NCBI GenBank assembly: GCA_973851085.1
Contig: OZ316775.1
Location: forward strand, 12,462,001-12,526,000
Direction of reading: 5' to 3'
DNA length: 64,000 nucleotides
Origin: Ptychomitrium polyphyllum
Taxonomy: Eukaryota
Shown: positions 1 through 64,000 of the stretch, piece after piece
How positions within the stretch are numbered: position 1 is the first letter of the stretch
Layout of the letters: each line of letters starts with the position of its first letter
The notes under the pieces: model-generated
What the model was told of the DNA's origin: nothing
Databases searched by the model: none
What the model saw: the letters and a program-made list of their open reading frames with translations, nothing else
Program-made: the position numbers and the translations under genes

Positions 1-2132
1 TGACGATTTTACTCTGGTTGACGTTTTCTCTACTTCAAACAGCTTACTGTATACAACAGAATTCGATTCCAGGGATCTATTTAGTACCGCGTTAAACCAG
101 ATATGAAAGTTGTCCAAGCCTTTCCTCTGGCAACGTCTTTCTTCCCAACTCACCGTAATATCTGTCTGTGTCAAAACTTTATCAACCCCTTGTGCAGTAC
201 AACCATGTTGCTTGAAATCTTTGTCCTATCCCTTCTCCAAGTTTGGAAGCCTTTTTCAACATGATCTGGTTATTCCGACAACACTCAAACACACCTTTTC
301 TATACTGAAACAGCAACTCTCTCCTCCCTACTCAGCTATTTTCCATCTGGGTCACCCTTACCCTATTCCTGGAAGTGTTGTCATATGCAATTGATGGATG
401 CAGCAACGTCTATGCCACTCCACGATAATAGAAGGCCTCTTTCACTTTCCTTGCAAATCAGCTCATTTCCTGTTCAACCGCAATATGTTCACAGAGCTCA
501 CTCCGGCCTGCGAGTTAGTCCTTGAACCAAGTAGAATCTGAGTGTCGTAAGGAATTCAATTGTTGTGACGATGCAGTGTGGACGAGGCAGCAGCTTAGGT
601 GAAAGACTGGTGGAGAATTACACTGGGCTGCTGCCTCTGACGTGGAAGGCAGTGCTCCGTTACAAGGAGAGTAGATCAGGGAGTGGCAGCTATGAGAAAC
701 CGGGCGAAAGGAGTGATGATGTTTTTGAGCAGTGGGGATCACGTGGAAAATATCTCCAATCTGCCAAGTCTAGCAGCATCAGCTTCATTCCATTCAATTC
801 TTCTCGGAGACGGCGATGGAGGGTCATGTTCCGAGTGCCCAAAGTGCAAGGCAGCTAGGGAGTATTAAGGCCGACTCACAGACTTCGAAGACACTACTTT
901 AATCTTCAACAGGATAGATATGTAAGATTAATATGCTTTTCCTTCACTTTTGGGTTTGTTGAGTGGATGTGGAGGTGAGCAGGAGCTCTTACAGCAATAT
1001 GTTTCCATGGAGTCACTGTTTTGTGAGGGAATTCTTACGGCCACGCTCTGGCTATCTAATTTCCTGACCGTGCCAGTCCAGGCTCTAAGGACATCATACC
1101 TAGCTTATTAAGCAAACGCTCAACTTTACTTTAGAGAATTAGTTCGCTCAAGTTCCATAGGTTCTGGCTTTAATTGATTGTTGAAGCTGAAGTCAACAAT
1201 GCTATGCCAGGGATCTGGAAACTCTCAGTTTCTCAACTACACGTCCATGTACTAGTCTAGCTCAAGTCCAGCTAAACGGTGTATACTGTGCATATAAGGA
1301 GAAAGGTGACAAATAATCTGAGTTACATCCACTGGTGTGGAGGATTTCTTTTCAATCCGGTTGTCCTCCAGGCTCTTGACCGCGCCTAGTTCCTGACTGC
1401 AGGCTTCTGTGTTGGACAAGTTGTAACTTGACTCACGTTCCATGCTTTTGTTAAAAACGAAGGGCACAAAGAATGCATGTTAGAACTGGCTGTAGAGATT
1501 CTATTTGCGGTGTCAGGGAACTAGGTTTCAAAGCCATTTGTACCATATGTCTTGAGGACCCTTGAGCAAAGATTGGGAGTAAACCTGAGCATGGATGCCT
1601 GCACAAGCATAAATGTGAGCTATCATGAGTAGTAAGGGGCACTTGTGGCAAACATTGAACGAATCAGTAATCAAAGAGATTCTATACTAACTTGTAGGGA
1701 TTGCACATATTGCTTGAAATATGATTTTGGAAAAAATTTGGAAAAAAGAACTTGAGTACTAAAAACAATATACACATTTATTTTAAATTCAAATTATTTG
1801 ACTTAAATTGAAACACATAATTTTCTAATTGATTGGATATAACAAATATATAAATTAAGTTCTTTGCTATTTGTATATAAAGTAATTTTTCTAATAGACA
1901 CATACTAAAAAAATAAAGATTTTTGCCTTTTATACAATAATGTTCATTAGCAAAATAACTTTATGTCATGATGAATAATATTAGAATAGTCATAAATATT
2001 CAAGAAATATCTCACCTAGGTGTTCTATTATAGGAGTGGTTTATTTTGTGGTATTGCATCAACCATGATATGACCAAAACAAGTTCTCCTACTTAGCCAA
2101 AAAAAAGAAATAAATGTTTAGAAAAAATCATT

Positions 2133-2392
2133 TTCATTATAATTAGAAATTTCAAAGTATTTTTAAAGGTAAAATAGATTTAAAAGAAGTTAAATTTGTC
2201 AAAGATGATTATTTTTTTTTAAGAGATATATATAATAAGTTTCTTACCAATAGATGAGTTATATTAGCCACAGTAGATGAATTTGCACTTAAATGATTTA
2301 TGAGATTTATGCAATTCAGTTTAATTTAACTTGAATCTGTATAGATTATTATAGTTTTAAAATTATAATTTTATTCCATTATATTGAATATT
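2133..2392 (+). mobile_element. Dispersed AT-rich repeat, copy 1 (probable old non-autonomous TE fragment)
   Basis: Colinear similarity with 39544-39833, e.g. TTCATTATAAT.AGAAATTTCAAAGT, AAATAGATTTAAAA, TTGCACTT, AAATGATTTATGAG, ATTATTATAGT, CCATTATA.TGAATATT. Confidence 0.7.
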
Positions 2393-3292
2393 GAGTTAGA
2401 GGTAGAAACACTCTAAATCTAGACTTTAAAGCACCAATTTCTAACTTTAGGAGCTATTAAATGTGTGCCACTATTATTACTCCACACAAGAGAAATACTA
2501 TGCTATCGAAATGGCTTCACAGTTCAAGTAACTAATAAACTATGGTGTTAAGGAAACTTGGATTTAAAAGGTGGTGCTACAGAACATTAGTTTTGAAGCC
2601 ATTTATCTCATACATATAAAAGACCTTGACCATAAATCCGGAGTAAAGCTGAGCATGGATGTGTGGTTGAGCAAGCACATGAGCTTGCACGGTGAGGAGA
2701 AATGAATCAGCCGATAATGAAGTAATGGCTGATGCATTGGCTTGCACTATGCAACGCAGATGATACTGCAAGTGTGATATGCAAGTGTGCAAGTCATGCA
2801 AGTGTGATATGCAAGTTATACATAATGATACTGTAATCTTGTAGCACAAATACGCCGACAGTCACAACCTGTCTGGCTCGCGCTCACTTCCAGAGGAGAT
2901 CCTAGTGCCCCTGCACCTACAACTGCAGGGCACAGAATGCACATCGCCAGTCCCTTTGGAAGTGGCTCACTGCATTCAAGATTACTGCTCTCAGGCTGTC
3001 CGTCACTGCCCCTTCCTTCCTCCATTGCAAGTGCTCCTTTCATAGAGATAGCGGTGTGGGAGTTTCTCTTGCATAACTTGCACACTTTGCATTACAGTTG
3101 AGAAAAATTCTGTGGCTATACTTGTGTTCAAGCTTCCTAACGCAGGTTACTCGTAATATCATAGTGCAGCAACCTCGGGGGGTGGATGCTTCATAGCGAG
3201 GGAAGGTTCACCTCACTCGGATCGTCTCTTGGCCAATTGCATGACCTAGAAGTGCGCTCTTGGAGATTGGCTTGGAAGTAGTGTGCTAGCTT

Positions 3293-3332
3293 TGTGTGTG
3301 TGTGTGGGTGTGTGTGTTTGTAGGGGGGGGGG
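3293..3332. repeat. (TG)n microsatellite plus G-run in SPPL 5' region
   Basis: tgtgtgtgtgtgtgggtgtgtgtgtttgtagggggggggg. Confidence 0.85.
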
Positions 3333-3616
3333 TGGTTTTGGTCTTTGGATCTCATGGTGATGATGATGCTGGTGATCAGGGAGTGAGTATGGCGATGGGA
3401 GCGCATGCCGGTGTGCAGGGCATGTCCACGGCTTGTCCGTGCATCTCCGGTGGAGTGGGATGTGCTGGTTGTACGGACATGGTCCGTGGTGGAGCTGAGG
3501 GAGTGCGGGGTGGTTTTGAGATGTGCAGGCATGGGGAGTAATGGAGTGATGCGTTGATAGCAAGTTGGGGGAGGGGGGATTTCGATTGTCGAGGTTTGGG
3601 AGTGATTGTTGTTGTA

Positions 3617-6600
3617 ATGGAGGGGGGACGGGGGAGACGGTGCAGGAGGGATGGCGGAGGAATCTTGTTGGGTTTGGTTATGGTGTTGATGGTCTTGGTG
3701 CTTTCTAGTGTTATGGTGCGGCCGTGTGTGGGAAGTGACATTGAGCATGACGACTCGGTGGCGCCGACGCAGCCTGGGTGCTCCAACAGCTTCGTGCTTG
3801 TACGTCTTCTTGCTGTCCTTTGATCGTAGTTCCTTTTCGCTAGCACTGAAAGAAATTCTCAATCTTATAGTTTCGGTTGATGTACAATGGGTGTGCGCTT
3901 GTGGCGACTCTGACGCTGAATTTTGGCATTTGATTGATTTGCTCGAGTTGGTTTGAGGAGACTGTAGGTTAGTTTGGGTGTTCTTCTCTTGCAGTACACT
4001 CATAGTGGGTTATGGAGTGTAATTTCCAGCTCCCTTTCTTGTTGTTAGTCTCGACGTATTTATGCTGAATCTCTGCACATAGGTAGTCATAAATGTCATT
4101 ACGTTTGCCACGGCTGACTATGCTGAGGATGAAATTAGTCTTGCCCACTTTCTTCGAATTTGAATATAGCGAAGGGCATTTTGCAATTGCGAGCTTTATG
4201 GAACAAGATGTTAGTAAGGAATGACCTGACATGATCGAGCTAGTGATCATTATACTCTGAATGAAATTGTCTCTTCCTGGAAACGTTGATTTCTTGACGT
4301 TATACTGCGATACTTGATAAAATGTCAAGGAGTGACAATCTGTACAAAGGAGCAATCGGAAATCTTCTGAGAATTGATTGAGTGACGTTGAAATAGCCGT
4401 TTGTTTCATGGGCTGCGTCGAAAGCCATGATTATAGGCAATAAACAACACGAAAGACGCTTGCATGTTGTATATGATAGGGCAAAGAGATTTAGTCTAAA
4501 TGGGGGAATCAAATACCATGAGCAGCCTGATGTAGACCTCTTGTGGGACATTCGAAGCAGAAGTCTTCGCTGAAGCAGCAAGTAATTTATTTCTATGGCT
4601 TCTGCCTTTAGAGAGAGTGATGCTAGTGATGTAAGGATATTGGTAAATTTTGTTGCAGGTCAAAATTAGGAACTGGATTAAAGGAGAAGAGGAACCAGAG
4701 GTTGTGGGTGTAAGTGCAAGATTCGGCAAGGTTGTCTCTGACCGCGAACAAGGAACACATAGTGTACCACTGGCAAAGTTAGATCCTGAAGATGCATGCA
4801 CCGATTCCATCAAACCAGTACGTCCTCTTAACCAAAGAATGCAAGGATTATTTTAAGTTTTTCGATTGCTCCATCTCAAATACTCTACACAATATTGGAG
4901 CACAATACAGTTAACAATCAATTCATTGTTTATAAGCTCCAGAATTGACAGCAGCGGTGTTAGGTTTTGCTTCTGCTTCCAACAGTTTTTATCGTTGCCC
5001 GTGTCTTGTTCTACTCGAGTAATTCTGAAGTTTGATTCGTCCATATGATCTGGTGTCTCTCTACAGCTTCAGGGATATGTAGCCCTTGTTAGACGAGGGA
5101 ATTGTGATTTTACAACCAAGGCGAGGGTGGCGCAGAAGGCAGGAGCGGTTGCAATTCTTGTTGTGAATCACAAACAAGGTTATTATTTTATGTATTCCCT
5201 CCTTTGCATCTGATCTCCTCGTCTCCTTTTTTCCATGTGATAGCATGAATGTAATGGGCGGGACCAGTGATTGTTCCATCTAAGGACATTTGTACTTAAA
5301 ACTCATTGATGAGGCGTACTAACATGTGCACCAAATGTTTCTTTCTATAACGTAACAGCAGTGGATTATTGAGAGCAGATGCAAATATCTCAAGTGCCTG
5401 GAGCAAAGTGTGCTCTTCAGGCAAGCTGGCAACCTCAATAACCTCGGCTTTGTATTAACTGCTTTCAATGTATATGCAGAGCTTTACAAGATGATATGCT
5501 CTGAAAATGATACCTTTCAGGATATCATCATTTCGTCTGTCATGTTACCAAGTGCAGCTGGAAACACGTTGGATAAGGCTTTGAAAGCGAATTACGAAGG
5601 TACATTTGAATTTGAGCTAAGATTAATTTGAGAACGAGAAATGCTTTACCTTAGGACTCAGATGAGAGGGTCGGCTGGGCAAAAATTCATTAAGAGCTCA
5701 TTCATTCATTTGCTGGTGGGTTCCAGTGAGAGTGTTGCACTACTCTCCAAGGAGGACAGTAGTCGATATAGGAGAGGTCTTTTTGTGGTTGATGGCCGTG
5801 GGCACTATTTTGAGTGCCTCTTTCTGGTCAGCCTGGACTGCTAAAGAAGCCGCGCAAGAGCACTACCGCCGCATGAAGGCATGAAGCATCTGACGCCTGA
5901 TTCGCTATTTCATTCCTTTATCTGTATTGTCAACTGCTAATAAAGTTTCTTAATCTTACTGTGTGCTAATCGTACAAGCTGAGTCTTAGTTGATCGTATT
6001 TAAACATGTGTAAAGCATTCCTGCGAGTTATGAAGAATGTCAAACTGTTCATCTCACATCAGTGCATTTCCTCCATATCTCGGCAGGAACGACTAGAACT
6101 TCCAGATGAGGTTTCGGCAGAAGTGGGAGATCCAGAGAAAACGGACAAAGACGACGTGATTGATATCAATGTGCTCTCAGCAGTGCTATATCTGTTGTTG
6201 GCTTCAGCTTTTCTGTTGCTTCTCTACTTCTACATGTCGGTTTGGTTTATGCGGATATTAGTTATCCTTTTCTGCATCGGCGGGTTTGAGGTGAGTTTAT
6301 AGATTTCTTGTTTTTTGATATTCCCAGTCCTGCTCTCTTCTCCTGCTACTTGGAAGTTCTCTCTGTTCAAATCCTAACTTGCATTTGCACATGTGATTCC
6401 AAAGTATTTTGAAAAAGTATCAATCAGCTATTTCTTTTAACCTTCAGAATCATGTGGTTTCAATTGTGTTCCAGGGTTTGCAGACATGCCTTGTGTCCCT
6501 CTTGTACAGGTGCGTGCTCTCCAGCAGAACTTTCACAATTTTCTTTTAAGACTTAGGTTTGACCTTTCAGACGCTGTTTTCAAGTCATTCATGAGAAGAT

Positions 6601-9346
6601 AAATGAGAAAATAGTTACTAGATACCAACCTGAGAATGTTGCACGTTGATTTTCCTACAGGTGGTTTCCGAAGGCAGGGGCGACCTTTATCAACGTACCC
6701 CTTATAGGAGCAGTGTCTCTTCTTGCTCTGTGCCTCTCGCCCTTCTGCCTGACGTTTTCTGTTGTTTGGGGTGTCTTCCGTCTGAACTCCTATGCCTGGA
6801 TAGGCCAGGATATACTTGTAAGTTCACTACATCTGGTCTGTATCACATCGTGCGCTGTTGTGCAATACATACAGTTCGGTTGGGCCACTCATATAGTATA
6901 GCAATCTCGATTTTTTGCACTTCTTTTTTGAAGGTAAGTACATCGCCAGGCCTCCTTTCAGGAAAGGGTTGCTCATCCAGGTGATAAAAAAGGAACATTT
7001 GTTGGGCTTCTTTGGTCTGGTTGTCAATTATTGGTAATTTTAGGAGTTTTGGGGTCATGAATTAAACAGTTTTGTTTGTTTGTTTGTTTGTTTTTGGCTG
7101 AACAGCATTAACCAGATATATTTTTCAACTGGCAAGGTCTGATTGTGAAAATCCTGTGCTTCTGGAAAGATGACGATATCCAACTTGGGTTTACTTGCGA
7201 CCTATTTGTAGAGCCTTAGGCTGATGTGTACATAGAAGAAGGGACAGTTCCACTGATTCCAGTGATGTTTTTCTTGTCTATCGTGCCAGGGAATAGCACT
7301 TATACTTACAGTTCTTCAGATTGTACGATTGCCAAACATCAAGGTACGCTGCCTATTGACAAATTGTGAGGACTTCGATGAGCCTTTTTCATTGGCTAGC
7401 ATTATGCTACCTTCATGACAAAGTTTATAATGGGACTATTGCTTGTCTACATAGGTCTCCACAGTACTGCTGAGCTGTGCATTCTTTTATGACGTTTTCT
7501 GGGTTTTCATCTCGCCGAAATTTTTCCACGAGAGTGTGATGATTGTGGTACGTGGATTACTTATTTCATTCCACCATTATCACTTCATTTGTGAGCTACA
7601 TCTATACAGCCACAGAAAAACATTTTGCTTATCCTTCTGAAGTAAAAAACCGTGGTGCAGTGGTCTGATATGTCCTATGAGCTTGATGGAGTTTGCGTTG
7701 TGCAAGCAGTGTCCTTACTGCTCACAGTTGAACTTAAGTTGACGCAGGTCATCCTGTGATGGCAGGTAGCGCGAGGCGATAAAAGTGATGGTGAAGGGAT
7801 ACCAATGCTTTTGAAGGTCCCAAGGTTATATGATCCTTGGGGAGGTTACAGTATCATTGGCTTTGGGGACATTCTCCTGCCAGGGTTGCTGGTGTCGTTC
7901 TGCCTACGGTACAGGGTTTTCCTTGTTTTTTCAGTATAAAGTTCGTTGATGATGTATACGGTCTGTGAGGTATGGATTGTAGTGCATTTATCATTTTGGC
8001 AATTAATCATGTTGATACATCTTATCTGAGTTCTATGTGAAAGCCATACCAAGTATGATATGAGTCTAGGCTTGAGATTCTACACAATTGTGCTTAAATA
8101 AGTGTGGGCTGCACTAATCTCTTATGTCGGCATTATTTTCTACTTGTCGCACTAAGTTGACACATGATAACAGAATGGTTATCTATTATGTAAAGAATTC
8201 TGTTGAAGATTTACTTTGTGAGGCTTGTTTTAAGTGATTATTGGTTACACGACTTGTGTGGGGATTTGGCAACAAGTACTACCTTCTACTACCACATGTT
8301 TGTTTTATTCCTAATCATGTAATTGTGAAGATTCTAGAAGATTTTTTCTACAATAGTCTGGAGGATCCCATCTTTGTCCACTGTCACTAATGAATATTAT
8401 TGGTGGCAGGTATGACTGGACGGCCAGAAAGAGTTTGTTTAGGGGCTACTTTCTATGGTCTACAGTTGGTTATGGACTAGGTACATTTCAGTTGTCGCGG
8501 CTTACTGTGGTCATTTGTTTTAATATTGGCACTAGCGTTCACATTATTTGTAGTTGTACCACACAAAAGGCAGGATCATCTCACTATGAATTTTTGGTGA
8601 AGTGTAGTGGACCGTTTCAACCGTACTTGATTGTAGGAAGTGGTGGATGGAAGCGTGTTTTGGCTATTAGTATGAAGTGAGGCAGAGAGTTTGTACTCTG
8701 CCATTCGTGTTGCGACCATTATGGTCCACTGTAGCGAGCCGAGACTGTCTTGATATCTATTTGGAGTGCTTGCCCTGAGTAGATGTCAGTAGTTGCGCTT
8801 GCTAGAGTGGCATCGTCGCGTACTAACTCTTTTGACGATTTCTTTTCTGGGGATTTTAAGAGAGATCCGTTGTAGTACTTCAGGAAGTGGATGCTAATTT
8901 CCTGTTGGTATCTTGTGGTGAAAATTCCAGGTTTGTTTCTGACATACATTGCGCTGAATGCCATGGACGGCAGTGGGCAACCTGCACTTCTGTATATCGT
9001 GCCTTGTACCCTTGGTACGTTGGACTCTCTAAGGACATGTGAATTTGGTCTTTACCTGCTTATGTGGGAGATGAGTCTGGACTTGCTGAAAATATTTCTC
9101 AAGCAATCTCAGGATAGTACTGAGTCAAGGTCAAGGTCAATTTAACCTCTTCTTGGTAGTGCCCAGTCCTTTATTGTACTTCTTTCAGTCATTTGCTTTC
9201 CAATAGCTGAAAACTGCAATTATATGCATGCAGGCACGGTGCTGATACTTGGGTGGTGGCGAGGAGAGTTAAAATCTTTGTGGTTTAAAGGAGATTCTCT
9301 TGATCAGTTTTCGTTTGATAGTTCAGTACATTTTCCAACTGATTAG
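3617..9346 (+). CDS. SPPL: Signal peptide peptidase-like (SPPL2-5 type) GxGD aspartic intramembrane protease with N-terminal PA domain, ~14 exons
   Basis: Exons at approx. 3617-3799 (signal peptide, [21 protein letters not shown]), 4659-4817, 5067-5178 ([27 protein letters not shown] domain), 5480-5599, 5728-5878, 6087-6290, 6475-6509, 6661-6817, 7290-7343, 7455-7547 (YDVFWVF, catalytic YD), 7767-7908 ([10 protein letters not shown], GxGD), 8410-8481, 8931-9015 (GQPALLY), 9234-9346 (stop TAG). Introns GT-AG except one GC-AG. Confidence 0.95.
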
Positions 9347-11829
9347 TGAAGATTCATGCCAAATTGTAGCGCAGTTTAATGACTTAATAGAGCTTAGGAC
9401 AGACGGAGTGAGTGGATCTAGATTAGCAGTAAAGACCAAATATTTCCAGATGATATGATCGCAGTGGTACTTGTCTCTCACATATAATTGTTTGATGTAA
9501 TTGTACTACTTGTGCAAATACAACCAAAACTTATGCTGGTCTATTTATTACAATTGAAAACCATTGCAAACGTAAATATTATGAGATGCATAAACTTCAA
9601 GCACCCTGTGTGGGCATTTTGGTTTTGGGTTTTTAGAGATTGAAAACCACTTAAGAAGGCATGAGACCAAGAACATATGGTGTCGTGAGAGCAAGTTTTG
9701 AGACAGCAAGGCAAAGATACACTTTCGTTCATGCCCATCTGAATATCCGACAGTGGATTTCTGTAACACTCTTTTCGCACACATGAGCAGCAGGATTCTA
9801 CGATTCGGTAGTTAAGCACATGATTGTCAACTTTCAAAGATAGTGTTCAAATATTCCAGTGGTCACCCGGATCCGATTGTATCCTTTGAAGCAATGGTCT
9901 ATTTCTTACAACCTTACTAGAGGGAGTCACACAGCAGAGATAGGTTTCTCAGAGATTTGAGGCATGAGAAAAAGCTTTGATAAGAAATGGTTTGCATGAA
10001 AGAGAATGCAAGTTTGGAGACACATATACTTGAAGTTAAGGATTTGCTAACAAGAAGCACGTAGAGGTCGCAGTGATCTGCCGGGGCATTCTTGAATTTG
10101 ATTCGTTGGACCATTGCTTTGGAAAGATTCGTGGCGGCTTTCAATTGGAAACATCGAAGTATCTGACCAATGAAAAACCAAATCAAATTTCCTACTGTAT
10201 GATGTAACACCAATCAAGCTTCATTTATCAACAGAGAAACAACAACACCTTCCAGATAGCGAATTAAAATCCTCGTCCTCTCCCACACAATAACACATTT
10301 GGGGAACAATTTCGAGCTTCGTTTCGCATCTCTAGTCACATCCGGTTCTCCTGAGCACTTTCTTCAATGTGGTCAATGCCCAACGAGTTTTATTGCCAAG
10401 GAGGAAGCAACATATGAAATGAAAGGGGGGATTGTTTAAAAGGTGCATCAAGTGGTAAGGAAATAGCATATGAAAATGGGTACAAGTCCTAGAAAACAAC
10501 ATACTATGATTCAAACCTACTTTGTGTAAAGGCCCATGGAGGAAATGTGAAAAATATGAAGCATATTTCAATAGTGGCATTATAAGAACAGTGACATTAT
10601 TCATACAAAAGTGATTAAATCTGATTTTATTTAAATTTAAAAAAATCAATTTTTTAAAGAAGTATATAATTTAAAATAAAAGGCAAAAATTTATCAAAAC
10701 TATACTGTAAAAGAAAGACTGATTAATTGCTTTAGATGCATGAAGAATGTCAAGCTAACTCTTCCACAAAAAACTGACCCTCAAAAACATGGTAAAATGA
10801 TGAATTTCGTATAGAAAACATCACCTCTAGTTTATTCAAATTTCAATACGTTGTCAAACTCGAAATTTGAAGAACCAAACATAGTATACACTACGTTACA
10901 AAATGCAAGTCGAAATGCATCAAGCATGATAAATCCACTATAATATAATATTAGTAAACTGTATTTAAAGTGAATGATCTCCCTGTTAGCTTTGGATTGA
11001 GAAGGTACACTAGCACGAAAGAATTATGATATTCCAGAGAATGTTCACACGGGCACTCCGGAGAAAGTTTGTTTGTGACTGGTCAGTGATAAATACGGTT
11101 GCTGGAACAGGCACAAGACCCAGTGGCAAATTTGCCAAGGGGCACAGGGGTCTGCAGACTGCATAAAGAAGTCAGTGCGGGGCCCTTGCCTCCTGTCATG
11201 TAGTCCTAGGCTCACCGGCACTAGACATAGGCTGGTAGCCCTTCATATAGGCATGAGGGTGGGTGTGACTCACCAATCCAACTTCGGATCATTTACAGCA
11301 CAGACGAGTAGTGCTTGCGCTTTACTGTGGTTCTGTACAATGTGATCCTTGAGGAGAATCATCTTGCACATAAAGCCGAAGTTTCGTTTGCCGCTTCGGT
11401 GGAGCTACTACATTAGAACGATCAACCGCCCAGATTTAGACTGAACTCCATACCCAAAGCATTTTCTGGTCATGTCTTTTCAAACGCCAACTCACTTTGA
11501 TCAGCTTGCATGCGTCCATAGCCACCACCTGACACTGTGCGCGTCGATTCCCACTTCCACGCATGCAACAGGACTTGCACAGTGTGACGGCCACACTGTG
11601 CAAGAACATTTTATTTCACTTACTTCTTGAGTTTCTTACTGTTGATTTACAGAAAATTGTAGGAAGAGAGTATAGTTCGCTTCAATGAATCTTCACGAGT
11701 TGGTGTTATTCTTCAAAGCTTCAAGCGTATTGTCACTGTGGAGTTATTTGCAGTATATAGTGAAAGTTCATAATCCCAGTATTTGCGGATTGTGCTGCAA
11801 CCTTCTGAGACGACTGATGAATTACCTCA

Positions 11830-12210
11830 CACTGTAGTGTCGTTAGTGTTGTTATCAGAAAGTCTCTTTTGTGTCGTTTTGACATGGGATATGATGTTGA
11901 AATGAATGTGTCATAACCCACATTAGATTGATGTCATTCAATTTATCAAAATGATATCACGATGACATCACGATGACATCACAATGACATCTTAATGACA
12001 CCTTAATGACATTAGGTTGACACCAAATCGACACTAATATGTTTTAAGTTAAAATGATGTCAAAATGCCATCAAGTTGGCACAAGTCAAAAAACGTCTTA
12101 TGAAGTTTTGACATGTTTTAGAAGTCATTTCAACATCATTTTTAACCTATGTCATTTTCATGCCATTCACTTGTGTCATTTTGATGTCAAGATGGCATTA
12201 GAATGACAAA
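11830..12210. repeat. TGACA/TGTCA-rich foldback-like repeat with ~11-bp internal tandem units
   Basis: Tandem (GATGACATCAC)-like units at ~11952-12012. An inverted pair is formed by ATGATGTTGAAATGA (~11890-11904) and TCATTTCAACATCAT (~12125-12139). Confidence 0.6.
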
Positions 12211-14074
12211 AAAATAATAAATTATCTACTGATATTATAAACATAGTAATTGAATTTACTAATGAATCCTAATAAACACAAACAAGATTATAATATGCTA
12301 TTGAAAGCAAATCATTTTACCTTGTTGTATTAGTAGTGTTATGTTGTAGGCCCTCTACACATACGTTAAGTAAAAGATTTTGTTTTCAACAATATTCTGT
12401 GAGTTGTGTAAATAGAAACTTAATGCAATACAATTAGAGTTGTGTTTTTGTGGAGTAAAAATTTTCCTTGGTCACAGAAGGTAAGTATACCCTACAACTT
12501 CATCTATTTTAGAGTTGAGGCCTATTTTATACTGGGCGCAAAAATTCACAAATGAAGTGGAACAGGATGCATATGACTGCCAAAAATATCCAACTGAATC
12601 CAACTCCAGTTATAACATTGCCAAGTGTTCTATGGACTGCAGGATATCACTCTGTTATAGCATTCTAGCAGACACTGCCAGTACTATCTGCACAGTACAT
12701 TTATTTACTTGTTTTATTTTTCAACACATATAGATACGATTCATTCCTTAAAAGAAGTGTTGGATGTGAATCCACACATATTTTTAGACATGTCTTTCTG
12801 TGGGAACTGATGTGGGACAACCAAGCGATTTCTATGTTAATTCTTTGAAAATTCTGTTCCATGTGGCTTTAAAATGGTGCACCTCTGACAGAGTCAACAT
12901 AAACGATCACAGTCTTCAATTTCGAATGCGGAACAAAGTTACGGTCCGCAAGAAAAGAGATGGGTGGGCCATGAGTCTTAGCAAGGGAGAAGAGGATTCC
13001 ATCAACTTGTTTACTTTGTTTTCTGGGGAATTACTAAGCCAGGACTAACGCCATCATGTTAATGTGCCACCACCATGTGACGACCCGAGCCCTCAACATC
13101 TCAGAACTGGTCTCCACTTTCACCTCCCAGCTTAAATGGTCGTCGAGGAGATACTTCCACAGTGTATGCACGGGTGTATTGCAAAACTAATCAAATTATG
13201 TAACCTGCAGGTCCTTTCAAAGTTACTTGACTTGAGGCATAAATCTTTCAGGACTTGGCCCATACTTTCATTGAAAGGTTTGTAAAATTGCAATGTAACA
13301 TCCTGCTAAGTTCCGTAAGAGGAGGAATTGCCTCAAGGCATTTACCTTACACAACCTTCCCCAGCTATGTGCATGTCGGGTACACCACAGGATGCAAAGG
13401 TGAAAGCGGATGTTCTCAGTTGTTAGCGTGCCATGGGATTGATGATTTTTGGTAATGGCAAGGAGGAGCGAAGCGAGACGTGGAATGGACACAATCATTC
13501 CGTTCCAGGAAAAGCCGAAGTACTGACAACCGGAACTACACAGAAAGCATGATCATATTCGCTTTAAGGAGACTAGTCTTTCACCACTACGGAACGCCAG
13601 AGGGGAGACTCCTGCCATTAACCAACTCGGACGACCTTCTCGAATGGCACCAAAGTATGTACTAGTCCGAATGCCACAGTAATTGGATCAACCTACTAAT
13701 TACTACTAATTCAAGCTCTTCATGCAAACAAGACCATTAGATTTTCAAAAAGTACAACATAAACTCATTTCGAATCACAGAATAACAAGATACGATTTAG
13801 CAAAATGTACACTCTATGATCAGAGCGATTTTCAATAGCCTGAATTGAACAACAGCAAACTGGAATGGGAAGCAACTAAACTGACTTGCTGTTCCTGCTG
13901 CAAAGCCGATGGTTTGGATACAGTCAATACAAAACTGGGAATGCTCTGATCTACTGGTAATGCTCCTCTGCTCAAGACTATATTTACAAAGTCGACATGA
14001 AATCTATGGTCACTCCCGATTAGGTCATTATTGCTGTAACTTCTTGAGCCATACATACAAACACAAGATGATGA

Positions 14075-15684
14075 TCAACCTTGCACCAGTCCATACTGGG
14101 CAGCTACACTGAATATCGTTCTCCTCACATCTTCCGTCTCCATTTCCGGGTCTTTCATCTAGTGAGATGCAGACCACCAGAAAATTAGAAGTCAGAAAAT
14201 GGATAAACCCAATTGGTATTCAAACAAAGAACTAGCAAGGAATGATGCTGAAGGTGGTAGATAGAGAGTACTTGGAGTCGTCATACCTCGGCAATAAAAC
14301 TGTTAAGAATGTTTTCCTGGAAGGCCGTATGGTGGGCGTTGAGAACTTGTACACCCAATGATTCCACTGCTTGCACTAATTGCACTAGCACGCCCGGTCC
14401 TCTCTGGCAGAATATTCGTAGATGATAAGTCTGCTCCTCAAGCCTTACCACATCGACCTGCGCAATCAAAGCAGCAGCACAGTTAACGATCCAGAAACCA
14501 GAAGAACCAAGTGAAAATTTGTGAATAGTCAACATGAGAAGAATCCAAATTCCAAACTAGCAGTAGCTTGCATTTACTTACTTCCAAGATCTTTTGAGAC
14601 AAGCGAGCTGGCGGTTTCACTTGAGCAGAATCACCCGAGACTTTATCAACGCTGCATTCAATTATCACGTTATTTTCAACACCAGTATTACCACCCTGTA
14701 GCAATTCTGCTCCGGATCCAGGGTTAGAGGTCATGGGGCCTGAAAAATTCTCCCCAGTAGCTGCCTCCACTGAGCCGGCCTCATCGCCAATTGAGCCGGT
14801 GCACTTCTGCTCCAGATCATCGATCTCCGACTCGATCTCCTCCAGCTCCTTCTGCAGCTCCCGCACGTAGTCTATTGCATCGCCAATGATAGATGATTTG
14901 TCCATCTACATACCCACACATACATTCACATACATCACCATACTGTCGCCAGCATTGCTATGTCTTGAAAAGGCACTCCCCTTAAGAGCAACATTGCATC
15001 CTTCCAAATAACCGGAAACGTACAAATGCTACCAACATTTCTCTACACCATAATAAAATTTATAATTGACCCTCAAATCAAGGGCAAACATTAGTTGCAG
15101 TGACCTTCAGTTACGGGGTCACTGCAAACGGAGGATTCCAGATTAATGCCAGATTAGTCCAAAGCTAAACCCTTATCTACAACTTTTAAATGCCATATGA
15201 CAATACATATCGTTGCAAAAGAGGAGATCCTTACCTTGCTGATTTTCGGGACCTGAGAGCGGAGCTGGAAGAGGCCCTCGTTAAGCTTCTTGCGACGCTT
15301 GCGCTCCGACACCAGGTTCTTCGACGCGACACAGCGGCCGAGGGAGCGCTTGCCCCCGCAATTCTCAATCTCCGTCTTGCCGTCCGTGGTGTCGGAGGAA
15401 ATGGCGGGGAGCTTCATGGTGCCGTCTTCACCATGGGGCGACCCCAGCCCAGAGGAGCCCTGGTTAGAGACTTTGGAGTCCACCACGGTGGGTTGGTCGC
15501 CATGGCCAACCTCATGGCTTCGCCAAATGCCGCGCGTGGAGCCATTGGTGGTCTGAGAGCTGTTGGGCACCAGGGCGTTGGCATTCTGGTCCGACATGGC
15601 ACTGGAGAAGCCCTCCAGCAGCCAGAAGGGGTCGGAGAAATGCGGGCCGCTGCTGGCGCGGGGTTCCGACTTGTGATGGTTCAT
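14075..15684 (-). CDS. bHLH transcription factor, group III(a+c)/DYT1-AMS-FIT-like, with C-terminal ACT-like domain; 4 coding exons
   Basis: Exons 15684-15235, 14905-14582, 14457-14287 and 14158-14075. They give SKNLVSERKRRKKLNEGLFQLRSQVPKISK|MDKSSIIGDAIDYVRELQ (bHLH) and LRIFCQRGPGVLVQLVQAVESLGVQVLNA (ACT-like). First in-frame ATG is at 15684 (CCAACCATGA), with an in-frame TAG upstream. Confidence 0.92.
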
Positions 15685-15725
15685 GGTTGGGTGAGCCGGC
15701 TTGCCCACGGGCAGAGAGCTGGGTG

Positions 15726-15746
15726 TCTGATGCAGATTCTTCAACG
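15726..15746 (-). promoter_or_regulatory. Putative miR902-5p target site in bHLH 5' UTR
   Basis: The + strand reads TCTGATGCAGATTCTTCAACG. Its 16-nt core TGATGCAGATTCTTCA matches moss miR902-5p as I recall it (UAUGAUGCAGAUUCUUCAUCU), so the minus-strand mRNA is complementary to the miRNA. Confidence 0.65.
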
Positions 15747-16410
15747 TTGGCAAAGCGTACGTGGTTTCAAGCGGCGTCTAGCACTTCTACGCTACTGCTG
15801 CCGCTGCCGAGCCAGCGGGAGGATGTCGATGCCGTCACTCAGATATCGAAGCTTATGGTGCATATCACGTTGGCTGGAGAACATGGAGGTCATTACCTTC
15901 CTGCTCGCACAACACACACAATGTCAACAACCACAATTCCGCATACCACCAGTCACTCACTCCACCATAGCCTCAGCCACACACAAACTTCTCACTAGCG
16001 ACCGGTTCCTTCCAAGAGCAAACCATCCAATGCATACCTAAGGCATCAAGAGTTCTAACTCCCTCCTAGCATCGCTTCTCGAAAGTACCAATTCCTGCAG
16101 TCCAGCTTGAAACCATGTGCACATGATTCACACTCAAGCCCCACTTCCAACCCTCAACTCAACAACGCTATCACCCCTCTTCGCAAACCAATTCAGTACT
16201 ACCAGTATCAACCAGCCACTCACCTCCCAAGCGAATCTCAACACTCATCTCACCCGGCTCCAACTGCACCAATCGATTGGTGCAGAATCTCTAAACCATC
16301 CAAACGTAGCCTCACACTTGCAGCACTAAACCAACTGCACCCCGACAACCGGCCTGCTCAATAGCATACATACCCTATCCTCCACACCAGCCTCCAACAC
16401 TTCCTTCCAT

Positions 16411-16479
16411 GTGTGTATGTGTGAGTGTGTATGTGTGTGTGTGTGTGTGTGTGTATGTGTCTGTCTGTCTGAGAGAGAG
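16411..16479. repeat. Compound (GT)n/(GTCT)n/(GA)n microsatellite in the bHLH 5' leader
   Basis: Directly visible gtgtgtatgtgtgagtgtgt...ctgtctgtctgagagagag. Confidence 0.9.
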
Positions 16480-16761
16480 CTGACACCAGATGATGAAATA
16501 CTAGCTCCAAGAAAGAGAACGAAACAAAACAAAACTGTAAACTTGGTGTGGATATTATACTAGTAGATACCTTAAAAAGAGAGGGAGCGAGCATACATTG
16601 ACTGGGGAGGATGGAAGGGGGCAGCCACCCACCTTTCCAAGCTGTGCAGTGAGGCAGGCTAGCTGCACATCATTTGCAGCAGATGCCCGTGTAAAGCTGG
16701 ATCACTGGCTCTGGAGTTGGTGTAGGTGCGAGAGTCGGGAGGCCGAAGAAGAGGGAGTGGC

Positions 16762-16767
16762 TTTATA
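16762..16767 (-). promoter_or_regulatory. Candidate TATA box of the bHLH gene
   Basis: TATAAA on the minus strand, followed by a pyrimidine-rich leader and a GTATGC donor at 16596. An ABRE-like ACGTGGC lies further upstream at 17273-17279. Confidence 0.45.
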
Positions 16768-19700
16768 CTATTCCACAATTTAGCTAAGTGGTATTGTATT
16801 GCAAGCCTTTCTCGTTGAGAGCCAGGTCGGGCACTGGTTGCAGTGCTGTGCACGCGGGGCCCTCAACCCGCCTCACTTATTCCTTCCTTTGCACAGGCCC
16901 CCTTCCCCGTTGGCTCTGCCCAGAGTCTGGGTGAAGGGGCGACCTTTGGCAAGCCACTGTGCTCCAGGTCCTTTACCCTCTAACCTTCTTCCTTCGTTTC
17001 TGTCTCAAAACATTTTCGAAAACTGGAGTGGCTATTCATTCTCAAGGGTTGGTGAGCAGATGGAATTGAGGAAATTTTGGAGGTCACTTCATCCCTTGAG
17101 GCTTTGCTGAGGGCTCCTTTCCTTTATTCAGTGACATGTTTATGTGTATTTGGTGGTTTTGTGCTAAAAATATATTTACATGTGGAATTGAAGCTATTTG
17201 TTTGGAAGGAAATTCATTCCCTGAGGACCATATTGCGGATATCTTTCCTGCATTCAGCGGACAGTGGGCATGACGTGGCTGCAGCTTGGCAAATGGGCCT
17301 CAATTATACAGAACATTGATCAGTACAGAAGATAATAGCTTGCACCTTTTTGGTCTGTTTAAGAGTATCGTTTACACCAAAATTTTCAAAGACTTAGTGA
17401 ACAAAGAATACAACATCACATACAGGCCTTGAGTTCTTGATCAAAGTGCTTTGACAATAATTTCAATTTCTTTCAACATCACATACAGGTCAACCACTTC
17501 TTGGCTTCAACAAGGTTTTGACTGTACATGTAAGCAATGCCTCAGATGCATGTAAGCAATGCCTTAGATGTATGTTCTTTCTAATAAAGCAACTCATTTT
17601 AAAACATTCAAATTCTTTTTACACAAAGTCAACTCTCTAATTGTAACCTCTTCTTGAATTCCTTGTACATCAATGTCTAAAAAACATATTTGTTATCTAT
17701 ATAAGAATATTTTCATCTGACAATATGAAATAACATAAATTGAACAACAAATGAGATTATGTTTACTAATATTTTAATAATTTATGGTTTTTTTATTAAA
17801 CAAAAAGTATATATTCTTACAGCAAAGTTGAATAAATGATAATCTTTGTGTTTGAATCAATTATATATTTTATTTTAACAAATGCTAAAACTTTAAGTTT
17901 TACAATCTTCATAAATATTAAGCTTCAAAATCTTAGAATTTATAATTATTGTGTACTATTGATATCACTCTTGAATAATCCAAAAATAATAATTAAAATA
18001 TTAAATAATATACGTTAATTTAATTTCTTGCTTTAAATGCTAAGAGATATTGAGGCTGGATCTTGGATGTTATTTGATAATTGTAAATACAATTTGAAGC
18101 GGATTGAATAAAGTTGGTAATATATAGCTTTTAATGATGTATATTCATCAAGCATATTATCGTAAGTTGAGCTTTTTTAATTATATAATACAATCATTCA
18201 ACAAATGACAACAAATAGTCTTATAAAATGAACATTTCCAAAGACTATATTATAGGAAAAGTTCTTACAATCATGACAATGTAGTAAAAATGTCTACAAT
18301 CATTAATATTTGCCACTGCAATAATTATTACATAAAAGGCTCTATAATCTTATGAATGTAGGACATTAGTAGTACAAATGTCCATGATTAGTACTACCAT
18401 CACTATCATGAAGTGAAACCTTTGCAATGATTGTTATATTATCATTGCTAATGCCACAAAGTGAATGCTTGTGACAATTGTTACAGAAGAAATTCTCCTA
18501 ATCATGTCAAAGTAATATATTGGTTGTACAAATGTTAACAGCTATTATTATAAGTGGTATAAAATTAGTTAGAATAAAAAAATCTTTAATCATATTATCA
18601 AAATAGATGGTAGGATGAACATCTTTAATTGCTATTGAGAGATGAATTTTTAAAATTGATAATTGCAGTGATTGATGTATTATTGAAACATTCATGTACT
18701 TATGAAAATTATTCAGAATTAAGTATACCATGGAATACCATCATATATTGTTTGGGCAAGTTTTTTTTAAATTTGAATACAGTCATTTCATTCATCATTA
18801 ATATGTACTTTAATAAAGACATATTTTACAAGTGAAATGGATATAGAACTTATTTGATTTGACTTCCTTTAAATACTAGAGTTCTTCTTCTTTTACATAA
18901 TTGAAATACGCATCTATAAAAAATTTACCACCAAACAAATCTATTGTGAATGCAAACATACAATAAAAAATATTCAATTGTTAAAAGTGAAAGTAGCTGA
19001 AAGTGTATAAATAGTATATTTTGTCTATTTTTTTTTTTTTCACCATTATTACTCATATTATATTTTCACCTTTTGATTATAAAGTAAATTTTATTCTTCC
19101 AAATTAAACAAGAAATTTTATTTACAAAAAAAATAAAAATAAAAATAATATATATTGTGTATATAGTTTTTTATTATATACACAATCCAATATTATGATT
19201 AATTAGTGTTGATCTTGATCAACATGTTGAAAAAACATAATAATACTATAAATTGATTTTATAATGATAATTAGTGTTCTTCTTTATCATATGACATCTT
19301 TTATAAATATTTTTAAATTTAAAAGAGGTTTTTTAAGCTACCATACTATATATTTAGCTTAAACATTTTTTTTCTTGTGTAAAAAGAAACAATCCATATT
19401 ACCACCAAATTGATTAAGATTGTTAGAAAAAACCATAGGAATTATTATTTTAGAAGCAAAGTGATGAAACATTCATGTACTATAGTATTGTAAATTGAAA
19501 GTAATTAAAATCTTTGTATACATTAAAGCATTTTTTAACAAACATAGATCAAAATTTTGGTTCATATTAAGGTATCTTTTACAAATCCAATTTGATCATC
19601 ATATTCAACAAATATGTTTTAAAAAGTATTTTATATTATTTTTTAGGAATTTTAATAGAAATCCCTAAAAATATCAATATATCTAAATATGATTTTGAGT

Positions 19701-20484
19701 GACCAAAAATATTTATTATTTATGAACCACTTTTAAAAAAAAACTAAACCATATTATAATAGAAAAAAACTCCAGATAACATTAAAACATATCATGTGGA
19801 TATTATCTAAATAACTTAAATTCATTCACAAAATAAAATTCATACAATTTAATTGTTTAATTCTATAGTAATTGACAAACTTGCTATAGAATTTTGTTTT
19901 AACTTTCAAAAAAATTTCACCATATTTCACTAAAGAATTCCAAAAGTACTATTTTAAAGTACAAAGGGCAAAGCTTATTTTTTTAAATGATTTTGACTTA
20001 CCTTCAATTATAGGAATCTTAAATATTTTTTTTTGAAAAGTTAACCTCATGTATTAAAAGATTATAGCACTTCAAGAAGGAAAAAAAACCCTTGCATCTA
20101 ATTGTGTAGGATGAAATCAACAAATTTTTGCTCTTCTCTAAGCTAGACCTTTGTACTATGGTATATTAGATATTATTTACCATCATAATAAAAACCATAA
20201 TAAATACTTACACACCAAATTTGAGAAGAAGTACAACATGTCCACAAAGATCTTGCAATGAAAAGAAGTCCAAGCATGGACAAAGCTCGATCATTTTGCG
20301 TAACCTCAAATTTTTATGGGATTTCAATCTAAACTAACACACAGACTATTGAATGTAACCATTAAGTACTTTTTTGAGCACCATCTCTACCAAGGTCACC
20401 AAACTTTGATATTTTTTGAAATAAATTCTCACTGTCCAAAAGAAATTCAAAATGTTACACACGAAACTAACATTGTAGGAGCTT

Positions 20485-20616
20485 ATCCCAAATCCCAAAT
20501 CCCAAATCCCAAATCCCAAATCCCAAATCCCAAATCCCAAATCCCAAATCCCAAATCCCAAATCCCAAATCCCAAATCCCAAATCCCAAATCCCAAATCC
20601 CAAATCCCAAATCCCA
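20485..20616. repeat. Perfect heptamer tandem repeat (CCCAAAT)18+
   Basis: 18 uninterrupted CCCAAAT units at 20487-20612, followed by CCCA. Confidence 0.98.
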
Positions 20617-21221
20617 TATACAATTACGCATGACGGGTTTATGCACACATAATAGGGGATTGGGGTTTACAGCAAGCCTTTCTAGCTTCAAAGCCATGGC
20701 TCAGCTGATAGCCCCGGATCCAAGACTTTGAACCACCTGCTCATTGGGCGAGCATACTTGCAAGGTCCCCAACGGACTGGAACACCTAGAGGAATAATTT
20801 CATCATGTGGCAGTTTACAAAGTTTATTGTTGGTGCCAAACCATAAGTCCATTGCATATGCTGTACTCTACGGTTGTCGCGTCGTCAACTGGCTTCACTG
20901 TATTCTCGTACACTGGAGACTGTAAAAGTCACAGACTGGGCGCACCAGACTCTAGAGGCTTCGCAGTACTGTAGGACTACGATATTTTACAGATGCAACA
21001 GCGCTAGCCTGCTCTGCCATGTATAACCATTCCATCTGGTCTGCATGTAGGCAGCAATGAGGCACACCATCAACGCTGCTACCAGTGACCCCTTCATGCC
21101 TGAAAGGCCAGTGAGCCGACAGCAACATGGTCCGGACTCCGGCGTCGCTGCCGCTGCAGTCCAACTTCATTTTCCTCACTTTCTTCTATGTTGCCCCGTT
21201 TGACATTCTACATGCATCACG

Positions 21222-21302
21222 ACAAGGTGCAAACAAGGTGCAAACAAGGTGCAAACAAGGTGCAAACAAGGTGCAAACAAGGTGCAAACAAGGTGCAAAC
21301 AA
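21222..21302. repeat. Perfect 11-bp tandem repeat (ACAAGGTGCAA)7
   Basis: Seven identical units directly visible. Confidence 0.97.
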
Positions 21303-23678
21303 TCACTTGGAAATCAGCAATTCTGTATACTAAGAATGATACTTAAGTGTATAGCTATGATGCTAAATGTAAACTAGTATCATCAATATTAAATGTCAAC
21401 AAGTTTTTCATGAAAAAGGAACGTTATAGACTTTTTATGAATATTATCAACCTTAGTGATTTATCATCATTTTAAATGCCATACAACATTTAATATTATT
21501 TGATTATGGTGAAAACAATGTTTTGGCATGTTATTTGGTTACTTCCATACAAAATTCAAAATAATACATCTTTGTTTTTCTCTAAATACATGTTAAGAGC
21601 ATGTACTAAACCCAACAATTTGTGTAAAAATTTCAGATGTCTTGTTTAAGCTTTGATGATCTCCATAACTATGTCTTGTTATGTTCCTATCGTGCATTTT
21701 TGTTCTAATGGTGAATGATATTGACCTTTGATATGATTTGTTTCATTAATGAATAAATTTTCATTAATTATTGTATAATTTTATGTATCTATAAAACTTT
21801 ACATTCAGTAGCATTTGGACAAAAACTTTGGAAAATAGGTCATTGGTGCATATATATACACACATAAGTTTGCAATGTTATAACATATGCCATTGTTTGT
21901 AGATGATGTGCTATTGTAGTCACATGGCAAATTCATTATTTTCTTAATAAAAATTTAAAAATAAACTTCGTTAAAATAAAACTTTTTCAAAATCCATCAT
22001 TATTTTAAAAAAGTAAAAACTTGAAATTAAAATTTTTAGTGACAAAATTGTTATGTGACCAATGTGAATATATATTTGTCTTTAATGATTTGAAAATAAA
22101 CTAATATTTCTTTACTTTAAATTTTTTCTATAAGAAAGTGCAAAAAAATTTAAAATCATATGTAAAACTTGTCCAAAAAGGATTATTTTTTGCATAGGTT
22201 TTAACAATTTTTTAGCTTTATATTATCATCATTGGTTTTCATTATTATATTTCAATTGCAAATTTATAATCTTAGAAATGGAAGGTCAATATGAATTTTA
22301 TATTTAATAGAATATCTTTGTCCAATCACAAGGTGAATATATCAACATAAGAAAATACTGTTAATTTGTTCTTTTGTTCTTCTCAAATTTTTGGACTTTT
22401 GAATAAATATTTATTTGGAATTGAGGAAAAGCACTTAGTGCAAGGAAAAGAATGAAATTGACAATTTGAAGGGATCTTTGTAAGTAAAATATTTTATTAC
22501 ACTATACCTTAATGCCAACATTTAATTTTGAAGAATTCATCATTATCTCTAATGTCATCATTTGAGTAGATTTTGCCAACTTATGGACATTTAAGAGTTG
22601 TCTTAAAAACTATATGAAATTTATTTGGAAGTACAAGCTTTGTATTAGAAATAAAAAATAAACACAAATGATATAAAGGTAACACTCATTTATCTATTAT
22701 GAAAAGCAAGGATTGATTAAGGCACCTTTAAGGTATTATAATTTTTAAGAAAGTGTGTTAATATTATATTTAAAACACCATTACTTTAGGAGAATTTCTT
22801 AATCAACCTTTTCCTTTGGAAGTGTTTATATACTACTTAACTTATAATTACAGAAATAGGTTCAAGGAGAGCTGCACTCTGGTAACTGTGTTTGGCATTT
22901 ACTTAATTTTGACAACGTGATTATTCACCATCATAGTCCAATTTCCCTGAAATGGATCTACAAGGCTTTGTGTGAGTGTCCAGTACTTGCACCCGCACTT
23001 ATATTGTGTAAGCTATGATGGATCTTATGAGTTGTGATCGATCAGACATGTACAGAGACAGTCTGAAAGTTGCACTTGTTTAGGAGGTACTATGTGAGTA
23101 AACCCTTCACTACTGCATCCCTCTTCACTTTAATTTGATTCCCGAAGGCCTGAAATCTGCTTGGCACTAAAGTAGAAGGGGGTTATTGGAGTTTAGAGCA
23201 CGTTCTTAGTTGATAAGTTGGTAAGTTTTGCCTGTGTACACAGTCACTTTACTGTGTAAGGAGGCTAACCTCATGTGTAAGCAAGGACTGCCATTTGCAA
23301 TAAAAACCATTCAATAGCGTCCAGAATAAAGATAAAATATCCATGGAGTTTCGTATAAGATCTCATACTTGGTAGCTCTTCTGTTGTCCATACGTGATGG
23401 GCAAACGTGTACTTGACTTACTGGCAAACGTTTGAAGATTGGCCCAGTGCACAGAACACGCGATATCAATGGTCTAGACTCTAACTTATATCAGCTACTA
23501 GCAAGCAACTTCTGGCATTCAACTAGACACAAGTGACCACCAGTAAGAGATATCCTGTCACGGAGTCCCAAATGTCCAGGTTTCTAAAAGAAGGTTGATG
23601 CTGCCAAACTTTTGTACAACCGCTACACTGGGTCACTAACCTGGTGACTTGAGCTTGAAGTCACCAGTATTGTCCATA

Positions 23679-23764
23679 CATAGACCAGCACTCCAAGTGC
23701 ACCCTGCATAGACCAGCACTCCAAGTGCACCCTGCATATACCAGCACTCCAAGTGCACCCTGCA
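23679..23764. repeat. 28-bp tandem repeat x3 (CATAGACCAGCACTCCAAGTGCACCCTG)
   Basis: Three units, with one substitution in the third. Each has an internal GCACT-CCA-AGTGC inverted repeat. Confidence 0.95.
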
Positions 23765-25027
23765 ATCAAAAATTAAGGGTGTTAAAAGAGTTGTTAACAA
23801 CTTGAGATCTATAAATCAAGTTAGCAACTGCAATCTAGTACTACTTCTGGATAAGTTCTAGTCACATCAGAAGAGGAAAGGTACTGTTGCATTGATTTGT
23901 GATACGTATCCGTCAGTTCTGCAAATAATAATGGGGAGGTGCGCCATTGCAGGAATATAATTCCCCCCGTAGGAGGGTTAAGTATTCCAGAGGCTGTAAT
24001 AGAGTACAACAGTGACAAAGATCCAGTTTCCACAAATTTCTCTTGGAAAGCCAGCCCGGCATGATCATATTAACCCATATTAACCCGTAAGACCTGGCCT
24101 TAAGTGATAACCTCTATATTTAGTCAACGGCTGAAGTACTAAAAGAAAATCATAAAAATACAGACAACTGAAAAAATCTCTAAGTTGCAAATTTGGTAGT
24201 AAAAAACAAAGCATTTCCTTAAGCGTGCACTAAATAAAGGCTGCATACAACACCCATAGTTCTTCATGTTGGAAAAATATACACGTACATGTTTGAAAAT
24301 CAAAATACACAAAAAAAAGACAAAAAAAAACAAGAAAATTTCCTTCGTGGGTTTATCATTCAAGGCTGTTGTCTATCAAAAGCAATCGCATTAGAAGAAT
24401 CAACTTTTCCAAAGATTATTGCTGCTAAGGAAAACAAGACCACAAACAAGGAGTATCTGGGTCGTCGAGGCTGGAATCTGAGGGACCAACATGTGAACAT
24501 GTCTTGTTCTTAGCACCACCTAATGCACAACTCAACACCACGTTGTAGAATCTTCAGTTTGGTGGAGAAGTCAGAAATTCTATGCTGTTTGATATTTGAA
24601 CCTTGCAAACATTATGATCATCAATGTATGAAACTGGATGAACAAATACCTGTTCAAAACATAGGGCTGTTTAACCAAATTGCGGAAATATAGCCATAGA
24701 AGTCCAAATCTGAATTACGATTACACCAGAATCTACTAGACTCGATTGATAAACAAACGTGTCAAAAACTCTGAATTGAAAAGACGTAACTATCAATCGT
24801 GAGAAGTAAAACCATCAATATAAAACTCCAATGATGACGTCTAAACTCTATATCCATCCTCAACAATTAGCAAATAGCTGGTGTGAACACATCAGTGTCA
24901 AATTCCATCATGGAAAATTGAGAGCTAGACAACAAACAAGATTGAAGCTAGAAACAGGAATTCCCACTTCGCAGATCAATAATTAAAGGTGCTCCAAGAA
25001 GCCACCAATATACTAGACAACAAATCT

Positions 25028-26230
<1,203 letters not shown>

Positions 26231-27874
26231 TGCGGACGAGAGGACGCAGGCGCAACAGCGGTGCCGGTGAGGTGAGCGGCGAAGCGACCGCAACGAGAAT
26301 GCACGAAAAGAGCCTCCTTGTCTGTGGCAGCGCCCTTGTACTCACTCACTCACTCGCCCCCGAACCCTAATCCCCGGACCTACCAGCGTCACTGCACCCA
26401 AAGCCAGCATCCTCTACGGGAGGCGTACATTTCATTTCGTGAAATCTGCGCCGTGCGTGACGAATGATGGCGTTAGGTGCAGTGACGGTCATAAGGCTGA
26501 GTCGTGAGTCGTTTGTGGGTAATGGATGCTGTCGACCCATCATTGGTGCTTAGAGTTTCTTGAAAGCCCACAGCTAGTGAAAACCTTGGTGGAAGTTTAG
26601 AAATTCCTTTCTATGTATAATTTGTAGATGTTGTTTAATAATCTCTCAAAGGGTTTCTTTAATCCTTAAAAGAAGATAAGTATAACTATGGATTTAGGCT
26701 CTCTTACAAATCTTATTTTATCATTGCCAATAAAATAAAAATGTAATTTTTTAGATTTGACAATATGGAAATATGAATTTATTGCAAGTTAATTTTAGTG
26801 AAGAATTGAAACTTCTTTAACTTTTGAGATGATTGTAATTAAATTTTTTTTTAATTACAAACTTAATTACAAATTCAAACTTTCATCATAAGTTTAAGTT
26901 AGAATGAAGAACATCATATACATGAAAATCATATATTTTACTGTTACAAAAAATCACTTTTTTTTAATAATGGATATCTAATTTGTATTTATAATGAAAT
27001 ATTTGATTCTGAAATTTTCTTCAAAATATAGAATATAAATAGAAACTAAATCTCTGTAAGCTTTATGGAGAAAGTTTAGCATGGTAATAGAAATTAAATC
27101 TCAATAAACTTTACTTCAAAAAGTGTATGTAAATTAATAGATGTTAATTTCATGGCCGAAATTAAAATAATAATAATCCACTATATAATAAAATTTTGGG
27201 TGCCATATACAATCATCCTAATTTACATGAATTAAACATGAAAAGATCTTTACAGGTATAAAAAGGACAGATACCAAAATATGGCTTCCCTATTCGTCAA
27301 CAGTTACCTATAATGAAATTGATCAATGTTCTTCAATTCTTCAATTCCAATACTACACTAAATGGTATTTTTGGTATTATGGAGTAGAAATACTAATGCT
27401 CTTCAGGGAAACTAATCATAAACATTATTACATATTTTTCCACACAACTTTAGCATCCAAATTCAAGGTATCAAATCTATGAATAACTGAGAAACTATAA
27501 TTCTGGCACAAAGTAATTAAACACATGAAGAGTACTGGCAAGCCTTGAGAGGGCATGCGTTACTCCCTCTTTGCCAGTGGCACACGCATTGATGATTTTG
27601 TTTTCTGTTTCGTCTTTCCTATTTATTGGTTCATTGGTCTTTTTTTTTTTGACGTTGGCTAGTTCACAACCTCCTATCTATAGAAACTGATAATAACTCA
27701 GCTCCTCCCAAATCCCATCCACGTCCTGATTGACGTGTAAGTTGTTTACCATGAGGACCGAGCTTGACATTCTGATTCGTGACGCCTCAGATTGTTTCGC
27801 TAGTGGAGGAACACAACTTAAGAGTCACTAACTGGTGCTTCCTGTAAGTGTACCATTGCAGGAAGGAGGAACAT

Positions 27875-30800
27875 CTATGCGGCGGGTAACTTGTTCCACT
27901 TCTCATATGTGTTGAAAAGCAAAGACACAACTGCCCATACTAATACTGTAATCACCCAACCTTGCCCTGAAAATGGGGAGTGATGGAAGTTGGTAGGTTT
28001 TGAGGCCCTTGATCCCTTCTGTGAATCCCATGCTGTTGTGAACGCTCTGCATTAACATGGAACACGGAACAATTAATCAATCTATACACAAATTCAGTGT
28101 TGATTGACGACCAAGAAACGAAGCGTGAATATGTAGAAAAATATGTATATGAAGTGCCTGGCTGGTGAGAAACCTTACTTTCTAGAACAATAGACCAAAG
28201 CAGCAGGAACGATGAGCATAACCGCGCATCCAGCAAATGCCCCCGTGAAGCCCACAAGCTCATCCACAGAAATGTTTGCATGCTGCAGTAATACGGACAT
28301 GTCAAATTATGGAACGTCACTCTTTGTGCTACATTCTAAAGCCCGCATCAACTCCCTGTGGCAAATCATTCAAGGCATTGTATCATGGTCAATAGATCGC
28401 TATCAGAAACAGTATTTCTCAGGAGAGGTTTTCACTTATGCGTCAGGAAAAGCTTGGCATAAAATAAAACCTTAGCAAAGTAACTGAGAAGGGTAGGCGG
28501 CACAACAGCAAGCAAAGTGAGCATCAACCGCCGAAGGGTACTTTCCTCTGATGGCGATGATATCTCTGTGTAATAAAACAATGAAATTTCAATCCATGTG
28601 CATCAGGGATACTGCACAGCTATCTGGAAAAGCAAGCTCTAACCACAAGCAATTATTTTAGGAGCTTAAACCACTTAACATCCTCTAGATTAATTTCAAA
28701 CTTCGGTGGGTGTAATGATTGCTGACCTGTCTTGGACAAGAACTGGATCAAGGTGTCAATGTTGTTGCGCAAAGTGATGGAAACCATAGGAAAGGTGGAT
28801 GACAATGTAAACACTGGTCACCCAGGAACCATTGCGTGGTTAGTTCAATCAGAATGCCTCCCGTACTAAATTATCTCACTTCGTTACACAAAACTTGGAT
28901 CCTTAATTCCAGTGTAAGTATTTTACATCGTTGACAAATGAAATAAGTGTGATTGCCTTTGTGGCAGGTACTAACCTGGAAATAAGAACAGCAAGTTACC
29001 AACAATTCCATACTCTGAAATGATTAGTCAAGAAATGACAAGTTAAAATGTGCAAAAACTCACAGTATATAACATGGATTATACGTACTAAACAATCATT
29101 CAAGGTGGATACGGTCTGCTGGAAAATTGAATGTCAAAGGATCCTTCACGGTAACACCTGCATCACAGAGTAAACATGTACTGAGAATAGTGCCGTCGAT
29201 GCAATTGAAGGTGTATGCAAATAACGCACTGTAGAACGGATCACCATACTAAACATCCACTACCACAAAGCTAGGCAAGGCCGTTACATACCAAATGCAA
29301 ACCCGCTGGAAACCAAGAGCAATATGTACACAACAACCACACTCCCGTATGCCAGAGCCGCAATGCGCTGTAAGTGTGACTTGTCCCGCATGGGTGTCAC
29401 AATGCCAGGTAAACTGTACACACATACAAGACATATACCTATAATGATGCAGCAAAAATATAAGAACCCAAAGAATTTCAAGGAGCCTATACATCTATTC
29501 AGATATATAACACAGCAGCATTACGATTGGACGAAAATGAAACCAACCTCATAGTGCTAATGGGCTTTGGTGCGACACAACAAAAACTTACATACCTGTG
29601 ATGACACATAAACGAGTAGACAGCTCCTCCAAAAAGATTTGGCAATGCTCTGCAAAGAACAGCATTTTGCACAAGAGTTTGTCACATGCACAGACCAGAT
29701 CGTCTACTTCTCTGCCAAAGGGTTTAATCAAGTGAACCTTGTTCGTTAAAGCTGCAAATAATACTGTTCAGATCCCTAATTTGTACTAACTGATGTGTAA
29801 ACATATGTAGTAGCTCTTAAAATAGAAAATTATAAGTGCCTTACGATATGTTCAGAGTTGGTACATCCGAGTCTTGACGGCCTCCTTTGACAGCTTTGGC
29901 AGCTGCCAAAATTATCATGCTGCAAGATACCAAGCCGCATTTAAAGATTATGAAGTGCTTGCAGATCGGGATGATGATCACCTATTACCAATACAGAATG
30001 AATGTGGGAGACTATCCAAGAGAAGGCAGATACACATACGTGTAAAGTGAGATGTTTCGGATAGCCTGCACGTTGTTCAACAAACCAAACATCAGTGGAA
30101 ATGACAGAAAACATATGTATGCTATCTTATGCAGCCATTGCCAGGAAGAAAATTATGTCGATTGTTCAGTTACACCTATGAGGAACTGTGCGTCATGTTG
30201 CAAGCAACAGAGGTTTGCTACCTGGATAACCAATTGATCACGAAACATAACTAAACTAACGACATGAGGGTATTAGAGGACATACAAGAGTTGTCATCTG
30301 CAGTAGTTTCGTTTTCTGGAAATCGAAATAGCTGCCACAAATCAGGAGTATCATCTGAAGCTTGTAGTTAAAACGAGAATACTTGTTGATGTCACATTGG
30401 TAATACTTCCCAGGAACGTGTTAAACATACTACAACAAAACAAACAAGAGCAATTAACAAGCAGTCACAGTGAAATCATCTTCTCTTAGCGGAACATAGA
30501 GGTAACAGATATGTGCAATGTAACTTGTTCTGAGCATAATGTATTATTACCAGAAAGGTAAACTGAAACAAAAGAAGATACTCAGGTACAAGTCAAATGC
30601 CCATGAAGTCGGAGTGAGGTTAACAAAATATTCCGCCAATGATCGAGCAATCAAGGTGCTGTAGATGATAGAATCTCCAGTAAGATACAACTGTGTCATT
30701 CAAACAAACCATTCCTCAGAATGTAAGATAAGGTCTCTCCAGAGATTTGATACCCCTTTTTGTTAATACATGAGTCCAAAACGAATTTTTAGTGTATCAT

Positions 30801-32177
30801 AAGGGATTAATAATGTTTCCATGATAAGAACACTTACAATTAAGGCGCCGTAGAAGACGATAATACCCCATTGATTGAAGAACATACCCTGCGCTCAAGG
30901 TATCGCGATTTAGTAGGCATTGAAGTTGCCCAACTAATGTACACATTTCCCGACAGAGACTCCATATATGCATGATGCAATTTTTATCTCATTTGTGGAA
31001 CATGAGAGGATTTGGGATTTAGAAACAAAAGTGCATGGAACATACAGCCATTTCTCCCATCTCTATCTTCTTCGAGATTTGAAACATGCATTCGTCACTT
31101 GATTTGTGCACAGGATGCGATTCCTCGATAGGAAAGTCATCCCCTCGGTGTCCAGCCTCTTCACTCAGAAGAGATTCGTCGAGCTCATCCTGAAAAAATT
31201 GATATTATGTCCCAGCTTAGAAGGTGCCAAACAATATTGAACAAAATAGATGTTAAACCAATGCAAATGACTGGTACATGCACTTGCAGGAATCTCATTT
31301 AAGTTTATTTCTGTTCAGCTATTTTCATAAGCTTCCATTGAACTAAATATCTATAATTTCAGCCATCGATAACTGAAAGAAAAAGGAATTCAAACTAAAA
31401 GAAGAAAAAAAAATGAGACTTCACTAAGACACACCTTGCTTTTGAGTTGGACGAAGGCATTTGCTGTGGCCATTGATTCCAGCACAAACGTCACACTTAC
31501 ATAGCTGCAAAGAAGAATGATGCAACCTGAGATGTAGAAAATATCTGAGAAAGGCCATACTTGAAAGTGATAATCACTCGCAGCACATGTACCGGACTGT
31601 CGTTGTAAACACTTAAAAACCATGTTCAAACGCGAATCAGTCAAGGAAGAATCAACATACCTGAGAAATGCAACGATTAAAACGAAGGAGGTGCATAAAA
31701 CCTGTCGACAGGTCCACAGTAACATACTTTTGTTAACATGATGCCCAAGCATATGTAACAGAATTAGTACATCTTGGTATCCAGCTAAGTTACTTTGGTT
31801 TTGAAAAGAGAATATTTAAATTGAAGCCAGGAACAGAAAAAGATAGTACAGAAGCACATTAGTTTTCTAAGAAAGCTCCAAATGAACAACGATCCACGGA
31901 AACAAGAGTAAGCGTTGAGCGAGGGTTGGTTAAGAACGTACCCAGCCTCCTTTCAGCAACACTGATGGAAGAGCTAAACAACCTGTACCTACCATCAAAT
32001 TAAAAAGGAAGCTGCAGGCACAACCCCATCCATCAGTACACATTCGAATCAATCAACCAAAAACTCAAAGATCGTCGTTTCTGCACAAAAATGAGATGCT
32101 CAAAGAAAGTCAAAGACGCACATAAAAGCCACAAACGGCGAATACTGAGAGCCATGACCAATCTCCGCGTTGGTCAT
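27875..32177 (-). CDS. TMEM104-like amino-acid transporter family (SLC38/AAAP superfamily) membrane protein, many short exons
   Basis: Spliced product MTNAEIGHGSQYSPFVAFIFLFNLMVGTGCLALPSVLLKGGW...SYVSVTFVLESMATANA...KKIEMGEMAGMFF...YFDFQKTKLLQ...LPNLFGGAVYSFMCHHSLPGIVTP...FPVFTLSSTFPMVSITLRNN...LVGFTGAFAG...NFHHSPF...KLPAA*. These motifs parallel animal TMEM104 (FNLIVGTG, FDVQKTK, VYSFMCQHSLPS, FPIIAVTLRNN). Confidence 0.88.
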
Positions 32178-33028
32178 CTTGAAGGCGCTTCCAATGCTCG
32201 CCCTCCTCTCGAACGAATTTCACAAGAGCCGCCACTGCCTACCTGATGCAACATCATCACAGATCAGTCTTCGTCAAGTGCATCTCTCAGTTTCCAACAG
32301 ATTAAGAAAATCTACCAATGGATTGGCACATTATCTTGCTATACAGATATGTCCACTGTGAGAAACGGACGGACGTCTCTCCACTATGAGGAAGATTGAG
32401 AGGTAGGACGGCAGTGCGAATTCGAAATTCACCTCCGAGTAAACAGCTTACAAGTCCTAAAGATCATGAAGGAGAAAATTTACAAGAACTGGGTTCGGAT
32501 ACATCTGGACTGTAAAGTTCCATAGTTAAGTGAGTTCAATCAGCGATGCAGTTCAGAGAATTGAGTACCTCATGCGAGCTCTATCCGAAGCTCGACGCGC
32601 ACGCTCAAAATGGTCGTGCGCAAGCTTGACTGAAGAAAAAAAGCCCGCTAAACTCTGCGAAAGAAAAACTCGAAGCCAACTCGATAGAAGTAGCGCTGCA
32701 GATGCATGAAGCTCACTTCTCGCCGCAATCTGATATCGATACGTACTTCACCAGCACCCAGCTACCTGTTCCGGATTCTGAGCCTCAACAATCCGCGGCG
32801 CATCGACGAGTGGCATGCAAGAGAATCTTGTGCTAGTCCAAGATCGAAATCGTGATGCCACATCAGACCATGCTCGACCACGTGGAGTAGAGTAGATAAC
32901 TCCGAAGTTCGGCGTCGACCCCACACTCAGAATCAATATAAAAGTGCCGAACAATGATACCCAAATGTCCTAGGTCATGATTCCCTTTTTTCAAGCTTCA
33001 TGTCACTGTCCAACATTTTCACTGGGTT

Positions 33029-33036
33029 TAGGGTTT
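33029..33036. promoter_or_regulatory. Telo-box in the short divergent promoter between the TMEM104-like gene and LYR/ASNSD1
   Basis: TAGGGTTT within GGGTTTAGGGTTT. Confidence 0.5.
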
Positions 33037-33222
33037 CGTAGGTTTCCCGAATTCGTACTGTCTTTTTTCATGATTGTTTGCACTGGTTACTCATTGCGGG
33101 TGCAAGAGAGCATCGCCTTTAGAGTCCAGTTGAGAGAAGGGTTATGTTTTGGGAAATTTGTTGAAGGTTTTGGAGTGTTTGTGTTTTGAGGACGAGGCCT
33201 AGCGGGTGGGTTGGTGGGCTTC

Positions 33223-33501
33223 ATGGGGAAAGGCTTGCTGTGGGCGACGGCAGAGGATCTGGCGAGGAGCAAGCCGCGCGTGTTGTCGCTCTACAGGCAG
33301 TATCTGAGGGCGTTGAATTCGGAGAAGCTGGGGCTGGGGTTGGCTGCGCAGGAGACAAAGAAGGGTCATGTGCGGGAGCTTTTTAGCATGGGGTCTGGGG
33401 AGCGGTCGTCGCATAACATTCGGGAATTGATCGATGCTGCCGAGTATACGCTGACGCTGCTGCGAAAGGGTCAGATTCCGCGTGAGAGCTACAACAAGTG
33501 A
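33223..33501 (+). CDS. Small LYR-motif (Complex1_LYR family) protein, 92 aa, intronless
   Basis: MGKGLLWATAEDLARSKPRVLSLYRQYLRALN...VRELFSMGSGERSSHNIRELIDAAEYTLTLLRKGQIP. It has the LYR tripeptide, a downstream Phe, and resembles the plant LYR family recalled as Arabidopsis At3g19508-like. Confidence 0.88.
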   Translation: MGKGLLWATAEDLARSKPRVLSLYRQYLRALNSEKLGLGLAAQETKKGHVRELFSMGSGERSSHNIRELIDAAEYTLTLLRKGQIPRESYNK

Positions 33502-33912
33502 TGGTCGCATTTCGAAGCCAGTCTACTTTAGGATTCTTTGTAAGCAATTTTCTTCTTCCATGCTGGAATTCTCCTAGTTCGGAACAAACTTCGATTGATG
33601 ATCCTGGATGAACAGTCATTGCTGGTTTTGACGTACACTGATTAATGCGCGAGAAGAACGTGTTGTGTACTTCTTGTAAAAATTTTATGGTGACTTTCTT
33701 CTGATCGAAACATTGGTTCCAGTTGTGGTGAATTCTAATGAATTTTTGTAGGACGTTGTTGGTGGTTTTTATCTGCTTAGGGTCTTTGCATGAAACTATT
33801 GATGTAGCCATCCAAACATATTGTATCACTTATTTTGTTCCTTTATTTTTCAATTCCCGTTGATGTTTATCCGTGTGTCTGTGGCAGAGTTAGTGATGCT
33901 TCGTTGGTCAGG

Positions 33913-36900
33913 ATGTGTGGCATCGCATTGAGCCTCTATGGGGTGCACATTCAGGGCCACTTAGGCGTCACAGCTGATGGGGAAATCCCTGCAGAGCAAG
34001 AAGAGGTGCTGAGTTGGACTGCTCATCTCCACACAGCTTCTCCATGTGGTCTTACATTTGGTACATTATGAATGCGATATCGTGAATGTTAAGAAATGGT
34101 TGTTGATCTAGACTGCGTTTTTCTGTCGCACAGCTGCTTTCTTATTGGTGGTATTGCTTTGTGGCAGGATTTGCATTTCGAGGGACCTAGCATTGCGGAT
34201 GTTTGTGAGGGACTGAAGCGCAGGGGCCCTGACACCCTAAACACAGAGACACTATTTGTCAAAGCCGTTCAGAGCTCCGGTGAGCTTCAGGTTGATGCTG
34301 TTGTACAGAACGCTGTGCGTGGGCCGTGCCTCAAGATCGATTTTGTTGGTGCCTTATTATCTCTGCGTGGCGATCGTCTAGTCTCGCAACCGCTCAAAGA
34401 TTCTGCAGGCAATATACTTGTCTACAATGGTGCGTTTACATCGTATCTATTATTTTTGAAGCTTGTTGCTAGCTTAGTTTAGTTACAAGGAATTTTCTGG
34501 TGCTTGATAGTGATGATTTTGTTTTGGTCTGTCAAATTCGTGGAGCAGGAGAAATTTTTGGAGGTCTTCAAGTGCAGCCAGGCGAAAATGACACTCTGCT
34601 CCTGATGGCAGCTTTGGGCACCTGCTGTGCTTGTGTCTGCCATGCCAAGCCCAATGACAATTTTTGTGTTTGCAACACACAGGAGATAAAAGGGCCACAT
34701 AAGACCGTGCAGGGGACACTCTCAGCATTGAGAGGGCCATGGGCTCTTGTCTACTGGCAGGTTAATGGCTTGCAATTTTGATTTTTTTCGAAGTTCTGTT
34801 TGTTCTATTTTGAGGTTTCAAGTTTTGTTTTATTGCAATAGCTGTGTGTTACTCCTAGATATTGTTGTAGATTCGTAATAATATTTGAAATAAGTCATTA
34901 CTTATTGAAAGTATCACATACGTATCACCATGGATCTAATCAGCGCAGATGCTAGAAAATTGGCAATGTAGTATGTGTACACTTGCACGTCAGCGTTCTA
35001 ACTGGCATGGTTTATCTGCTTTTTGTTTCAGGCTCAACATCAGCTACTCTGGTTTGGAAGGGATGTCCTAGGACGGCGAAGTCTTCTTTTGCATAGACCG
35101 TCATTATCAGATTCTCGTTTTCTTTTGGCGTCGGTTGCTCCTGCCGACAGCAGTGCTTCTACAAAAAGCAATGAAGATGCTCATTCATTCCAATATTGGG
35201 AGGAGTTGCAGTGTGGTATCCATAGCATGTCGTTGAATTCTAAGAAGCTCCAAGGTACGTTGAAATCTTCTTTTATAGGACTGACTAGACTGCATAAATG
35301 GGAAGATCCACTTCTGCGAAAGCTGGTTATGTGGGATCGGCAACATCTTGACCCTAGTAACTTCACAGACACCCTCTCCATCAAGATACCTCAGCAAGGA
35401 AAAGAGAGTACTGCTGGTGCTGTCCTAAAAGTTTTACGATGCTCGGTGAAAAAGCGAACCAGTGACATCAGGGAACGCCAGCAGGTCAGTGCTTGTAATT
35501 AGAATATCTAGCCAGTCATTTAATGATGCCGTATGAACGTCGATCAGTACTGATGAGCCTGTTTAGCTGTTTGGTTCTACAATACTCTTTCTAGTGCTAA
35601 TAATTTGTATGACTGTTTGGTTTGGCAGGAGTTTGCCCATCTGGGAGAGGATAATGTCTACACTCCTGTTGCTGTCCTGTTTTCTGGAGGCTTAGACTCG
35701 ATGATATTAGCAGCATTGTTGGACGAGTGCCTACAATCCGACTGTAAGTTGTGTGTCCATGATTTTTCCAAGAATTCTTTATTTAAATTAATCTCTGGAG
35801 TCATCTATATGGTCATGTTTGTAAGTTGCCGGGCAGCTTGAATACAAGATAGCGTTGTTTGCTAAGTAGTTGATATATGGTTGCAGATGGGATTGATCTT
35901 CTGAATGTCAGCTTTGAGGGTTCTACTGCACCAGACCGAATATCCGCCATTGCAGGTCTTGCTGAGCTTGAGCGGGTTTCACCTTCCAGAAGGCAAACTT
36001 CGCAAGCTTTCTATTCTCAGAAACACGAAATAAATTTGCTTTACATTGATTTTTAAACAAACCTAACTTCATTTTGCAAGTTTAAGGTCACCGACACCTT
36101 TCTCCTGCGCTTTACAGAAGTTACTGCCCCGTTTTTGTTTGATGGAGAATATGTGTACATGTATACCTCTGAGGTTCAGGTATTCGTGTATATGATTAGT
36201 CCAATCGCTGAAGGTGTGACTGACATCTGTCAGATCTTAATAATTGGCAGATGGAGATTGGTGAAGATTGATGCTGACCTAACAGCTATGGATTCATACC
36301 GTACTCATCTTCAGTCTCTCATATGCCCTTCCAATACATTCATGGTGAGCGTTTGAAATGTTTCTTTAGATCATGCTACTATTATATAGTGAGCTAGCAA
36401 GTAAGTTGTTTTCTTTATGTGAATTTGGTGAATGTATTCTCCCGAATCTTCAAAATTTACAAAATCTAAGTTTTTTGGAAGGATAAGTTCTTCCAGATAC
36501 GTTCGTGATTCAGGCTTCTGAATAGTTTAGATCTTGTGCAGGATCTCAATATTGGAATGGCTCTGTGGCTTGCGGCAAGAGGAGAAGGATATGTGTACGA
36601 TGCTCAGGAACGGCATGACTTAAATGAAGGCAGAACTGTTTACAAGTCCAGTGCACGAGTGCTGTTAGTTGGGGCAGGAGCTGACGAGCAATGTGGAGGC
36701 TATGGACGGCACCGCACAAAATATAGGCTTGGAGGGTGAGCCCATTGTTTCCTTCTTTTCATTAAAAACCAGTAAGCTAGCCTTTGACTGCTACGAAGAT
36801 TCAAGTATATTAAGCTCAGGTTTAAAAAACCTGAATCCCAAAGCTATTTTTTTACTAAAATATCAGTCTGAGAAAGAGTTGGCTGGACGGTGCAGGTGGA

Positions 36901-38104
36901 CAGCGTTGCAAGCAGAGATGAGAATTGACATGCAGCGCATCTGGAAGCGAAATCTGGGGAGAGATGATCGATGCATGTCCGATTTGGGTAAAGAGGTAAC
37001 GATGAAGAACGTAACTCTCAAGCTGTTGTTCCAGGCAGATGAGATGCGAGTCTAAGTGCTATGTTGAGCGGGACAGCGACAGATTACGTCAAGTTCTGTG
37101 GAATGTTGTAATTTTTTGTTTCTGACTGTGTATTGGCGTATTTGTTTGGCAGGCTAGGTTCCCGTTTCTGGATGAAGAAGTAGTAGAAACGCTTTTAGAT
37201 ATGCCTCTCTGGGATATCGTGGATCTACGGCTGTCTATTGGGAATGGTGACAAAAGAGTTCTTCGTGAGGTATGTCCGTTTGTTCCCGTATTACCATGTA
37301 TGACAACCGTGTAACTTACATGTTTAATTATGATGTTGATTTACCTCGTGAAAGAATACAATAGATTCTTTGACTTCTGAGACTTCTGATACACTCGTTA
37401 ACAATTTTAGTGAACTCTGCTGCTCAAACTATACATTGTTTGACTTGTGGAGTAATGGCTTGTACCAATTACAAGGGAGGTATTCTCGAATACTGTTGCT
37501 AACTTGCCGAAGTTGTGACCACGTGGCAAACCCCTAGTTAGACATCCGAATACCACTTGTCATTTCCAGCAGCTACATCACAAATTGGTAAACCTATGAT
37601 TTTATTGGTCAATCTACAATAGTTACCGACTCTTTGATACCATCTTAACTATTATAGATTACAAAACTAACAATCAATCAATTAGTTTTGATAATGATTT
37701 GCAATGGTAGCTATGATTTGTCAATCTACAGTAGGTATCATTTGAGACAGTTCTCTTGGATGTTGTTACTATGCAGGTGGCCATGAGCTTGGGTTTGCCA
37801 GGTGCTGCTGTTTTACCAAAGCGTGCAATCCAGGTATGGCATCTTAGGTTGGCAACCCTCTCATATTCGAGGTTATTTTGCGTTTACAAGAATATGTAGT
37901 CATTTTAAAGTTCGGGTAGTTTATCGGTGAGGAGCACAGATCGAAAGAAACGGATGAATGATGACACTTTTGGTATGCTCTTTTTTGCAGTTTGGGAGTC
38001 GTATAGCACGAGAATCAAACAAAAGGGAATTTGGAAGTAACCGTGCTGCTAATCAAGCATCTGCAGGCAGTGCTTTGCTGCCTGGTATTGGACGCTCAGC
38101 GTAA
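33913..38104 (+). CDS. ASNSD1: Asparagine synthetase domain-containing protein 1 (Ntn glutamine amidotransferase + synthase domain), ~12 exons
   Basis: N-terminal MCGI, LKRRGPD, LVYNGEIFGG, GPWALVYWQ, LWFGRDVLGRRSLL, VAVLFSGGLDSMILAALL, IDLLNVSF, DLNIGMALWLAARG, GAGADEQCGGYGRHR, RIWKRNLGRDDR, ARFPFLD, GDKRVLR, PKRAIQFGSR. Exons at approx. 33913-34005, 34168-34429, 34549-34760, 35032-35484, 35629-35743, 35887-35992, 36251-36344, 36542-36735, 36896-36995, 37153-37269, 37778-37833, 37991-38104. Confidence 0.95.
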
Positions 38105-39543
38105 GGCATTTAGAGTAGTTAGTTTAGACATGTCTGGACCAGACTCTGGTGGCGTGTGGTTTTTCTTTAGCATTCTGTAAGTTGAGTTTGCAACATTACT
38201 ACAAGGTACCTTTTTATCTTCCCAGAAACGTTATATTCATGCGCAACTTTTGTGTTTCGGATTCATCAGAACTACTGTATAAGCATCCCGGTGAATCAAT
38301 CATGAACACAATTTATTTTGCGATTCCCCTGTCCCACAAGCACTCTAAACTTGTCAGCGTTCATTCAGCTCCGCTTCGTTCTCATTAACCTCTATGAGCT
38401 ACACGAAACTCTTCTTGCCTCTTGCTGCCCATGCACCTAGGAAGCAGTGGAAAGTGTGCGTGGGATCTGCCCTGCTTCCTTCCTGATTTGGGGTGCATGG
38501 GAATGAGTGTGAAGCAAGAGGGGAGTAAGCTTCATGCAAACTGGCTCTTAGTTCGTCAGTGGATAACCCAATATCATTTGAAATTGCGGTGCCACTCCGA
38601 CGACCATGGTATTCATCAAAATTGAGCACCAAGTTATTTATCAGCTTTGCGAGTGTTTAATCAATTCTGAATATTGCACCTTGATGGCACAGTCATGCAA
38701 CTCAAAAAAGTTGGAAAATATGGTTCGTCCCCAAGGTTGGGATTCATTCAAAATATGCTTAGCAATTCATTTTGAAGAATATTTTCACTTTGGATGAATA
38801 ATAGTGCTTTTAGGAATCTATCATTTTCTTTTGCAGTTTTGTTTTTTCCAGAACTAATAAATCCCAGCAGTATGTTTTCCTGGCAGTGTGCATACGAAGC
38901 TTCTTTACCATATAGCCAAAACTTGTTTAAACCCCAAGAGTAGGTGATAATGATACAGCCTTGTGTGTATGGTAGGCCACAACCATAGAATGCACCATAG
39001 AATTCTTGACAGTGTAATATAGAACCTCTCAGATTTATCCCATGCATCATGTAGTGTAAAATGGAATAAATTATAGTCAATGGACGTTTGAAGTCTAACA
39101 CAACTTAAAACATAATTATATAATATAATCATAATTAATTATGAATTTCCAAACATAGATTTTGTTATAGACCAAAAAGCACCAATAAATCAACCCATTA
39201 ATCATATAAATAACAAATAACCACCACTTAATGAATGCACAATCATCCAATTCCTATTCAATAACCACCATACACCAAGCCTATATTCATTACATGTTTT
39301 TTTTCCAAAGTATTGTAAATTGACTTACTTTTCCATTACCACCTTTCCTTGATTTCATTTATGTCCATCATTTATCAAGCCTAAACCACCACTGACAAAG
39401 TCTTTAGTATATTATGGTAATGCACATGATGATTTTTAATCTTTTAGTATTTGGTAGTATTCACATTAAATCTTTTGCAAAATGGCACAAAAACCACTAT
39501 CAAACTTAGTTTGTTTGGCTACATTTGATTATGTGATACCATA

Positions 39544-39833
39544 TTCATTATAATAAGAAATTTCAAAGTTTCAAAATAACTCAAAAAATGAAATAGATTT
39601 AAAAAAGCTTAAATTTATTAAAAATGATTGTCATGTTTTAAAAGTTATATAGTAATTTTCTTGCCAAGAAATGAGCCATTGTAGCCAAAAGTCACTCAAT
39701 TGCACTTGAATAGTTTTTGAATTATGTAATTAAAATGATTTATGAGTTATAAAATTTAGCTTAATTCAAGTTAAATCTATAAAAAATTATTATAGTCCTA
39801 AAACTGTTGTTTTATCCCATTATAATGAATATT
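39544..39833 (+). mobile_element. Dispersed AT-rich repeat, copy 2
   Basis: Same-orientation homolog of 2133-2392. Confidence 0.7.
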
Positions 39834-40621
39834 ATGTTATGTATAATATTCACTCACCAAGTAATGATGGATGTGCAACTACAGCATCTGCACTCACTGT
39901 ACTCACAGCTTCTGTAATTCTATGTTAATGCATATTGTTCAGAAATTTGTACTCCCTAGTTTAATTTTGATTGAATTTTTATTTTTATAATCATGAAGAT
40001 GCTTTTCATAACCTTATTTGGCAGTTGTAGGTGGAAATTTGTAAGAGTATCCAAATAGATTAATCACGGACCTAGGAGGGTTTTATTTTTCAATGTTGAG
40101 AAAGCTACATATGGCAATGCTGTTTTCCTATTGCTACAAAAGTGTGATTCCAACCTCTTGCATCCCTTCCTTCCTTAGTTTGAGCAATATGAGCAATATT
40201 GTAACAAATTTTTTTTAATGCTTTTGTTTCCTGTATAATGTCAGAACACAACTTGCTTTTAGCTAATTTTTCTCACAGATGAGATCACTATCTTCAAGCT
40301 CGCATGAAACCCACATCCACAAGTGAATAAGTGAATGATCCTAAACTGGAATGTGAATAAGTGAATAGGATTGCTTTCTGAACACACTGGCTGCTGAAGA
40401 TTCACATCAGATGAAGTACAAGGCAGCAGTAATAAGCTAAATTTACTTACATGGGTGACATAATCATCCGCTTCATACATCAAGACTGTCAGGTTCATTC
40501 TCACAAGCTGCCATCTCGGATCTGCATACAGGAACAGAACCTAGTTCCCTCTCAAGGCACATCCTACTGATCACTCAAGTTGAGCATAATGGAGTACTTC
40601 TGTGTATCATGTCCTTTAAAG

Positions 40622-43013
40622 TTACATCTCTATCCCTAGCTTTGAGACGGAATCAAAAGAGCAAAGAGGTGCCCATGGAGTGGAAGCCTGGACATCATTC
40701 TGCAATTGTGACTCCAGAGGCAAGATACCTGACTCAAAACAATCAAAGTGCTCCAAACTTAATGTTGCCGCTGCATGGTCTAAAAGCTGCATTTGTGAGT
40801 CCATGCTATGATCATAATCCCAGCCCCAAGTTGACCCAGGTAAAAAATGGAAATTTTCAGCTGCAGGATTATGCAAAGGACTGTGTAAAGGGAATCTCTC
40901 TAAAGAGCACAATACATTAAATGGTTGTTCAGAATATAGAACACTCTCCTCTGACTCAGGACACAGCTGCTCCAATCCCACTAACCGTTTGCCAACAGAC
41001 GATGATGTGGAGCTGTCAGGTGGCGGAGCTGGGCAGGGCAGGACTCCTTCCCCTTGAGAGATGCAGCTGCTGTCAAACTCCGAAGAGCTGGACCTGCTGC
41101 CGTAGCCCGTGGAGGAGGATGTCTCAGGGCTTGAGACTAGGCGCTTGTGATCTGCTTGCAGTAAAGGGTTATTTGTTTTCACCCTCTGAGCTGATGAACC
41201 ATGGGTCGTGGTGTTGTGATGATTTGAGAATGAGGGTGAAGACACCGTGGGGCGCTTGAGCTGAATGGAGTGATCTTCCAGTTGGTCAGACTTGTTAGGC
41301 ACGAGAGTGAGGCCCACTTTGTAGTTGAAGGGGTCGACGCCCATGCTTCTCAGCTTGCGTTTTAAGTGCGTGTTCCAATAATTCTTTATCTCGTTGTCAG
41401 TGCGACCAGGAATGCGCGCGGCTATCAATGACCACCTGCAAAAGAAGATTTCACTAGAATTTTACAATATATTGCAGTTTCTTGACTAATTAGTGTTAAC
41501 TCTTTAATCCATCACCCATGATGTCCCGAGAAACAGCTATTTCGGTTACTAAATACTCGGCAGTGTATATAGCCTGTGATATATCCTAACTCCATTCTTT
41601 CTGTTCCCTTTCTAAACTTTGGATATGAATCGACCTCACTGACAATATTACCCAGAAAATTAGCGCTCACATATTGTGTACGGTAGAGGACTGCATAGAA
41701 CACGATGTTCGTAAAATTGGCCAACCCCAGTTGTTTTGACAGCTCAAAGTAGTGTGAATGAGGAAACTTAACGTTGTGAAAGTAACAGGGAATGGCCAAC
41801 TCAATGAATATAGCAATGAAGCTTAATCCTGATTTTAAGAGTTTAAACGTTAGCCAATGATCTTTGAGGGCCTCGCACAACTGTTTCTCCAGGAATGCAA
41901 ATCCAGTTCACAGGAATCCCAGGTATTGAGTTGTTATCGAAATCCAAATAGTGCAATACGATTTGGTCCTCTACAGCATTAATCACTTTGTAAGTTCTTA
42001 AATGTATGAGGAGCAATACTTGTTTCCGAGGAGAGCGTGGAGGGTGAGGATGAGATTGTCCTCATCGTAGGAGAAGTTTCCCCGCTTCAAGTCTGGACGT
42101 AAGTAATTGATCCACCGCAGCCTGCAGCTCTTCCCACATCGAGACAGCCCTACATGCAAAATTATTACCCAGTTCAATTATATCAGTATCGACATCACCA
42201 CTTCATCAATACAATTAAATGCACACTGCATTTATTACCATCTCACGATTTACATGTTTTGAAATACTATTCACAGCTGATTTAAACTTAAAACATGTAC
42301 ATGGCGATGAGAAAGGCAGAGTTCAGCTAGCTCGCCAGTTGCAACTATAAATCAATACTGATCTCTCCCTCTCTCTTGACCCTGGTCCCTCACCTAGTCA
42401 GTCAAGTAAAAGTACTACTTTATCAGGTTAATTTTACCACCAAAAGACTGAAGTGTACTTTCATGTACAAGCTCCGTTACTAGCTCCTAGTTGACATCGT
42501 TACCAGTACTGCATATTCAATGAAGATGTTGCTGTATAGGCACTTCAAGAATCACATTTCAATTTAAAAATTACAAAATTGTTATCAACGAATCAATCAA
42601 ATCGCCAACGATGTTCAAGCAGATGCACATTCAATTAACATCGGGAGCACTATGGTGATCCCTTCATCAACCTGTACAGCATAATCTCTTACGAAGCTCT
42701 ATTCAAGTCCGGCTGCAAGTGGACAGGATCACAATCGCTTCAATCTCGTAGAAAATGAGGCGGAGAAAGACAGACTGAGGGGATTAAAGCAACCGAAGTC
42801 CTTCTGGGTAAAATGTCATATTTGAAAACAGCATCTTGATACAGTACCTGCAAGTTTAGGAATGAGACGCCAGTTGCCTTCGCCGCGCGCTTTGATGTAA
42901 GCAGACAGAATGTCGTCCTCGGCCTCCGTCCATGGCCCCTTGTTGATCACCCCCACCGCCGCCCCTCCACCTCCCCCGGTTCCTTTTCTCAAGCATGCTG
43001 GTGACCTCCTCAT
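40622..43013 (-). CDS. R2R3-MYB transcription factor (GIDP-like motif, subgroup 4/5-related); 3 exons
   Basis: Exons 43013-42848, 42149-42020 (canonical 130 nt) and 41435-40622 give KGPWTEAED...GEGNW...[27 protein letters not shown]...[38 protein letters not shown]. Confidence 0.96.
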
Positions 43014-46000
43014 CTCTCCGCTCTCTCTACAAAGCTACTGCAACATGACTACTACACAATGGCACTTACCCCCACCCACAGTACTATCACTGTCGGTACA
43101 GACTTCCCAGCTTAAACTTCATTCAAAAAAGCATAAGATTCGTTGCATCCTTCGATACAGACTCTCCAGCTGAGTACACTTCATTCACAAAGACTAAGAT
43201 TCGTTGCCTCCAAGCTAACAAACAATGCTTCAAGCACCATGCTGCATTCATGTCTCTATATCGGAACCTATACTAGTTCTATGGATAGCAGCCCTAGTCA
43301 TCTAGACAAGATCAAGAAGTTGCACCAGATCCTCGCTCTTCTGCATCGCCAAAAGTGTATGGGAAGCACACCCATTCATATCCAAGTTCTAATCCGGCTG
43401 ACTTACACGTCAACGGCGCCTCTAGCTTCGACAGGCTCACCAGAGAAGATTAATACAAAACATCTTAATCATAGTCTCCTAAGGTGAACTGCAGCTTGAA
43501 GTGCGTAAAAATCGTTACTCACAGAATCAATACGTGACTTGAACTCATTCTGTCAGAATGATGGCGTAAGGTGCCTACACTTAGTGACATAGGAAGGATT
43601 TCTGTGACATTGGCAGATTTCTGTTCAATTTCCAAATCCACCTGGCTTTTCTGAGTATACCGCTCTCTCAAAGTACAATCATGACACTCACGCGTGCTCG
43701 CTGCGTCCGAGTCCGACGGTGGAATCGAGCCTCCAAAGCGGCGCCAGATCATCTGGCCTGCCAGGCAGCGAGCAAGCTGTTCCACATCCTAGCTTTTCAT
43801 CTTCCTCTCGCCTACAAAGTACTGGCACATCACCCTAGAGGTGAAGGCTCGGTTCTGCACCAGTTTCGAGACCTGGGCAAAGAGAGCCGATCCAACATAG
43901 CTTGCAAAATCATCTTAGAAGGCACCAGATCTACTTTGTCACCACTTGCTCCAATGCGGCAGCTTTTGATAACAATTCAGTGGTAGTACAAATTGAGTGG
44001 TTCCTGTGCTAGCACTGAGATACCAATTTTGCAAGTTGACCTCGTCGGCATATTACCATTGCTGACAAGATTGTTTACTTTATTTTTGGACCATTTTTAT
44101 GATGCTTCACACAAGAAGACGCTGGCAGGATTCACCGGTACGCCCTACATCAAGGCAGCTGACGCCATTTCAGAGGCAATAGTGGCGTCACCAGTGGAAG
44201 GCACCCACACCATGTGCTCTGCCCCAGGCAGGTCTTTTACTTTTCTTCTAGCCACTGGCTCTGCAGAGATCTCTCCGTTTACAGCTTTGCTCTTCAGCAG
44301 CTTTTGAGACGATGCCTGAGAATAGATACCGACAATGAGGTACTTACAGTGCGTTCCGTAAGGCCATTTGCATCCACTTCTTCATGGGTCATGAATCATC
44401 ACCATTCAGGACTTGGAGGAGTAACCCAACTCATGGCAACCCCTCGCCAATGAGGGTGGTAAATGTTAAGAAAGAATAACTCAAACAGAAGAGGTAATAA
44501 CTCAAAAATAACCAGTAACTTTATTCCTCTGTAGATCAATTCAACTGGGCCGCTGAACTGGGCGGATGAGCTTACTTATCGATTGTTCTGGTTTGGACAA
44601 GGGTGATGATATATATTCCCATTTTCACCTAGGAGAAAGAAAAATGGTATTGAAATATCTTTCTAGAACTTTGCTATATGGTAATGACTTGGTAAATTGA
44701 CACCTTTGAAGCGATCCATGCAAACGTCTAGACACGTTGTGGCTGAGGTGGTCGAGGTTTTGATGTACCTCAGGAGTCAAGTAACGCGCAGTTTCAAAAG
44801 TAGTGCATAGTTTACACTAATCAATCACGACAGTTTACATGGAGAAGAAAATATGCCGGGGAGTGAAGTTTCCGCGTTGCATCGCAGTCTAGGGTGAACG
44901 TTGGTGATAGATCAGGGGGTATTGTTATACTGGAAACTGATCCAGTTCCCAACAATCCTCAAAGCAGATAAAGCCTCTTGAAACCCAGAGTCTAGGTGCA
45001 ATTGTAGAGTGATCAGCTCAATACGTAAGTATTCTCGAATTGCTCCAAAGTACATCGCACATGGTTCTGTAGGACTTCTATCCGGTAAAGATAACATACA
45101 AATACTGAACTCCGTGTTGTGCAACAATGTGTGGACCTGGAGGGTTCATGGACATCGTCTGCAACGTAACGTTCAGTACCACCGGTGGACCTCACCTTCC
45201 CCAGCAGGCTATCATAAGTATGGAATGTGGTTCTGCAGCAGAGGAAGCAGGGAATGAACAGAGCTCAACCCCTTCAATGCGACCTTCGAGGGTCACTATT
45301 GCCTTTTCCTAAAGAATATTATGAGCTGTTCTGTGCACTAAGTGTGCACTAAGTCTTTGCCTATGGTGGCCCTGGTATGTTTCGCCACTAGAGTAATATT
45401 TTGTAACAGCTTCCACTATTGCTAATACATTGTAAGATAAGCATACAATTTACATTTTCAGTTGTAATACATATGCATTACTTGTTATTTTTAATTGTTT
45501 TTATTATCTCAAGTACGTAAAGATAAAGAGTATGTAATAGTTATTGTATTATGTTTTGGAACACAATAAATAAATTTCATCTTTCAATTACTACAAGTAC
45601 AATCATAAGTACACTCATAAATAGGATATTTGTATTTTCAATTATGATAGAACTTGGCTTTTCAATTTTCTTAAGGACATAGATTTAATTTTATCCAATT
45701 ACTTCAAGATTCAAGTATTAAATACAAAAACTAAAATATTATTGAATTTCTGAAGGTAAATGATTTTAAATTTATTATATTAAGATTTAAACCATCCTTG
45801 AAAATTTGACCACATTAATAATATCCAAAAAAATTTATTTTCAACTTTTCTTTTTTAAGATAAAAATTTCAACAAAAGTAGGGAAGTTACAATTGTTGCC
45901 AAAAATTTTAATAGCTCCTATTGCATTGCTCAACCTTCACTTGTATGGTGCTCAAATTCTTCATCATTTCTTTCAATTGTAGCTAAGCATTTTTGCATTT

Positions 46001-48113
46001 TGTCAAATTATTCTTCACCATTGCTATATCATTCTTTAAAATTGTATGGTGGAATTTAATATCCTTTAGAGCCTTTATTAAGCTACCTTAGCATATGTAA
46101 ATTAGTCATTAATGGTATTTTTAACTACTTTCTTCTTAATCATATTATTAAATGTTTTTTTGATGTTCATTACTTGATAAAGCATAGCAATTGCATGGTA
46201 CTTGCAACTCCTTTTATATACAAAAGTCCTTTTTAAACAAACATCTTTTTCAACTATTCACATTAAAAGCTAAGCTTGTCAATGTTCCTTCAAATCGATT
46301 CATGGTTGTTTCTACTATATCTTCTTTTTTCAATGTATAATTGGATGGCTAAGTCTTTTCTTTGTAATCCTAAACATCTCCATCTTTATAATAAGTATTA
46401 CTAAAATTATTGACTTTAATTGGTTCTAAATTTCTCTTGTAATTTATTTATGAGGGAGGCTTTGGAACACCTTCACATCTATTCTACATTAACATACCAT
46501 ATCTATCCTAATTCAACCTTTCTTTTTGAAACCTTTTAAAACAGATAATATTGAACAAAATATTAAGGTTGAAAGAATTGAGTTGAAATACATAGTAGAG
46601 GAATTTGTAGTAGGCTATAATATTAAGACCTTCTTTAGAAATGATATTTGAAGTTGAATTGGTAACTATCCAACTTCCACCAAAATACAAAAACATAAGT
46701 CCACTTTGTCTCAACATGCTCTCTCACAATGTCATTACAAATCTCACAATTTTGGCAACATTTTTTTAGCATTTACACCTTCTTTCTTTAGATGGGTTGT
46801 TATTACTAACAACTCTTTAATATTCCAAATGCACAATCTAACAACAATACAACCTCACACTTATATTCACATCAAAATTAGTACATGCACAAACAATGAA
46901 GAATTGCAATCTCACCAAAAAGAATTGTTAAGAAGTTGGCCTGGACAAAAACAAACAAGAAAAGGTCACACTTCCATCTCCATTACAACCTCAATAGTGA
47001 ATCCTACATTGCACACAACCAATAAACTTGCAATATTGTTGAAGAAAACAAATGGAAAGAAGAGAAGGAACCTAAGGAAAATAGGCCGTTTTATCCTCCC
47101 AAGCACTCTGTGAAAGTGCATGCAAATATAGCGCAAGCTTGTAGCTACATTCACAAGTCTTGTTTAGGATTAGGACCTTTGAAGAGTCTGTACGACCATA
47201 GCAAATTTATTGGAAACAACTGAATTTGACGATAATGCAAAGCTGCTGTAGCCTGCTGTCCTCTATATGGACGCATTTCTATGACATGCACGATTTCAGG
47301 ATTGCAACAGCCACAGCGGACAGCCTGTGCTATCAGCTACTTGTGGAATGACAAATTCATAACATTTACCATATCATCATAGAACAAGGTTAAACTGACT
47401 CAAGAAACAGATACAGATCATCCATATAAGAAGACTTCTTGCCGTTCTAGGACCTCCCTGAAAGCTTCAACATGCTGGCTTGCATACATGATAGACTTTT
47501 CAGTATTATCAGAAAGGAGATCATAGATGTCCAAATACCTAGCAGACGTAAACTTCTTGAAATCGACTAAAAACTCTGTTGGCAAACTGAGCTCCTGAAT
47601 CTAAATCTGTAAAGGATTCAAACACACGAATGAGACTTATTCTATACTCTAGTCCTCAAGGCTCATGCCCCTAAACAACAGAAGCAGCAGCTAATAGTCG
47701 ACTAATTACATTAAAAAACCGAGAAACTTCATAAAACAAAACGTTCCTCTCAATGCCTGGCTTCAGAGAACAAGCCGCAAGACATGCAACCAACCGTGTC
47801 TAAAACCAGCTGGATATCCACCACCCAAGTATGCAGGTGCAATTCAAGCCAAAGGCACCTGCTCGTTTTCTTTCTGCATTATCTGATACAAATCACGAGT
47901 CCTCAGATCTCTTCGATATTCCAACAGCATCTCTTTCCCAATCTACTACCAATCTGTGATCAAGAATACTGTACAAATCCATGTGTAGAACCCGCCGTTC
48001 ATAGAAACTACACCATGCTTGGCAACGTGAGAACCCTCACTAAATTTGGGCCAATTCCATCCTCTCCAACATTTCTCACATCAAATTTAGAAACCACGTC
48101 ATAATTCCTGATT

Positions 48114-49640
48114 TTACTTGGCCTTAGCTTTAGTTCCGAGATCGCCAGATTTTTTATCACTAAGAAGACCTTCACTTGGCAGATCGAAAATTGATTCCTG
48201 ATTTTTAGCACTAGATGCACCCGAACTGCCCAAACGATCCTTCGGTGAGGCTCGAGAGCTAGTCCTTTTTTGCAATTCTTCAAACAACTGTGAGCGTATG
48301 GAATCTTCTTCCTGTGTCGATCCACTTGGGGGCTTAGAAGAAAGCTTCTTTTCTCCCCAAGTGGACTGATCCATTTCTGCCTTCATGTCCTCGATGGTTT
48401 TCTTCAGTGACCTGCTGTCCAAGTGTAAACTCTGGAGTTGGTTCCGCATGTAACAACATGTAGATGCGATCAGACCCAGTTGAGAACCATCGTCAACGGT
48501 ATTCTCAAAGTATCTCCTTCCATAGATCAGAGGCCCTTTGTCAGGAGGAAAGGTACTACTCTGGACCTTCCTGCAAGGATCTACAGTGCTGACACTAATT
48601 TTATCAAACACAAGCACTGGCAGTTTATAACCGTGAAAGCTGCCACCCCCTTCATCATCTGCTCTAGAAGGCATTCGCATCCCCCATTGAACACGTCCCA
48701 TTGCCTGCCTGCCCAGCGGAATCGCACTATGCACAGTCAGACCCCAACTGCGGTGAACCTGACCTGACCAGCTTTGAAGCAGTCTATTTCTTCTCGTCTC
48801 AGGCCGATCTGCCCCGCCACTAAGAGTTGCAACCCTATCCACTGTCCCGACCGTATCGGTTGCAGCAGCTCTATCCGTGTCCCCCAAAGAGCGTTGCGAC
48901 ACAAGATCGATGCCCCCAGCGCCGTCAATTCCTGGCATTCCCGACATCTCCAACTCACCAGACCCATCCCCAACATGATGCAATTCAATGTTACTGCCAG
49001 GGCTACCAGGATCACAAGACATGTAGCACTTCTTCTCTCTAACCTTCAACCCGGAGACCTGACCTAATCCTAAAGGACTAAGCCCACATTCAAAATCAGT
49101 GTCATACACAAGCCCATCACCCTGTATTTGGCCACCAGGAGGTCGGCTCATCGCTTCACCTGGTCTCTCCGCCGCAGCAACCTCAACTTCCTCCTGAACA
49201 GCCATGTCGTCCTGCCTCCCTACATGGCTAGAGCTCCGCACCCCAACACCATAATCCCTCCCGAAACTTCCATTAGTACTCAAAAAATGCTTCCGAAAGC
49301 TGAAACTGCCAACCCTAGGCTTCAAACGGAGCATGAACGACACATTCTCCCGGCGTGCCAAGTTGAACTCCGCCGAAATTGTGAAAGGCGCAGCATGAGG
49401 GGACCCCCATAACCCGAACCCTGTTTTCAGCAGCACAGCCAGAGGCGATTGTAAGTCATTCGGTCTATAGGAGAGAGTACATGCGGGCCCCGCCTCCATG
49501 TTGGTGCCCACATGTAGCGCCAGTTCTTTCTCATCGCCCACGCTGATGCCGGAGTAGAATGGCAGCCCGCCCACTTGCACCGGCACCTTGGCCCGCACCA
49601 GCGGCCGCTGCCCCTCTCTCACTTTCACCGATGCCTTCAT
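48114..49640 (-). CDS. OEP40-like plastid outer envelope pore protein (single coding exon)
   Basis: MKASVKVREGQRPLVRAKVPVQVGGLPFYSGISVGDEKELAL...GP...SYRPND...KTGFGLWGSP...SAEFNL...FMLRLKPRVGSFS, plus C-terminal LPVLVFDKI and a coiled coil. This matches the family recalled as Arabidopsis At3g57990/OEP40. A 5' UTR intron probably extends to ~50288. Confidence 0.8.
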   Translation of the reverse strand: MKASVKVREGQRPLVRAKVPVQVGGLPFYSGISVGDEKELALHVGTNMEAGPACTLSYRPNDLQSPLAVLLKTGFGLWGSPHAAPFTISAEFNLARRENVSFMLRLKPRVGSFSFRKHFLSTNGSFGRDYGVGVRSSSHVGRQDDMAVQEEVEVAAAERPGEAMSRPPGGQIQGDGLVYDTDFECGLSPLGLGQVSGLKVREKKCYMSCDPGSPGSNIELHHVGDGSGELEMSGMPGIDGAGGIDLVSQRSLGDTDRAAATDTVGTVDRVATLSGGADRPETRRNRLLQSWSGQVHRSWGLTVHSAIPLGRQAMGRVQWGMRMPSRADDEGGGSFHGYKLPVLVFDKISVSTVDPCRKVQSSTFPPDKGPLIYGRRYFENTVDDGSQLGLIASTCCYMRNQLQSLHLDSRSLKKTIEDMKAEMDQSTWGEKKLSSKPPSGSTQEEDSIRSQLFEELQKRTSSRASPKDRLGSSGASSAKNQESIFDLPSEGLLSDKKSGDLGTKAKAK

Positions 49641-51366
49641 CACATCCTCTCTCTTCGAAAATTCCAAGCAAACTCAAGTCCTACCCACACGCCTACCTGG
49701 GTCTCCGCTACATGAAACTAATGCCCTTTGGACTCCTTCACCATCATCCCCTGCACAAATACCGTTACCATAAAAAAACCAATACCAGAACCGCAGCCAC
49801 GATAGCATCTTGCCTCGTAATACAAACACACTGCCAAGCCTATGTAACAAATTTAACTCAGCAACCATCCAAGCATTTAATATCCTTAAAAAAGCTAATG
49901 ATTGCAACGCATGCCTGATATGGTTTCATTACAAGCAAGAACCGGAGAGAAATTATCAAATTCGACGATGACGATTAGGGTTTTCATGAGGTAACTGCAT
50001 AAGTTACTCAGAGGAGCAAGGCATAGACAGAAATAACCAGAATACCACACTGTACAAGAGAGCAGTGCGATATATATGACGAAATTCTATGCATCAGACA
50101 TTAAACATATCAACGTGGGTATCAAACGTCCTAAACTACTTCGGCAAAATCCTGTAACGCGCACAACATAGAAATCAATCAATCATCATCGACAAATTTA
50201 TATAATCTCTTATACAGTAACAAAGCCTGCTATTCCCAAACTAAACACCATCAATCACCAGAAACCCTAATTGTTCAAAAGACCTCACCAGACGGGCACT
50301 AGGCACTCTCTGACCCTTCCCTCACGCAACCCAACTCTCCGCAACCATGGTAACGATCTCAGTATACCTATGTGCATTGGAGAAAGGGTCCAAGACGAAA
50401 CTACGCACTCCACCTAGAGCGCAAAAGCTCCACCGCAAGGGTACAGCGCCGGTACTCTAACAGAGGAAGGCCAACCAGTGGAGTGGCGTCCGTGTTGGTA
50501 GAAAAGTCTGTGTCGATGGCAATTAGGCAGGAGCAACGGAGGAAATGGAGGAAAGAGAAAGCAACGGAGGCATTCTCTTCGGAGACTGTCCATTCTTCTC
50601 CGTCCGGTGGTCAGGACTGCGCGTTCCGCGGCCGGTGGATTTGTTTCCTGGACGGGGCGGTGGCAACCGGTGGAACGATTGGGAACAGGAGACTGGTGTC
50701 ACTAGATACTCGGGGACGTGATATTCGATGGTGGCGTGAGTTTGCACTGATGGTTTTTCTTCTTTTCTTCGGTTTTTTAGTTCTTGATATTTGATACTTC
50801 TATTGAGTCAAGTTGCATAAGGTGTGATTGATTGTAGAGCAGCAAAGCACTTTCATGTAACAGTTGTGGAACTGTACGCATGTGAAAGTGTAGGTATGGA
50901 GGAAGATTAAACCTGTATATAGGACATGGTGGAAAGAGTCCAATCCAAGTGCTACAAGTTGTACTGTACAATAGAGCACTTATGGGTCTTCTGGGTTAGG
51001 AGATTATTGCTACAACTTTTGAAGGTAAAGAGTCGATGCCACCTTTGGTCAATAATACCACATTAGTTTATAACTATATAAAGTTTGGAGTAACACCTTG
51101 TTAGTGGCTCTGCGTCATTGCATATGTCGGATTTATGAGTTTTAAAGGAGAGTTTCACAGCCATGCCCACGGACACAGGATCAGATTATTGATTTCCACT
51201 CAACATACCAAATTTCTACATTCACAACCTCAACATCGATTCACAGCTTAAAGTACAGTGAGCTGGTTTGCCACTAAGGACGCAAATTAGATTACTGTAC
51301 CAAAATTGGTGAGTACAGAAGTTCAAAGTGAAGCAACAATGACGACACTTCTGTTGAATGTAAGAA

Positions 51367-52854
51367 TTACAGCCTTTCAGCTATTGGCCACTGCCCGTCA
51401 TTCAACGTTCTATTCTCTCTCAAAATGCTACTCCTATCAGAAACTAAACTGTTTCCTACACTATCAGTGTTAGAGGATAAACACATTGTATCACGCGGCG
51501 ACATTCCTGGCTGGATAGAGAGCGAAGATTGGAAAGAGCTTTCTTTCCTCGGAAAATGCATGCCATCGCCTTTGAGACGGGCTCGAGTTGGGAGTAGTAT
51601 CCATAGCCACCAGCAACGACCTCCAACATCCATCACATTGCGCAGGTTTCGCAATGGTCCAACATCATAAACATTCGACCAAGTCTGTAAAAAGTCCAAC
51701 CAAAGTGTGAGCAAGTTGATTACACAAACAAATGCGCACATAATAAAGATATGCGTAACGTGGGTCAAACTACTCGAAGCATAAACATTTGATACATTAT
51801 AAAAAAGCAGAATCGTGGCATATGAAAAGTGGAGGTACAGTCAGAGGACCATGTCGCTTCAATTCTCCTTTAAAAAATATCCAATTTGACTGAATGCATG
51901 ACAGCAAGAATCGCATTCATTTATGTTCGTTCGACCATAGCCTAATTATCTCGATTGTCCTGAACAATGATGGGTATAATCAAGGTCTAAAAAATTAACA
52001 TTTTTGGCAAAGTTGAGACAGTGGATACGAAAATGTAAAACTCTCAAATTTGCATGTAATGGTACCTCTCCTTTAGCACGTGCCTCCCGCTTCCGTTGCC
52101 GATTCCCATAAAAGTCTATGGTTGTCTGTTCACAATAGGAAGACTTAATAGAGATAGAGATGAAGTCCATAAAGCAAGACATCACTGTAGCTACTCAAGC
52201 GTAATACAGATGTTTGATACATACTGGCAAAAGCAGAAAAGCAAAGCTTTCAAGAAAAGAGCCACGGTCACCTGAGCAGTCAAGACCAGATAGATATGCC
52301 AACCAAGAAGAAATGTGAGTGAGATTAAGACTGCCACTGAGAGTATGAATGAAAATATCACGCCCACACCATCGTCATCATTGTCCTGAATTTGCACACG
52401 TTCAGATGAGTAAGAAACAAGGGCATACAAGCATTCAACAGATGCAAGTGCTCAGTCACCGGACATTTGGTATTACTAACTAAGAATGAAGATTCACTAG
52501 TGAAAGTTGACCACTTAGTTCTTCAATCTTAACTCCGTATTTCAATGAGCTATAGCAAGAAAATATACTGCTTCATTTCATGCAGTCTATCAAAGCTGCA
52601 AGAAATGTGCAAGTTCATGGCTACATACCTCGTCGTCAGGACCAAACATAGGAATGGAAGCCATCATTGCTGCGTAAAGACAACCTATCCACATATAGAG
52701 CACTAATATGACCAGAATTTGTAGTTAGTACATTTATTATATTCACATTGGTCGACACATCTGACCGCATGAAATAGAGCTCACTACCAAGCTCGCTTAC
52801 AGAAAAGGATCATTGAATTCCACAAATTATTAAAAATCTAGAGACTGCGACACG

Positions 52855-52901
<47 letters not shown>

Positions 52902-55066
52902 ACGTGAAATTCAATATGCACACATTAGAGCCCCTGCAGATATTTAGTGTTAAAGTACTTACAAAAAATAAAGAAGAAACGGTAGTTATAATATCCTATG
53001 CAGTTGTGCATCCATGCTGATCATATCATCAAGGTCCTGCCCAAAAATTATACCCAGGTGGACCATTTTCTACTGATGCAAACAGGTTTAATTACAAGAC
53101 AAGCATTCCATTTTCTACGCATCAAGTGAATCACTTCCTACAATGCAGCATATATTTAGAAACGGCTTTATAGGCTCTGCTTTAGAAAAGGAACCAACAA
53201 TTCAATTAACTCGAACTCAAGAAATTTCCTCAGAAAACACGCCTAGAATAGCTACCTGAAAATTACATGGAAAAAAGTAACAGTGAATTTTAGAAGCAAT
53301 AACTCAAAACGTACACCCCAACCCAGAATTAACAAGATAAAGCAAACAATAGGCACTATGCAGCTTTTCAATTTTCAAGTTGCAGGACTAAAAAATCTCA
53401 TGAAGCGGAGTGTGATGACTAGGATACGGCAATGATGGTCCATCTTGAGGATACACCTGCAAAAAAGGTGAAGCAAACATACTTAAGAAAGATCGCATTG
53501 GCTTGATTATCGAGGTTAAATTGTTACGTCAGCTTCTGATTATTATGCCTGCTGAGATTTAATCAATATTATTACAAACTCAAGAAGAAGCACACAGATT
53601 ACATGTAACTCAGATTATTTCATGGTCATCAAAACTACGACTTATGAGACATCTCTTATAGCAGAGATAATCCAAAACCAGGATTAAGGGTATAATTCGA
53701 CAATATGAGTTTCACCTTTTACAGATATGGCAATGGTGAGTCATTGAAGGCTTCGGTTTGCGGCCTGTTTCAGAACATGGATATAACATCGTAAGACGCA
53801 CCTCCAAACAAAATTCTCACTCATGGCCATTGTCAGGAAGTTACTAAAAGTGCAAAATAGGTCTCAAATGAAGCAATTTCACAGTAGCTCACAGCCAGAA
53901 TTTTTCGAGAAACACGGCCCTGTAACTGCTAAATCCAACATCAAATTCTCATTGTCCTTGTGATATGAGGGTGAAATAAGATCCTAGCTTTACAGTTCAA
54001 ATTAGCCCGTTCAAACAACATGAAACGACACAAACTTTCTAAACCTAGACTTAATCATAACAAGGCGAAAGTGTTAAGACTGCTCACATCGTTTGCACCA
54101 TCTGGTAGAAGTGTGACCTAGATCTTCAAACTCCACATCAAATCTAGACATGGGCTTCGCCTCCATCACTGTATCCTAAGAAAATAGGAATCTCGCGTAT
54201 CAGTGCCTTCCCACTAGCAATGACAATAAGTACCAAGAACTGCAAAGGTAAAGCGTGGCGTGCTGCGGAGGTGGGAGGGAATTGAGGACGCACAGAAAGA
54301 GCTGGGGAATTGCCAGGATCGGTGTAGATGCAACATATGTAGTTGAAAAAGACGTTGAACGCTAACCATCCAGCTATCAAGAGGTGGACCATTCCTTGCC
54401 AAGAAGAGAGACCATGAATTGCAGGAAGTACCGATACCAAGAACAGATAGATGACAGAACTGCCCAAAACAATTGAGATGGTCATTAGCATCAATTTAGG
54501 TTCGGAGTTGTCTCATGCAGGAAACCAATACTCACAAAACTTGAGAGGTAGTATAAAGACACAAGTATCGCTACTACTAAAACCCGCTTATCTTGATCAC
54601 AAGAACCCGAAACTAAGTTATGCACTCCCTCCTTAGAAAGCAAGAAAGGTAATGGAATGTACAAGCATATAATGCCCTCGACAAAGGCCACTAGACAAGA
54701 ATTGTAAGCTGACCAAGAAAATTCAAACGCATAAAAATAAGGTCATTTTATGAACAAACTAAAGAAATGTTATTGCAAATTAGTGCACCGGTAAAATTCA
54801 GATATTATGCATCGGTTTCGTCACAAATGGGATGCAGGATGACAATCAAACTGGACTAGAAAAAGTTACCTGATAAGAGAGAAGGCAAGTACAATGTACA
54901 GTGGCCCTGCAACCTGGACCGAGTAGTCTAGGCAAATATGGAATTTCGCAACGAAAGTATTCCATCTGCAATCGGTAAGATGACCACAAAAACAGAAGAT
55001 TTATCAGAAACGTGAAATGTGGCAGTGGATGTAACTGAACCATATTCGGTACCTCTGCCAAGACAT
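51367..55066 (-). CDS. DHHC-type protein S-acyltransferase (ZDHHC16-like)
   Basis: Spliced product MSWQR|WNTFVAKFHICLDYSVQVAGPLYIVLAFSLIS|SVIYLF...NYICCIYTDPGNSP...RWCKRCRKPKPSMTHHCHICKRCILKMDHHCPWMHNCIGYYNYRFFFIFLLYMW...GWHIYLVLTAQ|TTIDFY...NVYDVGPLRNL...WILLP...GDGMHFP. It contains DPG, DHHC-CRD, a TTxE-like motif and PaCCT-like motifs. Confidence 0.93.
52858..52897. repeat. (AT)20 microsatellite in DHHC intron
   Basis: Directly visible. Confidence 0.95.
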
Positions 55067-56329
55067 AAGGCGGCAGTATGTGCTGACAAGCACGCAAGTG
55101 ATGTCAATGAGATTGTTGATGATTCTTATACTTGTTACAGCCAGGAGGCTACAACTCAATGTTGGGTCTGAAGTCAAACAGCAATATTGATCAATTGCAT
55201 GATTGTCTTACCTAAATTCCACGTCTCAGCTTGACACACAGAAATGTAATCACATCAAACAGCAAGTACGAATGACGTATAACAGACCCAACTTACACAA
55301 AGGACAATTTACAAAGATCCGAAGAGCAGCAACCACGACCAGATTGTCGGTGGAGCAGCAATGACTCACGTCGCCGCCCCACTACCAAGTTCCTCACGTG
55401 AAAGAGCAAGCCCATCAATCTCTTCATCTTGATCAATCCCGTGCCTGGCGGTTCCGCAACAGGTAGAAAGCATCCGAGCTAACGATCCTGCATCCCATGA
55501 AACAACTTGAACGACATCCCGACAACCATACCTCCCCCTAGAACAATACCTCTCCAATCCTACGCTACCTATCCACAACCTCCGATGCCAAAACCTTCAT
55601 CTTCTCACAAACCCATACATCATAACCAGTACATGGAACCGAAATAATCCACATCGCGAACCAAACCGCAATCCGTCACAAACCTACTCAGAAACCAGCA
55701 TCACCGGAATGACTCCAACGCCGCGCCGCTAGTCCAACTCCATAAAACTTCAACTGAGGTACAGTAAGTCAGAACTCTGAAACGTATTAACTGGGATAAG
55801 CTAAGCTTCAACACGTCGCGTGCGAACAGCCCGGAACGTCCATGTAAGCTGTGACGAAGTCGTCGTCTCCCATGAGTCAAAATTAGGTCAGAAAATCAAT
55901 AAGGAATCGGCAGACATGAGCTTAACTGCGTGCCATGCATGAGTTAGAATCGGTCGGCAAAGTAATTTGTTTGCATGGTGATGGTGATGCTGGATCTGGA
56001 AGCCTCCCAGGTGGACTGTCTGCTGTCTAAAGTGGGATTCGTTGCAGTGTGGCTATGGCCATCGAAACCGCCATCGCCTTCGAGGCTTCGCTGCAAGTCC
56101 TCACTGCCTTGGCTTTGCAGATATTCGCAGTGTTGGTGTTCGCACTTTACTACGGTTAACACTGTGTTACGCTGTTCTGGTTACCTGCACTGCACTTGGT
56201 ATTTAGTGTCACCAATTGTAAATGCAAATAGCTGCGATGGTGTGTCCGTCACTAGATGTTGCCAAGGTTTCGAATGGATCATGGTCATCAAAGCACATTG
56301 AAATGATGTATGAATAGATAGTGGAGTTC

Positions 56330-56720
56330 TTTGCAAACTGAAATTTCTTTCTCACCCAAAGATTTATGCATGATCTTACTTTGTTCTTTGATGTGTTCAT
56401 AGTTGAAGGACTTGATTCACTGAGGGCTCTATATCTTGCTGAATGGCAATCGGGTGACTTCGATGATGAAGTATTGACGTTCATCGGAATCCAAGCTTTG
56501 AGTACCCCAGGTTGAGATAGAAGGAATCAAGAGTGTTGTAATGATAAAAAGAGTTAACCTTGATGCTCTTCAAAACCGTAAAGTCTAGTACCGTGCCATT
56601 ACTCTGCTACCCAATATGAGTTCTTTTCTTCAGTGCTGAACTGTTCAACTTTCATTCTACATGCACCACTTGGTCAACTTTCTCGGATACTGAAGCGGTT
56701 TAACGTTGATTGCAGATAAA
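56330..56720 (+). pseudogene. Possible decayed leucine-rich-repeat (NLR-type) gene fragment
   Basis: Stop- and frameshift-ridden translations LKFLSHPKIYA*, IVEGLDSLRALYL and VEIEGIKSVVMIKRVNLDALQNRKV*YRAITLLPNMSSF show LxxLxLxx periodicity. Confidence 0.35.
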
Positions 56721-59109
56721 GGCATGAAATCCTCTTAAGCAAGAATGTTTCACCTACTTGATTGATGACATGCATTAGTATAAGAACGGGGAATGAAAAG
56801 TAGCTAGCACGGATTGGAGCAAATAACTGTCATATGGACAGGTTTGCACTACTACGATGTCACTTTTTAAGTAGTTTATGAAGACGATGACTGCCATATG
56901 ACCACTAAACATCATTTTCAATGAAATATACGGTATGGCTCACTGCTTTCATTGTGATGGGCAGGTATTCATGTACGTCGCTCCTCTTCGTGGAGGGCAA
57001 GTATGAAGATCCATTTCCAACAACAGATGAAGCACTGGACAGAGTTAGAGCTTAACAGGTCTCACTGAACGTTTGGTCTCACTGAGTCATCATTGATTCA
57101 TAAACTGTACCGTGGGGATGGAACAGAACAGTACATCGACGAGGGAGACCGGGCTTTCCTGCTGTTCTATCAGAAGTTAGTGCAGCCAGGCCAACTTTTG
57201 TGCGACCAGGGGCGTGGGGGTTTGTAACAACAAGATCCTGTTCCTAAGCACCCCTCAGTGGTCCAGAGTACGTTTACGTCCACCAGCACCCTTTGCAATG
57301 TACCATCGCCCACTTGGCCTATGTTGCAATCTGTAATAAGCTTTGTTTGTTTCAAAAGTAAGATAGACGTACCGTGAACCAAACAAACCAGCTCTTGTGC
57401 ATCTGAAAAGTTGAAAATGGAAACTTTCAAACTTCTAATATACCTGCAATAAAACATGAAATATCTTCGTTTTTAAAACCAAAAACTACTAACACCGGAT
57501 TTGAAATTTATGAATTTGCTAGATTAAAAAAGCACTGCAATTATGTTTCATAAGTGGCATTGATTACAACATGAATAAACTCATAACTAGTATTAGATTG
57601 ACTTTTTGATAAGGTGTCATATGAAAATTGAAGTCACTACTTTTAAAACAATTGAGGATTGATTCATGAAACACCTATGCTTTGGTTTAATGACAACATC
57701 ATTCTCAAGTATTTCTACTTTAATATTCTAACAAATTCATTGCTAAACCTTGCCACCTTTTGGAAGTTGGAATAAACAATAATGAATCAAATATCAAGGA
57801 TAGAAGGTGCTTGTATACCTACAATATTCATGGTTTTTATTTGTGCTTTTTATGTGTTGCCATATGTTGTCCTATATAATTTTCAAATAGACAACTTTCA
57901 AATTGTTACAACATTACTGCTTTATATCATACAACAAATTTGTAGAATAAAAAATTAAGCATTTATTCTTATGTGAAATATTTGAGATAAACCAAAAACT
58001 TACAATTTGAACATTACAAGGTATCTTTCAAAGACCTCACGAATTGCTTTTTCCTAAAAATATAATTCCATCTCTGAAGGAATAATATCATGAATTAAAA
58101 AAAAAAAAAAATTGAATTTGGGATCATCCATGATTCTAGTTCATCTATTTTGACTTCTACATCCGTTTGTTTGATTCCATATACATTGAACCTATATTAC
58201 TTACTCAAAATGTATACACAAAATTATTGATAAGCATCATAGACCTACTTCACGCACCGCTTACAACAAATGAGAGTCTAAAAAAGAATGTAGTCATTAA
58301 TTAATTTTCTTAGAAAGATTAATTTGAGTGTGAGATATACAACCATGTACAATTTGTGTATTTGAAGATACTTTAAGTATAAATAAATATGTGGCATAAA
58401 ATATCAATATACATGCAAGTATAGAAGAACCTACATGGTAAAAATTGACCACACATTATGACACTGGATTTATGTGATATTTAAAAGAAAATCCAAACTT
58501 TCCGCTCCAAAACCTTGTACCCAAAATCCATCCCATTACATCACGGATGTAGAACCATAAGCATTTCTCATCAATTTTGCAACCTGGTCACCGTGGCTCC
58601 AAAGTAAGTGGTGAAAAGGGCAGCGAGGGGGCTGAGACGACGAGCCGGACTCATGCACCCTTTAACTGCAGTGCCGCCATCAGCCCTGCCCATGGCCCCC
58701 CCAAGTGCCCCGCCCGTTGAATCCCACCGTCACGAGCACGTGAGACTGATACCTATCCGATACCCTCTAAACCCATCCGATCCCCGGGTGCTACCCCTTC
58801 GTTACGACTTGAAACCCTCCCTATACCCCGTGGAACTGTGTACATAACCTGGTGGTACTCGGACGATATATATGTGAAATGTTGCGCGACCCCGATGACA
58901 CCTTTTTTCTACCCTCGCGAAATCATCCGATACCCATGCTTGAGCACTTCCATGTCCAGATGGTACGCGTGCCATTCCCATGTGATACCAGGCGGGCTCT
59001 CGGGCTCTTCGCCGTTAGTGCGCATACATGTCTTTGGAGCGGATTCGTCAATCGCATGGCTTGTGTCGCATATATCAGTGTTGCCAGAGCCTGGATTCCT
59101 CCAGATCTT

Positions 59110-59178
59110 CATGCTCGTCATGCTGCAACGAGATTCATCCTCACGCTCGTCATGTTGCAACGAGATTCATCCTCATGC
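59110..59178. repeat. 32-bp tandem duplication upstream of MTP gene
   Basis: CATGCTCGTCATGCTGCAACGAGATTCATCCT and CACGCTCGTCATGTTGCAACGAGATTCATCCT (2 mismatches). Confidence 0.9.
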
Positions 59179-59875
59179 ACTTGTCCTGCAGGGCAACTTG
59201 TCCGTGCATCAGCTTGGATATAGGTTACACTCAGTTAAACTGTCGTTGTAGGAATCATTGGAGGGCCGCGGGAGGGGTTGGGCTTATGGAGGTATGTTGG
59301 TCTGGTTCGTTCACGTTCACTTCTAAGGTTTCTTATGACAGGAATGAGTTTTGGTGATGCTTGCAATTAGGATACTCGGATGTGGTAGGAAGTTGGCTCA
59401 TGTAGGAGTTCATAGGAAGTGTAGTTTTTGAGTGAGATGGCGGTCGAAGCTTAGAGACGGTTGTTGAATGGATTTACAATTCTGGGTTGAGTGGGGTGGG
59501 AGGTGAGGGTGAGAAGTAATTTGTTCGGTGATTCCTTCTTCTTGGTGAGAGGTTTTGGAAAATCTGAAGTTCTAGCACCTTTTTCCAGAGTTTGGGGTTT
59601 AGTTGACGGAGTTTGGTTTGTCAGAGCGGTTTATTTTGTTCTGGCAAGGTGGTCTTTGTTCTATTGAGTAGGATTGTACCTGTTCAAGTTCTTGGTAATG
59701 TCGGAAATGGGATCCGACAGCAAGGGTTGTCAGTTTGGGGTAAGAGTGAATTCATTACTGTGGAGACTCTGATAGCTGGTTTGCTGGAAAGTCTGATATG
59801 CAGAGGTGTAAGCTTTGAAACCGTGAAGGAGAGCGCAGTGTGGGAGCTGGGGTCTTTTGAGAAAAGGGTAGCAGG

Positions 59876-61511
59876 ATGGCTTCGATGGGTGACAGGAACG
59901 GGCACTCGCATGCGAAGCCGCTAGAGGAGGACAAGGACTTGGAAACGGTGCGTATCGATGTTGGGGACTTAGGTATTGTAGAGCAAGGTGATGCGGCGAG
60001 GATGAAATGTGCTGCCACGAGATGTGGATTGGAAAGCGCGGGGAGCATGGAGACGGATGAAGTTGAGAGGCGTGACTCGTCTCGGAAATTGAGTAGGGCC
60101 GTGATGATGTGCCTTTTCTTTATGGCAGTTGAAGTGGCAGGGGGCCTGTATGCGAATAGTCTGGCAATACTTACTGATGCGGCGCACTTGCTCACTGACG
60201 TGGCGGGCTTTGCGCTTTCGTTGTTTGCAATTTGGGCGTCGGGATGGGGAGCAACACCGTTGCAGACTTTTGGTTATTCTCGGTTGGAGGTCTTGGGTGC
60301 ACTTGGATCGATGTTGTTTATTTGGTTGCTTACTGGAATCTTGGTCTACGAAGCAATCAAAAGACTTGTGACTGAAGTTGCGCCCATCGACGGCCGCCTC
60401 ATGTTCTGCATCGCAACTGTCGGTCTTCTTGTGAACCTTGCTATGATGTACATGCTCGGGCATGAAGGTCACGGCCACGGCCATGACGACGACCATAGTG
60501 GTCATGGACACAGTCACGGCAGCGAAAGTCAGCATGCGCACGGCGATGATCAAGCTGAATCTGGTGAGTGCATTGTTTAGTGTGTACGGTTTCAATTTTA
60601 CTGTTGGTCTCTCTAGTGCAATATGGTGTTGTTTGACTTGTACTTTCATTTGTTCACGTTCAAAGCAGTGCTAAGTGCTGTGTATGTTGATCTTCGGGAG
60701 AAGGGTGATGAGTTCTGTAGTGTAGTTTTGTCTACCACTGTTGTGTACCTTCGTCTTTTATATATTTTGTGAACCTGTGTGTACTTGAGAACAATTTAAA
60801 CTCGTTAGGCGTATCAATTTTAGTCTTGTGATTGTGTTCTGTTGAAGGTTTGTTTGTCGCTGATGTAAGCTTTTCTGTTCTCTCTGTGCAGGGCACCATC
60901 AGAACCACGAGCATGATGACCATGTGACGGAAGACCATGATCACAGTCACCACAAACACGGACATAGTCACAGTCATAGGGCTGCTGGTTCAGCTTTAGA
61001 CGAACCGTTGCTGAATAAGTCACAGAGTGCGAGGTCATCTCGGGATTTATCAAAATCGAAGCCAGGGCGCAACATCAACGTGCAGGGAGCTTATTTACAC
61101 GTTTTTGGGGACCTTATCCAGAGCGTGGGAGTGATGGTTGGAGGCGCTGCTATCTGGTTTCAGCCAAGTTGGAAATTTATCGATCCAATCTGCACTCTAC
61201 TTTTTTCTGTGCTCGTCTTGTTTACGACGCTCTCCATGATTCGCAACATCGTGGAGGTTCTGATGGAGAGCACTCCAAGGGAGATTAATGCACAGGCCGT
61301 TGAAAGGGGTCTTTTAAGCGTTCCTGGAGTAGTCGAAATCCACGACCTTCACATCTGGGCAATTACTGTAGGAAAGACTCTTCTTTCTTGCCACGTTCGA
61401 GTTCAACCACACGTGAATACGGACGATGCATTGGAGGCAATCACCAATTATTGTGAAAGCAAATTCAAAATCAACCATGTAACGATTCAAGTGGAGACGG
61501 ACTCCTCCTAA
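59876..61511 (+). CDS. MTP1: Metal tolerance protein, Zn-CDF (MTP1/MTP3 group); 2 coding exons
   Basis: Exons 59876-60563 and 60892-61511. Motifs: [24 protein letters not shown] (HxxxD), [12 protein letters not shown], His-rich loop, [22 protein letters not shown] (HxxxD), [28 protein letters not shown]. Confidence 0.96.
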
Positions 61512-63501
61512 AGCATGCGGCTTATTGCAAGTGCTAGTTCACCTTTTTGGTTATTACACCACGTTTTGTGATCATTACACCATGATAATTCATTGATGTG
61601 TATGAAGCGAAGCATAGGACATTGTACCGCTTGACATATTTAATATTTTGAGATTGAAGTTGAATTCGATGTAGGACAGATCCAAATATTGTACCATGAT
61701 TATAGACTTTTTGCAAGAACGTCAAGTTCGAAGTTGTTTATCAATCGCTCTTGTATTCCATTAGATATAGCGTATCTAATGGAATATTTGGTTGAACCAG
61801 CGTTCTACATGTCAGTTATTTTCACACCTTCTGTTTTGTCAAAGTTCAGTCTAGGTGGTTCATAATTCCGCATGTATCAGCGTCACCTTTTTGGCATCCG
61901 TATCTGTTGATGGTCCACGGTATATATCATTTGACTGGAATGCAACTTTCTGTATCGATGAGAGTGGCCCAACGTTTCAATTGACAGGTTTGAAGTTTTA
62001 ATTTGGTGAATTCTGGTGGTTTTGTCCTCGGCGAACACTGAAAACGTAATACAGTGGGTAGTGATCCAGCTTTGGGATACAGTACTGGCAGAGACTGTAG
62101 ACGGGACCACTCTATACCCGGGATATTTTAGATACTCCGGGGTCACTTCCGCGTAAAATCATCAGACTACGTTTTATGCATTGGGATACACTGGCAGTAT
62201 CTTTTTGTACAAATTTCTGCCTGCACAGATTCTAAGCTACTTTTATCACATTTTGATTTATGGCTTCTTGTATAGATGTTCACGCTGGGCCTGAGGTTAT
62301 AACTTTCCACATTTCATTAAGAAGGTTTCAGAGAAGACCTGGGTTTGAAGTCTTTAGCGACGAGTGACAAGAACATTAGGTTACAACCTAGGCTTTTTGC
62401 CTAACTTCCAAAATTGTTGTAACTTTCCCACATTCTGTTCTTGCAGTCTAATTTAATACTTGCTAGCCTCGTATTACAGTGACTTCTTTAGGATCAGTAT
62501 ATGTTGATTGTTCTCGATAGCCTTGGATTGTCTGGAACGGAACCAATTTAATTCTCAGAAGTGGCTCAACTTCCCTTTGACTGGTTTGAAAATGAGATTT
62601 AATCGCTACAATAATGTTTCGAAGTTTTGGTCCTCTCAAGTGAGATAGATTGTACAGTAGTGTAGGAGTTACTGTAGCTTAAAGTTACAGCAATCAAGGG
62701 CTCAAGGCCGCTGACTCGGTTGTAAATTTTTGTACAGGCATGTTTGTTGATACACGTAGACCGAAGTAATCACAAATACTATCTGAAATTGGACGTAGAC
62801 CAATACTAAGGCATTTGCTTCTTTGGTGGAAGGAACGTACTATTACATTCGGATAGCTATAAATTTGTGATGACTTGTGATAACTTCAGCGGGCCATAAT
62901 TTTTGGGGCGAAAAGCTCTAGGAGGGACCAAGAAAAGCCCAGAGGCTGGCTCATTTAAGAAGCGAACAACCTTTGTTGGCTCTCCCACAGAATTAGTCTT
63001 CCTACAGAAGGAGACCGTGAACTTTAAATCTTTCATAAAATTTGCTTGAGAATTCAATTGCAGAATACAAATACTTATTTATTTCTCAACCTTATTGAAA
63101 GCCTACCCTTATGCAGCGTAAGAATATGGGACAGATTCAATAATGATTATTAGGTTTTCAGATACACACTTAAAACACTCCCAAGAATTGAGAGCGTTAC
63201 ATTAAAGAGGTCCATACTTTCCCTCATACTCCAGAACTAGCTCAGAAACAAGCAAAGACGCTTCCACGGCCATAGCCAAGAACACAAACAATCGTGCAAG
63301 CTGGCAAGCATGCTGACAACATATTGTAATAATTTGAAAATTTATAGAGCACCACTTTATTCTTTCTCCACAGTAAAAGCTCTAGCATGAGCCGACATCG
63401 TGGAGTTTACTATATGAATTCGCAATATAGACAATGGTAATGAAGTTAGTCGTTGTGTAGAAATCTCAATGAAGGAATGCCGATGCCGATGAGGGTGGCC
63501 A

Positions 63502-63872
63502 CTAAGCTGGCCGTAATAACATCTGAAACTCGGGTAGGCTAATTCGTTCATCTCCTTCTGTATCAGCCTCTTCTAATATCGTCTCCATTGATCCCTTGAT
63601 TCCTGTTGCCTGCAGATTCAGCAGGCATTATGAGGGAAAATGAACACGTAAAATATTGAGAAATCAAAATTACATATACAAATGCCTGTATACTTACGAA
63701 TTGCAGCTCATCGGCAGTGATGTAACCGTCACAATCGACACAAAACATGGAAAAGGCGGCTTTGCTTCGGTGTTGCCATTCTACAATATCCATCTCCACG
63801 AATTTGGCAGACATGAAAAGCTGCTGGAACAATCACATGGAAGTCTAACACCCCACGCTTACTGATGTCCAT
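63502..63872 (-). pseudogene. Degenerate 3' part of a group IV calcium-dependent protein kinase (CPK16/18/28-like EF-hand domain)
   Basis: 63872-63698 reads MDISKRGVLDFHVIVPAAFHVCQI [+1 frameshift] VEMDIVEWQHRSKAAFSMFCVDCDGYITADELQF. 63609-63502 reads ATGIKGSMETILEEADTEGDERISLPEFQMLLRPA*. This parallels the CPK28-type MDSNTDGLVDFHEFVAAALHVHQL...WQLRSRAAF...DGYITPEELR...GSIDPLLDEAD...ISLHEFRRLLR. The upstream acceptor reads AC rather than AG. Confidence 0.72.
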
Positions 63873-64000
63873 GTGTCAATCAGAGTGTCGATCAGGTCAC
63901 AACGAGTACAAACTGAGCTCTTTGTAAACTCGAAAGCCTAGCCGCTTCTCGACAAACAAACCATGAGCTTGTGAACAACAATCCTTTCTGCACTGTATGT

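What the first reader, a model, noticed from the sequence alone, without database searches (positions are those of the whole stretch)
33223..34005. Apparently bicistronic LYR-protein / ASNSD1 transcript, paralleling human ASDURF-ASNSD1
Seen: a complete intronless 92-aa LYR ORF ends at 33501. A good donor (TTT|GTAAGC at 33540) follows 38 nt later. A pyrimidine-tract acceptor (GTGGCAG| at 33887) lies 25 nt before the ASNSD1 ATG (33913). The 411-nt gap is thus almost entirely one intron, leaving ~63 nt between the two ORFs after splicing and no obvious room for a LYR 3' UTR/polyA or an ASNSD1 promoter. The LYR ATG has a weak -3 context (TTCATGG) and the ASNSD1 ATG a strong one (AGGATGT). Established: human ASNSD1 mRNA carries a protein-coding uORF, ASDURF, a prefoldin-like PAQosome subunit unrelated to LYR proteins. 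Inference: a moss ASNSD1 has independently acquired a different functional upstream cistron, suggesting that ASNSD1 tolerates or benefits from downstream, dampened translation, or that it is functionally coupled to a mitochondrial LYRM factor.
Basis: partly seen in the sequence, partly recalled or inferred. Interest (0 to 1): 0.88.

Follow-up and report, generated by a model that had tools for sequence, protein, structure and literature searches.

The report
Moss LYR–ASNSD1 two-gene transcript
In this moss a short LYR-motif gene sits 411 bases in front of an intact ASNSD1 gene, and evidence from related mosses suggests the two are likely copied into one spliced messenger RNA, a rare arrangement that would parallel human ASNSD1 but appears to have been broken up without harm in Physcomitrium patens.

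Summary
The anatomy is confirmed: an intact 92-aa LYRM_2 gene, a 411-nt gap, and an intact 12-exon, 638-aa ASNSD1. No RNA run is listed for this organism. Indirect support comes from relatives. The pair has consecutive locus tags in both Ceratodon assemblies. Three assembled-contig lengths (2505, 2091, 4652 nt) are shared exactly by a moss LYR and an intron-free ASNSD1 product; chance is about 1e-4. So spliced contigs likely carry both ORFs. Against the stronger claims: the named donor is middling, with rivals. Five ATGs lie between the two starts, with no depletion. In P. patens the genes appear unlinked, and an ASNSD1 model carries a decayed LYR piece upstream. None of 37 angiosperm-type LYR loci has ASNSD1 nearby. 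Best reading: ASNSD1 borrowed the LYR promoter by spliced read-through in a moss ancestor. The link is likely architectural, not functional. LYR genes are known first cistrons in algae and humans; I did not find this pair in print.

The parts
32937..32942 (+). TATA-like motif (TATAAA) upstream of LYR; candidate shared promoter
   Evidence: motif scan; none in the 33502-33912 gap; consensus match only, motif recalled
33030..33036 (+). telobox-like motif (AGGGTTT) in the LYR leader region
   Evidence: motif scan; none in the gap; consensus match only, motif recalled
33223..33501 (+). LYR-motif gene (PF23655 LYRM_2), 92 aa, no intron in the coding part; T at -3
   Evidence: 90% identical to the Ceratodon protein; three-helix model
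33368..33430 (+). out-of-frame ATG ORF inside LYR, 20 aa
33388..33501 (+). in-frame internal Met of LYR in a strong context (A -3, G +4), 37-aa ORF; Met at this place in 11 of 13 moss rows
33434..33454 (+). out-of-frame ATG ORF inside LYR, 6 aa
33501..33503 (+). ATG overlapping the LYR stop (TGATG); opens 14 aa if 33540-33887 is spliced
33540..33887 (+). predicted intergenic / 5'-UTR intron, 348 nt; donor uncertain (rivals at 33690, 33728); holds 9 ATGs and six TGTA motifs at or inside it
   Evidence: sequence and matrix scores; not shown by RNA
33896..33931 (+). out-of-frame 11-aa ORF overlapping the ASNSD1 start
33913..38104 (+). ASNSD1 (asparagine synthetase domain-containing 1), 638 aa; exons 33913-34005, 34168-34429, 34549-34760, 35032-35484, 35629-35743, 35887-35992, 36251-36344, 36542-36735, 36896-36995, 37153-37269, 37777-37833, 37991-38104
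   Evidence: homology-guided model, (545/638 identical to Ceratodon KC19_1G023200); PF00733 on two exons
35993..36250 (+). GC-AG intron 6 of ASNSD1; a relative's product (P0071) ends by running into this intron

Best explanation
The LYR gene and ASNSD1 lie in tandem 411 nt apart, and ASNSD1 is likely transcribed from the LYR promoter as a spliced read-through mRNA that would carry both intact ORFs, an arrangement inferred to be old in true mosses (Bryopsida). Shown: the two intact genes, the intron-like gap, promoter-like motifs upstream of LYR and none in the gap, and adjacency in Ceratodon. Inferred: an intron across the gap removes LYR's polyA signals and joins the LYR exon to an acceptor 23-25 nt before the ASNSD1 start, as described for intergenic splicing in Arabidopsis. 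Inferred: LYR is the main product. ASNSD1 would be made at low level by ribosomes that slip past the weak LYR start, translate one of the short internal ORFs (6-37 aa) and restart; the RNA would be partly trimmed by nonsense-mediated decay. Inferred: the link is promoter borrowing rather than shared function, and after duplication in the P. patens line one copy kept LYR and the other kept ASNSD1 with a decayed LYR leader.
For: (1) Among Logan (sequencing-run assembly) records, 3 of 11 distinct ASNSD1 longest-contig lengths equal a LYR longest-contig length exactly: 4652 (P0007/P0070), 2505 (P0109/P0091), 2091 (P0110/P0071). All three LYRs are moss-type. Under a jitter null against all 20 LYR lengths, P(3 or more matches) = 1.1e-4 and 5e-5. 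(2) These ASNSD1 products are unbroken ORFs of 611, 611 and 375 aa, whereas the gene spans 4192 nt with 11 introns here. The 2505-nt contig leaves only 390 nt for both UTRs and the spacer, less than this window's unspliced gap of 411. P0071 runs through the first five intron positions and ends in the GC-AG intron, as an RNA would. (3) Consecutive tags in two Ceratodon assemblies: KC19_1G023100/023200 and M758_1G021900/022000. (4) A 764-aa member of the P. patens ASNSD1 cluster (P0082) holds a LYR N-terminal remnant before the ASNSD1 Met: 17 of 23 identical, E 1e-8. Comparing it with P0081 puts a junction about 8 codons before that Met, near the acceptor here (both are predicted models). (5) The base at -3 of the LYR start is a pyrimidine in 4 of 4 moss cases (window, P0003, P0005, P0006), against 3 of 34 unambiguous non-moss rows. 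Of 49 rows listed I dropped 9 ambiguous and 3 mis-assigned. By DNA, 28 of 31 angiosperm-type loci with a called start have a purine there. ASNSD1 has A at -3 here and in all 6 extended rows. The moss state is probably one inherited change. (6) TATAAA and a telobox upstream of LYR, none in the gap.
Against: The contig pairing rests on lengths only; contig ids, order and strand were not seen. A short-read contig does not show a single molecule, and overlapping transcripts would merge the same way. The 4652 and 2505 pairs are 99-100% identical, so the three matches are two lineages. P0070 is on 6 contigs but P0007 on 3, so some ASNSD1 contigs may lack LYR. Five ATGs intervene, two in strong context, and LYR's 2 out-of-frame ATGs equal the shuffle expectation (2.1 and 1.7). 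In algae one restored AUG cut ORF2 output to background (PMC11291117). In Arabidopsis the second ORFs of 7 of 8 tested read-through RNAs were rarely translated, and 202 of 271 second genes had their own start sites (PMC9768141). Ceratodon annotates two separate genes. The donor is uncertain.
Confidence: 0.55

Rival explanations
1. Two mostly separate, overlapping transcripts. LYR ends at a polyA site inside the gap. ASNSD1 starts from its own site inside the LYR ORF or the first part of the gap, with a 160-198 nt 5'-UTR intron from 33690 or 33728. Any full read-through RNA is a minor NMD target, and assemblers merge the overlap.
For: This is the commonest outcome at Arabidopsis read-through loci (PMC9768141). 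Better-scoring donors at 33690 and 33728 give introns in the 119-271 nt range of 10 of the 11 coding introns. The gap is T-rich with six TGTA motifs and an AATGAA at 33737. The five intervening ATGs make translation from the long RNA poor.
Against: No TATA, telobox or site-II match in the gap (weak, many plant promoters lack them). Full LYR and full spliced ASNSD1 fit in 2505 nt with only 390 nt to spare. The moss-only weak LYR start and the retained LYR remnant in P. patens fit dependence on the LYR 5' end.
Confidence: 0.33
2. Functional coupling: the two ORFs are kept on one mRNA because ASNSD1 must be dampened or co-regulated with a mitochondrial LYR factor, and ASNSD1 is intrinsically prone to such upstream cistrons.
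For: Human ASNSD1 carries ASDURF and is listed among 14 conserved bicistronic transcripts (PMC13303939). The weak-first, strong-second start pattern is conserved in mosses.
Against: Intact P. patens LYR and ASNSD1 have different longest contigs, 25,566,168 and 17,238,345 nt, and the LYR before ASNSD1 is decayed. 0 of 37 angiosperm-type LYR loci hit ASNSD1. ASDURF is reported to act independently of ASNSD1 protein (PMC11900008). Algal LYR ORFs lead unrelated partners: a transporter, an oxysterol-binding protein, a DTW protein.
Confidence: 0.08
3. A spliced LYR-ASNSD1 fusion protein: a donor at the LYR stop (33498) or inside LYR joined to 33887 keeps the frame and removes the stop.
For: 11 GT sites in LYR, including 33498, would fuse in frame with no stop at acceptor 33887; 33498 scores 2.7 against 2.0 for 33540. 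One P. patens model is such a fusion with a remnant.
Against: The search of longer proteins found 2 hits among 338 candidates, both LYR-only by Pfam (weak evidence by the tool's own note). None of 116 proteins checked (the profile-search hits plus P0054) matched ASNSD1. On the length-matched contigs the two ORFs were called separately.
Confidence: 0.04

Closest known systems
Arabidopsis read-through transcripts with intergenic splicing (Kurihara et al. 2022, PMC9768141; parts 1-2 of 6 of the text read)
   Same: Tandem plant genes, an intron between the first gene's 3' region and the second gene's 5' region, first genes enriched for organellar proteins, and a first-ORF stop upstream of many junctions.
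   Different: Most of those RNAs are rare and NMD-bound. Here the linkage appears conserved across several mosses and the joined form seems to be the assembled path in wild-type samples.
Green-algal bicistronic genes, including LYR-motif first ORFs (Gallaher et al. 2021, PMC7896298; Duenas et al., PMC11291117; passages read, supplement rows for the first)
   Same: Short first ORF (279 nt), short spacer, weak first and strong second start; LYR proteins are common in them and lead unrelated partners.
   Different: Algal loci are depleted of ATGs before ORF2; this one is not. No LYR-ASNSD1 pair: 'asparagine', 'ASNS' and 'PF00733' had 0 hits in the text or the 7 supplements searched.
Human ASDURF-ASNSD1 (seen in passages of PMC13303939, PMC11900008, PMC10893143; the original paper, Cloutier et al. 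2020, only as a reference)
   Same: Same downstream gene family with a conserved protein-coding ORF of about 90-100 aa upstream (ASDURF length recalled).
   Different: The upstream protein is a prefoldin-like PAQosome subunit, not LYR, so the origin is independent. The human case is supported by proteomics, this one by inference.
Human MIEF1 uORF (MIURF), a PF05347 LYR protein (Andreev et al. 2015, PMC4383229; passages read)
   Same: A LYR-family microprotein as first cistron of a bicistronic mRNA.
   Different: Different LYR subfamily (PF23655 here) and a different partner.
CDC26-TTM3 of land plants and algae (seen only as cited in PMC9768141 and PMC11291117)
   Same: Plant bicistronic mRNA with a small conserved first protein, subject to NMD.
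   Different: Deeply conserved. The LYR-ASNSD1 link seems limited to mosses and broken in P. patens.

Membership tests
LYR-motif proteins (PF23655 LYRM_2) | Profile match above the curated cut-off | tested here: met
   110.7 bits against 27; PF05347 only 18.9 against 24.8
LYR-motif proteins (PF23655 LYRM_2) | LYR tripeptide near the N-terminus, downstream Phe, three-helix bundle | tested here: met
   L23 Y24 R25 and F54 invariant in 34 rows; helices 10-31, 40-59, 63-81, pLDDT 74; top fold match ISD11/LYRM4, prob 0.99 but E 0.66
LYR-motif proteins (PF23655 LYRM_2) | Mitochondrial location, binding of acyl-carrier protein | not tested
   assumed from the family only
ASNSD1 | Orthology to annotated ASNSD1-like proteins, with GATase and Asn_synthase domains | tested here: met
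   545/638 identical to P0068 (PF00733, PF13537); the P. patens relative is named 'asparagine synthetase domain-containing protein 1-like'
Algal-type bicistronic gene (leaky scanning) | Both complete ORFs on single mRNA molecules | tested here: inconclusive
   length-matched spliced contigs in relatives; no long reads; no RNA holder listed
Algal-type bicistronic gene (leaky scanning) | Short ORF1 and short inter-ORF spacer | tested here: met
   279 nt; 411 nt genomic, 63-251 nt spliced depending on donor
Algal-type bicistronic gene (leaky scanning) | ORF1 start context weaker than ORF2 | tested here: met
   at -3 only: T against A; LYR keeps G at +4
Algal-type bicistronic gene (leaky scanning) | ATG depletion before ORF2 | tested here: not met
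   5 ATGs between the starts; out-of-frame count equals the shuffle expectation. The 3 internal ATGs in LYR are fewer than ASNSD1's 6.1 per 279 nt, but that follows from the protein's composition
Algal-type bicistronic gene (leaky scanning) | Both ORFs translated from the shared RNA; no monocistronic forms | not testable with these tools
   needs Ribo-seq, CAGE, long reads
Intergenic-splicing read-through transcript (Arabidopsis type) | Intron joining gene 1's 3' region to gene 2's 5' region | tested here: inconclusive
   sites present and intron-like; length budget of the 2505-nt contig fits splicing; no junction read
Intergenic-splicing read-through transcript (Arabidopsis type) | Rises in NMD mutants; first-gene polyA site inside the intron | not testable with these tools
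   needs upf1 or smg1 mutants and 3'-end sequencing
ASDURF-ASNSD1 orthologous locus | Upstream ORF encodes the prefoldin-like ASDURF | tested here: not met
   the upstream ORF matches only LYR families

The most novel reading that the evidence does not exclude
In true mosses ASNSD1 is made only from a bicistronic mRNA led by an intact LYR protein gene: a second, independent capture of a protein-coding first cistron by the same gene family that carries ASDURF in humans. It would be translated despite five intervening ATGs, so by restart rather than the ATG-free leaky scanning of algae, and P. patens would preserve the break-up of a bicistron by duplication.
Probability: 0.33. Interest if true: 0.72.

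Novelty: new member of a known kind. Interest (0 to 1): 0.5.

Why it matters
Few nuclear bicistronic mRNAs are established in land plants, and my searches found none described for this pair. A moss case would give a tractable test of how bicistrons arise (a small gene with a donor just after its stop lends its promoter to a neighbour) and how they dissolve (duplication with reciprocal loss in P. patens against the linked state in Ceratodon). It also allows a test of whether ASNSD1's repeated appearance as a second cistron reflects a need for low expression or only tolerance of it. Practically, annotation should treat the LYR ORF and ASNSD1 as possibly one transcription unit.

Tried and rejected
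Sequencing runs: no RNA holder listed. The two runs laid (one sample, one study) cover the stretch without joints, and one contig spans it whole and may be the window's source; this says nothing on expression. No whole genome is held for the window.

Locus searches: a metagenome scan with the single LYR protein confirmed none of 563 candidate stretches. The alignment scan returned 37 loci, all angiosperm-type by sequence and none moss, so no relative's DNA across the gap was seen. Scans of genome and viral contigs gave one weak short match each, L038 and L039, treated as chance. tblastx of the window's flanks against the 37 loci printed nothing.

Range of the linkage: no Sphagnum, liverwort, hornwort or fern LYR could be named among the 10 representatives looked up, so linkage outside true mosses is unknown. 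The family itself reaches Closterium and Galdieria.

Structure: sequence search of solved structures gave only weak hits (helicases at E 0.06-0.11, LYRM4 at E 0.23-0.39), and the fold search had none at E 0.001 or better. The nearest characterised LYR subfamily is not settled. No complex prediction was run, since I make no binding claim.

Other: the bacterial promoter/terminator scan is not relevant to a plant and showed nothing above shuffles. Earlier findings of the scan: none.

Paper searches for the pair returned 0 papers or papers whose listings did not concern it; subscription journals are mostly missing from the library. In the Kurihara supplements, 6 files (35,436 characters) had no hit for AT2G03667, LYR or asparagine, one file was unreadable, and I did not confirm the locus table was among them. 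At2g03667 as the Arabidopsis ASNSD1 id is recalled.
Full report
Observation. The window holds an unbroken 92-codon ORF at 33223-33501 that matches Pfam LYRM_2 far above its cut-off. It is 90% identical to a Ceratodon purpureus protein and 80% to one of Physcomitrium patens, so the source is very likely a true moss. Its predicted fold is three helices, most like ISD11/LYRM4, though not at a significant E-value. Downstream on the same strand, a homology-guided model gives an intact ASNSD1 of 638 aa in 12 exons (33913-38104), 545 of 638 residues identical to the Ceratodon protein, with one GC-AG intron. The gap is 411 nt.

The splice sites are unequal. The acceptor ranks in the top 3% of AG sites. 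The donor scores within the range of true donors but below rivals at 33690 and 33728, on a matrix trained on just 11 sites. A GTAAG that close to a given point occurs 5.6% of the time. The exact spacer is therefore 63, 213 or 251 nt. A TATA-like motif (32937) and a telobox-like motif (33030) lie upstream of LYR and none in the gap; these are consensus matches to recalled motifs.

Evidence from relatives for a shared RNA. No RNA holder was listed for this DNA, so the evidence is indirect. In two Ceratodon assemblies the genes carry consecutive tags. In the protein collection, three longest-contig lengths from sequencing-run assemblies are shared exactly by a moss-type LYR and an ASNSD1 product: 4652, 2505 and 2091 nt. 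That is 3 of 11 distinct ASNSD1 lengths against 20 LYR lengths, with a chance of about 1e-4 under a jitter null. The ASNSD1 products are unbroken ORFs of 611, 611 and 375 aa, so the contigs lack the introns. The 375-aa one ends by running into the GC-AG intron, as a partly spliced RNA would. On the 2505-nt contig the two ORFs leave 390 nt for both UTRs and the spacer, less than the unspliced gap here. Limits: I saw lengths, not contigs; two of the three pairs are 99-100% alike, so this is two lineages; and short-read contigs merge overlapping transcripts.

Start codons. The base at -3 of the LYR start is a pyrimidine in 4 of 4 moss cases and in 3 of 34 unambiguous non-moss rows; 9 ambiguous and 3 mis-assigned rows of 49 were dropped. 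It is a purine in 28 of 31 angiosperm-type loci with a called start; 6 of 37 loci gave no usable start. ASNSD1 has A at -3 here and in all 6 extended rows. This is the weak-first, strong-second pattern reported for algal bicistrons (PMC11291117, passages), but the moss state is probably a single inherited change. The other algal hallmark fails. Five ATGs remain between the starts after splicing, two in strong context and one opening an ORF that overlaps the ASNSD1 start, and the out-of-frame count equals the shuffle expectation. The internal LYR Met is kept in 11 of 13 moss rows. Efficient pure leaky scanning is thus unlikely. The intervening ORFs are short (6-37 aa), which from general knowledge permits restart at low yield.

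The link is not universal. Intact P. patens LYR and ASNSD1 have different longest contigs, which I read as different chromosomes. A 764-aa member of the P. patens ASNSD1 cluster, which I take to be an older gene model, carries a LYR N-terminal remnant before the ASNSD1 Met (17 of 23 identical, E 1e-8). The simplest reading is an ancestral linked pair that was duplicated and then lost one gene from each copy. None of 37 angiosperm-type LYR loci matched any of six ASNSD1 proteins. Of 23 loci measured, 18 hold more than 5 kb downstream. They are redundant, from a few species, and no angiosperm ASNSD1 served as positive control. Sphagnum and other bryophytes could not be tested.

Mechanism. I think it most likely (0.55) that ASNSD1 borrowed the LYR promoter: an intron across the gap removes LYR's polyA signals and delivers a two-ORF mRNA in which LYR is the main product and ASNSD1 a minor one. 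Intergenic splicing that suppresses first-gene termination is described in Arabidopsis (PMC9768141, parts 1-2 of 6 read). The same paper supplies the main rival (0.33): most such loci also have a polyA site inside the intron and a separate start for gene 2, the read-through RNA is an NMD target, and second ORFs were rarely translated in 7 of 8 tests. Functional coupling (0.08) is disfavoured by the P. patens and angiosperm results. An in-frame fusion (0.04) is possible on paper but was not found among longer proteins.

Comparison. Human ASDURF-ASNSD1 is an accepted bicistronic transcript (PMC13303939, passage), and ASDURF is a prefoldin-like protein with its own Arabidopsis gene (PMC10893143, passages), so the parallel is independent in origin. 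LYR genes are recurrent members of bicistrons: several subfamilies in green algae, leading unrelated partners (PMC7896298, passages and supplement rows), and the human MIEF1 uORF (PMC4383229, passages). The pattern may say more about small LYR genes than about ASNSD1. Searches for this pair returned no paper, other listings did not concern it, and the algal paper's text and supplements have no asparagine-synthetase partner. The library lacks most subscription journals.

Verdict. A real, conserved moss gene pair that probably shares a spliced transcript: a new member of a known kind, with an attractive natural experiment in P. patens. Single-molecule co-transcription and translation of ASNSD1 from that RNA remain unshown. 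Interest 0.5.

Noticed in passing
L028:299-1100 compared with L031:691-760: A grass-type metagenome-collection contig follows the LYR gene to a GT 46 nt after the stop and then switches to the leader and ORF of a protein that looks like a heavy-metal-associated (HIPP-type) protein (label recalled, not scanned). It could be a second spliced read-through from a LYR 3' donor or an assembly chimera; one contig only.
   Followed up: partly
P0116, P0118 (angiosperm-type LYR): These products run on past the usual end in a way that suggests an intron splitting the stop codon; several RefSeq LYR loci list four or more accessions for the same protein. A 3'-end intron may be a family trait that favours read-through splicing.
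   Followed up: no
window 33038-33190: Possible 5'-UTR intron of LYR (acceptor at 33190 scores 5.1; a GT at 33038 was seen by eye and is not among the top-scoring donors). It would remove the leader ATGs at 33070 and 33144.
   Followed up: partly
window 33888-33912: The ASNSD1 leader is stop-free in frame and similar in translation across the window, P. patens and P0071, more than expected of a UTR.
   Followed up: partly
window 31933-32052, minus strand: Weak match to the start of an amino-acid transporter family (PF01490, E 0.004, below cut-off); likely a divergent gene sharing the upstream region with LYR.
   Followed up: partly
window 40622-42177, minus strand: Exons of what looks like an R2R3-MYB gene converge on ASNSD1 (seen in ORF translations; label recalled).
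   Followed up: no
L029, L031, L033 (3' part), L019 (5' part): In grass-type contigs LYR is joined to an opposite-strand oligopeptide-transporter-like ORF downstream and an RRM-like ORF upstream (labels recalled), showing that assembled contigs can join neighbouring genes.
   Followed up: no
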